DNA of 64,000 nt from Malacoraja senta. Taxonomy: Eukaryota. The DNA lies in NCBI GenBank assembly GCA_038087875.1, contig CM075977.1, positions 152,148,001 through 152,212,000 of the forward strand. The letters are read 5' to 3'. The position numbers and the translations under genes were made by a program. The notes under the pieces are model-generated. The model saw only the letters and a program-made list of their open reading frames with translations. It did not search any database and was not told the origin of the DNA. Below are positions 1 to 64,000 of the stretch, piece by piece. Position 1 is the first letter of the stretch; every line of letters starts with the position of its first letter.

Positions 1-374
1 GGTGTTGGAGATGTTAGCAATTGCACAAGGTTTGCAAACCTGCTGCATTGTCCAGATACCAAGGAAGATATACTGATTAATGGTGCTTATTGTGAGGTAC
101 CCTAAGCTTTGTTACAACCTGCTTGTTTTTGCTTGCATCTATTGATGGAAGTATATTTATTATGGATATAGATATTACTTTCCACTAGAAGTAACAGAGA
201 GATAACTAATTAATTTATATTTAAAAAAGTTCATTCTACAGAGCAAGTTATAAATCAGTAGCTCCATTCTTTTTTAAATGTTGCAACAGTGATTTTGTTA
301 CCTAACAGGATATATGTCCAAAACGATGTTTCCAAATTGTACCTTCTATGATTGCCTTGTTTTTATGTTTTCAG

Positions 375-497
375 ATGTTGATGAATGTGAAATTGGGGCT
401 CACAATTGTGACATGCATGCATTGTGTGCCAATGTTCCTGGAATCTTCCAGTGCAGCTGCCGTGAGGGATGGATTGGTGATGGTACCTCTTGTGTTG
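375..497 (+). CDS. FBN3: Fibrillin exon, cbEGF18 (FBN1 exon-32 equivalent)
   Basis: tttcag|...|gtgagt; 123 bp; [41 protein letters not shown]; six Cys and cbEGF consensus. Confidence 0.93.
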
Positions 498-2685
498 GTG
501 AGTTCACCATGGTCAAGGGATAATGAACAATTTTGTATTTACAAAGCAGAACTGAATTGATTTAATTTCATGTTGCAAAAGAATAGTAAGACAAAAAATG
601 CATTACATGCAAATGTGTGCTTTATGTGGATAAATGGTTTCCAAAAGTAATTTGCGAAATGCATTTGCAAATATGTTTTCAAGTAATTTTGCACCGTTTT
701 GCATGGCTAAATATTAGATCTAGCAGATTACATTAGTGTATTCTGTTGAGAAGAATTGCATTATTATTATGGGAAAACAACTGCATTTGAATTTAAAACA
801 GCATTTAAATAATATACATAATTAGAAATTCATCCCAAGGTAATTTTGCAAATGCCCATTTTAATAAAAATTGAATGACCAAAATAGTAGGGAAGGTATT
901 TTGAGAGTTTTAAAAAGGAGAGAGAAACAAAGCAACAGGGAGGCTTTGGGTGTGAACAGCGGCTGATAGTACATTCACCAGTGGCAAGACAAAGAGAGTG
1001 GAGGTTAGGCAGGAGACCAAAGTTAGTGGAATACAGAGTTAATGCAAAGCCTTTGGGCAACTTTTAGTACAGAGCCAGGAAAAACTAAATACAATTTTTT
1101 TTTCTCTCTTCAGGTTTAAAATACCATGATTTGACTGGTTTCAATTACATTATTCCAAATGAAATACAAAGTTAAAAAGTCTAATTTGTAATGTGAATTT
1201 CTGAGAGTAATTACCAAAGGGATCTGGAGCGTACGACTACATGGAAAATCATGACTGAATATTGGTAGTTTCAAATGTAATTTGGAAATAGCCACCCGAG
1301 CTGTTTCAGAAAAGAAATATCATATTCTGAAACTATTTCTACACTGCACTACACAGAACACATACAACTAAATAACTATCAGCCATAACAAACTGATGAA
1401 AGATCCATTCCTTCAAGCTCTTCTCACGCCAGTTCACTTTGAGATTTTTTTTTTCTGCCCTGAATTTATATGATGGATTGACTTTTGAAGGTATTAGATC
1501 TGAATTAAAAACCAGTCCCCATTGAGCAGGCAAAGGAATCTTATGAAAAGCAGGTTTAATTTTTAACCACACTTGAAGTTGTTTGAACAGGCACGCACTT
1601 GATTCTTCTGATCATCAATTCTATTATTATTTAAAGTAAAGAAGGTTTGTATTTTGTTAATTGAGATTATTTCATGAAGTTATATTGAGCATACAAATTT
1701 AAAATCAAATAATTTAGCATTAAAGTGCATATTTCCTTAAGGCTCTTAATAATAGGTGCTGCAAGGCTGAAACTGCTACAAGGGTGAAACAATATTGTGA
1801 AAATTCATCTTGTATGGCACTTTAGGAGGTTAATAATTGACCCAGTACCAAGAATTCTTTCTTTCAAAGAACAAAGGGTTTGAGGGAGAGGGTGACACAA
1901 CCTGATTGATGTAGATATCCAGACGGGTTACAAAGTGTCTGTATAATCTCATAACACTACACTGCATGATGTGGAGCAGCATTAGCAAACTGCACAAACT
2001 GGCACATATTCGGTGTTACATTTTCTTGCATTCCGAAGGAGCTTAATTTGGTTGCTGTATAATGTGCCTTGGGAGGCTCTGCTTTAATAAGTTCACTAAA
2101 GTTCCTAAGTGCACAGTGGTATGAGGCTTATCTAGATCATGATCTTGAGCTAATGCTGTAGCAATGGAAGACTTGCATGAGGAAACTGATCTCCCATCTT
2201 GAGATTGCAATTACTGATGAGAGTCACCCATGCCAGTATTTCACCATTTTGTCCATCAATTCTGCTACCTTTTCTTATTACTTCAAGAAAATGCAAGTGT
2301 TTGTAAAGTTCCTCCATTTGTATAAGTGAACAGTTCATGAAAAAGGAACGTAATTTTCACAGGATCCTTTAGCGCTATTGTGTGGATGTTGAAAGAGCAT
2401 TTATGGACGACCTAAATACTAAGCAGAGGAATGCTGGGAGAGCATTGCCTTCATACCACTCGTTTTGCTTGACTGGAAATACTTAATTTGTTTTCTCCTC
2501 AGTTTTATGATTGTTGTTGGTTGAAATTTAAATTTGAAGAGAATGAAACATGCTAACAACCAATTTTGGAGTGTTTGGCATTACCCCAGAAATTTAACTG
2601 GGCTCTTTCCAGCATCAGTCACTTCTGGCATTGCAATGTCACACCCCATAAATATGCTTCTTTCTAGCAAGCCAGATAAATAATC

Positions 2686-2768
2686 CAAAAATGTTGAAGG
2701 AACTCAGTAGGTCAGGCAGCAACCGTGGAGTGAAATAGACAGGTGATGTTTTGGGTCAACCGAAGGTA
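2686..2768 (-). mobile_element. Degenerate Penelope-like (PLE) 3'-terminal fragment
   Basis: Reverse complement resembles the ...aaacatcacc...gctgcctgacc...ctgagtt... tail repeated throughout the window. Confidence 0.55.
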
Positions 2769-3271
2769 CTTTCAATAGTACAATTTCCCCTTTAATGCCC
2801 GTTAACTGTGAAGCTAGCAATAACGGCTCCAATAGGTGTCTGGTGGCATTTGCCCATGTTTCCACCCAGTCCCACACATCCCCCACTCCTCCCAGAACAA
2901 GATCTTGGTGCATTTTTCTTTGTGCACTCCAGTAGGGGAAAAAATATTCCTGAAGTTTGTGGTGGCAGGCCGGTGAATAGATGAACATGAACATATACAG
3001 TGTCTGCAAAGCCCCTCTGTATTTTCTTGCACAATTGTACAGACCTCAGTATATAGTTTACAGAGTATATCGTGGTTCAACCACTGCCAGTTATAAATTA
3101 CCTTCTGTGGCTACCAAGCCAGATTATTTCTCCAATTTAAACTTAAGATGCTTTTGACTTGTTTGCACTAATGGCATTTTTTTGTTCTTTATGGTTTTCC
3201 AATTATGTTAAAGAAGAATAATGCGCTGTATATTTAATTCAACTAATGTGTTGCCCTTTTTGATTTGGTAG

Positions 3272-3394
3272 ATCTCGATGAGTGCAACAATGAAACGCAT
3301 CAGTGTAACCTCAATGCTGAGTGTATGAACACACCTGGCTCGTATCGCTGCCTCTGCTCTGAAGGCTTCAGTGGTGATGGCTTCACATGTTCAG
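3272..3394 (+). CDS. FBN3: Fibrillin exon, cbEGF19 (exon-33 equivalent)
   Basis: ggtag|...|gtatga; 123 bp; [41 protein letters not shown]; absent from the ORF track. Confidence 0.93.
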
Positions 3395-4535
3395 GTATGA
3401 TGAAGGAATGAAACTGAAGCTCTTTTTGTTTAGAAAAATGTGTCCGTAGATGAGGACAGAAACAACACAATTTCACTTTTCAATGAGGTTGAAACGTAAC
3501 GTGTTAAAAGGACTTTGTTTAATGCTGCCCATGTGCTGCCCTCATCCCGCACCACAAATCCACTCATTCCTTCAGCAAAAATGGCAATCAAGACCAGGAA
3601 CACCAGCCAACTGAAATTTTACCCTTTCCTTTGTCTTGCCGCATCTCTACTGATTGCCAGGATGAGATTATTTATGTCCTGTGGCTTGGCACAAAATTGT
3701 CTGCTGTTATATTAAAAGAGCAACAGTTATTTTACAGATTGATACCTGAGTAATACTTAAAAACAGATTCTTAGTTCTGGTGCCCTGACATATCTGCAAT
3801 TGTAATGTGCAGCACATTAGAATGTTGTCTCACGTACCCCAGCAGCAATGTAGCCAGCTGCATTGTTGCCATGCTAAGATTTTCTCTTCCAACATTGCAA
3901 TTTACTCTAAACTTTGGAAAATTACTGTGCTCAATCAAAGTAATCTCAAAGTTAGTAACATACTGCCAATGTTTCAGAATCACATATATTATGTGTATTT
4001 TAGCCAATTAAACAAATCAAAACTTATATAATAATTCACATCACCTGGTCTGAAGTTAATAAATGAAATCCAGAATTGTTATGATGTCACATTACAGTGT
4101 GGTACGGTCTCACGGGAGTTGTGATAGCATCAGTTACAGTCAAGAATCCACAAAGACAACCTCACATTCTGCTGTGTTTGCTGGTACAGGTGCCAATTTT
4201 GCATTTCATCAATTATATAATATAAGCTTGGTGTCACTTCATTCCAACCTCCAAAAAGTTCTGTCATAATGAGCATTCTGTTAAAGTTTAACATGATTAA
4301 AGATTGATTTCATCTCATCAAATAACCTTGTCTGATATAAAACAAAAAAGGCATATGTGCTAAAGTTGCATGTTTATTTATTTAAAATAATCAGACTGAA
4401 ATTTATTTGAAAAAAGAAAAATATTTTTTTACATCACTCACTTCTAGGTAAAAGTATGAAAACATTCGCTCTGTTGAACATAGGAAATTGATTTTTGTTA
4501 GGTGATAGTCTTACTTTATGCACTATTATTTACAG

Positions 4536-4661
4536 ATGTGGATGAATGCGCAGAGAATGTGAATCTGTGTGAAAATGGCCAGTGCCTCAACACACCTGGA
4601 GGATACCGATGTGACTGTGAGATGGGATTCACACCAGCTTCTGATACCAGATCCTGTCAAG
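4536..4661 (+). CDS. FBN3: Fibrillin exon, cbEGF20 (exon-34 equivalent)
   Basis: tacag|...|gtaagt; 126 bp; [42 protein letters not shown]. Confidence 0.93.
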
Positions 4662-4677
4662 GTAAGTTCATGTGCTT

Positions 4678-4825
4678 ATTCAGACCCGTCTGAAGAAGGG
4701 TCTTGATCCGAAACATCACCCATTCCTTCTCTCCAGAGATTCTGCCTGTCCCGATTAGTTACTCCAGCTTTTTGTGTCTATCTTCGGTTTAAACCAGCAG
4801 TAGCAGCAGCAGTTCCTTCCTACAC
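4678..4825 (+). mobile_element. Short PLE 3'-terminal derivative with hammerhead-like motif; 14-bp target-site duplication (TSD)
   Basis: ctgaagaagggtcttgatccgaaacatcaccc at 4690; flanks aagttcatgtgctt (4664-4677) and aagttcacgtgctt (4826-4839). Confidence 0.8.
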
Positions 4826-5605
4826 AAGTTCACGTGCTTCTTGTATTGTGATTAAATCTGAAAAGGCATGGTGGAAAAAGAGACTGCAGAAGGTGGATTC
4901 TGCACCAAGGAAATGAGAGCAGCCGGAGAAACTCAGCATGTCAGGCTGCTGAAGGATCTCGATTCAAAACTTTGACTGTTCATTTCCCTGCACAGATGCT
5001 GCTTGACACACTGAGTTCCTCCAGCTGTTCTCCTTTCATTGCAAAGACATGCTGTTCTTTTCACTAAATGTAAATATTGAAAAAAAATACTTTTAATGAG
5101 TGGACAAATGGTAGGGCAACTGCTGACAAAATGCCAAGCTTCCACAAAAGTGAGGTGCGGCTAAATTTTCAACATTTGGCATTATAATCAAGAATAATTA
5201 TATTTATAAATAACATTAAATGTGCAACAGCAAAATGAAAAAGGGATTGAGCATATTGCGAACTGATAATTAAATGCACACATTATGAACACAAATAATG
5301 AAAAAATAGAAATCCTTTTATTATTAGAACGTTAAAGTTGCCTTACCTTTACCTTTTGTGAATATATGGGGGGTTTTCTGAATCTTATCCTGTTTGTGTT
5401 GCGTGAACCCTCACTGCAGCAATGCTGAAACGTAGCCTTCTTTCCTAACTGTAGAAGCAAACCAGAGTTTGTCTTTTAACATTGAAATGATGTCATTTTT
5501 ACACTTCTCAAGAGATAGATAAATGTCATATCTATATCTCTATTATTTCTTATCACAAGTTCCACTGGTGATAGTATAGTGATAGTACAGTGAAAATCAC
5601 AGTTT

Positions 5606-5783
5606 GGGCATTAGAATGCTCCTCCTGCAGGATGTGGGAGATCAGGGAGACTTCCACGATCTCCCACATCCTGAAATGTCACCCATTCCTTTTCTCAAGA
5701 GATGCTGCCTGTCCCGCAGAGTTACTCCAGCATTTTGTTTCGATCTTCTGTGTAAACCAGCATCTGCAGTTCCTTCCTACACA
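5606..5783 (+). mobile_element. CR1 ORF1 zinc-finger fragment joined to a PLE 3' tail
   Basis: ALECSSCRMWEIRET resembles the CR1 ORF1 start at 63628 (YCSGCQMWEV); from ~5671 gaaatgtcacccattcc...catctgcagttccttcctacac. Confidence 0.65.
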
Positions 5784-6848
5784 CTGAAAAACTATGTCTT
5801 GACTGACTTCTCTTGAATGGTCAGCTAGCTAATATTGAAAGTTACTGTTCTCTAATGGCAATTGGTATCCATGATCGAGAATAACGATCTGTATGTGGTT
5901 GACTCCGGCAAGGATCCTGGCTGTCAAGCAAAAGGCCTGGGGATTATTATTGAGGTCAGAGCAAGTTATACCTCACTTTTTAATCTTGTTTGCATTTAAG
6001 AGGTGGGTACAAAAACATCCCCATTCTCTTCATGAAAGTGGGCAACATAAGATCTTAGTGAAGGTTGAATGCAGTTGCTTTTAGTTCAATAAAGTTTGCA
6101 ATTGATCTATTTCTTGTAGGAGAACAGTTTGGGTTGCTTATTAAACTGTGAGGCACGCTAATATTGAAACAATTTGTTTACATGTTCCACGGAAGATTGC
6201 AATATGAATTAATAAGAAAATATTGATAAAGATTAAACTACAAAATACATGCATTGGGATGGGTGGGAATTGAAAATACAAACCTTTTTGCAATTATAAT
6301 AGAGGGAATGTAAGGAGCCAGCTTGCAATCCATCCACTGGAGAGTCAGTCATTGAAATGTTTTAAAGAGGACGTGTTTCTCTGTCTTATTGTGATATCTA
6401 TTAAATGCTGGTGACCAGGCTCCTTGGCTGCAGAAATCCAGCAGCCAAAAAGAGGTGAGAGAGCCTGGATCTTCTCCACATCACAACTTCTCTCCAAATT
6501 TCTGGGATCTCTGAAGCCTGCTTCTACGTCCCATTTTCACTGATCTCACCAATGTTATTGTTTCAATTTTCCCACATTATCACGGCTGGTTTTCGCAAGC
6601 ATGACACCCACTGCAAGCTCCGCAGGCATTTCCACTTCTCAAGGTTAAAATCAGGGTATGAATTTCTAAAATTGCCTTGAAAATGAGTGCTTTCCAAGAA
6701 AGCAAATAGTTGGATGAGAAATTTTACAGGTCCCATTGAAATGCACTTTAAGACCAGACAATTTAAGAATGTGACATTTCTGCTCTCATGGTAAAATAAA
6801 AGAATTGTTATTTTATAATTAAAGATGTATTGTCTTTTTCTCTTCTAG

Positions 6849-6971
6849 ATATTGATGAATGTTCATTTGATAATATCTGTGTCTTTGGCACCTGCCTGAA
6901 CTTTCAGGGTGTGTTCAGGTGTGTATGTGATGATGGCTACGAACTGGACAGAAGTGGAGGCAACTGTACAG
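6849..6971 (+). CDS. FBN3: Fibrillin exon, cbEGF21 (exon-35 equivalent)
   Basis: tctag|...|gtagga; 123 bp; [41 protein letters not shown]. Confidence 0.93.
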
Positions 6972-7429
6972 GTAGGAACAGGACAGTTACAGAGTTAATT
7001 TTTTGAAGGTATCGTGCATCATTTACCGTATTTATTTGTGTGCAGTATTGCAGTTGGATTGAATTAAATTGGTTTACAATTCCCATTGAAATAGCTACAT
7101 TTTGTAATCCGCAGTAGTCACAAATGTTATTTTTAAATTAAAAACATTAGTTTGTGCCAAAATAACATTTATCTGGATACTGTTATATTTCTGTAAAGAT
7201 CTCTGAATAATTTGTGAAAATCCACCAACCCATCAAACATATAATGATTTTCAATGAAAATGTAACCTTAACATTTTGTAATTTTTTTTAAATACGAGCA
7301 ATCAATAGTACAATATCACTTGAGCTTAAATTATATTAACAGGGTCCATTCCTTTGTTATCATGAAATACAGGGTCATTTGTCATCTTAGTGTCCCTAAG
7401 TGATGATCACAAAATTCTCGATACATACA

Positions 7430-8950
7430 AATATATGAATCAGGAGCAGAAGTAAGCCAATATAACCCTCAGCCTGCTCTGCCCTTCAAAATGGGAATGG
7501 CTGCTCTTATATAATGTCAGCTCTGCATCCTGCATACATTTTCAGCCCCTGAATGATCAAGAATTTACCATCCCCTGCCTTAAAGATATAGATTCCTTGG
7601 CCTTTTGAGGAAGAGTGTTCCAAGGACACATGTCCTCTCCATATCACCTGTCAAGACACCTCAAAGTTCTGTGTGTTTCACTCAAGCTCTTTCAACCTTT
7701 CTGGACAAGTCCAACCTCTTTGCTATACTTGTTCCAAGTATCAGTCTAATAAACCTCTGAACGCCCTCCAACATATTAACATTCTTCCTTAAATACAGCA
7801 CTCCAGATGAAGTCCTGTCAATGCCCCCAAAAGCTAAAAGATGGCCTCTTTGTATTGAGTTCCCTGCACAATGAATAATAATATTTATTGTGATTACCTT
7901 TCTTTATTACTTGCTGGATCTGTACACTAGTTTTTTTGTGATTATACACTAGGGCACCCATATCCCCCTGTAACTCAGACCTCTGCAGGCTCTTGCCTAA
8001 AGGGTGTGAGCTATATGGAGAGGTTGAGTAGGTTGGGTCTCTATTCCATGGAGTGCAGGAGGATGAGGGGTGATCTGATAGAGTTATACAAAATCATGAG
8101 AGGAATAGTTCGGGTAGATGCACAGAGTCTCTTCCCCAGAGTAGGGGAATCGAGGACCAAAGGACAAGGTGAAGGGGAAAAGATTTAATAGGAATCCGAC
8201 GGGTAACTTTTTTACACAAAGGGTGGTGGGTGTATGGAACAAGCTGCCAGAGGAGGTAGTTGAGTCTGTGACTATCCCATCCTTTAAGAAACAGTTAGGA
8301 ACATGGATAGGACAGGTTTGGTGGGATATGGACCAAGCGCAGGCAAGTGGGACTAGTGTAGCTGGGACATTGTTGGTTGGTGTGGGCAAGTTGGGCTGAA
8401 AGGCCTGTTTCCACACTATCACTCTATGGCCCTATGACTCCATTTAGATGACAATTTTTTAAATGGATAATTTCATAGACATTTGCCAGATGGTTCCTCG
8501 CCATTTTGCCTATCTGTATTCTATATAACTTATTTGTGTCTCCTTCACAACTTAAATTCCTATGATCTTTGTGTGATGAACAACTTTAACAACCATAACT
8601 CTGCTAGCCTTCATCCAAGTCACATATATCTGAGGCCCCTGTACTAATCCATTCATTGTATCAATTTATGCCCAAGGTCTTATGTCTTCTGTCTTTTTCC
8701 TGTTAGCCAGTCAAACTTCAATCCACACCAATTTGTTACAAACTAATGGGACCTTATCCAAATTGGAGAGATTTTTTTTCAAAATTAAAACCATTGCATC
8801 AACTGTCTAATTGCCCATTTGTTTTAAGACCCAAGTGGAAGTCCATCCGGATCCAGGGACTTGTCAGTCCACAGCTCAGCAATTTGCAAAATACCATGGG
8901 TTTTAATCATATCCGAGTTTCTCTTTCCATTCTAGTTCTCAGCTATTACT
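7430..8950 (-). mobile_element. Old decayed CR1 LINE, interrupted by a younger CR1 3' end
   Basis: Diffuse similarity to the minus-strand CR1 at 26317-30130; boundaries approximate. Confidence 0.55.
8000..8440 (+). mobile_element. CR1 LINE 3' end
   Basis: SYMERLSRLGLYSMECRRMRGDLIELYKIMRG and FFTQRVVGVWNKLPEEVV (CR1 ORF2 C-terminus); ctatg-type tail. Confidence 0.88.
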
Positions 8951-9258
8951 GGGATGTATCTTGAAAAATTACTCTTAAACTTAATGTGATCATATGACTT
9001 TACATTAGGGATGTCTTATGATCATATACCTAGGGACATTACTGAGCAGCTATATTAATATATGTGCTAGTTTAGTTTCAGGAAACATCTGTGCAAAATT
9101 CATTCATTTTCTTCCTTGGAAATACCTTCAGAGAACCTTGCAAACCCTTCTTGAGCTTGGCCCCCTTGATATCTGTCTATGACTTTCGGACAGAGTTTAA
9201 AGTAGTAAGTAATAAAGACACTTTATAATAAGTCTTCAACTCCCAACTCTCCATGTGA

Positions 9259-10795
9259 TAGGGTTGCCAACTTTCTCACTCCCAAATAAGGGACAAAAGG
9301 TCGAAATAAGGGACAAATTCCCAACGGCAATTCGTTGACCGACACGGCCGTGGCTGGGTGAATGATGAGATGGCCCGGGTGCTGGACTGCACACAAAGGC
9401 CAGCTGAGGAGTTTTGGCCCGTGCGACAACGAGCACAAAGTTTGGCACCCCATCCAACTCATGAACCGATGATCGGCCATGAGAAGGAGGGGTGGTGGTG
9501 TCCGCAGTAAGCAAAGGTCTGAAGATCGGACAGCTGGCCATGCTGCCGCCCGACGTGGCCATGGGCGAGGCGCTGCTGCTGCTGCACTACGGGGCCGGAC
9601 GCGGTGCCGGACGCGGTGCTCCAACCGACAGTCCCCTCGACCCGAGTATTAGTAGCAATGTTACAAAATTTTGAGATTTTAAAAATAAAGTCTGCAATTT
9701 ATCCCACAAGATAAAGCATAAAAAGAAGTTTAATTTGACACCTAATTCACTTTCATGTCTTCAGTATTAAAAAAGTTATGGCCATTTTCATACTCGGAAA
9801 TTAGCATCTTGTTCCCTATTGCTTTTCCATTGACTTATCACAAAAGCTGTGATTGAGGACAGTCAAAAGCCCATAACTTTCTTAAAAATTAAGAGAACTG
9901 AAAGAAATTTTCAGTTATTATAGATTGAAGCATTCTGAAACAAATATGAAACAATCTTACTTAGAAGACATGAAATTAAAGCATATAATTAGTTAGTTAC
10001 CTAATTGTAGCTAATTACAAAATTCAATTACTAGATCTAAACATCTATCAATTTCTTAAGAATAGATTAACATTTTTTAAAAGCCTGTCCAAATAACATT
10101 CACACAAGAATTCACAATATAACATAATTTTTAAATCTCATTGTCATGGATTTACAGGCCAAATGGAAGGAATTGAATGTTTAATACCTGTAAATTAATG
10201 GGCATTTAAATCATTTTGCGAGTGAGGATTTCTGGAATGCGATCATTTGGAACGTTGATTTGCGGTGAATTTAACCCCGTATCGGCATGAAAAATTCTGC
10301 CGTTATTTCGGGGAATAAAATCACCGTTTCGCATGAAAAAACATTAATTAAAGGCTTCTTAAGAAGCACTTTTATACATTAAAATAAACCACTTTTGTTT
10401 ACCTGTCCTGTGTGTGAAATCCGTCCCCGTTGTCGGTGTTGACGGCTTCAGAAGCTGATTTTAAAATGACTCCAGCGCTGACATTGTCGATTTAATAAAA
10501 ATAAAAAATACACAAAACGCCCCTAGGAACGATTTTTCAGCAAACGCTTGTACTCCAACGAAATATAATACAGGACAAGGTAGGAGAAACCCGCGTTTTA
10601 ACCCCGCCCCCCCCTTAAAGGCGCCAAAATCACGCACACCGCCAGTGGCAGAATTACAGCGCGGCTGAAGGTAAGTATTGTAACATACCTAGTATTAGCA
10701 GTCAATTACGGGACAAGGGCGGTCCCGTATGGGACAAACCAATTTAGCCCAATATACGGGATGTCCCGGCTAATACGGGACAGTTGGCAACCGTA
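9259..10795. mobile_element. Non-autonomous hAT (Blackjack-like) DNA transposon
   Basis: Terminal inverted repeats (TIRs) tagggttgccaac / gttggcaaccgta; 8-bp TSD ccatgtga / ccatgtgg; subterminal gggac repeats. Confidence 0.8.
9653..10691. mobile_element. TIR element with 7-bp TSD (hATw-like) nested in the Blackjack-like element
   Basis: Imperfect TIRs tagcaatgttacaa / ttgtaacataccta; gtattag duplicated at 9646-9652 and 10692-10698; second partial copy at 62541. Confidence 0.7.
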
Positions 10796-11031
10796 CCATG
10801 TGGATGAATGCCTTTCTCCATGGTAAACACAGCTGAAAAATAAACATTAATGCCATGGCCATTAAATGTTGATGGGCCCCACACATAGACGATCACCACA
10901 AAGGAAATGAAGATTGCTTTAAGAGAATTATATTATTGCTCACTAACTTTCGTAATTACTGAAATAGAAAACATGTTGTGTCATGATGTGCATCAGGCCA
11001 AAGCAAAACATTATTTTCCTTAAATCTACAG

Positions 11032-11154
11032 ATATTAATGAGTGTGCTGATCCAGTAAATTGTATCAATGGTTTATGCGTCAATATGCCTGGCGATTACC
11101 TGTGCAACTGCCCTGCAGATTTTGAGCTTAATCCAAGTGGAATTGGCTGTGTTG
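11032..11154 (+). CDS. FBN3: Fibrillin exon, cbEGF22 (exon-36 equivalent)
   Basis: tacag|...|gtaagt; 123 bp; [41 protein letters not shown]. Confidence 0.93.
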
Positions 11155-11830
11155 GTAAGTAAAACTTGAGCAATGGCTTATGTTAACATATAAAGTATAT
11201 TCTTTGTGCTGTTCATGCTGTAATTTACATTTCTGAGAAAGAATGCGAATAATAATGGCGCCGTTTGTAAATCATTAGCACCTGCATTGTGCAATCCAGC
11301 TGTTTGCAAAATAAACACAACTAAATTCAAAGTTTCTATAAAATAAATGACGATTTTCACGAAATCTTAGATACATAAGTGGGAAGCAATTATTGCTGTG
11401 TTTCAGTTGGTCATAGCCATCCCATTATATGTGAAACTGTTGAATAAAAGCAGTCTTGAAGCTGTTTTTCATCCGTAATTTAGTTATATCATGAATATTA
11501 AATCTACTTATTATTTCTCTGTGTTTGAGGCAGGGCATTCTCTATGACCTGCCATTTAAGGTAGAACTCGAAGGGCCGAATGGCCTACTCCTGCACCTAT
11601 TGTCTATTGTCTATGACTCGCGTACAGACATCATGACTAGGGAATTCCTCTGACCTGTTCTGCTTCACCAGCTTTGCTATTCTCAAAGTATGACAGAAAT
11701 AACATTTGATGATGTTATCAGAATACACTGCACTCTGGGTGAAGTCACTGGCACAATGGGAACAGTTATGAAGACTTGCTTTCTTATGATTGTACCCTAG
11801 AGTCTGAATCAAAATAGCTACCTTTAGACA

Positions 11831-12102
11831 CAAAATGCTGGAGTAACTCAGCGGGACAGGCAGCATCTCTGGAGAAAAGGAATGGGTGACGTTTCGGGTT
11901 GAGACCATTCTTCAGTGTCTGAGACGCTTCTTCCGAGTCTGAAGAAGGGTCTCGACCCGAAACATCAAGTCTGAAGAAGGTTCTCAATCCGAAACATCAC
12001 CCATTTCTTCTCACCAGAGATGCTGCCTAACCCGCCGAATTATCCAGAATTTTGTATCTATCTTCGGTTTAAACCAGCATCTGTATTTCCTTCCTACACA
12101 TT
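11831..12102. mobile_element. PLE-derived composite: inverted tail plus direct tail with tandem hammerhead motifs
   Basis: Reverse copy ~11826-11915, forward copy ~11936-12100; flanking duplication gctacctttagaca / gctacttttagaca. Confidence 0.8.
11939..12002 (+). ncRNA. Two tandem minimal hammerhead ribozyme-like motifs
   Basis: CUGAAGA-A-GGGU-CUCG-ACCC-GAAAC-AUC, then CUGAAGA-AGGUUCUCAAUCC-GAAAC-AUC-ACC. Confidence 0.6.
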
Positions 12103-12420
12103 GCTACTTTTAGACATTTTTATTTTCCTATTTGCTTCCTTCCTACAATTGATTCCTCTGGAAATTAAATATTTTGTGCACTATAGTTCCATTTGTATCA
12201 TTTAGTTTTCCATTTCTTACCCATGATTCATTCTTAACCTGTGACCTTCAGCAATGCTTGGTGGCAATTAAAGTGGGCATAACTGCATTGTGTTTTAGTC
12301 AGTTGCTGCACTGAAGGTAGCTTTTTAACAGACATCATCGGTTCAAGGTCCATAAATGGTAACAATGTTCACATGTCCTCTTCGCAAGTCCTAAAAACAG
12401 ATCACTTTTCATTACCCTTA

Positions 12421-12668
12421 AGGGCCTGTCCCACTTTCACGAGGTAATTCACGAATTCTCCCGAGTTTTCCCCTGATTCAAACTCGCAGAATGTTCGTAA
12501 GGAGTCCGTAGGAGTTTGTAGATATATCGTAGCGGCTCGTTATGTTAGCTGTAGGGACTCGTGGCATCAGGTAAGTCGGGACGTTTTTTCCAGCCCGATA
12601 AAAAATGTCCACGAGTAAAAAAAATGGTCGGGATGAAATAATTAAGTCGTGAAAGTGGGACAGGCCCT
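12421..12668. mobile_element. PIF/Harbinger-type MITE
   Basis: 22-bp perfect TIR agggcctgtcccactttcacga; TTA TSD on both sides. Confidence 0.85.
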
Positions 12669-13461
12669 TTACTGTTACCTTAGCTGATATCAAGTAACTG
12701 CAAGTAGGAAAATAAAACCAGGCTTCTCCATTCTGTGTATCTCGGTAAAATCCCCGTGCACAAACGAGCACCAATAGTGATTGTGCAGAAACTTTTTTTC
12801 TGAAACAGAGCTTTAATGTTTTCCATTTAGCACAATAGACTGGAAATATATAACTAATGAATCAATTTCAATTTGCATTTTAATTTAATTTTGCATTTTA
12901 ATTGAAAAAAGTTGTTAAGAAACTGTAGTATCTGCAAACAGACATTTTGTTATTATTCATACACTGCACTCACCACTACATACTACAAGCTTACTGCTAT
13001 TCATGTTATTGTATCAAGCAAAGCTTAGTGTTAGGAACTTTGTCTGAAATAATGTGTTTGATCAAATCCCATAATAATATACATCATTGCATCCAGATAA
13101 TGTAAGTGCATTGCTCATGATTGAACGTTTTGGGTATAATTCCTTCTTTAAGATGTGATTAAATAGGGCATAATGTTACTCAAACCATAAGGGAATATAG
13201 ATCAGAGCATTGATTCAGATGTCTTGCAGCATTCCATATTTAATTGTGATTAAGTTTAAGAATTAGACATTGGAGAACATAATACATCAGCCGCACTGAT
13301 GTCTCTGACCAGTGCTCCTGTTCATAATACTGTCATTTGAAATTTTACCTCATAAACTTTGTCTAAAATTAAGTATTTCATCAAATGTCTGAAACAATGT
13401 ACATCACTTCCACTCAATGCAACAGTTCCCTCAATGTTATTTTTCTATTTGTTTGGCGCAG

Positions 13462-13623
13462 ATACTCGTGTGGGGAATTGTTTTTTGGAGTATGGCCAAC
13501 GAGGTGACGGAGGCCTGTCCTGCAGTGTCGACATTGGTGTTGGTGTCACTCGTGCTTCATGCTGTTGCTCTCTGGGAAGTGCCTGGGGTAACCCTTGTGA
13601 AATCTGCCCTGATGTCAATTCAA
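13462..13623 (+). CDS. FBN3: Fibrillin exon, TB4 first part with RGD motif (exon-37 equivalent)
   Basis: cgcag|...|gtatgt; 162 bp; [54 protein letters not shown]; CCC triplet of TB domains. Confidence 0.93.
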
Positions 13624-13973
13624 GTATGTATACTCTTTCATAGAACAGTTGTGGATCAGTGCAGAGTAAACATGTTTTCCTTAGAAGCAAAAACATATTC
13701 TACTGTGAATAAGGGATTGATAAAGATGAGAAACAACTATTTCTTACTTGTATTCACAGTAGAAGACTAAAAAAAAAAAACTTAATATAGTGAGGAACTA
13801 GGAGTTTAATGAGACGAAGACTACAAGTGTATTTATTTTTTGCCTTCAGTATCATTGGCTGTGTCATTGTGCTTTTTCCTAACTGAAGAGTCTGGAACAA
13901 TTCTCAGGGTGATGGGTCAGCCATTTAGGGCCAAGGTAAAGGTGCAGAGTTTTGTGAATCATTGAAAGTCTGA

Positions 13974-14174
13974 AGGGCCTGTCCCACTTGGGCTTCATTT
14001 GTGCGTCACTCAGGTGGCGAGCGAAGATTTTGTGAATCCCAAAATCCTGGGGCGCCGCGCGTGACCGCGCGTCACTGCCTACTCCACCACGCCTCACCAC
14101 GCACCATGACGTCGTGATGCGTAAATCATGTCGTGTAAATGGCGCACAAATGACGCCCAAGTGGGACAGGCCCT
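13974..14174. mobile_element. PIF/Harbinger-type MITE (same terminus, different core)
   Basis: TIR agggcctgtcccacttgggc...; flanks TGA / TAA; largely palindromic. Confidence 0.8.
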
Positions 14175-14463
14175 TAATAGGTTGTGGATGGTAATCTAAC
14201 ACTGAGCATTTCAGAACATTGGTGGAGTACTGGTTTTGAGGATTTGCAATTGCACTCTTTAGTCTGTTGGCCAGTTTCCCAGGGATTCATTTGAATGCAT
14301 TTGAATACTATCAGGGAATCATTGACCTGCTGCCTATGATTTTACATCAAATAAATTGAATTAGTACAGCTAATAAACGAAAAATAACTTCTGCTATATC
14401 ATGCTCATTAAAAAATAAGTAATCCTCATGCCAGAATTAGTTTCCACAAAAATGATGTATTCC

Positions 14464-14515
<52 letters not shown>

Positions 14516-14600
14516 AACATTATATGTATATAGTTATATACATATATATATGCATATGTACATATATGCATACTATATATATACCATATACAGGAATATA
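14464..14600. repeat. (TA)n/(CA)n microsatellite abutting the gap
   Basis: Direct reading. Confidence 0.9.
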
Positions 14601-14821
14601 NNNNNNNNNNNNNNNNNNNNNNNNNNNNNNNNNNNNNNNNNNNNNNNNNNNNNNNNNNNNNNNNNNNNNNNNNNNNNNNNNNNNNNNNNNNNNNNNNNNN
14701 NNNNNNNNNNNNNNNNNNNNNNNNNNNNNNNNNNNNNNNNNNNNNNNNNNNNNNNNNNNNNNNNNNNNNNNNNNNNNNNNNNNNNNNNNNNNNNNNNNNN
14801 NNNNNNNNNNNNNNNNNNNNN
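14601..14821. other. Assembly gap (221 N)
   Basis: Run of N; exon order is collinear across it. Confidence 0.98.
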
Positions 14822-14976
14822 GAACAGTGAAGAACTATAACAGCATCAAATACATGGATATTTGTTATAGCATATGATGCTTTGATTCATATATATGTAT
14901 ATATATGAATCATCAAAGCATCATATGCTATAACAAATATCCATGTATTTGATGCTGTTATAGTTCTTCACTGTTC
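14822..14976. repeat. Perfect 65-bp inverted repeat at the contig edge
   Basis: 14822-14886 is the reverse complement of 14912-14976, around a TA-rich palindromic centre. Confidence 0.92.
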
Positions 14977-15791
14977 TTCATCTGCATATACAAAATCAAC
15001 TAAGGTTACATCAGAGCCATCTTCTGGTTCTGGGCCAATTTACTTAAGACCTTCTGGCATCTTCTGCATATAAACAGTTCCAAGAATACAAGATTGAATA
15101 ACATTAGGAACGTGGGAATTATAGAATGAGGGGAAAAAACACAAAGTTGTTCTTGTTTGCTTTCTGCCATCATTTACTAAGATGATGATTAGGAAACAGA
15201 TACCTTTAATTTGAAAGAATATCACCACATAGTGAATCAAACAGATCTGTGTTCTAACAAAGTTGTAGGCATATTTAATTTTGTGTAAATTTGGTGGCTA
15301 ACTCAGAACATTATAGGTTAAAATCCACTCCAAACCAATAGTTATATTCCTCATTGCTGCACTGCTACATTTTCCAAACTGCAATAATGATTGTAGTTTA
15401 AAACAATTTACTGGCTGTCAATAGAGCACTGTGGGGATGGTGAATAGAAGAGTAGTTGAAGGCTATAAATAGATCCGTGTATTTTTTTCATTGAGAAAAT
15501 ATTAATTGAAAGTAATGATATGATTGAACAAAATAAAATTGATGAGCAAATGTTTGAATTAACACAAATTTGGACTGCTGTGCAATAGTGTTTAAAATTA
15601 GCTATGATGTATTGTGCCTGGCAAGCAGAGGATTCACATTGTAATAATATACTCAAGACCTGAAATATTGTATGTGTGGACGAGAAGACCTCATTTTTTG
15701 TTATGCAAATAACAGGGTCAACCATTCGTAACAAAATTCCATAGTTTGCTGAAATAACAACTTTGAATGTCTCTGGTGTTTATATTCACAG

Positions 15792-15860
15792 CTGAATACA
15801 AGATACTTTGTCCAGGAGGTGAAGGATTTAAGCCCAATGCTATCACTGTCATTTTAGAGG
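15792..15860 (+). CDS. FBN3: Fibrillin exon, TB4 second part (exon-38 equivalent)
   Basis: cacag|...|gtaagt; 69 bp; (T)[22 protein letters not shown]. Confidence 0.92.
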
Positions 15861-16247
15861 GTAAGTGGATAATTACCATCCTGAGGAACATTCTAACCCA
15901 TTGACAAAGTATTCAAGACTTGGAAATGTCTTCTAATCATGGTTTACATCTCGCCATAAATGACTAAATGTCACATGACTGCAATACAAGTTAATGAGTG
16001 CAGATGTTGGAAATGAAAAAAAGCAGAAAAACAATAAATAGACGATTAAAGGAAGAACATAAAGGGCAGTCACCTCAAACAGCCTAATTTGAATAAATGA
16101 CTAGAACAGCCAACATGGGTCACTTATGTGGAAAGAGAAATGTAATGTTTCATGTCTGGGACAGGTAGCAGTCTACCTTCCTAAGAATGACTAATTTATT
16201 CCTATTCTTTCCTTAATCATTTTTCTATCCAGGCTAATATAATACAT

Positions 16248-16351
16248 GTCTGAGAAAGGGTCCTGATCAGAAACATCACTTGTCCATGTTCTCCAGAGGT
16301 GTTGCCTGACCCGTTGAGTTACTCCAGCACTTTGTGTCCTTTTGTGTAAAC
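16248..16351 (+). mobile_element. Degenerate PLE 3' tail
   Basis: ctgagaaagggtcctgatcagaaacatcac...gagttactccagcac. Confidence 0.65.
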
Positions 16352-16473
16352 TGTTAAAGAAAACTTTAATACACAACACAAATATCGGAAAAAACAGTCA
16401 ATACTTTATTCAAGAGCGCCAAATACAGTGATCACTGGGGGGCAATCTAGGATATTGCTCAACGAACAAAGAT

Positions 16474-17719
16474 TCATCTGCTCCTTTTGATGTTCTGTTT
16501 ACCATCATGTACTGTGGCTGCTTCTTTGCGGATATGATCAGCCAGGTTGGTGATGTTTTCACTTGCATCAGGGATATATGTGCAACATGCTGGTCCTATT
16601 ACAGCACATGTTCCCCCTCTTTCTGCTAGGAGGAAATCCGAAACCATTTGATTCTGCAGGGCAACTGTCCGGATGACCACAGTCTCAGCATTTATTTCTT
16701 TAATAGTTATGGAGGTATCATTGGCAACCTTTTCTAACACAGAGGCTAGATTGATGCTGCCTCTCTCCACCTTTCCCACTCCACACCATGGGAATGCAAT
16801 AGCAACAAACCTTTCAGTCTCAGTGATATCCCCTTTTATCCATGGTGACTGGGTGTACATTTCTGATAAGGAGGTGGAGTGGCGAATGAAAAGCACCACA
16901 TAGGCCAAATAACAGGAACCTGACCAATCCTGGGACATCCAGGCATAAACCTTATGGTTAAAAAAAAGTAGTTACCATTGTAGGTGGTAAAGGATTCTTC
17001 CGAGAGGGGAAACCAGGTGTCTTGAAAAAGATTTCCAGTTGAACAGTGGCCATAATGTCTCCCGTATGTATACCATCATAGGGACCATCAGAGACATTAA
17101 AATATTGTTGGCACAAACTGCCCCCACATTATGGCCTCTCCTCTGTCGCCTGTTAAGGCAACTTGCCCCCTCCGGCCTCCCTTCGCCAGAGGTATTAGTA
17201 AGGGCCAAGAAAAGGGAATGTCAGGAACAACTGTAGTTGGGCTGGTACCACCGCAAGAAAGTGTTTAAGGGGGGGGATACCTCCTTTAAAATGGGTAGGT
17301 GCGTGTGTACATACCCAATAGCTGGAAAGATTATTTATTTCTGCATACTTATAAGCCATATATAAAAAAACATATGAACATTATCTCCATTTTAAGTGTT
17401 ATGTCGTTCACCGCCTCTCCTTTCCCGCCTCCTATACCTTAAACTAATCTGGCATGCCTTGTCACCACAGCGTATGTAACAACCATTACTTCAAACACCA
17501 GTTATGAACATTTTATGGAAAACTGCACTATGTCTCGTTAATTGTGTCAGCGTCCATTTCCATGCATCAGACATTAGTAAAGCATTGTTACATGTTACCA
17601 CTTTGCCAAAACATAAATACACATTTTGGTTAATTGATTCTTCACATATTTTCTGGACAGTTTCATTCTGGTCGACCAAGATCATACAGCAGTTATCGCT
17701 ACCAACTGGTACTTCATGT
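16474..17719 (-). pseudogene. env: ERV env remnant (SU, degenerate cleavage site, TM ectodomain; membrane anchor missing)
   Basis: ATG overlaps the pol stop (ACATGA) and starts a hydrophobic MKYQLVAITAV; fusion-peptide-like RFVAIAFPW; immunosuppressive domain and CX6CC. Confidence 0.8.
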
Positions 17720-18850
17720 TTCACCGTCCTGGTTCTTCACCTGTTTACAATGCGAAGCATGAATCCAGTTCGTTTTTCCTGCATATTTTCCTGCAGTATT
17801 TATTACCAGAAGCACCTTGCCCATATTGGAGATAGGGCATGTTTCTGTTTATGGCCTTTAACCATTATCCAATATACCCCGGACTTGTACTGTAACATGG
17901 CTCCGAGGTGACTTGCCCTTGCGCCTCCTGTACGCATTCCCTATTTTCCTTTTGGGCCGTCAGAATTCTTCTACAATATTCTACCATTTGTCTCGCTCCT
18001 CGTAAAGTAACATCCTCTCTACCATCCCATCCTAGTGGTGTTCTCATTACTCTTCCCATGATTACTTCATATGGGCTTAGGCCAGTCTGGGGGTCAGGAG
18101 TCATTCTCACACTCGTTAGCACAAAGGGTAGTGCATCAGGCCATTTCATTCCAGTTTCGTGACAACATTTTGCCAATTTGGTCTTGATCCTCCCATTGTG
18201 TCTTTCCACCATGCCTGATGATTGTGGGCGATATAGGCAATGTAATTTCTGTTTCACTCCCTGTGCCATGCAAACTGCTTGCATTATTTCCCTGTAAGAT
18301 CCGATCCTCTGTCACTATCTAAGTATCCTGGTGATCCATACCACCAAATTATTTCTCTTAACAATAATTTTACTACAGTGGTGGTGTCAGCTTTTCTAGT
18401 AGCGAAAGCTTCCACCCATTTAGAGAAGGTATGTACAATAACTAATACATATTCCTTCCCTTCTTCTTTAGGTAATTGTATAACATCTATCTGTAATCGT
18501 TCCAAAGGTTCCTCTCCCTTCATCACATGAGTCTGGCGCGTTTGTACTCTTTTTCCCTGCGTTGTACTTGCGAGATACTGCACATCCTGCGCAGTACCAA
18601 ATACTGCTTTGGAAGAAAATCCCGGTGCATACCAGTGTTTGTATAGTAATTTAATCATCCCCCCTTTGCTCACGTGACTTTGTCCGTGAGCAACAGCTGC
18701 TAAATAGGGAAACATCTGTTTAAGAACAATTTCCTGAATGTCCCTCAATAAATATGTCAGGATTCCAAAAGAAATGATAAGATGGTAAAGGGAAGTGTAA
18801 GTGATAAAGGGCCTCATGGAAGCACCTTTGGCTACCTTATCAGCCATATC
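17716..18850 (-). pseudogene. pol: ERV pol remnant (RNase H end and integrase)
   Basis: ORFs 18284-18847 and 17865-18284 join by frameshift; DDE-region motifs; C-terminus WIHASHCKQVKNQDGET-stop. Confidence 0.85.
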
Positions 18851-19636
18851 ATTACCTTATGAGACCATATCTATAGCACCTGTATGGGAGGCACACTTTA
18901 TCATAGCTATTTACTCTGTTTTGTAGAGCTTGGAGAAGGGTATCAACGAAAAGGGCTGTTACAAATGGGGGTTCCTGCAGAAGTGAGGTAACCCCTCATT
19001 CCCACTAATGTACGTTTCTCCTGCCGCTATAACACTATTTAATTTCACACATTGGGGACCAGCCCTATCTGACAGGATTTTAACCATTACTTGATCTCCA
19101 TTGTTTAGCATTTTAATTTCAGTACTTTCTTTTTCCAAATCATTGATCCCCTAATGATCAATTACTTCATTTTTAAGTTTGTGCAATGTTTTTCCAGATG
19201 CATCCGCAATCTCTTTCCCTTCCCTTACAGACCTCTGCTCACCTTTCTTTCAAAATTTGGATAAATTAGGCCAGATTGTGCTGCTCACGAGGTGACAGTT
19301 TCATTCAGAGCTGTTTCCTGCACCGCTGCTGACCTCCCTATTTTCTAGTCATTGGTGTTGCATTTCTTACCCTCCAATCCTGACATCCTGACAAAATTTA
19401 GCTGATTTTAGAAACCCTTCAGTAATACATGTGCAATATCTGCAATCATCTTGTCTAGAATCCTGGGATTGGGGCCATTTGTACTGGGTTTTGTGTACCC
19501 TTAATCTCCCTGGTATATTATTTCTGCTCTATTTAATATGACTTCAGATGTGAAGATTATTTTTAATGTAATACTTCCGTTAATCTCTTTGGCTATGCAG
19601 TTCTGTACAGGGAGATTATGTCATTTGTCATGGTGA

Positions 19637-19816
<180 letters not shown>

Positions 19817-20314
19817 TGAATGCATGGAACTTTTCTGTAAATGATGATTGCCGAGAAGTGTGGGTATTAATGTTCATCCCAGGCCAATCTATAATCTATG
19901 TAATTGTCTTCTGTAAGAGAGAGTGAAGAATGTAGGAGAGTACCTTTCAGTGTGTTCAGATGATGTAGCCGCCACAGTGAATAGATGGCAAAGTGTGATA
20001 ACTCGGAGGAGTACATTACTCTGGTGGAATGATAAGTGTGAAATGATTCATGTGAATGTTAGGTTTGAGTCCTTGATTGATAGAGGTTGTTGGTCAGTTG
20101 GTGCTGGAAATGATTAGGACTAACGATGAAAATTGGAACAATCCATCTGATCAATTACCTTCATGGTTATATAAACGTCTAAACTCATCCTTCAATCCAG
20201 AGAAAGCAATCCAAACCTATCCAGCCATTCTTTATACCTCGAGCCACCCTAATCTGGCGACATCCTTGTGAGTCTTTTCTGCACCGTCACTAGCTTAATC
20301 ACCACTTTCCATCT

Positions 20315-20440
20315 TCAGACTTGGTCTCGACCCAAAAAGTCACCTATCCATGTTCTTCAGGGATGCCGTCTGACCTGCTGAGTAACTCCAGCACTTCTTG
20401 TCCTTTTGTGTATTAACCAACATCTACAGTTCTTAGTTTC
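20315..20440 (+). mobile_element. Degenerate PLE 3' tail
   Basis: ggtctcgacccaaaaagtcacc...ctgagtaactccagca. Confidence 0.65.
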
Positions 20441-21242
20441 TGCACTCTAATCCTTAAAAAAATCTAGTCACCCTTTTGTTCATAATATCTTTATAGAATC
20501 TTTTTGAATTCACCATTACCTTATCTGTCAAGGATATCTAGGGTCTACTATTTGCTCTCATGGTTTCCTTTTTTGGTATCTGTGCAGCACCTGCACACCA
20601 GAACATTGAACTGCCAGTCCTGTCCATCCTTCACCATGTAATAGCTATAATATCACAATTCAATGTGCCTATCAATGCCATGAGCTCAACTTCCACAGTG
20701 AATAGATGTCCGGCTTCTTTCCTGAAGATAAATCCAGTTTAATCTGTCAGTGCCAATTTATTCCTTGAGTTCAAAGCCGGTCTTTCCTCATGCCGCAAAA
20801 CTGGCTGTTGTTGCTGCTGCTGACGTCCACTGAGAGGATCCCTACCTTCCCCACCCCCAACAGTATCCAAAACACCTTCCCCACCCTCAACAGTATCCAA
20901 AACTATACACCTTACTGAGGAGAACCTTGAGTTCAAAACAAGAATATTTTTTAAATCAAAGAGGCATAGATTAATATCTCAGCGCATGTTTTTCATTGTG
21001 ATCCAAATGAGTCTCCAGTGAGTGAAAACAGTTATGAGACATCTAGGGTAGGAATTCACCTTTGTTTGAACAATTGTTCATGCAATATAGTAATGTCTGT
21101 GAAATCAATGGAACCAAATCAGGGTTGTGAACTTCAATATGTTTTGCTCACTACATTACATTTTTAAGGCAAATTCATGTCTCCCACTGAATAATGCTTC
21201 CTGTTCTGAAAATAAAGTAATCTGCTGTGTATGTTTTCACAG

Positions 21243-21368
21243 ATATTGATGAATGCATCACCTACCTTGGCATCTGTGGACCAGGCACATGCTACAACAC
21301 ACTAGGCAACTACACCTGTGTCTGTCCTCCAGAGTACATGCAGATAAATGGTGGAAACAACTGTATGG
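21243..21368 (+). CDS. FBN3: Fibrillin exon, cbEGF24 (exon-40 equivalent)
   Basis: cacag|...|gtgagt; 126 bp; [42 protein letters not shown]. Confidence 0.93.
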
Positions 21369-22733
21369 GTGAGTCCTGCTGATTATTACAACATTATTTA
21401 ATACAAAACGTAACTCCATGAGAAATAACAATTAAATAATTCTCCTTTCATACTTTTATTGAGGAAAGACTGTAAAGGGTATGTAAACCAAAATTTCCAT
21501 CTGCATTTCAATACATCAGGGTGAGGGTTTAGTATTGTGGTTGTCATAGGGATAATCAGTCATCCTTGTTTTAAGTTCATGGCCTTTAATTTCAAGGGCT
21601 TCCATCTGTGAAATAATGTTTTGATTACAGTGATTTTGTTGGCAATCATATGAAGCTGGATGAATGTCACTCCAGGAAATAGTCAGGGCATAAAATTGTT
21701 CAGGAAATTGGTACTTCAGATCTCTTCCTAGAATACTTTCAATGAGTGCATCTATTGATTGCAGCTGAACTTGACACAGTGTCAGCAGTATGCTAAAGTG
21801 AAACAGTGATGTGTAGAAAATGCATGCTTTTTTGGAAAAAATGTTAGATGTTCATTATTAATGATATTTAAAAAATATATAATTCCCTTTGTATTTAAAT
21901 TGGAGGAATATGAGGAAGTTATTTCATTCTGAAATTACATAAGAAGCAAAGTTTAATTGAGATTGTTTCATTTGTGAATGTACAAGGGAAAGATGTGCAT
22001 ATGAAAATAAGGGCCACTATGTACCTTTAAAGCTATAAAACGGAAACCAACTAATACCGTTAAAAATCGTCATCATTGTGTTTACACAAGTGTACGAATT
22101 GATTAATTTTTATTTCCTTTGACATTCATCATGGATGGCCACCTATTTTGGGCAAATGGCAATAACCATTATGTATAATCAGTTACGCAGGCTCCTTTTA
22201 TAAATATGAAGTGGTCCGGCTATTTCAAGCAGTCATTTAGATCATTCACTAAATAGGCACCACATTAATCATTTTCATCAGTTGAATCAGTCATTTGTCT
22301 TAATAATCGGTTTCAAAATAACATGAAATTGAAAATATGAAGAGTGATAGAAGAACAATGAAATTTGCTATTTTGATCTTTAAAACCTGAATATTATTTT
22401 CTTTTAGACTCATGAATACATTAGCTAGCTCTATTTCTTATAGCAACAGAATAAGGAAATTGTACTGGGCTAAATATGAGAAATCTTGCCACAGAGCTCC
22501 AAATTAGGAAGCTTTATGTGCCCACTGTGTCATTTTCCTACCTGTAGAATTTGTAGCCCTTTAAGTATCACATGTAATTCAAATTCAAGTGGCAATTAAT
22601 AGAAGAATGGCAGTACGTGATTGAATTTTCGATTGGAAAGAGCAAATTAGTATGTGCTAATCTAAAATATCTTAATAACTAAAAACAGAAATTATGCCAA
22701 ATTTGGATTCATGTACTATGTTTTATATTTCAG

Positions 22734-22883
22734 ACATGAGGAAAAGCCTATGCTACCGGCACTACAATGAAACCTGTGAGAATGAGCTTGGCTTCAACCT
22801 AACCCAAAAAATGTGTTGCTGTTCCTACAATGTTGGTAAAGGCTGGAACAAACCTTGTGAACCCTGTCCAACCCCTGCAACAT
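22734..22883 (+). CDS. FBN3: Fibrillin exon, TB5 first part (exon-41 equivalent)
   Basis: ttcag|...|gtgagt; 150 bp; [50 protein letters not shown]. Confidence 0.93.
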
Positions 22884-24019
22884 GTGAGTCATCAACCTCT
22901 CTTGTCAACTGCTTTGCACATGTTACACTTAGTTCATGAAAGCCAAATATTTAGCTAGAAAATGTATCTTTTCAAGCAAATAAATTGATGGCTTTGCTAA
23001 AATACTTATTAAAAAATCTATATGCAAGGCATTCCCAATACTGGGAAAACTGAGACAAGGAAATAATGCAAGAATTCAATGCAATAGATTTCATTTGACC
23101 CTATGGTGTTTAATAGGCATTGTGACTGGCAACTACTGTATGAGTTGAAAGTGGAAGTTGGTTACATTAGCTGTTTTTTATAAGTACATTTCTTTGCCCA
23201 CCTGAATGGAATTGAATGAAATATTTAGTCTCTCCTACCCTATAATTCCAAGTAATACCCCACTCACTGGAATTCAATACCCGCACAAATAAGTGGTTGA
23301 GGAATTGGTGGCAGGCAATCATTTTATTCTTGCCGTCTCAGAATTGCAACAACTCTTAAAGTCTTGTGCAGAAAATTTATGCTGATTCAAAATAAGATGA
23401 TTTATGGTGATGCAAAGAACAATTATATCGTAACCAGTTGAGTTTTTAATTATCATCTTCTGCAATGAGGAACATAAAATGACTATGTGTGCATATAAAG
23501 CAAATAAGGTTGTTTTCACTGAGGTAATCCATGGGATATCTGCGAGTGTGTATATTGAGATGTGATAATTTGAAGTTTCAGTGGCTAATCTCCCATCCAG
23601 TTATTTTGTTCCCACCAAGTTTCTATGGCCACATGTTGGTTCGATTTTCAAATTTGCATTGTCCTCAAAAGTGAATTCATTAAAGTCGACACAATAGAAA
23701 AGGTCTAGGAAGCAATACACACAGAATAAAACTGAAACAAAGCATTCACTTCAAACTTGTATCAAACAGCTGAATTCATCAGAATTGCTCTTTATTCAAA
23801 AGAGAAGAGGACATTATTAATAGTTCAATGTGTCCTTTGTTATCAGTGTTTACTTTGAAACTGAAGCTACCCACAATACAGTACTTAATAATTCCATGCA
23901 AAACAATCTTAGTTACTCTTGATTGACCATGTCCTTGTATTTCTTTCCTGTATTATTGTTCAATAATTTAAAGCTATGCAACTAAATCTTCCATGCTGTG
24001 TAAAAGGCATAATGTCTGA

Positions 24020-25100
24020 TAAGTGTATGATTATACATTTGGGGGGATCTAATTATGATCAGACATATACCTTGAATGGCAGATCTCCAGGCAATGTTGG
24101 GTAACAAATATACCCTGATATACAAATCCCAACATCCCTGAAGATGGCAGCACAGGTGGATAGTGCAGTGAAGAAGGCATATGGAATGTTTCATTCATGA
24201 ACCAGCATTAAGAGTATAAGAGCAGGGTAGATTTAGTACGATGTTTTAGGCCACAACTGAAATATCATATGCAGTTTTAATTGTCACACTGTCAGAAGGA
24301 CGTGATTGCACTGGAGAGGGTGTAGTGGTGATTCACCAAGGTGTTGCCTGATATTTTGTTTCAGTTACATGATAGGTTGGTCTTATTTTTCTTGAACCAG
24401 AGGAGGTTGAGGGGGATCAAACAAAGTATACAAAATTTGAAGAGGCATAGGTAGTAAGAAACCTTTCACCATGGCAGAGATACCTAAGAGCAGGGGGCTT
24501 CCGTTTAAGGTGAAGAGTAAAAGCTTTCATAAGTTCTTGGAGCAGAATTAGGCAAATCGGCCCATCCACTCAACGCCGCCATTAAATCATGGCTGATTTA
24601 TCTTTCCCCCTCAATCATATTCTCCTGCCTTCTCCCCATAACCCCTGACACCCTAGGCGAATCAAGAATCTGTCAATCTCTGTCTTAAAAATATTTCTGG
24701 TAATGAATTCCGCAGATTCACCTGACCAAAGAAATTCCATCTCATCTCCTTTCTAAAGATACGTCCTTTCATTCCGAGGTTATGGCCTCTTTATGACTCC
24801 TCTGATGGTAAACCAGTGGAAACATCCCCTCCACATTCACACTATCCAGGCCTCTCACTATTTTAGTGGGAATCTGAAGAGAATTTGGTGGTCACAATCT
24901 TTAATTTACTGACTGAGAGGGTAGTGGAGACAGGTTCTCTCAAAATATTTAAGAAGTGTCGGGATGAGCATTTTGAATCACCAAGGTATAATTGATTACA
25001 GACCAAGTGCTGGTAAATGGATTTATTATAAGAAAGCATTTGATGGTCCGCAGAGAAATCATGGGCCACAATGCCTATTCCAATGCTTTATGGCTCTAAT
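24020..25100 (+). mobile_element. Decayed CR1 3' region, interrupted at ~24535-24860 by an opposite-strand CR1 3' end
   Basis: Similarity to the CR1 copies at 40740-42245 and 26317-26700; boundaries approximate. Confidence 0.65.
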
Positions 25101-26316
25101 AATGGACTATGGCTTTTTTTTCCGAATATCAATGTTTGGCAATACAATCTGTACTTTCATTTATCCTCTCCCTCCTTTAAAAAAAATATTGGATTGTATT
25201 CGGTGCCATCCAATCTAAGGGTATTACTCCAGATTATGAACAATGTTGAAAAATATCTGCCAATGCACCTGTTATTTCTGATGCCATTTGCTGAAGTATT
25301 CATGGATACAATCAGGCTTTCGGCATGTTTTCGCCTTTACTATCCATAACACCATTTCCCTATTATTATTCCCTTTCGTTCATCCCTCTCACCTGTTCTT
25401 AGAATCTCTCACATTGCTGTTGGGATATTTTGTGGCTTCCTTTGTGAAAACAGACCCAAGAGTTTGTTCCAACAATCTCTTATTTATTTTTCCATGGTAA
25501 ATGTCCTTGTTTCTGGCTGAAAGCGTCATATAATTTATCCTTATGTTTTTCTTTCTCTTCACATTTCTATGGGGCTGTTCTCTGTTATTATTTTATGTCT
25601 CCTGCAAGCTAACTCATATTTATTTTCCTGCTTTTAATTAATTCCTCAGTCTTCAGTCTTCAGTCCTCAGGTTCACTCCTCCCTCAGGGCAATTAATATA
25701 CAGTGCCCTCCATAATGTTTGGGACAAAGACCCATCATACATTTATTTGCCTCTGTATTCCACAATTTAAGATTTGTAATTGAAAAAATCACATGTGGTT
25801 AAAATGCACATTGTCAGATTTTATTAAAGGGTATTTTTATACTTTGATTTCACCATGTAGAAATTACAGCTGTGTTTATACATAGTCCCCCCATTTCATG
25901 GCACCATAATGTTTGGGCTACATGGCTTCACAGGTGCTTGTAATTGCTCAGGTGTGTTTAATTGCCTCCTTAATGCAGGTATAAGAGAGCATCTAGTCTT
26001 TCCTCCAGTCTTTCCATCATCTTTGGAAACTTTTAATGCTGTTTATCAACATGAGGACCAAGGTTGTGCCAATGAAAGTCAAAGAAGCCATTATGAGACA
26101 GAGAAACAAGAACAAAACTATTAGTGACATCAGCCAAACCTTAGACTTACCAAAATCAACTATTCGGAACATCATTAAGAAGAAAGAGAGCACGGGTGAG
26201 CTTACTATTCGCAAAGGGACTGGCAGACCAAGGAAGATCTCCACAGCTGATGACAGAAGAATGATCTCTATAATAAAGAAAATCCCCAAACACCTGTCCG
26301 ACAGATCAGAAACACT

Positions 26317-29300
26317 ATAGTCATAGAAACATAGAAAATAAGTGCAGGAGGAGGCCATTCGGCCCCTTCGAGCCAGCTCCGCCATTCATTGTGATCATGG
26401 CTGATCGTCCCCAATCAATAACCCGTGCCTGCCTTCTCCCCATATCCCTTGATTCCACTAGCCCCTAGAGCTCTATCTAACTCTTTCTTAAATCCATCCA
26501 GTGATTTGGCCTCCACTGCCCTCTGTGGCAGGGAATTCCACAAATTCACAACTCACTGGGTGAAAACGTTTTTCTCACCTCAGTCTTAAATGGCCTCCCC
26601 TTTATTCTAAGACTGTGGCCCCTGGTTCTGGACTCGCCCAACATTGGGAACATTGTTCCTGCATCTAGCTTGTCCAGTCCTTTTATAATTTTATATGTTT
26701 CTATAAGATCCCCCTCATCCTTCTAAACTCCAGTGAATACAAGCTTAGTCTTTTCAATCTTTCCTCATATGACAGTCCCGCCATCCCAAGGATCAATCTC
26801 GTGAACCTACGCTGCACTGCCTCAATCACAAGGATGTCTTTCCTCAAATTAGGAGACCAATACTGTACACAATACTCCAGATGTAGTCTTACCAGAGCCC
26901 TATACACCTGCAGAAGAACCTCTCTACTCCTATACTGAAATCCTCTTGTTATGAAGGCCACCATTCCATTAGCTTTCTTCACTGCCTGCTGTACCTGCAC
27001 GCCAACTTTCAGTGACCGGTGTACAAGGACACCCAGGTCTCGCTGTACCTCCCCCTTACCTAATCTAACCCCATTGAGATAATAATCTGCCCCCTTGTTT
27101 TTGCCACCAAAGTGGATAACCTCACATTTATCTATATTATACTGCATCTGCCCACTCACTCAACCTGTCCAGGTCACCCTGCAACCTCCTAACATCCTCT
27201 TCACAGTTCACACTGCCACCCAGCTTTGTGTCATCCGCAAACTTGCTAGTGTTGCTCCTAATTCCCTCTTCCAAATCATTAATATATATGGTAAACAGTT
27301 GCGGCCCCAACACCGAGCCTTGCGGCACTCCACTCGCCACTGCCTGCCATTCTGAAAAGGACCCGTTCACTCCTACTCTTTGCTTCCGGTCTGCCAACCA
27401 ATTTTCTACCCATGTCAACACCCTACCCCCAATACCATGTGCTCTAATTTTAGTCACCAGTCTCCCGTGCGGGACCTTATCAAAGGCTTTCTGAAAGTCT
27501 AGATACACTACATCCACTGGCACCCCTTCATCCATTTTACTTGTCACATTCTCAAAAAATTCCAGAAGATTAGTCAAGCATGATTTTCCTTTCATAAATC
27601 CATGCTGACTTGGACTGAAGAAGGGTTTCGGCCCGAAACGTTGCCTATTTCCTTCGCTCCATAGATGCTGCTGCACACGCTGAGTTTCTCCAACATTTTT
27701 GTGTACCTCCTGACTTGGACTAATCCTTTTACTGCTACCCGAATGCCCCATTATTACCTCTTTAATAATTGACTCCAGCATCTTTCCCACCACCGAAGTC
27801 AGGCTAACTGGTCTGTAATTCCCCGTTTTCTCTCTCGCTCCTTTCTTGAAAAGTGGGATAACATTAGCTATCCTCCAATCCACAGGAACTGATCCTGAAT
27901 CTATTGAACATTGGAAAATGATCACCAATGTGTCCACTATTTCTAGAGCCACCTCCCTGAGGACCCTGGGATGCAGTCCGTCAGGCCCCGGGGATTTATC
28001 ATCCTTCAGTCCCATTAGCCTACCCAATACTATCTCTCGCCTAATGAAAATTTCTTTCAGTTCCTCGACTCCCTTAAATCCTCTGTCCTCCAGTACTTCT
28101 GGGAGATTGTTTGTGTCTTCCTTAGTGAAGACAGATCCGAAGTACCTGTTCAACTATTCTGCCATTTCCTTGTTCCCCATAATAATTGCACCCGTGTCTG
28201 CCTTCAAGGGACCCACATTTGACTTTGCTATTCTTATTCTTTTTCCCTTAACATATCTAAAGAAGCTTTTGCTGTCCTTTATATTCCTGGCCAGCTTCCC
28301 ATCGTACTTCATCTTTTCAGCCCGTATTGCCCGTTTTGTTTCCTTCTGTTGTCCTATGAAAGTTCCGGCTACTCTTTGCTGTGTTATACATCTTTTCTTT
28401 TAGTTTTATTCTATCCCTAACTTCTCTTGTCAGCCACGGTTGCCTCCTACTACCCTTAAAATCGTTCTTCCTTTTTGGAATGAAATGATCCTGTGTCTTC
28501 CGGATTATGCCCAGAAATTCCTGCCATTGCTGTTCCACCATCATTCCTGCTAGTATCCCTTTCCAGTCTACCTTGGCCAGCTCCTCTCTCATGCCTTCAT
28601 AATCCCCTTTGTTCAACTGCATCACTGCCACTTCCAATTTAACCTTCTTCTCAAATTGTAGATTAAAACTAATCATATTATGATCACTACCTCCAAGCGG
28701 TTCCTTTACCTCGAGTTCTCTTATCAAATTTGGTTCATTGGACAACACTAAATCCAGAATTGCCTTTTCTCTGGTCGGCTCCATTACAAGCTGCTCTAAG
28801 AATCCATCTCGGAGGCAATCTACAAACTCTCTTTCTTGGGGTCCTGAACCAACCTGATTTTCCCAGACTACCTGCATATTGAAATCCCCCATCACCACAG
28901 TGGCATTACCTTTGTTACATGCCAGTTTTAACTCCTGCTGCAACTTACACCCTACATCCGGGCTACTATTTTGGGGTCTGTAGATAACACCAATTAGTGT
29001 CTTCTCAACTCAATCCACAGTGACTCTACCTCGTCAGTCCCTATGTCTTCCCTCGCAAGGAACTGAATTCCATCCCTCACCAGCAGAGCTACCCACCCTC
29101 CTGCCCACCTGCCTGTCCTTTCTATAGGATGTATAACCTTGAATATTAAGTTCCCAGACCCGATCTTCCTGCAGCCACGTCTCGGTAATCCCCACAATGT
29201 CATATCTACCAACCTCTATCTGAGCCTCAAGCTCATCTACTTTACTTCTTATACTTCGTGCATTCAAATACAGTACTTTTAATTCCTTTACGCATCTCAC

Positions 29301-30130
29301 CATTCACATCGATCCCTACTACACTTGGCCACACTCTCCTATCCCTTTGTGAGCTTTCTTTCCCGTTAATTCTGGGATCATTAACTATCCCTTTACTCCC
29401 TTTCCCTTTAACTCTGTCCTTGAATATCCCATTTGACATCCCCCCCCCCCCCCCCTTATTTAGTTTAAAACCACCTGTGTCGCAGTGGCAAACCTGCCTG
29501 CCAGAATGCCGGTCCACCACCTGTTAAGGTGCAATCCGTCCCTTTTGTGCAGTTCCCCCTTACTCCAAAACAGATCCCAGTGGACTAAGAATCTAAATCC
29601 CTGCCCCCTGCACCTGTTTCCCAGCCACACATTCAGGTCCTGTATCTCCCTGTTCCTGCTCTCGCCAGCACGAGGAACTGGAAGCAAACCAGAGATAACC
29701 ACCCTGGGGGTCCTGCTTTTCAGCACTTTTCCGAGCTCTCTAAAGTCATGCTTCACGAAGCAGCCAGAGGCACCAGCGGTGTCCTTGACCTCCCACATAT
29801 TGCACTGAATCAGCTTGCCTGACATCTCCTTGTTTCGTCTCTCTCTCTCTCCAGCGATTTGCATAGCCTCAGCCTCCTTGCCGAAGACTCGCACTTTACT
29901 CACAAGGCCACTCCCTCACTGCCGCTCCCCTTGAGCAGCCTTGCTTATATTGACTGATAAATTGCCTAATTTACCAATTTACAAACCAAATTCCTCAGTT
30001 TTCAACTGTTTTCCTCCTCTGACACCTCTTTCTCTCCTCCCACACGGGCTTCAGCCTATCAGTGTTTCTTCCTGCTTCTCCTTGTTGCTACTTCTTCAAA
30101 ATCCACATAAGCTCTGTTAAGTCTGTCTGT
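26317..30130 (-). mobile_element. Near full-length CR1 LINE (ORF1 esterase, ORF2 endonuclease-RT) inserted in the Tc1 transposase
   Basis: ORF1 VVISGLLPVP...RDGLHLN; endonuclease YLNARSI, ITETWL, MGDFN, GSDHN; [29 protein letters not shown]; ttctatg tail; frameshifted. Confidence 0.93.
27617..27709 (+). mobile_element. 93-bp PLE tail with hammerhead motif inserted in CR1 ORF2; perfect 12-bp TSD
   Basis: ctgacttggact at 27605-27616 and 27710-27721; insert almost identical to 49565-49657. Confidence 0.9.
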
Positions 30131-33100
30131 CAGAGTCAGATGTGGATTTGTCAATGACCACTGTCCGCAGAAGACTTCATGAACAGAAATACAGAGGCTA
30201 CGCTGCAAGATGCAAACCACTGGTTAGCCGCAAAAATAGGATGGCCAGGTTACAGTTTGCCAAGAAATACTTAAAAGAGCAGCCACAGTTCTGAAAAAAA
30301 GTCTTGTGGACAGATGAGACGAAGATGAAATATCAGAGTGATAGCATGAGCAAAGTATGGAGGATAGAAGGAACTGCCCAGGATCCAAAGCATACCACCT
30401 CATCTGTGAAACACGGTGGTGGGGGTGTTATGGCCTGGGCATGTATGGCTTCTGAAAGTACTGGCTGACTTATCTTCATTGATGATACAACTGCTGATGG
30501 TAGTAGCATAATGAATTCTGAAGTGTACAGACACATCCTATCTGCTCAAGTTCAAACAAATGCCTCAAAACTCATTGGCTGGCGGTTCATTCTACAGCAA
30601 GACAATGATCCCAAACATTCTGCTAAAGCAACAAAGGATTTTTTCAAAGCTAAAAATGGTCAATTCTTGAGTGCCCAAGTCAATTACCCGATCTGAACCC
30701 AATTGAGCATGCATTTTTATATGCTGAAGAGAAAACTGAAGGGGACTAGCCCCCAAAACAAGCATAAGCAAAAGATGGCTGCAATACAGGCCTGGCAGAG
30801 CATCACCAGAGAAGACACCCAGCAACTGGTGATGTCCATGAATCGCAGACTTCAAGCAGTCATTGCATGCAAAGGATATGCAACAAAATACTAAACATAA
30901 CTACTTTCATGTACATGACATTGCTGTGTCCCAAACATTATGGTGCCCTGAAATGGGAGGACTATGTATAAACACTGCTGTAATTTCTACATGGTGAAAC
31001 CAAAATGTATAAAAATGGCCTTTATTAAAATCTGACAATGTGCACTTTAACCGCATGTGATTTTTTTCTATTACAAATCTCAAATTGTGAAGTACAGAGG
31101 TAAATAAATAAATGATGGGTCTTTGTCCCAAACATTATGGAGGGCACTGTACCTTCTTTGGAATCCACTACTATCCTAATTTCTCTTATTACAACTGGTT
31201 AAATCACCCTTCCTGTTTTATTCTTATCCCAGATAGGACTGAAGAATTGTGGTAGATCATCCATTTGTTCCTTAGTTGTCATTGATAATCTACCATCATC
31301 GCATAAATGACATTCTCCAATGTAATCTTGCCAACAATTTCCTCGTATCAATATAGTTTTATTTAGATTCAGGATCCTATTCTCACAATCCACTGCGTCA
31401 CTCTCCATTTTAATGTAGAATTCCATCATATGCTGATCATTGCTCCCCATTCCAGTCTAGGATGGCTTGCTCACTAGTTTGTTCCTCAAGATTTTGGTCC
31501 AGATATCCATTATGTGTGCACTCCAGGAATTCATCCTTCTTCCTCCTCCACAGTATTGTTATTAATCTGGTTAGCCCAATTCACGTGTTGATTAAAGTCA
31601 TGCATAATTACATTTGTAGGCTTATTGCATACATTTCTAATTTCTTGTTTATTGCCATCATCAAAAATCACCAAAAATAATTTGAACCTCTGAATATAAC
31701 CCCCATTGGAGTTTTCTGCCCATTGGTATTTCTTGGCATTGCCCATACAGATTTCACATCATCAAAACTGATACCCTTTCTCACTAGTGTGTTAATCTCC
31801 TCTCTGAACATCAATATTAAGTCACTTCCTCTTCTTTATTGCTTGTGTTTTGTAAATGCAGTACACCCATGGATGTTCAGTTCCTTGTTCCTTCTGCTGC
31901 TTTATCCCATAATCCCATTCACAATATATTAATGGTTCTTTATTGTCATTTATGCACAGCACAGTGAAATTCCTTTGCACAGTCGCCACAATTTTGGCGC
32001 CGGTTAAAATAAACAAAAACATAGAAAACACGGACAGTCCAAAGTCTAATCCACATGTTCGAAGTCCTGGAGTGCCCTGATCCAGGAAGCCAGCAGACCT
32101 GCGTCCCTCTCTGCTGACTACCCTGTGCTGCGGGAGGGCGTATCCTGCAGCTGACCTTGAAGACGCTGGTAGTAATACCCTGGTCTCTCTCTTGCCAGTC
32201 CACTCCTCGCATCCATGAAACCAGAGGCTCCCTCTTCGACTCTCCGATCTTCGGTCATCAAAACTTTTGATTTTTATTTGTGCAATTAATCCCTCCATCA
32301 TATTGCAAATGTTCTTCACATAAAACATAGTGCCTACATCCTTGACTTTGTGACATCCTCAGTTCCCATAGCATTATATTGTACTGCAGCCTCATTTGCA
32401 TTTTCTACCCTGGTTTCTCTGTTTTTTTCTAATTTCTTCTTTCTCTTGACTGTACACAAAGTTGTCTGCACCGTGCAGACGTTAATGCTTTATTTTATGA
32501 ATTCTGCGTGCCCTGCTCCAAATTATTTATTCTATCACTTCATCTAGATAAAACCATAAAGTTTTTTTCATTCCAGTGTTCAGCAAGCTTTCCCAGACAA
32601 GCACCTTTGGTCCATTTATTTTCTTACTGTGAAATGAATTTTATATTTTCCAAGGCCGATGGTCTCTTACCATGCTAAAATATCTGTGATTTAAACAAAT
32701 TTGTATAGCAACTGAATTTGGACCACGTCTAGGATACATTTCCAGGCCTGACCATTTCTTATATATAATCCCAAGCACTAAAAATGACAGAGGTTTACAC
32801 TTTATAAACTGTCTGGTCTTCATCTGTTCACCTTTCATCTTTCTCAAAATTTCTACCCATTGTCTGAAGACATGAGAATTTATTTTCTTTGGGAGGAAAG
32901 TAATGGGCAAGGTTAAGCAAGAATTTTGTCTGCAGCTGTAAGTGACCGAGACAGGATAAAAATCTAATTTGTGGTTAAGCTGGCAAATGTTTCAATGAAT
33001 TATGTGTTCCAACCTGGCATATGCTCAGCCTGTCAGCTGGGAAGCCTGTGGAAGTTCATACTGCTCTCTTGATTCCACAAGGACTTCATAGACAAGTACT

Positions 33101-33620
33101 CCCAACTTAGTCTTGTGCCAGCAGTGAAACCCAGACCACAGATATATCCTGGAAAGTATTAAATTGTGTTTTCAGAAATAAAACCTGAACAGAAATAACA
33201 GTGCTCTACCAGTGATGTATATTCAATTTGTATTCTTTCCCATGTCAGAACAATTTCATTTTATGTTACTATTGGCTTTTTTACTCTGGTCTCTATCTGT
33301 TAAAACAAGTGGATTAAATGCCATTCAGTTTCTAACTAAACCTAACCTCACATACTTCCTGATTCTTAAATATATTTACTAATTCTGGAGAATTCTAGTG
33401 ACTTTGAGTCATGAACAGAAACATTTATATCCGTAAAATTATTAATTGAATCATCTAGATAAATGTCAAAAGTGCTTAGTTCGAACAAGGAATCCCACAA
33501 ATAAGCAAACACTTAAAACCATTTGCAGGTTGGATGTCAGAAATATTTGTGTTAAAATGGAATGAAATTTCATGAATGTGTAATGAATGTGCAATTTGTT
33601 GATATGATTTCATATTTTAG

Positions 33621-33692
33621 CTGAATACCAGTTGCTGTGTGGAAATCAAGGTCCTGGCTATACCATTGACTTTGGAACTGGAAAACCAATTG
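33621..33692 (+). CDS. FBN3: Fibrillin exon, TB5 second part (exon-42 equivalent); last exon before the 200-N gap
   Basis: tttag|...|gtaagt; 72 bp; (S)EYQLLCGNQGPGYTIDFGTGKPI. Confidence 0.9.
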
Positions 33693-33714
33693 GTAAGTGG
33701 AGAGATTCCTTTGT

Positions 33715-33835
33715 CCTGCCACACCCCTTTTCCAGTTTTCTTCTCCCTCCCTACAATCAGTCCAAAGAAGGGTCTCAGCCCAAAACGTCACCAATCCATG
33801 TTCTCCAGAGATGCAGCCTGCAGTTCATTGGCATT
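33715..33835 (+). mobile_element. Degenerate PLE 3' tail
   Basis: ccaaagaagggtctcagcccaaaacgtcacc...agagatgcagcctg. Confidence 0.65.
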
Positions 33836-34719
33836 TCTTTGTTTCTACATTCTCCCATGTTACATGTGCCCAAAGGTCCTTTTAAAATATTTTACTTTGC
33901 ACAAAATATATTTCAGGGGAATCTATGGTTAATTGTAAATCAAGAACACATACAACATGTAATTCCCACACCAATAGTCGCAGTATGCTTCTATGTTGTT
34001 CGTTATATCAATATCCCAGTGATGAGGTAGGAGGATAAATTACAGGAAGTGAACACTACTCCAAAAATCAAAGCACAGGAAAGTCGTAAACCCAATTTAT
34101 TCTTAAACCTGTTGTTAGGAACAGCGTGGGCTTACTCTGAACTTCTGAGGCCTAGCCGGGCACCAAATTGTATTGAATTAGGCACAGTATAAAAACAAAT
34201 GTTCAATAAGAGGTCAAGTGCTGCCTCCATGTGTGAGGTTGAAACTTGGGTGTCTAATATCTGTGACCACTGCTAGTAGGACTTGTGTGAAGTGGATTTT
34301 AAAATATTATGTTGAAGTACCTTGTTTTAGGGTTTAACTTATTTCCCCTTGTTTCATTTTTGTTTCATTTTAAATATGTAATCAGTAATGCTCTAAACAT
34401 GAATATCTGTGTAAGTATAATCCTTGATAATTGTTTGAGATTATTTACTTGGAGCAAAATGGCTGAAATTGTTTGTAAAGATTGGAGAGCAGTCTTGTAA
34501 TATGTCCTTCGTCTGCCTTGCTACCTTCAACTTGGCAGCACAGCCTTTGCTCGGTTGAGGGGCAAAGATTTAAAGATCAAGTCCTCGGTCCAAAATCAAA
34601 ACTCATTCCCTACTTGTGGACTCTCCTTTATACTTCTGCAACTAGAGTACCTACAGCAGGCATCTCATGGCACTGGAAAAATATCATCAATGCAATGGAA
34701 GGATAAGTGAACCATCATC

Positions 34720-35130
34720 TATGTTCTACATAGAACATAGTATAGCACAGGAATAGGCCCTTCCGCCCACAATATCTGTGCCGAACATGATGCCAAGTCC
34801 AACTCTTATCTGCCTGCACATTATCCATATCCCTCCATTCCCTACATATCCTTCTTTCCCAGTGCCTACTTAGACAGCGATGTTGGGAACACCATGTCAT
34901 TCACAGGTACGTGGACAGTAAAAGTCTAGAGGGATATAGGCCAATTGCAAGCAAGTGGGACTGGCTTGGATGAGGCATCTTGATTGCCATGGAAGAGCTG
35001 GACCCAAGGCCACTTTTCCATGCTCTGTGACTGCTCGACGTGGATAAAGAGTAGATAGAACATAGATGTACATATCCCTCCACTCCCTGCATATCACACC
35101 TGGATATTTCTTAAATGCCACTGTCATATC
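34720..35130. mobile_element. Cluster of CR1 3'-end fragments in both orientations
   Basis: catagaacatag tail and CR1 3' UTR motifs. Confidence 0.65.
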
Positions 35131-35492
35131 CTAATTCAGGATTGTATTGGGAACATTGAGACCATGTATCAAAGGCATGCAGAAACACGCTTAAGTGGTT
35201 GAATGAGTAGACCGCCTCACAAGCTCCCTAACCGCCTGCCTCATCAGTGATGGGGTCTGCAGTTTCTAGATTGGCCTCAATAACCACATTAGAAACAACA
35301 AGAACCAGAGTAGAAGCAAGTCATCCATGATCCTGATCAAGATTACACTGAGGAGATTACTCAGAAGGCTGACTATTGTGTTGCACAACACAAATAGTAA
35401 TTCACACTTAGAGGCATGGGGAGTTGGTTTCATTTATTTTAGAATTAGAGCAGCTTCAGCTAGGTGAAATAAAGAAACAGTTTTAAGCTTTA

Positions 35493-35600
35493 CTAGACCA
35501 ATTGCAGACCCGTTGGGTCTGCTCCCCCAACGCACCCATCTCCTACCGGTAGCCTCCACGGGAGGTGTGGTCCTCCACTCAACCCGTTGCCGAAGGTAAG
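35493..35600 (-). mobile_element. Helitron-like 3' terminus
   Basis: Minus strand: hairpin GCAGACCC-AAC-GGGTCTGC, 7 nt, then CTAG followed by T; 5' limit not determined. Confidence 0.6.
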
Positions 35601-35888
35601 ATTCGGAAGACTCAGCAAAGATCATAGCTCGTGAGCCTCCCCCGGCACTGGAGTTGAAAAAAAATCCCAATTGCAATACCAATTGACCCTCCCCCTCCTG
35701 TCCTGCCAGGAGCTATGATGGCGACATTGTTGCAAATGTGCACTTGCTCTGAGATGCCATTGAGCTGAAAAGTTCAGAGTTCCTGCCAGATTTCCTGTCT
35801 TGCAACTTTGTATCGAAGTGTGTTGGAAGCTCTGAGAAATGATTTTTATTGGAAAAACCATTTTAAATCCAAAGTTTTATCAGATCTT

Positions 35889-36088
35889 NNNNNNNNNNNN
35901 NNNNNNNNNNNNNNNNNNNNNNNNNNNNNNNNNNNNNNNNNNNNNNNNNNNNNNNNNNNNNNNNNNNNNNNNNNNNNNNNNNNNNNNNNNNNNNNNNNNN
36001 NNNNNNNNNNNNNNNNNNNNNNNNNNNNNNNNNNNNNNNNNNNNNNNNNNNNNNNNNNNNNNNNNNNNNNNNNNNNNNNNNNNNNNNN
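35889..36088. other. Assembly gap (exactly 200 N) at which fibrillin exon order resets
   Basis: Run of N; round size typical of an unsized scaffolding join. Confidence 0.98.
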
Positions 36089-36206
36089 GTAAAAATTATA
36101 AATGGTCCCTAGTGTGTAGCATAGCGTTGGGGTTCGTGGTGATCACTGGTCAGTTGGACTTGGTGGGCTGAAGGCCTTCTTCAGCGCTGTATCTCTAGAG
36201 TCTAAA
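36089..36206 (+). mobile_element. 3' end of an HE1/V-SINE-like element truncated by the gap
   Basis: Matches 51099-51205 (ccctagtgtgt...gctgtatctcta). Confidence 0.7.
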
Positions 36207-36628
36207 GATAGAAAACTAACAAGTTTCTTGTAAAAGTTAAAATTAAACTTATGAATAAAGGTAGTATATTTAAAGGTTTAAAATGGAAATAGCTGTGAAC
36301 AGTTTGATAACAACTAGGCTGCAACAATAGTAGGACTCTAAAAGCCTGTTACCTTGATGTTCCCACGAGAAAACAGGAATAAAAGTTAGTTTATCAAGCT
36401 CTTTTCTTGCAGACCTTACATAATTACCATTGTTAAACTCTCTTTGGTCCATTTAATTTTTGAGATAGTTCCAACTTCCTCTTGGCTAGCACGTGATGTG
36501 AAATATCCTCTTATCTCCTCCACAAAGCAATGATTGGAAAACTGCCGGGCAAAATCCAATCCACTTTGGAATCTGTGTTGAGGTTGAGAAGTGCTTTATT
36601 TATGTGTTACGATGGGAATTTGTTCCAG

Positions 36629-36775
36629 GTACTTTTACCATTAATCAAACAAAACTGGACATCTGTAAGCACTTCATCAATCTCTGCAAGAATGGACGGT
36701 GTATTCTCACACCCACTGGTCACCGCTGTGAATGTAACATGGGCTTTAAGGAAGATGTACCTGGAGAATGTGTTG
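36629..36775 (+). CDS. FBN3: Fibrillin exon, non-calcium EGF4 (exon-11 equivalent); first exon after the gap
   Basis: tccag|...|gtaaga; 147 bp; GTFTINQTKLDICKHFINLCKNGRCILTPTGHRCECNMGFKEDVPGECV; acceptor position less certain. Confidence 0.85.
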
Positions 36776-39360
36776 GTAAGATTTAACAATGTATTTAAAA
36801 TAGCTTTCTAAATGATTGTCATCTTATCTGATCAGTAGGTTTGTAATCAGTATAAAAGGACACATTGTACAAAAGGACAAAGCTTTAAACTACTCTCTGT
36901 CGGTACTCTAGCATATCTTCCTCACAGATAGAAAAGAGCATTCTTTAATTTCAAATTCTTCCATGCACTGTGGCTTTCCAATTACTGTGCAATGATGCAA
37001 ATTAGGTTAGTATGCTTCAATTTCCTGTAATAAGTAACACAGGAGTAAAGGCCATGGATTTTTTTCCCTCCCATATCCTTCAATCTGTATCGGTAATTCT
37101 TGTTACTTACTCGTTCTCAGTGCTCAGCTGATTTGTTCCAGTGAAGCAGGCACTTGTGGCTTGAGAGTCTGTAGTCATAGATCAAACAATACAGATCTGT
37201 TACTATCATATTAAAAAATATATTTGTTTCTAAAACGTTATGAATGTAAATATTGTGTTAAATTTAAATTATAATTAAGGCACCAGATGTTACTGCGATA
37301 TAGATTTGAGACCACCATACTGATAGAAGGATCGTTCTCCCTGTGGATTCTTTTACTCTCCCAACCCATGTCATCCAGCCGCTACCTGTCTGATAGATAC
37401 AGGCAATCTCCGTGTAATGACACGGGGATGTCCATCAGTCTATTTTATACGTCAGAAAATGCACAAAAATCATTTGATGTGTCAACCAGACTTCTGCAAT
37501 ATTGTAATGAATAACATCAAAAGCATAAGAAAATAACAATGACTACATGTGGAAAGATAAGAGAAACTAGTTCTGCAATTTGTAGGAATGAATGTATGTA
37601 CATACGTTAGACTTTTGAATTTAACTATATTGTGGGAACTACTTCACATGTATGGATGGAAGTCCATAAATTGGGCATTCATAACCTGTACCATCATATT
37701 GGCAAAGTTAAGTGTCCAAGGACAGGGAGCTCAAATATGCATTAGACCCATTGAATATATAAACAAGGGGTCCATTGTCAATTGTCAGGTCCACACTATT
37801 CAGGATTCCCAAGCTTATCATTGCATTTTTGACAATAGGCAAGCTTTTCTATAAAAACAAAGAACAAATAGCTGTGGAGCTACATGAGCAGACGTTTTCA
37901 AATATCTCCACTGTTAACATCCTTAATGCATTCTGAAGTGAAATACACCAGCTCCTAATGGAGGAGCATCAGGTTCAAGCACTTCAAAACAAAAAACCTG
38001 CCAAAGACGCCAGGGCGCACTGCTGGTTCTGTCATAGAGTTCCCACTGTTGTCTGCCAAGATTAGAATATAAACCATATTTACACGATGCAATTGATCGT
38101 AAAATGCTCTAGCATCAAACTTTCCCAACTGCTTCACCAGGTCTGATCGTAAATCTTACAGAATGGTTAACAGAAAGGCAGGACCTGGATTGAGTTTCCC
38201 CAAGTTAGTTTGGAAAATGCTGCTTGTTCTTGCAAGATTTGGCATCTCAACCCAAACCTTGTGTTGTTGAACTTGGAATTGGAACCAAGGTGCGACATTC
38301 TCAACATTGACGTAAAGCACTTTTTACCTTCTGATAGAAAATAATTTTAATCATCTCTGAATAAATAGATCAGCCCTTATTTTTACATAGTGACAACTAG
38401 TTCTAGATTCTCTCACACAAGGAAATATCCTTTCCATATCCTTCATGTCACGATCCTTCTGAATAGTTTATTGCAAATTCCCCCATCTCTCTTCTTAACG
38501 GCAGCGTCTACAAGCCTCATCTGTGACTCTTCGTGTCCGAATTGCTTCCAAAGCATTTACATTGATATTTTGATATTTATTTAACATTTAAATATTTAAA
38601 TATGCTTCAAATAGAAAAATAAACACTGTATACTATACTCCAGGTGTGTTCTCCCTTCTGACCTATATTACTGATGCATAACCTCTCCTTTTGTATTACA
38701 TTCCCCAAACTCTGTAATTTAAAAAAACGTCTGTACTCCATCTGGCGCCAGATTCTTCCATGGATTAAGAATTACTTAAACAAAAACAGAAATTGCAGGA
38801 AATATTCAACATTTCAGGCAGCATTCATAGATTAAGAAAGCAAGTTTCAGGTCAAAGGCTCTTCAGATTTTTAGATTTTGCTTACTCAATTAGAAGAACA
38901 ATTTTCTTATCTTATTGCACCTCATACCTGATGTCCTCATGAGGTTGAATTCCAGATTTCTCTGGGCTTTCATTTCTCCAACTCCTTCAATTACAGATGG
39001 TTTTTGTGCAAAATGTGATTTGTAGCAATTTGCAGAGTTGTGCTCATTCTCCATTGAATAAAACATTTAAAATCATGTATCTTATTTTACTGAGCCCAGC
39101 AATATTTAACAGCAAAGAAGAACATTTTATTGCAACTCAAATTGCTCAAAATAAGAGTTATCGAAAGCAACAGACTGCACAAGAATGGGGCAAGAGTTAC
39201 ATTAAATAATGATTGTTAAGATTTGTCTGCAAGTAACAATATAAAATGTTTTAGATGAGTTAGTCTTTTTTTCCTCCATTTAAGACAAGATCAAATATTT
39301 GAATGATGAGGGAGGCTTTCTCTAAATTTTCACTAATATCTCATTTATTGATCTCTGTAG

Positions 39361-39480
39361 ATTTTGATGAGTGTACTTCAAGCCCCTGTACAAATGGTGA
39401 TTGTATTAACACTCCAGGCTCCTACCATTGTAAATGCCACACTGGTTTCCAGAGCACCCCCACCAAACAATCCTGCATTG
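39361..39480 (+). CDS. FBN3: Fibrillin exon, cbEGF3 (exon-12 equivalent)
   Basis: tgtag|...|gtaagt; 120 bp; [40 protein letters not shown]. Confidence 0.93.
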
Positions 39481-39744
39481 GTAAGTGATAGAACAGTCAA
39501 ACCTCTAAATATCAAAGAAAATAATGGTTAATGAAAATGTACAATAGGTGCCACAGTATTTCAGAAAAATACAGGTTTATGTTTTGGATGTTGACAGAAT
39601 TAATATGACTCACTTACCCAAGAGCAGTCAAATCAGAAGAAAGTAAATTTTTTGCTGTTGATGAATTGGTTAATTGTATGTTGTCACCTTTGGAAGCATT
39701 TTGGATGCTCTCAATCATTATAAGTTAATTGTAATGTAGAGATG

Positions 39745-39890
39745 TACAGTTGTAATCATATTAATTAGTTGCATCATGGCCTGGTTTGGCAACTCAAATG
39801 CCCAGGAACAAAGAAGATTGCAAAAAGTGGTGAAAGCTGCCCAGTCCAGCACGGGTACTGATTTCCCCTACATCAAAGGGATCTACAGGG
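39745..39890 (+). mobile_element. Rex1/Babar-like non-LTR retrotransposon fragment
   Basis: AWFGNSNAQEQRRLQKVVKAAQSSTG resembles the post-RT region of Rex1. Confidence 0.55.
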
Positions 39891-40489
39891 GGAAGGTAGT
39901 TTGGAAAGGCTCAGTGTGGTCTTATGACATTGGAACACATTGTGCCAATGTAAGTAAAGTAAAATAATTTGAAAGGGCTTATTGGACATTTGTTTAATAC
40001 AATCACACAGCAGGAATTTTATTTATAATTTCTTCAATACATAACTGTTTCTGACGAATCTCAATGTGTCATTGCTTGAAAGCATGGCTCTGCAAGTGAT
40101 TTGAAAAAACATATAAGCTGTTGAAAAATAGATTCTGAACTGCAAGGATGCTTATTTGTGCTGTGTTAAAATAGACAAAGGAAAAGTGAAGAAAAGGAAA
40201 GCAACAAAGAAAAATAAGAAAAAAATAAGTTGCTGGGACTATGAGAGAGTAAGAAAAAAATCTGAAAGCAATCATCCTTCCTTTCCTCCACTTTATTGTG
40301 AGTGCAAGGACTAGATTCTGGAGGAATGTTTTCTTAGCAAAAGGAAGCAAACATATTAATTTATCCCTGATCACAAATAAGGATGATTGGCTCAAAGGTT
40401 TCATTATATAAATTGAAATAGAATAATACCAACAATTATATGAATGCTGGAGTTGTGCATCCTTAGGTATTACAGTTGAAGTACATCTA

Positions 40490-40700
40490 CATAGAACATG
40501 GAACTGTACAGAACAGGAACAGGCCCTTTGGTCCATAATGTCTGTGCCGAACATGATACCAACTTAAACTAATCTCCTCTGCCTGCATGTGATGCATATC
40601 CCTCCATTCATTGCCTATCCATATGTCTATCTAAAAGCCACGGTGTCTGCTTCCACCACCATCTCTGGCAGTGTGTTCCAGGCACCCACCACTTCCTCAT
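40490..40700 (-). mobile_element. CR1 3' end, resuming at ~42246-42320 after a nested CR1
   Basis: RKWWVPGTHCQRWWWKQ-type CR1 3' sequence; continues atatctccttcaaacc...accctgggaaaa. Confidence 0.7.
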
Positions 40701-40739
40701 GAATGTATGGAGATAGATAGGCACGTGAAGGTACATAAA

Positions 40740-42245
40740 TCTCTTGGATTTGATCAAATATATCTGAGGGCACTGGAAAGCTAGAGAAGAAATTGCAGAT
40801 GCCCTGGATGAGATATATGAATCACCTTTACACACAGGTGAGGTGCTGGAAGATGGGAGGGTGGCTCATGTTATGCCTCTATTTAAGATGGGTTGCAAGC
40901 CTAGGAACTATAGAACAATGAGTCTAACATCTATGGTAGGCAAGTTACTGGAAAGAATTCTGAGGGATATGATATAGATGTGATTGGATAGACGGGCTGA
41001 TTAGGGATCGTCAGTATCGTTTTGTACATGAGAGACTGTGTCTTGCAAATCTGAGTTTTGTGAAGAAGTAACCAAAAAGGTTGATGAAGGCAAAGCCATA
41101 GATGTTGTCTATGGGGACTTCAGCAAGCCATTTGATAAGATAGTCTGCTCTGGAAGGTTGGATTGCATGGGATCCAGATAGAGCTAGATGACTGGATAGA
41201 GAATTAGCTCCATGTAAGAAAGCAGAGAGTGATGGCAGAAGGTTGTTTTTCGGACTTAAGGCCTGTGACTAGTAGTGTACTTCAGGGATACGTGCTGGGA
41301 CCATTGCTGTTTGTGCTTTATATCAATGATTTGGATTAAAATGTAGAAGGCATAATTAGTAAGTTTGCAGATGGCACTAAAGTGGATGGTATTGTAGATA
41401 GCGAAGATGGTTATCAAAATTTACAGCAGGATCTTGATCCGTTGGGTAAGTGGGCTGAGGAATGGTTAATGGAGTTTAGTGCACTTAAGTGCGAGGTGTT
41501 GCATTTTGCAAAGTCAAACCTAGGCAGGATCTTCACAGTAAATGGCGGGGCCCTGGAGAGTGCTGTAGAACAGAAGAATCTCGGAGTGCAGGTACTTTCC
41601 TTGAAAGTGGCACCATAGGTAGATAAAAAGGCTTTTAGTATATTGGCCTTCACCAGTCAGCGTATTGAGTATTGGGATGTTATGTCGCAGTCATACAAGA
41701 TGTTGGCGAGGCAGCATTTGGATTATTGTGTTCATTTTTAGTCACCCTGCTATAGGGTGGATGTTGTTAAGCTGGAAAGAGTGCAGAGAAGATTTACGAG
41801 GATGTTGCTAGACTTGAGGGCCTGAGCTGAAGGGAAAGGTGGGACAGGCTAGGACTTTATTCCTTGGAGCGCAAAAGGATGAGAGATGATTTTAAATAAA
41901 TTCATAAGATCATGAGGGGAATAGATAGGGTAAATGCACAAGGTAGTTTATCCAGAGTAGGGGAATCAAAAACAAGGGCTCATAGGCTTAAGGTGAGAGG
42001 GGAAAGATTTAATAAGAACCTGAGGGGCAACTCTTTCTGCACAGAGGGTGGTGAGTATATGGAATGAGCTGCCAGAGGAGCTATTTGTGGCAGGTACTAT
42101 AACAGCATTTAAAAGTATATGGATGGGAAAGGTTTAGAGGGGGCGTGGGCTAAATGCAGGTATGTGGGACGGGGCATCTTGGTTGGCATGGGCAAGTTGA
42201 GCCGAAGGGCCTTTTTCCATGCTCTATGACTGTGACTCTATGACA
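40740..42245 (+). mobile_element. 5'-truncated decayed CR1 (RT to 3' tail)
   Basis: LQQDLDPLGKWAEEWLMEFSALKCEVLHF; ctctatgac tail. Confidence 0.88.
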
Positions 42246-42744
42246 TATCTCCTTCAAACCTTTTCTCTCTCAACTTAAAGCTATGTCGCTAGTCTTTGAC
42301 ATTTCCACCCTGGGAAAATTAGTATAGTAGGCTTAAGTTATGTTGAGTCTTTGAGGCAGAATGTAATGAAAAGATCAATATTCCCTGTTGATATAGAGAG
42401 GCAGCTTTCTACATAACAAAATTCAACTTAATTCCCATTACCAGAAGTAATGTCTAAAATATGATCTGTGAAACAACAGAATCTTCATTAAATTGTACAG
42501 TACATAACGGAGGAGTTAGATATTGTCTTTGCTAATCCTTTCTGTTGAAGCTCTTGGGTAACATGCAATTAATGTGTTACAAAAGAATATCACAAAGGTA
42601 TTTTCTAAGGTAAATAAGCTGAACTCATCCAGCTTTGCATTATGTTTGGTATAGTTGCAGTGGTTGAAAAGTGTATTTGCAGTGATTTTTGTGAGTTTCA
42701 CACATTTACAAGTTTATGTCTTGTTCTATACCGTCTCTTTTCAG

Positions 42745-42870
42745 ATATTGATGAGTGCATTCACAATGGACTTCTTTGCAAAAATGGTCGTTGTGTGAAC
42801 ACGGATGGAAGCTTCCAATGTATTTGTCATGCTGGCTTTGAACTGACTCCAGATGGAAAAAATTGCATTG
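42745..42870 (+). CDS. FBN3: Fibrillin exon, cbEGF4 (exon-13 equivalent)
   Basis: ttcag|...|gtaaaa; 126 bp; [42 protein letters not shown]. Confidence 0.93.
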
Positions 42871-43274
42871 GTAAAAAGATGATTTCAGTTCAATGTAATA
42901 TTAATGAAAATGCATACTTGTTTCCTATCAGATATAGCAATGATAAATAATTTTTCAAATTGCTATTTATTATAAATTACTGTTAGAAATTACATTACAA
43001 CACATGTGACTGATTAATCATTTCTAAAATTAATTAATATGAGGAAATTAAGTGAACCACATCCCATCATTTAACTATACCATCCAGGTCAGTGACACCA
43101 TTCAAATGAGTATTGCTGCTCAAAATATACTAAATGCAGCCAATATAGAGTTGAGGGACAGGTATGAAATGTATCCAGTCCTTCAGTTCAGTAAGAAGGA
43201 AGCTTAAACAAAATAATCACTGTGATATCATTAAATGCTATTGAGAACTAATGATTGCTTTTCATTTTCTATAG

Positions 43275-43397
43275 ATCATGATGAGTGTGCCACCACCAAC
43301 ATGTGTCTAAATGGCATGTGCATCAATGAAGATGGAAGTTTCAAGTGCATTTGCAAGCCTGGTTTTGTGCTGGCACCAAATGGACGATATTGTGTTG
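43275..43397 (+). CDS. FBN3: Fibrillin exon, cbEGF5 (exon-14 equivalent)
   Basis: tatag|...|gtaaga; 123 bp; [41 protein letters not shown]. Confidence 0.93.
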
Positions 43398-44505
43398 GTA
43401 AGAAGCAAAATGAAATAAAAACATTTGTTTATGGTTCAGGGGATGGATTTCAATTATTAGATGGTCACAAAAGAAATAAGTTGCAAAGAAGTTCAGATAA
43501 AGAGCAAAATAGGAATTTTCAACTTAAAGTAGAAGAACATTTCCGAGTTGTCCTTCCAATGCCAGAAGGTACAAATTCATAGCTTTACAATTTTCTCAAT
43601 GGCTACTGGTGAGACATGGTGGAATGGAAGCTATTGTATGTGGAAATACAAAAGATGTTTCGCAAGTGACTGTAATGAGTCAATGTGAGGATAGTTTTTA
43701 AATATACTACTAATAATAAAGCTTAACTTATTATGCAAATTGTATGATATAATGCTAGCAAGTTATAATAAAGGTCCTGTTTACAATGAACTATCAAAAT
43801 CAATTTTTAAAAAAAAGTTAGAAAGATGAAATGAATGGCATAGTAGAAACTGAAAAAAATGAAGAAAATTATTTGAGTTACAATTAAAAGTGGTAAGAAT
43901 GAAACTCCAGATTCTTAGAACTCAAATCTCAATGCTAGAATGGTTGTTTGGCACTATTTAAGAGAAAGCATACCTTTAAAGTAGGTAATCGGAACAAAAT
44001 GGACAAGGCATAACTTTCTATGATGCAATTAACTCATTTTTACAATGCAAACACAGATACTTAAGTATTGCAAACTATTACCTTGTGTATCCTCAATAAA
44101 TAAATTGTAGGTTTGCCTCTATTACAAAAAGGTTTGGAATATGAAAGGAAAAAAATATTTTTGCAATTATATAATGTCTACAACTGGTGTTATTATTGAG
44201 AAACCATTCAGAAAGGAAGGTAAAGGTAAAAATTGAGCCCACCTGAAGAATACTGCAACACTTCCAATTTACATGTATATAGATTATGCTTTCAATTTTT
44301 TTTCTAATAGTGTAAGAGCAAAATGTGCCTGACTTTCATTTAAAAACTATTGTTTAACTAAAAGGGAATAGAACATCCTGGGATTAAGGAAGGAAATCGT
44401 TTTTTTAATGTTAGGAATAGAACACCTGCTACCATACTGTTATTGTTGTGTCAGCTAAAATAATGACATTGAGAATTAGATGACTTTTCATATTTCTCTG
44501 TTCAG

Positions 44506-44628
44506 ACATTGATGAATGCCAGAAACCTGGAATCTGTATGAACGGCCGATGCCTCAACACTGAAGGCTCTTTCAGGTGTGAGTGCCCCCGAGGCCTGGCT
44601 GTTGGTGTAGATGGGCGGGTTTGTGTCG
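44506..44628 (+). CDS. FBN3: Fibrillin exon, cbEGF6 (exon-15 equivalent)
   Basis: ttcag|...|gtaaga; 123 bp; [41 protein letters not shown]. Confidence 0.93.
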
Positions 44629-45720
44629 GTAAGAAAGACTTTATAATTCCAGACAGAGACCTGAGGAAGAACAGTTATAACACATCTGGTTGTCATTCTC
44701 TATTCTTTCATGGGATGCCAGAATTCATGTTTCAGATATTCTGGGAATTCAAATCGCTTTGGAAATGGGAAATCCTTTAAATTTAGGCTTAAACTATTAG
44801 AATGCAATCAGACCTATACATCAGAGAGATCTAAATGTTTGAATTAAAAAGCTCAGTCAGTCTGATGTAAGCATAATTGAACCTTTTGGCATGCTGAATA
44901 ATTTACTTATTTGTAGATTATCACAGATAAAGCGAACAAAATGAACTATGAATTATTTATAGTCTGCTTACCTTCATTGCCCTTTAGTTATGAATAGAAA
45001 ACTCAAGACTGGCCATTTAACTTGCATTCTAAATCAATAATGAAAACTAAATTGCATGTTAGTTTTGTTCTGTACTGCTGTTTAATCATATTAGATTTGC
45101 ATACCATGTCACAAGTTAGTTAGTGCCCAAAATATGATTTAAATAATGTTATAATCTAAATCTTGTAATTCAACTGCAAATTAACATGTGGTATCAAATA
45201 TTTAAGAACATCTCAGGGGTCTTGCCACCAGATTCTTGGAAACAATTATTTTGTGTGACTGATAGAAAAATCAAGGTAGGCATATGGAATCAAGCACACT
45301 GGATTTTATTAATTCATACCTTAGTAATAGCACCATAACCAAAATTCCTGAGCTTAGACATTGGACATATCTGTACTCTGCCTACGAAAGTCCTATCCTT
45401 TAGGAAACTGAACTAAGCATTTCCGGATGCAGTTATTCTTCGCATTTCCTGAATGTCATTCATGCTCATTTGTTAATTAATCAAAATACACAATCATTTT
45501 ATAAATAGTGTGTAAAATGTACATAAAATGACATCTCAAACTCTCGGGAGAAGGGAGGGAGGAGCAAATTGCAGAAAAAATGCACAGGCAGACATTATTG
45601 TGGTGTCCCCATTGGGCAGCAGTTTTATGCTTTCTCACTATGTCTGCTTGAATGAACAACGATGGCAATGACGGAGATGCCCCCTTTAAAGAATGATAGG
45701 TGCATGTCCGTGTGCGCTTA

Positions 45721-46520
45721 TGCCCCTTTCCCACTGAGGAAACCTGAACGGAAATCTCTGGAGACCTTGCGCCCCACCCAAGGTTTCCGTGATGTTCCCA
45801 GAAGTTCCGGTCACTCTCCATGAGTCACCAGAGGTTTTGTCACTTGCCTGGAAAGCCTCGACCGAAGCGTGAGCTGCATCTACTGATCAAAGATCCTATA
45901 GGATCATTGCTACCGACCGCACACACACACACACACACACAAACACATCGCAAAGGTGGGGGCCAGGGACAGCAGAGGAGCGATGTGCGCGATGAAGAGG
46001 AAGGTAACCGGCTGCCACAGAGCATGGTAAATCCTTTAGAGAGCGCGGGAGGGAGGGAGAGAAGGACAGAGAAAGGGAGAGAGAAGGGGAAGAGAACGGG
46101 GGGGGGGGGGGGGAAGAAGGAGTGGAGACAGTTTTAAGAATTTTAATAAAGTTAGCGGGCATTTTACCTTCCGGCGGATCTTCTAGGTCCTGAAAACCAA
46201 AGATCCGATAGGATCTTTGCTGAAAACTCCAATGAGCCAATCAAAATGGCCGGTCAGTGGGTCAGCGAAGGAGATTGCCTTCGACTGCCTGTAAGTAAAT
46301 AGCAACCCCACTCCACTGGCTTCGACCAAACAGCAACCTATTTTTAGTCGAGGCTGGTTTTGGTTTTTTTGAAATAATCGCAGGAACATAGAAGAAGCCT
46401 CGACTAGGCAGAACCCACTTTCCACCATTAGGGAGAGTGACCGGAACCTCACGGAAACCTTGGGTGGGACGCAAGATCTCCAGAGGTTTCTGTTCAGGTT
46501 TCCTAAGTGGGACAGAGGCA
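45721..46520. mobile_element. Harbinger-like non-autonomous element with ~100-bp imperfect TIRs
   Basis: tgcccctttcccactgaggaaacctgaac... / ...gttcaggtttcctaagtgggacagaggca; flanks TTA / TAA. Confidence 0.75.
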
Positions 46521-47872
46521 TAAGTCTCCAACAGCAAGACTGGTATAATGAACTAGGACTCTGCAGGGTAGGTGCCAATGTAAGCTTATGCCTATTCTCT
46601 TCCATAGAGATGCCTCTTTTTAAGGTTCTGACCTACTTTCCTTTAGACTTGGTAGCAATGATGCAGATGCTTCAATTCTGTGAGGAGGTGCTGTTCTGAA
46701 CCACATGTTATGGGCATCAACATGGGCAGGCGAGGGAGGTGAATTATCCCAGTTTTGTTTTGAGATAAATTTCACCAAAGGTACATTTCACCAATTTATC
46801 CATTTTTAGCAGGGTCTCTTTTTGGCTTAAGAGCAAAACATATCCATGTATTTACTGAGCCAAATATGGGTGGAATGCAAATTCTCACCTTTTGGGAAAT
46901 AATTTGGCTTCTCTAATTTCCCATAATGCCACATAATATAAATGTACTCCCCTTTGATATTACAATTTTGATAGTCTGCTGTGTGAGGTAGAGCACTAAA
47001 GTTAACTAGTGCAAGGAACTTCTGGCTTGACAATGTGAGGCCAGAAAACAAGCACAGCATATGAAGTGAGAGGAGTTACTGGAATTGTAACACTTAATGG
47101 GTTGAAGCAATATTTGGAGGATGTCTTAATTTTCCCCAACGTGTTATTTGGAACTGTAAAAGTTGAACCAGATGTCTAATGGCTGCAAAAGGTCAGAGTC
47201 CCAGGAGAGACTTCAGGATCTGTCATATGTGGTTTAACATTCTCCTGTTTTACTCTTTGGGAATTTGTTAAAGGCTTGTTTTGACTCGTTTTGTTTAGCC
47301 TGTAATGTTTTACACAAACTATAAAAATAAATCCATTAATATTCACAGCTTGTTTTCAGTATATTTAAAAAATGCCAGCGAGATCTAGGGTTCTCTGCAC
47401 GTATTTTCATCAGTATGAACGTTTTCCACTGTTCATCAAATATACTGTGATCTCAATCTTTTCTAAAAAAAATAAGAATAAAATAGAACTAAGTGTCAAC
47501 TCTGTTTAAGTGATCAATAGTTATGGAACAATTGAAGTCTGGAGTTATAATAATACTGTAAGCTCAGCAATGTTTTCACTATCAGTTCAGAGGGAGAACA
47601 GTGAATTATAGCTCAGGAAAGTATTTGTGTTTCCGATACATTGTTTGCACAAGTGCTGTGTGTTTGAAGCTTCTCATTTGTCCTTTTGACACTACTTGGA
47701 TGCTCCCTGTCTCCAGCGCCATAGTTATGTCTTGACAACTAGTGCATTGAACAGGGCTTTGATAAACATTTTTAACTTCAAAAGGAGAGGTTTCTAACTT
47801 GAGTTCCAGACATAATGAGTAGCATCCAAGGTCTTTGAATGCCTCTTTACAGTGTTTTTTTAATCGTTTTAG

Positions 47873-48025
47873 ATACCCACATGCGCAGCACATGCTATGG
47901 AGGAATTAAGAAAGGACTGTGTATCCGCCCATTCTCTGGAGCAGTGACAAAATCAGAATGCTGCTGTGCAAGTCTGGATAATGGATTTGGAGAGCCATGT
48001 CAGCCCTGCCCAGCGAAAAACTCAG
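47873..48025 (+). CDS. FBN3: Fibrillin exon, TB2 first part (exon-16 equivalent)
   Basis: tttag|...|gtatat; 153 bp; [51 protein letters not shown]. Confidence 0.93.
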
Positions 48026-49200
48026 GTATATTTTCATTTTGGCAGGATACCAAAAAAACAGGGATTTAAATAAAGGTGGAAATATTGCACCAGTGCCTAA
48101 TTCCACTATCTATGAATATACTCAGAAAGTGTTTCAGTGGTCACAGTATATTAAACATTGGGTTCCAGGCATGATGGCACCAAGTGCTGCAAATCTTTCA
48201 CCATTAACTCAACTCGGTGATGCACATAGAAACCTTGAATGTTAGTCCAAGTTGGAAGGACTGTCTTAGTCCGCACAAATATTTATCGCACTCTCTTTGT
48301 GTTGAGTACGAATAAACAAATTATGCAAATTAATGTATATTTAAAACTTCCATTTAGTTTTAGTTTGTTCTGATTCTTGAAGCAATCTGGAAATCAGAAA
48401 ATAATGACTTTATGGAAAGAAATGTAAATATTTTGTTCTCAGTTATATTAATAAATAAATTTTAAACTTTTTTACTAGATTAACCAGGGGTGATAATATA
48501 ACTTTAAAGTGTGGATTGTAATTTATTTTTCCATTGAATGGCTCCTGAAGTCTGCAGATTATTCACCAATGCTCATGGCCCAATCTCTTGTTCACCAAGG
48601 CATGTCTATAAATATTCACCCTAAATATTCTGGGGGGTTTTAAACTAGATCTTCATTAATTAATAAAGCTTGTTCAGGGTTATTTTAGGAAATAGCTATA
48701 TTAATCCTGCGTTTAAGAGTGCACCTTTTCCTGACGGATCCATTAAAACATACCGTGCAAGGGGAATGCTACAGGCTGGTTTATTACTTGATTAACTTAA
48801 TCAAGGTATCCCCTACTTATTCTTGATAAACTGCCCACATAGAGTTCCTTTCACAGCCAGAGGTGGCCCTGACTGAGCCTGTTCAGCTAAAGAGCTTCTG
48901 TAAAGATGATGGCAATGCTGCAAACCTACTGACCATTCCTGGATAATGAACAGGTTCTGTTTTTACAGAAGTCCATGAGTCGTTTTGTCCATAAGTCGGG
49001 AAGTGCACAAAAAATCACGATAAGATAACCATATGATAACCAAATGCCAACCTTATCATAATGACAGGCATCAATAGCGCATAAGAGTAATAAGCAAGAA
49101 CAGTTACTAAAAGTGGAGAGAGACAAGAAACTAATTCTGCCATTCATAGCAATAAACAAATGTATTATTAGTTTTATGTCTAAAACAAAAGTCTATGTAT

Positions 49201-49690
49201 AGACTAAGCGGAGGCTTGGCGATCGTTTCACCGAACACCTCCGGTCGGTCCGCAATGGCCAACCTGACCTCCCGGTAGCTCAGCACTTCAACTCCCCCTC
49301 CCATTCCGTATCTGACCTCTCTGTCCTGGGTCTCCTCCATGGCCACAGCGAGGAACACCGTAAATTGGAGGAAATGCACCTCATATTCCGCTTGGGCAGT
49401 CTGCATCCTGGGGGCTTGAACATTGAATTCTCCCAATTCTGCTAGCCCTTGCTGTCCCCTCCCCTTCATCAGCCCTCTGGTTGTCTCCTCCCCTCCCCCA
49501 GCCCTCGGGCTCCTCCTCCGCCTTTTTCCTTTTTTCCTTTCTTCTCCCCACCCCCTATCAGTCTGAAGAAGGGTTTCGGCCCGAAACGTTGCCTATTTCC
49601 TTCGCTCCATAGATGCTGCTGCACCCGCTGAGTTTCTCCAGCATTTTTGTGTACCTTCGATTTTCCAGCATCTGCAGTTCCTTCTTTAAC
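49201..49690 (+). mobile_element. 5'-truncated Penelope-like retroelement: GIY-YIG endonuclease C-terminus plus terminal repeat
   Basis: TKRRLGDRFTEHLRSVRNGQPDLPVAQHFNSPSHSVSDLSVLGLLHGHSEEHRKLEEMHLIFRLGSLHPGGLNIEFSQFC-stop, then a pyrimidine tract and the hammerhead-containing tail. Confidence 0.88.
49563..49593 (+). ncRNA. Minimal hammerhead ribozyme-like motif in the PLE terminal repeat
   Basis: CUGAAGA-A-GGGU-UUCG-GCCC-GAAAC-GUU; helix III reduced to palindromic ACGU; helix I weak. Confidence 0.65.
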
Positions 49691-50149
49691 AAATGTATAT
49701 ACGTCTGATTTTTTAAATTTAAGAAATATTATGGGAGTTTGTTTATATGCCGGGGTGTCATGTCAGGTGTCATAACCTGAATATGGCCTAGATAGTCACT
49801 GGTGCAGTTTTATTATGTACTCTAGCTCCATGTAAGGATACAGTGCTCATGTTAGGTTGAAGACAGAATGAAGGTTGTCAATAATGTTACACAGCTCTGT
49901 AAACTCTTAGAGGAGACATAACAAATATTCCCAATAATATCAATGATTTTCATAGGCTGAAATTAATAAAAATCTCTGATTTATGGTTATTTCCACATTT
50001 TCATTTAGCATAAATATAACTGCTTGTCCATATTGCAGCTCCATCATTGTTACTCATACGTCTGGGTCTGTTTATTGATTATTGTGTTCTGTGATTCTTT
50101 CTGTGTATTATCCATTTATTGCATATTTAAAAGACAATGACACATAATG

Positions 50150-50905
50150 GTTACTGAGTCATTCAGCATGTAAACAGGCCATCGGTCACTATTTGTCCAT
50201 GCTGATCAAGATGTCCCATCTGCACTAATCCAATTTGCCTGTGAGTGGCCCTTGTCGCTCTGAACATTTCCCATCCAGGCACCTGTCCAGATGTCTTTTC
50301 AATATTGTTATGGCATCTGCATCAACTATCTCATCTGGCAGCTTGTTCCATATACTCACCACCCTCTGTTTGAAAATGTATCCCCTCTATATCTATTTCC
50401 CTCATGATTTTATACACCTCTATAAGATCACCTCGCAACCTCCTACGCTCCAAGGAATAAAATCCTAGCCTGCCCAATCACTCCCTATTGATCAGGCCCT
50501 CGAGTTATAGCAACATCCTCATATATCTTCTCTGCACTCTTTCTAGCTTACTGGCATCCTCACATCGCAGGGCGACAGAAAGTGAACACAATATTCCATT
50601 TGTGGCCTCAACATTGTATTGTACAACTGTAGCATAACCTCCCAACTTCTATTCTCAATACCCTGATTGATGGAGGCTAATTTACCAAAAGCCTTCTTGA
50701 CCACCCTATCTACCCGTGACACCACTTTCAGGGAACTATGTACCTGTACTCCTAGATCGCTCTGGTCTGCATCAAGGCCCCACCATTCATTGTGAAGGTC
50801 CTGCCCTAATTTGACATCTCAAAATGCAACACCTTGCACTTACCTGCACTGGAGCTGTTGGTCATTCCTCAACCCGCTTGCCCACCTAATCAAGATGTTG
50901 TGGAC
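50150..50905 (-). mobile_element. CR1 3' fragment
   Basis: VDRVVKKAFGKLASINQGIENRSWEVMLQLYNTMLRPQMEYCVHF. Confidence 0.85.
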
Positions 50906-50949
50906 GTTAGGCCAATATATAAACTTCCGCAAAGCATGATTGGCAAAGA

Positions 50950-51228
50950 TCAACCCAGGTTCGATCCTGACTATGGGTGTTGTCTGTACGGAGTTTGTAC
51001 TTTCTCCGCGTGACCTGCGTGGGTTTTCTCCGAGATCTTTGGTTTCCTCCCACACTCCAAAGACGTACCGGTTTGCAGGTTAATTGGCTTGGTATAAATG
51101 TAAATTATCCCTAGTGTGTGTAGGATAGTGTTAGTATGTGGGGATTGCTGGTTGGTGCGGACTCGGAGGGCCTAAGGCCTGTTTCCGCGCCGTATCTCTA
51201 AACTAAACTAAACTAAATTAAAAAACTA
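50950..51228 (+). mobile_element. tRNA-derived SINE (HE1/V-SINE-like), 5'-truncated
   Basis: B-box ggttcgatcc; core gtttgtac.ttctcc...gtgggtttt...ggtttcctcccaca.tccaaagac; (taaac)n tail. Confidence 0.8.
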
Positions 51229-51693
51229 AAAGAACATGGGAGACATAAGCAGACATAACCCAAGACCAAATTATCACCAAGAAGAGGACACTGAAACTAG
51301 CTCTCAGAGATGAGCAGTTACCCTCAGAGTGAACATGGCCAGTTCCTCTAGATTGGGTAACATCTGGGACATCATCCCTGTGATAGTTGCTAAACTGTAC
51401 AAATTTGTGGAAGTGTTTAAGTTAAGTAGTGAGTAGTAATAAAGTATATTTGAGCTGAGTAAGTGCGCCTTTGTCCAATATTTTAGTTAACCAGATAAGT
51501 GGGGTCACCGTGTACATTTGGTTTGGTTTAAAGTAGCATTTTATGCTTGTGTTTCGCTGTTATTATCAGCTTGGCCATCTTTGAAAAGCCTTTTGTCTCT
51601 CAAATATTGCTATCAAGTGAGGGGAGTTGTCAATTTGTGTAGCAGTTGTTTAAATCCAGGATTATTAACCAAATCCTTGTTTGTTTTTTATAG

Positions 51694-51747
51694 CTGAATT
51701 CCAAGCCCTGTGCAGCAGCGGAATTGGTATCACTGCAGATGGAAGAG
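51694..51747 (+). CDS. FBN3: Fibrillin exon, TB2 second part (exon-17 equivalent)
   Basis: tatag|...|gtatag; 54 bp; AEFQALCSSGIGITADGR. Confidence 0.9.
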
Positions 51748-52149
51748 GTATAGCAGGAAACATTTGTGTATCAAATTAGAATCAATTCCTGCTCTCTTTT
51801 ATCTCCATCTTTGTAATTCTGCATCCTGTTTTCTTTTCAATTGTTGTTTCTGAATTTGGACACCTCATGTTTTCATGTTCATCCCAAAGAGAAGTTGTCT
51901 ATCTTTTTAGTTAACATAAGAAATATTCTCTTTCCCTGATATTCATTGTTGGTCAGTGGAACTTCTATCCCGTTGCTAAAGCTGAAGTTTCCAAATCGAA
52001 CCATAATTGTTTAGTTATGTAACAGCTAAAAGTTGATGCTTCATTAAATGGGCTGATTTGGAAGCCCAAATCAATCCTCAAGGTACAAGAATCCAACCCA
52101 GCTGTGTTGCTAGACCCCATGTGGATTCCTGCACCTTAGATCTTGCACA

Positions 52150-52530
52150 GATAGAGTCATAGAGCTGAACAGAAGGAAACAGGCCCACCTAATCCATGCT
52201 GACCAAGTTGGCATTTTGGGCTAGTTCTAGTTGTCTGTCCATAACCCTCTAAACTCATCCTGTGCATATATCGATCCAAATGTTTTTGACAAGTAGTAAT
52301 TGTATGCCGTTCCATAGCTTCCTCTGGCAGCTCTTTCCAGATACATACTACCCTCTGAGTGAAAAAAGCTGCTCCTGAGGGCCCTCTTAAATCTCTCCCC
52401 TCGCATCTTAAGTCTATGCCCTTCAGTTTCTGAATCCTCTACCTTGGCGGGAAAAAGCTGTAATTGTGCACCTTATCCATGCACCTCATGATCTTGTACA
52501 CTTCAATAAGTTCACCCCTCACCCTAAATA
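52150..52530 (-). mobile_element. CR1 3' end
   Basis: atagagtcatagag tail and CR1 3' ORF2/UTR motifs. Confidence 0.7.
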
Positions 52531-53867
52531 AATAAACGCACCCACCACCCCCAGAAACGACCTGCCCCCCCCCTGTGACAAATGATTATAGACAGCCTCA
52601 GTGGCCTGCCTCACAAACCCCTCCCTCAGAATCTCATTCCTGCCTGAGTCTTATCTGTTATGCTTCAAGCAATTTGCATGAACAAAGATTGCGGAAAAAG
52701 GCTTTATTTTGTATGAGATTTGTTCAGTCATACTAGATACTGGACGATGTTTAGTGCACATTTTACGGGGGCATCTGTTTACAAGTGGATCTGTAGAGTG
52801 TTTAACCATAGTGCAGTTAAATGAGACAAGCATTATTTCTTATCATGTGTTTGTAAATTCTACAAATTGCGGATTAGTACCCTATTTCAAAATACTAAGA
52901 TCTTCACAAACCTGGTGGCAATGCAAACATGCGGTCTGTTACTACCATACAGATCTAAAGGCCCGAGGCTCCATCTTCAGGTCATGCAGAGTTAGCAAAT
53001 TTGAACTGAAACGGAATGCAGGCTCTATAATTAGGTTCAGTGACTGTGGAAACATTCTGTGCTTTTTACCACTTCCTACCATGTGGGTCCAGTGGTGGCC
53101 AATAATTCAATCAATTTACCATTTAATTGAACATTGTGCTTTTACAGTAATATGCTGAGCTACTGGGCTGCACACAGTGAAAATATTGATGCAGAGGTTT
53201 TGTGATAATTGTGTTGCATGCTGACAGCATCAAAGTGCCTGCAGTCGAAGGCTGTGGTCCCATTGACTTTGGGATATTAATATCACTACAATTTATACTG
53301 TGGGCTTGCCAGCATGAAAGGTTATGGAAGTTGTGGTTCTTAAAATATTTGTCAACTCGTTTGCCTTTCATTGTAAGAGCTTTATAATCTACTCAAAACA
53401 AACTTTAAAGCTGATTTTCACAAATGCAGTGTTGCCTCAGATTTCATGGGAATTCAGTGGCACTAGATGTCAGCTTTGTCTTTCCACAGAAGCTGCCTGA
53501 CTTGTTGAATGTTTCAGTGTTCCTCTGTTTTCATTTTAGATTTCCAATAGCTGTAGGTTTTTTAAAACTTTCATTGGGGGACAATCATTGTAGTAGGCAT
53601 GTGCATGTAGAATAATTAATACGATTCATATCAGTAAATTGTAGAAATAATGAACAGGAAATTTAAGTTCCTGGACTTTTGATTCTCTAAATGCACAACC
53701 TGCATTAAGGGTTTTCACAGGAACACCAGATATTCAAATTAATCTTGTGGTTCATGTTTAGAAACCCATATCACCTTATCATAATTAAAATTCTCTGAAC
53801 ACATTTAAACAAAAATCTGTTACCTTAGTAAGGAACATTTATTTGTGCTTTTTTGTTTGGTGAATAG

Positions 53868-53993
53868 ACATTAATGAATGTGCTCTGGATCCGGATATCT
53901 GCCCCAATGGAATATGTGAAAATCTTCGGGCCAGCTACCGCTGTATCTGTAACATTGGTTATGAGTCAGACATTAGTGGAAAGAATTGTGTGG
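53868..53993 (+). CDS. FBN3: Fibrillin exon, cbEGF7 (exon-18 equivalent)
   Basis: aatag|...|gtaagt; 126 bp; [42 protein letters not shown]. Confidence 0.93.
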
Positions 53994-56401
53994 GTAAGTA
54001 TGACAATGGATGTTTATTTTTGAGTGATATAGCAAATTTCACATTTTCGCTTTGCTTTCTGCTTCCTTTAAGAAAACTGATCTCTCAAAGCAGTGTTTGA
54101 GCACCAAAACCAAATGAATTACATTTACTGAAGATTATTCCAATTGTAACTTAGTTCCTTTGTTCACATTTTTTTTAGATTAGTGAAGATGAAAATGAAC
54201 CAGAACTCGCCTTACAAATCTGATAAATTTGATGAGCTGATTACGTTGAAGTTTAAAAAAAAATCATATTCACACCTCCTTCACCAACCAGTCATCTTAC
54301 TGTATTATTAGCTTGCTTCACCTGCTAAACTCTCAGTAACCACACTGTCACTTTCTAGAATAGGGAACTCACTGAATGCTGGCTGCCAGTGATGCCAAAC
54401 GACCAAATGAAATGGTGTGATTTTTTTTGTGTGTATTTAAAATTTGATAACGTTGAAAAAGATTTTATCCTAGTCTTAAAATGAATATGCTATCAGAGCA
54501 TCTTAGACCAGACATAAATTGGTACATGGTCAGCTGAGCTACCAGCACGGCTGTTGTACCATGGTTGAATGCTGGGCGGTCCTTATGAATTGTGTATTCC
54601 CAGAGTTGTCTTTGAGCTGCTGGAAGTTTATTCTTTTAGCTTAGAAGATGCTAGGATAGGGTGACCACAAGTTCTGATAGACAAAAGAAATAACAGAGTC
54701 ATTAAATATTATTTACAGATTTAAATTCAGAAAACTTCACATCTTGTTTTTGAGAAGAAAGGTCACCTTTAGTAATTTAACTGGAGTTATTTTTGATAGC
54801 ACATTTCTATGTAATGAGGTAAGGGAAGCTTTACTAAAAGGTTTTTCTTCCCCTGTGCATGTTCAACTCAAAGGAATTCTACATCTGTTTACCATGGAGT
54901 CTTGTGAGCCAAAGATCATTTGTGCTTTTGGCAAAAAAAAAATCATTTCCACTCACATTTGTAAGAAATGTTGTTTCTTCTAATGTTTCTCAAACTTTGC
55001 CTTTCTTTTTGTATTTGTTTAATGCACTGCACAGTGAGGCAGCTGCCAATGTGAAAATAGCCAGCATGCTGTAATGTCTACTACATGATTACAAGGGTAC
55101 AGGGTATTTTGTTGACTTTTGAAATCAGAGACTTGCAAGTTTCCTCTCGGTTTAACCCTTTCACAGGCATATCCCATGACTTAAGTCACTGAAAGAACTC
55201 CAATAGTTTTGTGGCCATTTTTGTGAGATGTGTTATACCAGTCTTCTTCCAAATCCAGTGACTTTGGCTATGAATGATAAAGCGCTGTAGTTTTCTGCAA
55301 AGAAATAGTAAAATATAGGTAGAATTTTTTTTTTTTTTAAACAGCAATCTGATTCTTCTGTTTGAAGATCATAGTGTGATATTATTCATTTTTTTAATCA
55401 TTATCATGCCCAAAAAGCCCTACCTTAGTGCTGATGTTGCTGTTATTACTTTGCTGCCTATGTTTCTCCTTGTGGAAACTGGTGATACAATTGTTTATTT
55501 GACTGCTAGATGACAATTCCGTGAAAGTGCTTGGAGCAATGTATTTTATTAAGGATGCTTTCTCTATGCAAACTGCTGTTCTCCTTTCTGATTATTCAAT
55601 TTAAACATTGCAATGAAGTAGAATAATCCATCTCAATGGCAGTTCAGACTGGCAGTCTCACACTCTCTAAAATCAATGTCCAGGGATTTTTGGTTCAGTA
55701 AAAAGGTCATTAGTCACATTCTAGTGGAAAATTAATGACAGTCCTTTCTTCATATTATTTTTTTTCTTGATTGAAGTTTATCTGTGGTATGTAGTGGGAG
55801 TGTTATTTTTGTATTCAGTGTAACATTGATGCCATGGTTATTGAAACTACCAAAGGGGATGTTCTGTGAGTCATTTTATACAATGTACACGACGTGACCT
55901 CAGTCATTTTATATCATGTACTTCTGTGAGTCATTTTATATCATGGCTTTCATAATATTCTTGGAAACAAGTTATCTGTTTCATATTGTACATGGTGTCA
56001 TATAACTTGGCAATCATGATAGTACTCAGTACAATTAGTGGAATAATTGGCTTTGGCATCTGAGCATTATACCCTGAAGAGGATTAAATCTTCTATTAAC
56101 TTTCTTTCTCTTTAGAATATATTACTCAAGCTTCAAATTGTAGCATGATTATAGCACATCACAATGAGCAGCAAGCAATTATGTACGATTCTCAGTGTAA
56201 CCGCAATTGTTAAATAATACATAAACTACAGAAATTTGCTGTGATTAAAAAAACTTATGCTACTAATAGTAACGAAGCCAAATAGGAGAGTAAATAACCT
56301 TTATATGCATTTGTGAGAAATAATTCTGTTATGAAATTCTCTAATTCTTATGTGAATACCTCCTTCTCTCTGTGATGTTATTTTTTAAATTGCTCTTCTA
56401 G

Positions 56402-56527
56402 ACATTGACGAATGCGCAGATAACAGGCTCCTGTGTGATAATGGGCTATGCCGGAACACACCTGGTGGCTACACCTGCAGTTGCCCAAAGGGTTACCTCT
56501 TCAAACCAGACTCCGAAACATGTGAAG
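56402..56527 (+). CDS. FBN3: Fibrillin exon, cbEGF8 (exon-19 equivalent)
   Basis: tctag|...|gtgaat; 126 bp; [42 protein letters not shown]. Confidence 0.93.
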
Positions 56528-57419
56528 GTGAATTTGCCCAGTCAAACAAAGAAATGTAATATTTATAGTCATTCAGCATGACAAAATATCAAGCATATTC
56601 TTTACATGGAATATCTGCACAAATTACAAAGATGCTTTTTGTGTTACAGTATCAGCAGGCATTTCAAAATATCAAATGAAGTATTTGAAAACTTGAAGTC
56701 CATGTTTTTGGTTAATTTTTTTTCCAAAAAGATTTTGTTTTGGGCACTTCAAATACTACAGAAAACCATGCAAACAGGCAACAGACCGATCTTAATATGT
56801 GTTTTCATTCCTCTACTAGACTTTTGTTGATTGTGTCTCTTCCACTGGCCATACAAATGACAAAAGGGAATAAAAGGCAACGGAAATTGACCATAACTGC
56901 TCTTAATTATAGGCAGTGAGGAAAGTCACGTCAGTCAGCAATCAAGCCTGACAGATAGATTTTATGTTTTTTCAGTGATGTCACTATCAGTGGTGCATTA
57001 GTACTTTTGCAGTTTAGTCATGTAATTGTCAATTTGTTTGCAAACATAATATTTGAGATGATAAATGTAATTTTTCCATCATTGTCAAACTGTTCTTCAT
57101 CCTCACAGAGAAGCCAGTCATTAAACATTAAAATGTCCCTCTCATTCATTAATGGCTCGTTTTTTAACTGCAACACCTGGTTTTCAGCATTGCCCTTTCA
57201 GACCATGATGCGTTTATATTCCATCCTTGGGTGAATTAGCTGCCTATTGGGTGAATTAGCTGCTTTCAGCCAGCCTAAGCTCCTCAGTGTCACTAGGTGG
57301 ATGCACATTCAGTCAGCATATTGCTTTCAGATTCCGATTGAACATTGTTTCAAGAAATTGCACCTGGTATTGTGCAAAGGATGCATTCAAAATTAGAAAT
57401 TTCTGGGGAGGATTGGAGG

Positions 57420-57790
57420 TTGGGAGGGAAGATCTGATAAAAATTTATAAAATTATGAGAGGCATAGATCGGATAAATAGTCAGTCTTTTTCCCAGGATG
57501 GAAATGTCAAATACTAGCGGGCATAACTTTAGCAAGAGAGGGGGAACGCTTTTTTTAAAGTGAGAGACAAATTTTTACATAGAATGATGGGTACTTGTAA
57601 CATGCTGCCTGAGGAAATGGTAGAAGCAAATACGAGAGCGACATTTGAGAACCATTTAATCAGGCACACATATGTGCAGGGAAGGGGGTGGGGGAAGATA
57701 TGGATCATCTGCAGGCATTAATTTGGCATCTTGGTTGGCACAGACATCATGGGCTGAAGGACCTGTTCCTGTGCTATATCTCACAATCTC
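57420..57790 (+). mobile_element. CR1 3' end
   Basis: REDLIKIYKIMRGIDRINSQS; gggctgaagg...cctgttcctgtgct. Confidence 0.75.
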
Positions 57791-59472
57791 TCATTTCATT
57801 GAGCCTGCCAAGATTCTGAGCTAATTTTAATACATAAAAATGGGCATTAGAGTGAAAGGTAGTGCACAATATGGCCCCACATCAGGAGACAACCCTGTTT
57901 ATGCAATCTTCCTTCACATACATCAGCAACAGTGTGAGCCAAGTATATATTTTTCTATTTTTCTCCATATAAATGGATCCTAAGTACCTGGCTGGCATTC
58001 CTGGCTCCTGCTGCCGCTGCCGCCGCCACAGGGCTGGCAAGTGAGGCATGGTTAAATGCTTGCTGAAAGTTGTTTTGGAGAATGACAATTCATGTTAAAC
58101 TACAGCTCCAAAGTTAATCAACTTCTGGAGAACCGGAAGTTATAGACTGGACCTACACTCAAAATACTGAATAGAATATTGTTGTAACTGACAGATGCTG
58201 TTTGTTTTCTTAAGAATTTTCTCAATCTCCTCAAAACCTTGTTTCCCATGTGGTTGACTCACTGGAGCTGAATCAGGATGCTGTGGTTTACAGCATTTTT
58301 GTCCGGACAGTAGAAATTCTCCCAAATGGCATAACAGGGCTGATGTAAAACAGGTTTCCCTTAATGTCTATTTCCAGGTTATCCAGCATTTTGTAAGTGG
58401 TAAACCAAAAGGTACTTTCCTTTGTTTCTCTAATGTAACCCACACTTGTAACAAGAGGGCTTATGCAAACACTAAAACCACAAAGTGAATTCCTAATTTG
58501 AAACAGATATATATAGCCATAAGACATGCCTGCCTGAGGAAACTTAGAAACCTCAATCTTGCTGTGGTTCTGAGATTTGGTACACTTGAATGGTAAATGA
58601 TGTTTACGTTTGTTTTTGAGGATTCCAACAGGAACTAAAGCCATTTGTAATTTTCTTAGTTATCTTAATCCTTTGATAAAAGTCTCAGAGCATGCTGAGA
58701 CAGTAGTGCTAATAACTAAATCAAAATCTCTCTTAGGTTATGCTTTTTGTTTGAATCGCCTTTGTTCCACAATCTCAAAACTGCAAGGCTGTCTCGGTTT
58801 TCCATTCTTTTCAAGGTGGAAATTCTCTTGATTATGCCATGTCATTACACATTTTCTCCAGCTGCAACTTCTCTCAGAAATGTTGACTGGTGAATATGAG
58901 AAGCTAGATAATGAAACTCATTTACCTACACTTGAAGTTTAATCATTGAACCTTTTTGTCTTATATTCCCAGTGTGTGGACAATTAAGGGCAATTTTAAA
59001 AATGTCACATTCATGCTCATTGGACAGGTTTTCAGCATAATTTAAAAAAACACAGTAATTATTGACTTGCAAATTTAATGTTTTTTCAAACTTATTCCCT
59101 CTAGAATGAGTTCAGATTATGGCTTACCATTTATAGACAGTCTAATCTGCCAGAATTGATGATAAGCATAATTATTGCTTACACAGTTTTCAGATTAATT
59201 TATCTAAGACACAACATAAAATGCCAAGTAGATCATGAAGTACCACAGTGTTTAAGGGCTCAGATCTCATGTCAGAAAGTATAGATGAGTGTGACCTCCT
59301 CCCGTTACAATGATAGACCATTTGTTTTCACTTAAAACACAATGCCATTTGAAAATTAACTAGCTTAGATAGTTGAGCTTTGCTTTACAATATATTTCCC
59401 TTTATTGTTTGTAGAAGTACTGATGCTGCCAATTGGTAACCTTATTTAAAAATGGCTATTCTGTTTCCCCAG

Positions 59473-59592
59473 ATGTGAATGAATGTGAGAACAGTCCTTG
59501 TGTTAACGGAGAATGCAGGAATACAGCAGGTTCATTCTCCTGTGAGTGCTCCACTGGTAGCAAACTGGATTCAAGCAGAACTGTCTGCATTG
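59473..59592 (+). CDS. FBN3: Fibrillin exon, cbEGF9 (exon-20 equivalent)
   Basis: cccag|...|gtaagg; 120 bp; DVNECENSPCVNGECRNTAGSFSCECSTGSKLDSSRTVCI. Confidence 0.93.
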
Positions 59593-60104
59593 GTAAGGCA
59601 GAAAATTTCACTTTTTGTTCAATAACAAAACTTGTAGGATTCTAGACCTGATAAAACAAATATTTCATTCAAGCCCTTTTTAAAACAGCATGGTGCTGCT
59701 TTGCTTCTCAAATAATTTAATTGAAATGTCTCATGATAGAAGTAATTAAACTACTCTTGTCTAGCACTGATGTATACAGTATTTAAACATTACACCACCA
59801 TCAGACCGTTATTCTTCCATGGCTACTATTGACAAATTTCAATATTTCATGAATCTCATATTCTTTGATATATCAGATCTTCAAATTAATTTAAATGATC
59901 TGTCTGGGGGAATTGGTTTGGACCCTTATTTTATGATGTTAACTTGAAATTAAACAAATTCATCAGATTTATGTTTTAGAAATCAATTAATGATTCTGGT
60001 CATATCCAACGAAGGAGAAAATTTTCACTGGTAATGATTATCTATCATTTCAATGCCCTGTGTAGTCCGATTTATTTTCTTGAATACGTCCTCGGTTGTG
60101 CACA

Positions 60105-60345
60105 TTGAGAACCTAAAACAGAATAGTACCACAAAGGAACAGGTCCTACAATCTCTGCGCTGAACTATGGTCCTTCGCTTCATAGATGCTGCCTCGCCCG
60201 CTGGGTTTCTCCAGCTTTTTTTGTCTACCTACAATACCAAATTAAATTCCTTTGCCTGCATATCTTTCCATTCCTTGCATATCCATTTGCCTCTTAAACC
60301 CCACACAATTTTCTCTGCTTCCACCACAACCTCTGGCAATCTTTT
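60105..60345 (-). mobile_element. CR1 3' fragment with an internal + strand PLE tail (~60170-60230)
   Basis: ccttcgcttcatagatgctgcctcgcccgctgggtttctccagc matches the 49600-49650 tail. Confidence 0.6.
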
Positions 60346-62087
60346 TGAGATAGTCTTTGGAATAATTGACTCCACATAGATGAGAGTCGTTTCACATAGG
60401 CACAACTCTGAAACTCATTAGAAGGGTGGTCTTTCTTATTTTTTTCCTTCTGCACAGAAAGCCAAACATGTCATTATATGAATGTCTGGAATACATTTAA
60501 AGCTGACTCAGATTGTATTGCCAGATCACAATGGATCTTTTAGAAGCTCCAGGTACTGTTTTAAATATAGTCAGGCAATTCTCAGCACAATGATGCAGTG
60601 TATTAAAATACCAATCCACTAAAATTAAATTATAAAATCTTTGATAACTACTTCATGGGACAGAAACACCAAAGATTAGGAATAGGATAACCTAACTTCA
60701 TAAAAGCGGATAAAGCAGCCAAAGGCTTATAGAAATCTGAGAAGAGTAATTAAGCTGAAACATTAACTTTGTTTCTCTCCCCATGGAATGCTGCCTGACC
60801 TGCTGGATATTTCCATCATATTCTAATTTTATTTCAGTGGCTTCTAGACTCCTTTGTCTCCCTTCATAAAAAAATTAAGAAAATCTAGCTGAGTTTGGAC
60901 TTTTTTCTAAAATCATTATATTACCAAAGGAGGCTATTCATTCTATTGAGTCCATGCCAGTTCTTTGTTGTCAAGCCAATCAGTCCCATTCCCCTACTCT
61001 GTCCTTGCAATATAACAAATTATTTTCCCTCGAGGCCTATCCAATTCCCTTTCGAAAACCTGATTGAATTGCTGCTACCACTCTTACAGACAGTTTCGGA
61101 CCATATTTCTGAGTTTTAAAAAGTTGATTACATCCCCATTTCTTTTGCCCATCATATCACATGTGTGTTCTATCTTCCATCTGCAAATGCAAACAGTGTC
61201 TCACTGTTAACTCCTTTTGCATTCACTTCTCAACTCTGTTAACTCCAGGTTATCCCTTGTAACACTGTAGCTGAACTGTTTCATCCATGGCATCATTTCA
61301 GAAAATCCTCTGAGTACTGTGATAAGAACAAAAACATTTACAATTATAAAAACGTACTGGCAATTGAATATTTCAGAATTTTAAAATGAAGGCTACTTCC
61401 ATAAACTCATTTCTTGGATTATAATAACAACCATTTGAAATCATTCTTTGTGCTTTTGGCACAATCTCAAAGTGCTTAAGTTTGAGTTTACTCTGATGCC
61501 CATGCTAATACATTTTCTGTCGGCCTTTTACATGCTTCCTATATGATGGTGATCACAACTGAGTATGATACTGCAGGGGCAGGCTATGAGGCAATTGCAG
61601 GGAGGGAAAAAAAGAAAGCCTGAATATTACTTTAAGATAAGGCAAGAAAGACAAAACAGATGAAATAAGTAGAGTTAAAATATGAAATCATTAACTGAAT
61701 TGTCACCAATGTTATACTAGTTGATAGCTTTGCTGTTGAGGGAAGTTGATAACCAGAAACTTTATACTTCCCAGAGAAGTATGTTTGAGTCTGTCTTGTG
61801 CAGTTCCTTGTGGTTAAATTACAAACGGCTGGGAAAGCTCAGTGATCCTTATACAAACAAGCCTTTATGAAAAAACAATTCTTCAGATTAAGACAGGGCC
61901 AGCCCAGAAATATTGCAAACACATATATTGCCAGAAGAGCAACATAGCCTCATCCTAAACTCTGGGAAAGCTATGTTAAGTACCCACTTATACATGGGTT
62001 CAAGTGCAGGACATTCTGAGATATTTGTCAGTAGAAAGTTCTCAAGATTTCTTGTAATTATTTGGATTTTCTCACAATTTCCAACAG

Positions 62088-62225
62088 ACAGCGTGAAAGG
62101 AACTTGTTGGTTGAACATTCAAAACAGTCGTTGTGAAGTAAACATCAATGGAGCAACGTTGAAGTCACAATGTTGTGCTACGCTGGGAGCTGCATGGGGA
62201 AGTCCTTGTGAGCGCTGTGAACTAG
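62088..62225 (+). CDS. FBN3: Fibrillin exon, hybrid domain 2 first part (exon-21 equivalent)
   Basis: aacag|...|gtacga; 138 bp; [46 protein letters not shown]. Confidence 0.93.
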
Positions 62226-62540
62226 GTACGAAAAACAATGGATTAGAGCAAAGGCATTTACTGTATTGAAAATATGAAAATTGAATTGTGTAAGATTTAT
62301 AAATTGAAGAATAATAATTTGGAATTAATCTTTGTATTTTGGCACCATACCATTGAGTCATATTCCTATGCCCTCTGATCTCAGACTTCTCTGTCGTGGA
62401 GAAAAGACTTTTTACAATTCACCTTAATAATTTTACAATTCACCTTCTTAATAAACCTTTACATGATAACCCCTCAGCCACCTCTGCTCCAGAAAATAAA
62501 AATCCACTCTCCTTAACTCATACCCTACAGACCCAGTAAG

Positions 62541-62840
62541 TAGGTATGTTACAAAACTTACCTTCAGTTGCGCTGCAGTTCTGTCGATGGCCGTGCACGC
62601 GACTTTGGCGCCTTTGAGGGGGGGCGGGGTTAAAATGCATTTTTTCTCCTACCTGTCCTGGATATATTTTCTCGGAGTGCAAGCTTTTGCTGAAGATTTG
62701 TTCCGACTGCCGGTCTGTGAATTTTTTTTTTTTTTAATCGCCCGACAATTTCAGCGCTGGAGTAAAATAAAAATCAGCTTCTAATGCCGTGAACACCAAC
62801 AACGGGGACGGATTTCACGCACGGGACAGGTAAAGGAAAG
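62541..62840. mobile_element. Partial second copy of the 7-bp-TSD TIR element
   Basis: Reverse-complement match to ~10390-10691, starting at terminus taggtatgttacaa. Confidence 0.8.
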
Positions 62841-62908
62841 CCGTGCGTGAAATCCGTCCCCGTTGTCGGCGTTCACGGCATTAGAAGCTGATTTAGTTCC
62901 TTACAGAG

Positions 62909-63418
62909 TTCCTTACAGAGGCCCGAGAGCCGTTGGAGCGGTCGCAGAGGGAGGAGCTACACCCGAGCGGTAGGAGATAAAGTGGAGCGCGGGGCTTGCT
63001 TGTTCCTTACAGAGGCCCGAGAGCCGTTGGAGCGGTCGCAGAGGGAGGAGCTACACCCGAGCGGTAGGAGATAAAGTGGAGCGCGGGGCTTGCTTGTTCC
63101 TTACAGAGGCCCGAGAGCCGTTGGAGCGGTCGCAGAGGGAGGAGCTACACCCGAGCGGTAGGAGATAAAGTGGAGCACGGGGCTTGCTTCTTACAGAGGC
63201 CCGAGAGCCGTTGGAGCGGTCGCAGAGGGAGGAGCTACACCCGAGCGGTAGGAGATAAAGTGGAGCGCGGGGCTTGCTTCTTACAGAGCCCCGAGAGCCG
63301 TTGGAGCGGTCGCAGAGGGAGGAGCTACACCCGAGCGGTAGGGGATAAAGTGGAGCGCGGGGCTTGCTTGTTCCTTACAGAGGCCCGAGAGCCGTTGGAG
63401 CGGTCGCAGAGGGAGGAG
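62909..63418 (+). repeat. Tandem array of ~5.5 GC-rich 94/90-bp monomers
   Basis: Unit ttccttacagaggcccgagagccgttggagcggtcgcagagggaggagctacacccgagcggtaggagataaagtggagcgcggggcttgcttg; spacings 94, 94, 90, 90, 94. Confidence 0.95.
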
Positions 63419-63627
63419 GGGCCAAAATCTGTAACGTTCCAAGTGCCACTTCAAAAACAAGTGGGCTTGAGGAAGCCGCTGATTGGTGGAAGCAGACAAG
63501 AGGGAGCAGCTGATTGGGAGTCAGATCCCTGCTGATTGTACTGTATTGTAGCAGTTTGTTTTGTATTGTAGCAGTTTGTTTTGTATTGTAGCAGTTTATT
63601 TTCTATTGTATCCCAGGTAAGGGGAGT

Positions 63628-64000
63628 ATGAGGGCCAGGGCAGTTTACTGTTCTGGATGTCAGATGTGGGAAGTCATGGAGTCTGATAGCCCTCCAGACG
63701 TCCACATCTGCGCCAGGTGTATCGAGATGGGGCTCCTAATGGACCGTATTAGGAACCTGGAGCAGCAGCTCGATGACCTCCGTCTGGTCAGGGAGAGCGA
63801 GGAAGTCATTGAGAGGAGTTACAGGGAGGTGGTCACTCCAAGACCACAGGAGGCAGGCAAGTGGATCACGGTTGGGAGAGGCAAGGGGCACAGGCAGGGA
63901 CTAGAGAGTACCCCGGTGGCTGTACACCTTGACAATAAGTACTCCTGTTTGAGCACTGTTGGGGGGGACAGCCTACCTGGGGGTAGCGACAGCGGCCGGG
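63628..64000 (+). mobile_element. CR1 LINE ORF1 N-terminus (zinc finger / leucine zipper), open to the window end
   Basis: MRARAVYCSGCQMWEV...ICARCIEMGLLMDRIRNLEQQLDDLR...; no stop in the visible frame. Confidence 0.85.

What the first reader, a model, noticed from the sequence alone, without database searches (positions are those of the whole stretch)
33621..36775. Fibrillin exon order is permuted: exons 32-42 precede exons 11-21 across a 200-N gap
Seen: left of the gap the exons run cbEGF18-22, TB4, cbEGF23-24, TB5. Right of it, on the same strand, they restart at EGF4, cbEGF3-6, TB2, cbEGF7-9, hybrid 2. The expected next exon (cbEGF25) is absent, no exon occurs twice, the gap is exactly 200 N, and its right edge starts inside a SINE. 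Known: fibrillin domain order is conserved. Inference: most likely two contigs of one gene were mis-ordered. However, all introns are phase 1, so 33692->36629 would splice in frame. A real internal duplication would therefore give an elongated fibrillin, and an automated annotator could output a plausible but false permuted protein.
Basis: partly seen in the sequence, partly recalled or inferred. Interest (0 to 1): 0.7.

Follow-up and report, generated by a model that had tools for sequence, protein, structure and literature searches.

The report
Mis-ordered contigs inside a fibrillin-2 gene
Two intact blocks of one fibrillin-2 gene sit in the wrong order on either side of a 200-N placeholder gap, and a close relative's full-length mRNA has the normal order, so this is almost certainly an assembly error and not a rearranged gene.

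Summary
The window holds 22 intact + strand exons of a batoid fibrillin-2 (FBN2) gene, all phase 1 with AG/GT ends.

- **Left of the gap** (35889-36088, 200 N): 11 exons, cbEGF18-22, TB4 (with RGD), cbEGF23-24, TB5. They equal Mobula FBN2 residues 1342-1781.
- **Right of the gap:** 11 exons, EGF4, cbEGF3-6, TB2, cbEGF7-9, first hybrid-2 exon. They equal residues 461-910.
- No exon occurs twice, and cbEGF25 is absent.

- **Relative's mRNA:** a 9,519-nt spliced contig from a very close relative carries both gap-flanking exons (0-1 mismatch) in the normal order. EGF4 is joined to cbEGF3, exactly 3,627 nt follow, then the TB5 exon, which runs on into cbEGF25 (DIDECREIPG). Mobula FBN2 predicts the same 3,627 nt.
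- **No 33692->36629 joint** was listed; the tool showed only part of its joint table.
- **Copy number:** unique-sequence depth in the species' own DNA run is the same on both sides (about 24x against 25x), so nothing is duplicated.
- **Gap edges:** both lie in very high-copy repeats, and none of the listed DNA contig pieces reaches across.

Verdict: scaffolding artefact, not a real feature. The missing test is this species' own long reads, Hi-C and RNA.

The parts
375..497 (+). FBN2 exon, cbEGF18
   Evidence: AG/GT ends, 123 nt, phase 1. Best match P0270 1340-1381 at 88%.
3272..3394 (+). FBN2 exon, cbEGF19
   Evidence: P0270 1381-1422 at 90%.
4536..4661 (+). FBN2 exon, cbEGF20
6849..6971 (+). 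FBN2 exon, cbEGF21
11032..11154 (+). FBN2 exon, cbEGF22
13462..13623 (+). FBN2 exon, first part of TB4, with the RGD motif
   Evidence: PDB 1uzj (cbEGF22-TB4-cbEGF23) at E 4e-19. P0270 1547-1605 at 91.5%. Boundaries.
14601..14821 (.). Assembly gap of 221 N inside the TB4 intron; exon order across it is normal
   Evidence: TB4a lies before it and TB4b after it.
15792..15860 (+). FBN2 exon, second part of TB4 ([12 protein letters not shown]...)
   Evidence: P0270 1600-1623.
19659..19784 (+). FBN2 exon, cbEGF23
21243..21368 (+). FBN2 exon, cbEGF24
22734..22883 (+). FBN2 exon, first part of TB5
   Evidence: P0270 1708-1757 at 96%.
33621..33692 (+). FBN2 exon, second part of TB5; last exon before the gap
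   Evidence: P0270 1758-1781. It is 72/72 identical to the relative's mRNA contig (X16 record 1, positions 3809-3880). That mRNA continues after it with ATATTGATGAATGC..., which reads DIDECREIPG, the start of cbEGF25.
35360..35888 (.). Left gap edge: intron sequence made of high-copy repeats
   Evidence: Word depth is 4e3 to 2e5, against about 24 for unique DNA, in X19 and X21. No unique contig is listed reaching 35888.
35889..36088 (.). Assembly gap of exactly 200 N; the join is unsupported by sequence
   Evidence: None of the listed contig pieces of X19 or X21 bridges it.
36089..36160 (.). Right gap edge: tail of a very high-copy interspersed repeat
   Evidence: Depth is about 9e4 in the bin 35960-36159. 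The X21 contig ends exactly at 36089, and the X19 contig runs only 15 letters past it. A 74%-identical copy lies at 51092-51200.
36629..36775 (+). FBN2 exon, EGF4 (not calcium-binding); first exon after the gap
   Evidence: P0270 460-508 at 82%. It lies at positions 7629-7775 of the relative's mRNA contig with 1 mismatch.
39361..39480 (+). FBN2 exon, cbEGF3
   Evidence: P0270 508-548 at 100%. The joint 36774->39360 (GT..AG) is present in the relative's mRNA contig.
42745..42870 (+). FBN2 exon, cbEGF4
43275..43397 (+). FBN2 exon, cbEGF5
44506..44628 (+). FBN2 exon, cbEGF6
47873..48025 (+). FBN2 exon, first part of TB2
   Evidence: P0001 residues 662-711; P0270 670-727.
51694..51747 (+). FBN2 exon, second part of TB2 (EFQALCSSGIGITADGR)
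53868..53993 (+). FBN2 exon, cbEGF7
56402..56527 (+). FBN2 exon, cbEGF8
59473..59592 (+). FBN2 exon, cbEGF9
62088..62225 (+). FBN2 exon, first part of hybrid domain 2
   Evidence: PDB 2w86 (cbEGF9-hyb2-cbEGF10) at E 7e-16. P0270 866-913 at 94%.

Best explanation
The window shows one ordinary, intact fibrillin-2 gene whose assembly contigs were placed in the wrong order during scaffolding. The contig or contigs carrying exons cbEGF18 to TB5 were put upstream of the contig carrying EGF4 to hybrid 2, in the same orientation. The two were joined by a fixed-size 200-N placeholder. Both contig ends stop in high-copy interspersed repeats inside introns, which is where assemblers break and where ordering evidence is weakest. 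In the animal, the gene is expected to run EGF4...hyb2, then cbEGF10...cbEGF17, then cbEGF18...TB5, then cbEGF25 onward, and to make a normal fibrillin-2.

Shown: exon identities, the canonical mRNA order in a close relative, equal copy number on both sides, and the lack of any listed bridging contig.

Inferred: that the species itself has the canonical order, and that the error arose at the scaffolding step. A swap of neighbouring contigs and a misplaced extra contig or haplotig cannot be told apart from within this window.
For: 1. **Same gene on both sides.** The left block is 94.5% and the right block 96.0% identical, without gaps, to Mobula hypostoma FBN2 residues 1342-1781 and 461-910. 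The paralogues score lower: FBN2b/FBN3 at 75-85% and FBN1 at about 71%.
2. **Canonical mRNA in a close relative**. X16 record 1 is a 9,519-nt spliced contig.
   - It places EGF4 (36628-36774) next to cbEGF3 (39360-39480) through a GT..AG joint.
   - It then reports '39480 -> 33621 goes back 5860, 3627 letters between'.
   - The TB5b exon matches 72/72 and is followed by letters that encode DIDECREIPG. That is the start of cbEGF25 in Mobula and Narcine FBN2.
   - The 3,627 nt equals the distance computed from Mobula FBN2 numbering.
3. **No 33692->36629 joint** appears among the joints listed for any of the four runs.
4. **Equal copy number.** Unique-sequence word depth in the species' own DNA run X19 is 23.5-24.9 left of the gap and 24.4-25.4 right of it. 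Relative E gives 38-40 on both sides.
5. **No listed bridging.** Both gap edges lie in repeats with depth 1e3 to 1e5, and contigs end at or near 36089.
6. **Placeholder gap.** The gap is exactly 200 N, while the other gap in the window is 221 N and keeps normal exon order. Fixed 100, 200 or 500-bp gaps are scaffolder placeholders, and Hi-C scaffolders are reported to make ordering and orientation errors (PMC11249255).
Against: - The mRNA evidence comes from a close relative (exons differ by 0-1 letters), not from the assembled species. No RNA run of that species was offered.
- The DNA data were short-read contigs, which break at repeats. Their failure to bridge the gap is weak evidence, and the tool listed only a small part of its piece and joint tables.
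- The rest of the scaffold cannot be read here. The positions of exons 1-10, 22-31 and 43-65 are unknown.
- Contigs can drop rare variants, so a minor junction isoform could be missed.
Confidence: 0.93

Rival explanations
1. This species, or the sequenced individual, has a real structural rearrangement. The exon block cbEGF18-TB5 really lies upstream of EGF4 in the genome, for example as a transposition or a heterozygous structural variant that disrupts one FBN2 allele.
For: The assembly as given shows this order on one strand. All introns are phase 1, so a TB5->EGF4 splice would stay in frame. No read from the species itself directly contradicts it.
Against: - The join is only a 200-N placeholder between two repeat-ended contigs, and no listed contig piece bridges it.
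- A relative whose exons differ by 0-1 letters makes a canonical full-length mRNA.
- All 22 exons are intact and 82-100% identical to Mobula FBN2 over exon-sized matches, as expected for a working gene.
- From general knowledge, fibrillin domain order is conserved across vertebrates. Here the domain order of Mobula FBN2 is canonical.
Confidence: 0.04
2. A real segmental duplication has inserted an extra copy of exons cbEGF18-TB5 into the intron before EGF4. This would give an elongated fibrillin-2, or a pseudo-exon block.
For: In-frame phase-1 exons make such a product possible. The window alone cannot show whether a second copy of these exons lies further downstream.
Against: - Word depth in the species' own DNA run is the same for the left block (about 24) and the right block (about 25). 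A recent extra copy would double it.
- The relative's mRNA has exactly 3,627 nt between cbEGF3 and TB5b, with no extra block, and no TB5->EGF4 junction was listed.
- The left-block exons show no decay. The alignment is gapless at 94.5% identity, and the TB5b exon is 72/72 identical to the relative's mRNA.
Confidence: 0.02
3. Two neighbouring fibrillin genes or paralogues meet here: the middle of one gene on the left and the 5' part of the next on the right. The missing exons would be hidden in the gap.
For: The gap length is unknown. Batoids carry several fibrillin paralogues (FBN1, FBN2, FBN2b/FBN3).
Against: - Both blocks match the same paralogue at the same level, 94.5% and 96.0% to Mobula FBN2. 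Other paralogues reach 85% or less.
- Both blocks lie in one mRNA contig of the relative.
- Depth is single-copy on both sides.
Confidence: 0.01

Closest known systems
Contig ordering errors at fixed-size scaffolding gaps (Hi-C or other scaffolders)
   Same: The gap has a round placeholder length of 200 N. The contigs end in interspersed repeats. The two neighbouring blocks keep their orientation but are in swapped order. Nothing in the listed data bridges the join. Ordering and orientation errors, and 100/200/500-bp placeholder gaps, are described in PMC11249255.
   Different: The scaffolding method of this assembly is not known to me. That 200 N is the default of one particular Hi-C scaffolder (YaHS) is my own recollection and was not verified here. 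A swap cannot be told from a misplaced extra contig or haplotig within this window.
Fibrillin-2 (FBN2) of batoid fishes, e.g. Mobula hypostoma XP_062925023.1 (P0270) and Narcine bancroftii XP_069784081.1 (P0263)
   Same: Each block has the same domain order. Alignments are gapless at 94-96% identity. RGD is present in TB4, and the intron pattern is phase 1.
   Different: In those proteins residues 461-910 come before residues 1342-1781. In this assembly the corresponding exon blocks are in the reverse order.
Disease-causing in-frame exon deletions and duplications in human FBN1/FBN2 (Marfan syndrome, congenital contractural arachnodactyly; from general knowledge)
   Same: Phase-1 cbEGF exons allow in-frame joins between non-neighbouring exons. 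This is why the false TB5->EGF4 join would look plausible.
   Different: Those are real genomic lesions seen in transcripts. Here the relative's transcript is canonical and depth shows no duplication.

Membership tests
Fibrillin family | Arrays of calcium-binding EGF modules broken up by 8-Cys TB modules and hybrid modules in the canonical order | tested here: met
   Within each block the order is canonical: cbEGF18-22/TB4/cbEGF23-24/TB5 and EGF4/cbEGF3-6/TB2/cbEGF7-9/hyb2. TB4 and hyb2 match solved FBN1 fragments 1uzj and 2w86.
Fibrillin family | RGD motif in TB4 | tested here: met
   The exon 13462-13623 contains ...GQRGDGG..., aligned to the RGD of 1uzj.
Fibrillin-2 orthologue (not FBN1 or FBN2b/FBN3) | Highest identity to FBN2 of related species, for both blocks | tested here: met
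   Mobula and Narcine FBN2 score 94-98%. FBN2b/FBN3 of Mobula, Narcine and Amblyraja score 75-85%. Shark FBN1-like scores about 71%. The glycine-rich linker that distinguishes FBN2 lies outside the window and was not seen.
Real permuted or duplicated fibrillin gene | Transcripts that join TB5 (33692) to EGF4 (36629) | tested here: not met
   No such joint is listed in any run. The relative's mRNA continues from 33692 into cbEGF25 and has EGF4 3.7 kb upstream. RNA of the species itself was not available.
Real permuted or duplicated fibrillin gene | Doubled read depth over a duplicated exon block | tested here: not met
   X19 unique depth is 23.5-24.9 left of the gap and 24.4-25.4 right of it.
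Real permuted or duplicated fibrillin gene | DNA reads that run continuously across 35889-36088 | tested here: inconclusive
   No listed contig piece bridges the gap. However, only short-read contigs were available, they break at the flanking repeats, and most pieces were not listed.
Scaffolding mis-order artefact | Join made of a fixed-size placeholder gap between contigs that end in repeats | tested here: met
   The gap is exactly 200 N. Both edges have depth 1e3 to 1e5.
Scaffolding mis-order artefact | The species' own long reads or Hi-C support the canonical order, and the other FBN2 exons lie where a swap predicts | not testable with these tools
   Only this 64-kb window is readable.

The most novel reading that the evidence does not exclude
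The order is real in this species or individual. A structural variant would have moved or copied the cbEGF18-TB5 exon block in front of EGF4 in FBN2. Because all introns are phase 1, that could give an in-frame fibrillin-2 with a permuted or extended domain order.
Probability: 0.04. Interest if true: 0.6.

Novelty: not a real feature. Interest (0 to 1): 0.08.

Why it matters
It has little biological weight, but it is useful for curation.

- The FBN2 locus of this assembly needs re-ordering at the 200-N join.
- Any gene model that splices 33692 to 36629 would be a false, in-frame, plausible-looking permuted fibrillin.
- More generally, genes built from many same-phase exons hide scaffolding errors from frame-based checks.
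- If the order were real, it would be a rare natural domain permutation in a highly conserved matrix protein.

Tried and rejected
- **Earlier findings.** Searching this genome's notes for 'fibrillin', 'cbEGF' and 'EGF' found nothing. The only nearby note concerns a retroelement.
- **SINE identity.** Rfam at gathering threshold and ARAGORN over the whole window found nothing, so the SINE identity of the right gap edge stays unproven. Only its high copy number is shown.
- **Raw RNA reads of relative E (X32).** These covered only repeats and none of the three exons, so they gave no junction evidence.
- **PDB search with the EGF4 exon.** It hit only generic EGF modules and was not diagnostic.
- **Annotated protein of this genome.** Three large protein searches were meant partly to find an annotated FBN2, possibly permuted. 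None of the listed hits was marked as encoded by the window.
- **Gap edges.** I looked for sequence shared between the two gap edges as a sign of overlapping contigs. There was none.
- **Default gap size of a named scaffolder.** A paper search did not yield a direct statement.
- **Gap letters.** I did not try to fill or read the N stretch.
Full report
**What is in the sequence**

The window has two N runs: 221 N at 14601-14821 and exactly 200 N at 35889-36088. A six-frame scan shows a series of Cys-rich open segments on the + strand only. With AG/GT ends and phase-1 boundaries these resolve into 22 exons, and every exon length is a multiple of three.

**Identity of the exons**

- The exon at 13462-13623 matches the solved human fibrillin-1 fragment cbEGF22-TB4-cbEGF23 (1uzj, E 4e-19), including the RGD.
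- The exon at 62088-62225 matches cbEGF9-hyb2-cbEGF10 (2w86, E 7e-16).
- A search of protein-cluster representatives with the TB2 exon returned a full-length fibrillin, P0001, which is Bufo bufo fibrillin-1.
- tblastn of P0001 placed the exons left of the 200-N gap at residues about 1316-1747 and those right of it at 447-899.
- Comparison with elasmobranch proteins shows the gene is fibrillin-2. The left block (440 aa) aligns without gaps at 94.5% to Mobula hypostoma FBN2 (P0270) residues 1342-1781. The right block (451 aa) aligns at 96.0% to residues 461-910.
- The FBN2b/FBN3 paralogues reach only 75-85% and FBN1 about 71%.
- Each of the 22 loci has one clear best position in P0270. Identity is 82-100% over exon-sized matches, against 61% or less for the runner-up. 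No locus maps best to residues 1-459, 914-1339 or 1782 onward.
- A pattern-based domain parse of P0270 gives the canonical 4 EGF, 43 cbEGF, 7 TB and 2 hybrid architecture. It labels the two blocks cbEGF18-22/TB4/cbEGF23-24/TB5 and EGF4/cbEGF3-6/TB2/cbEGF7-9/hyb2.

The 221-N gap sits inside the TB4 intron, and exon order across it is normal.

**The gap itself**

The 200-N run lies in intron sequence on both sides. It is 2.2 kb after the TB5b donor and 540 nt before the EGF4 acceptor, so no reading frame crosses it. The question is only whether the two sides are neighbours in the genome.

**The decisive test: public reads and contigs**

Run searches found four kinds of run:
- a DNA run of the window's own species (X19, all sampled words held);
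- DNA runs of relatives;
- RNA contig sets of a very close relative (organism A, 83% of the EGF4 exon's words);
- raw RNA reads of another relative.

I laid X19, X21, X32 and X16 on 33560-39540. X16 record 1 is a 9,519-nt contig, read here in mRNA sense.
- It holds EGF4 (window 36628-36774, 1 mismatch) joined directly to cbEGF3 (39360-39480). The 2,585-nt intron is removed at GT..AG, so it is a spliced transcript.
- The tool then reports '39480 -> 33621 goes back 5860, 3627 letters between'. The TB5b exon (33621-33692, 72/72 identical) therefore lies 3,627 nt downstream of cbEGF3 in the mRNA.
- From Mobula FBN2 numbering the expected distance is also 3,627 nt.
- After 33692 the contig continues with letters that translate to DIDECREIPG. 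That is the start of cbEGF25 in Mobula and Narcine FBN2.
- At 9.5 kb the contig fits a full-length FBN2 mRNA, whose coding sequence is about 8.66 kb.
- No 33692->36629 joint appears among the joints listed for any run. The tool showed only the best-supported part of its joint table.

**Copy number and continuity**

- In X19, unique stretches have word depth 23.5-24.9 left of the gap and 24.4-25.4 right of it. In relative E the values are 38-40 on both sides. Neither block is duplicated relative to the other.
- Both gap edges are high-copy repeats, with depth 4e3 to 2e5 on the left and about 9e4 on the right.
- The X21 contig ends exactly at 36089, and the X19 contig runs only 15 letters past it.
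- No listed contig piece bridges the gap.
- Short-read contigs break at such repeats, and most pieces were not listed, so this is only weak evidence against continuity. It does show that nothing supports the join.
- The two edges share no sequence.

**Interpretation**

The simplest account is a scaffolding error. Contigs of one normal FBN2 gene ended in intronic repeats. They were placed in the wrong order, in the same orientation, and joined by a fixed-length placeholder.
- Fixed 100, 200 or 500-bp gaps, and ordering and orientation errors of Hi-C scaffolders, are documented (PMC11249255).
- That 200 N is the default of one particular scaffolder is my recollection only.
- I cannot tell a plain swap of neighbouring contigs from a misplaced extra contig or haplotig, because the rest of the scaffold is not readable here.

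**Rivals**

- *Real rearrangement* (0.04). It is not directly excluded because the mRNA comes from a relative. It would need a placeholder gap to coincide with a true breakpoint in a gene whose exons are all intact.
- *Real duplication* (0.02). It conflicts with the equal depth and the exact canonical spacing in the mRNA.
- *Two adjacent paralogues* (0.01). It conflicts with both blocks matching the same orthologue and lying in one transcript.

**Annotation risk**

Because all introns are phase 1, a gene caller could join 33692 to 36629 in frame. None of the hits listed by three protein searches was marked as encoded by this window.

**Verdict**

It is not a biological feature, and its interest is low apart from assembly and annotation curation.

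Noticed in passing
window 14601-14821: A second assembly gap of 221 N lies inside the intron that splits TB4. Exon order across it is normal: TB4a at 13462-13623, TB4b at 15792-15860. Its odd length, unlike the round 200 N, suggests a gap of a different kind, perhaps one with an estimated size.
   Followed up: partly
window 16477-16971 (-) and 17868-18311 (-): These are open frames in the intron between TB4b and cbEGF23. The first has a weak match to the retroviral envelope family TLV_coat (PF00429, E 3.8e-4, below the curated cut-off). The second looks integrase-like by eye but had no Pfam match. This is probably a decayed endogenous retrovirus fragment on the minus strand.
   Followed up: partly
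window 33765-33830: This is an extremely high-copy short repeat, with word depth about 8e5 in the species' own DNA run and present in the RNA runs. Diverged copies lie at 4693-4748, 11857-11912, 16271-16308 and 20323-20372. It may belong to the retroelement-derived family noted earlier at 49201-49690, but I did not test that link.
   Followed up: partly
window 34252, 34559, 34587: The DNA run of the same species (X19) carries a different letter at full depth at these intron positions. That run is therefore either from another individual or it marks base errors in the assembly.
   Followed up: no
window 34798-35074: RNA reads of relative E (X32) skip 275 nt here, with CC..AT ends, 118 reads and 33 other letters in between. 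This looks like transcribed copies of a repeat family that differ from this copy by an internal segment, not splicing of FBN2.
   Followed up: no
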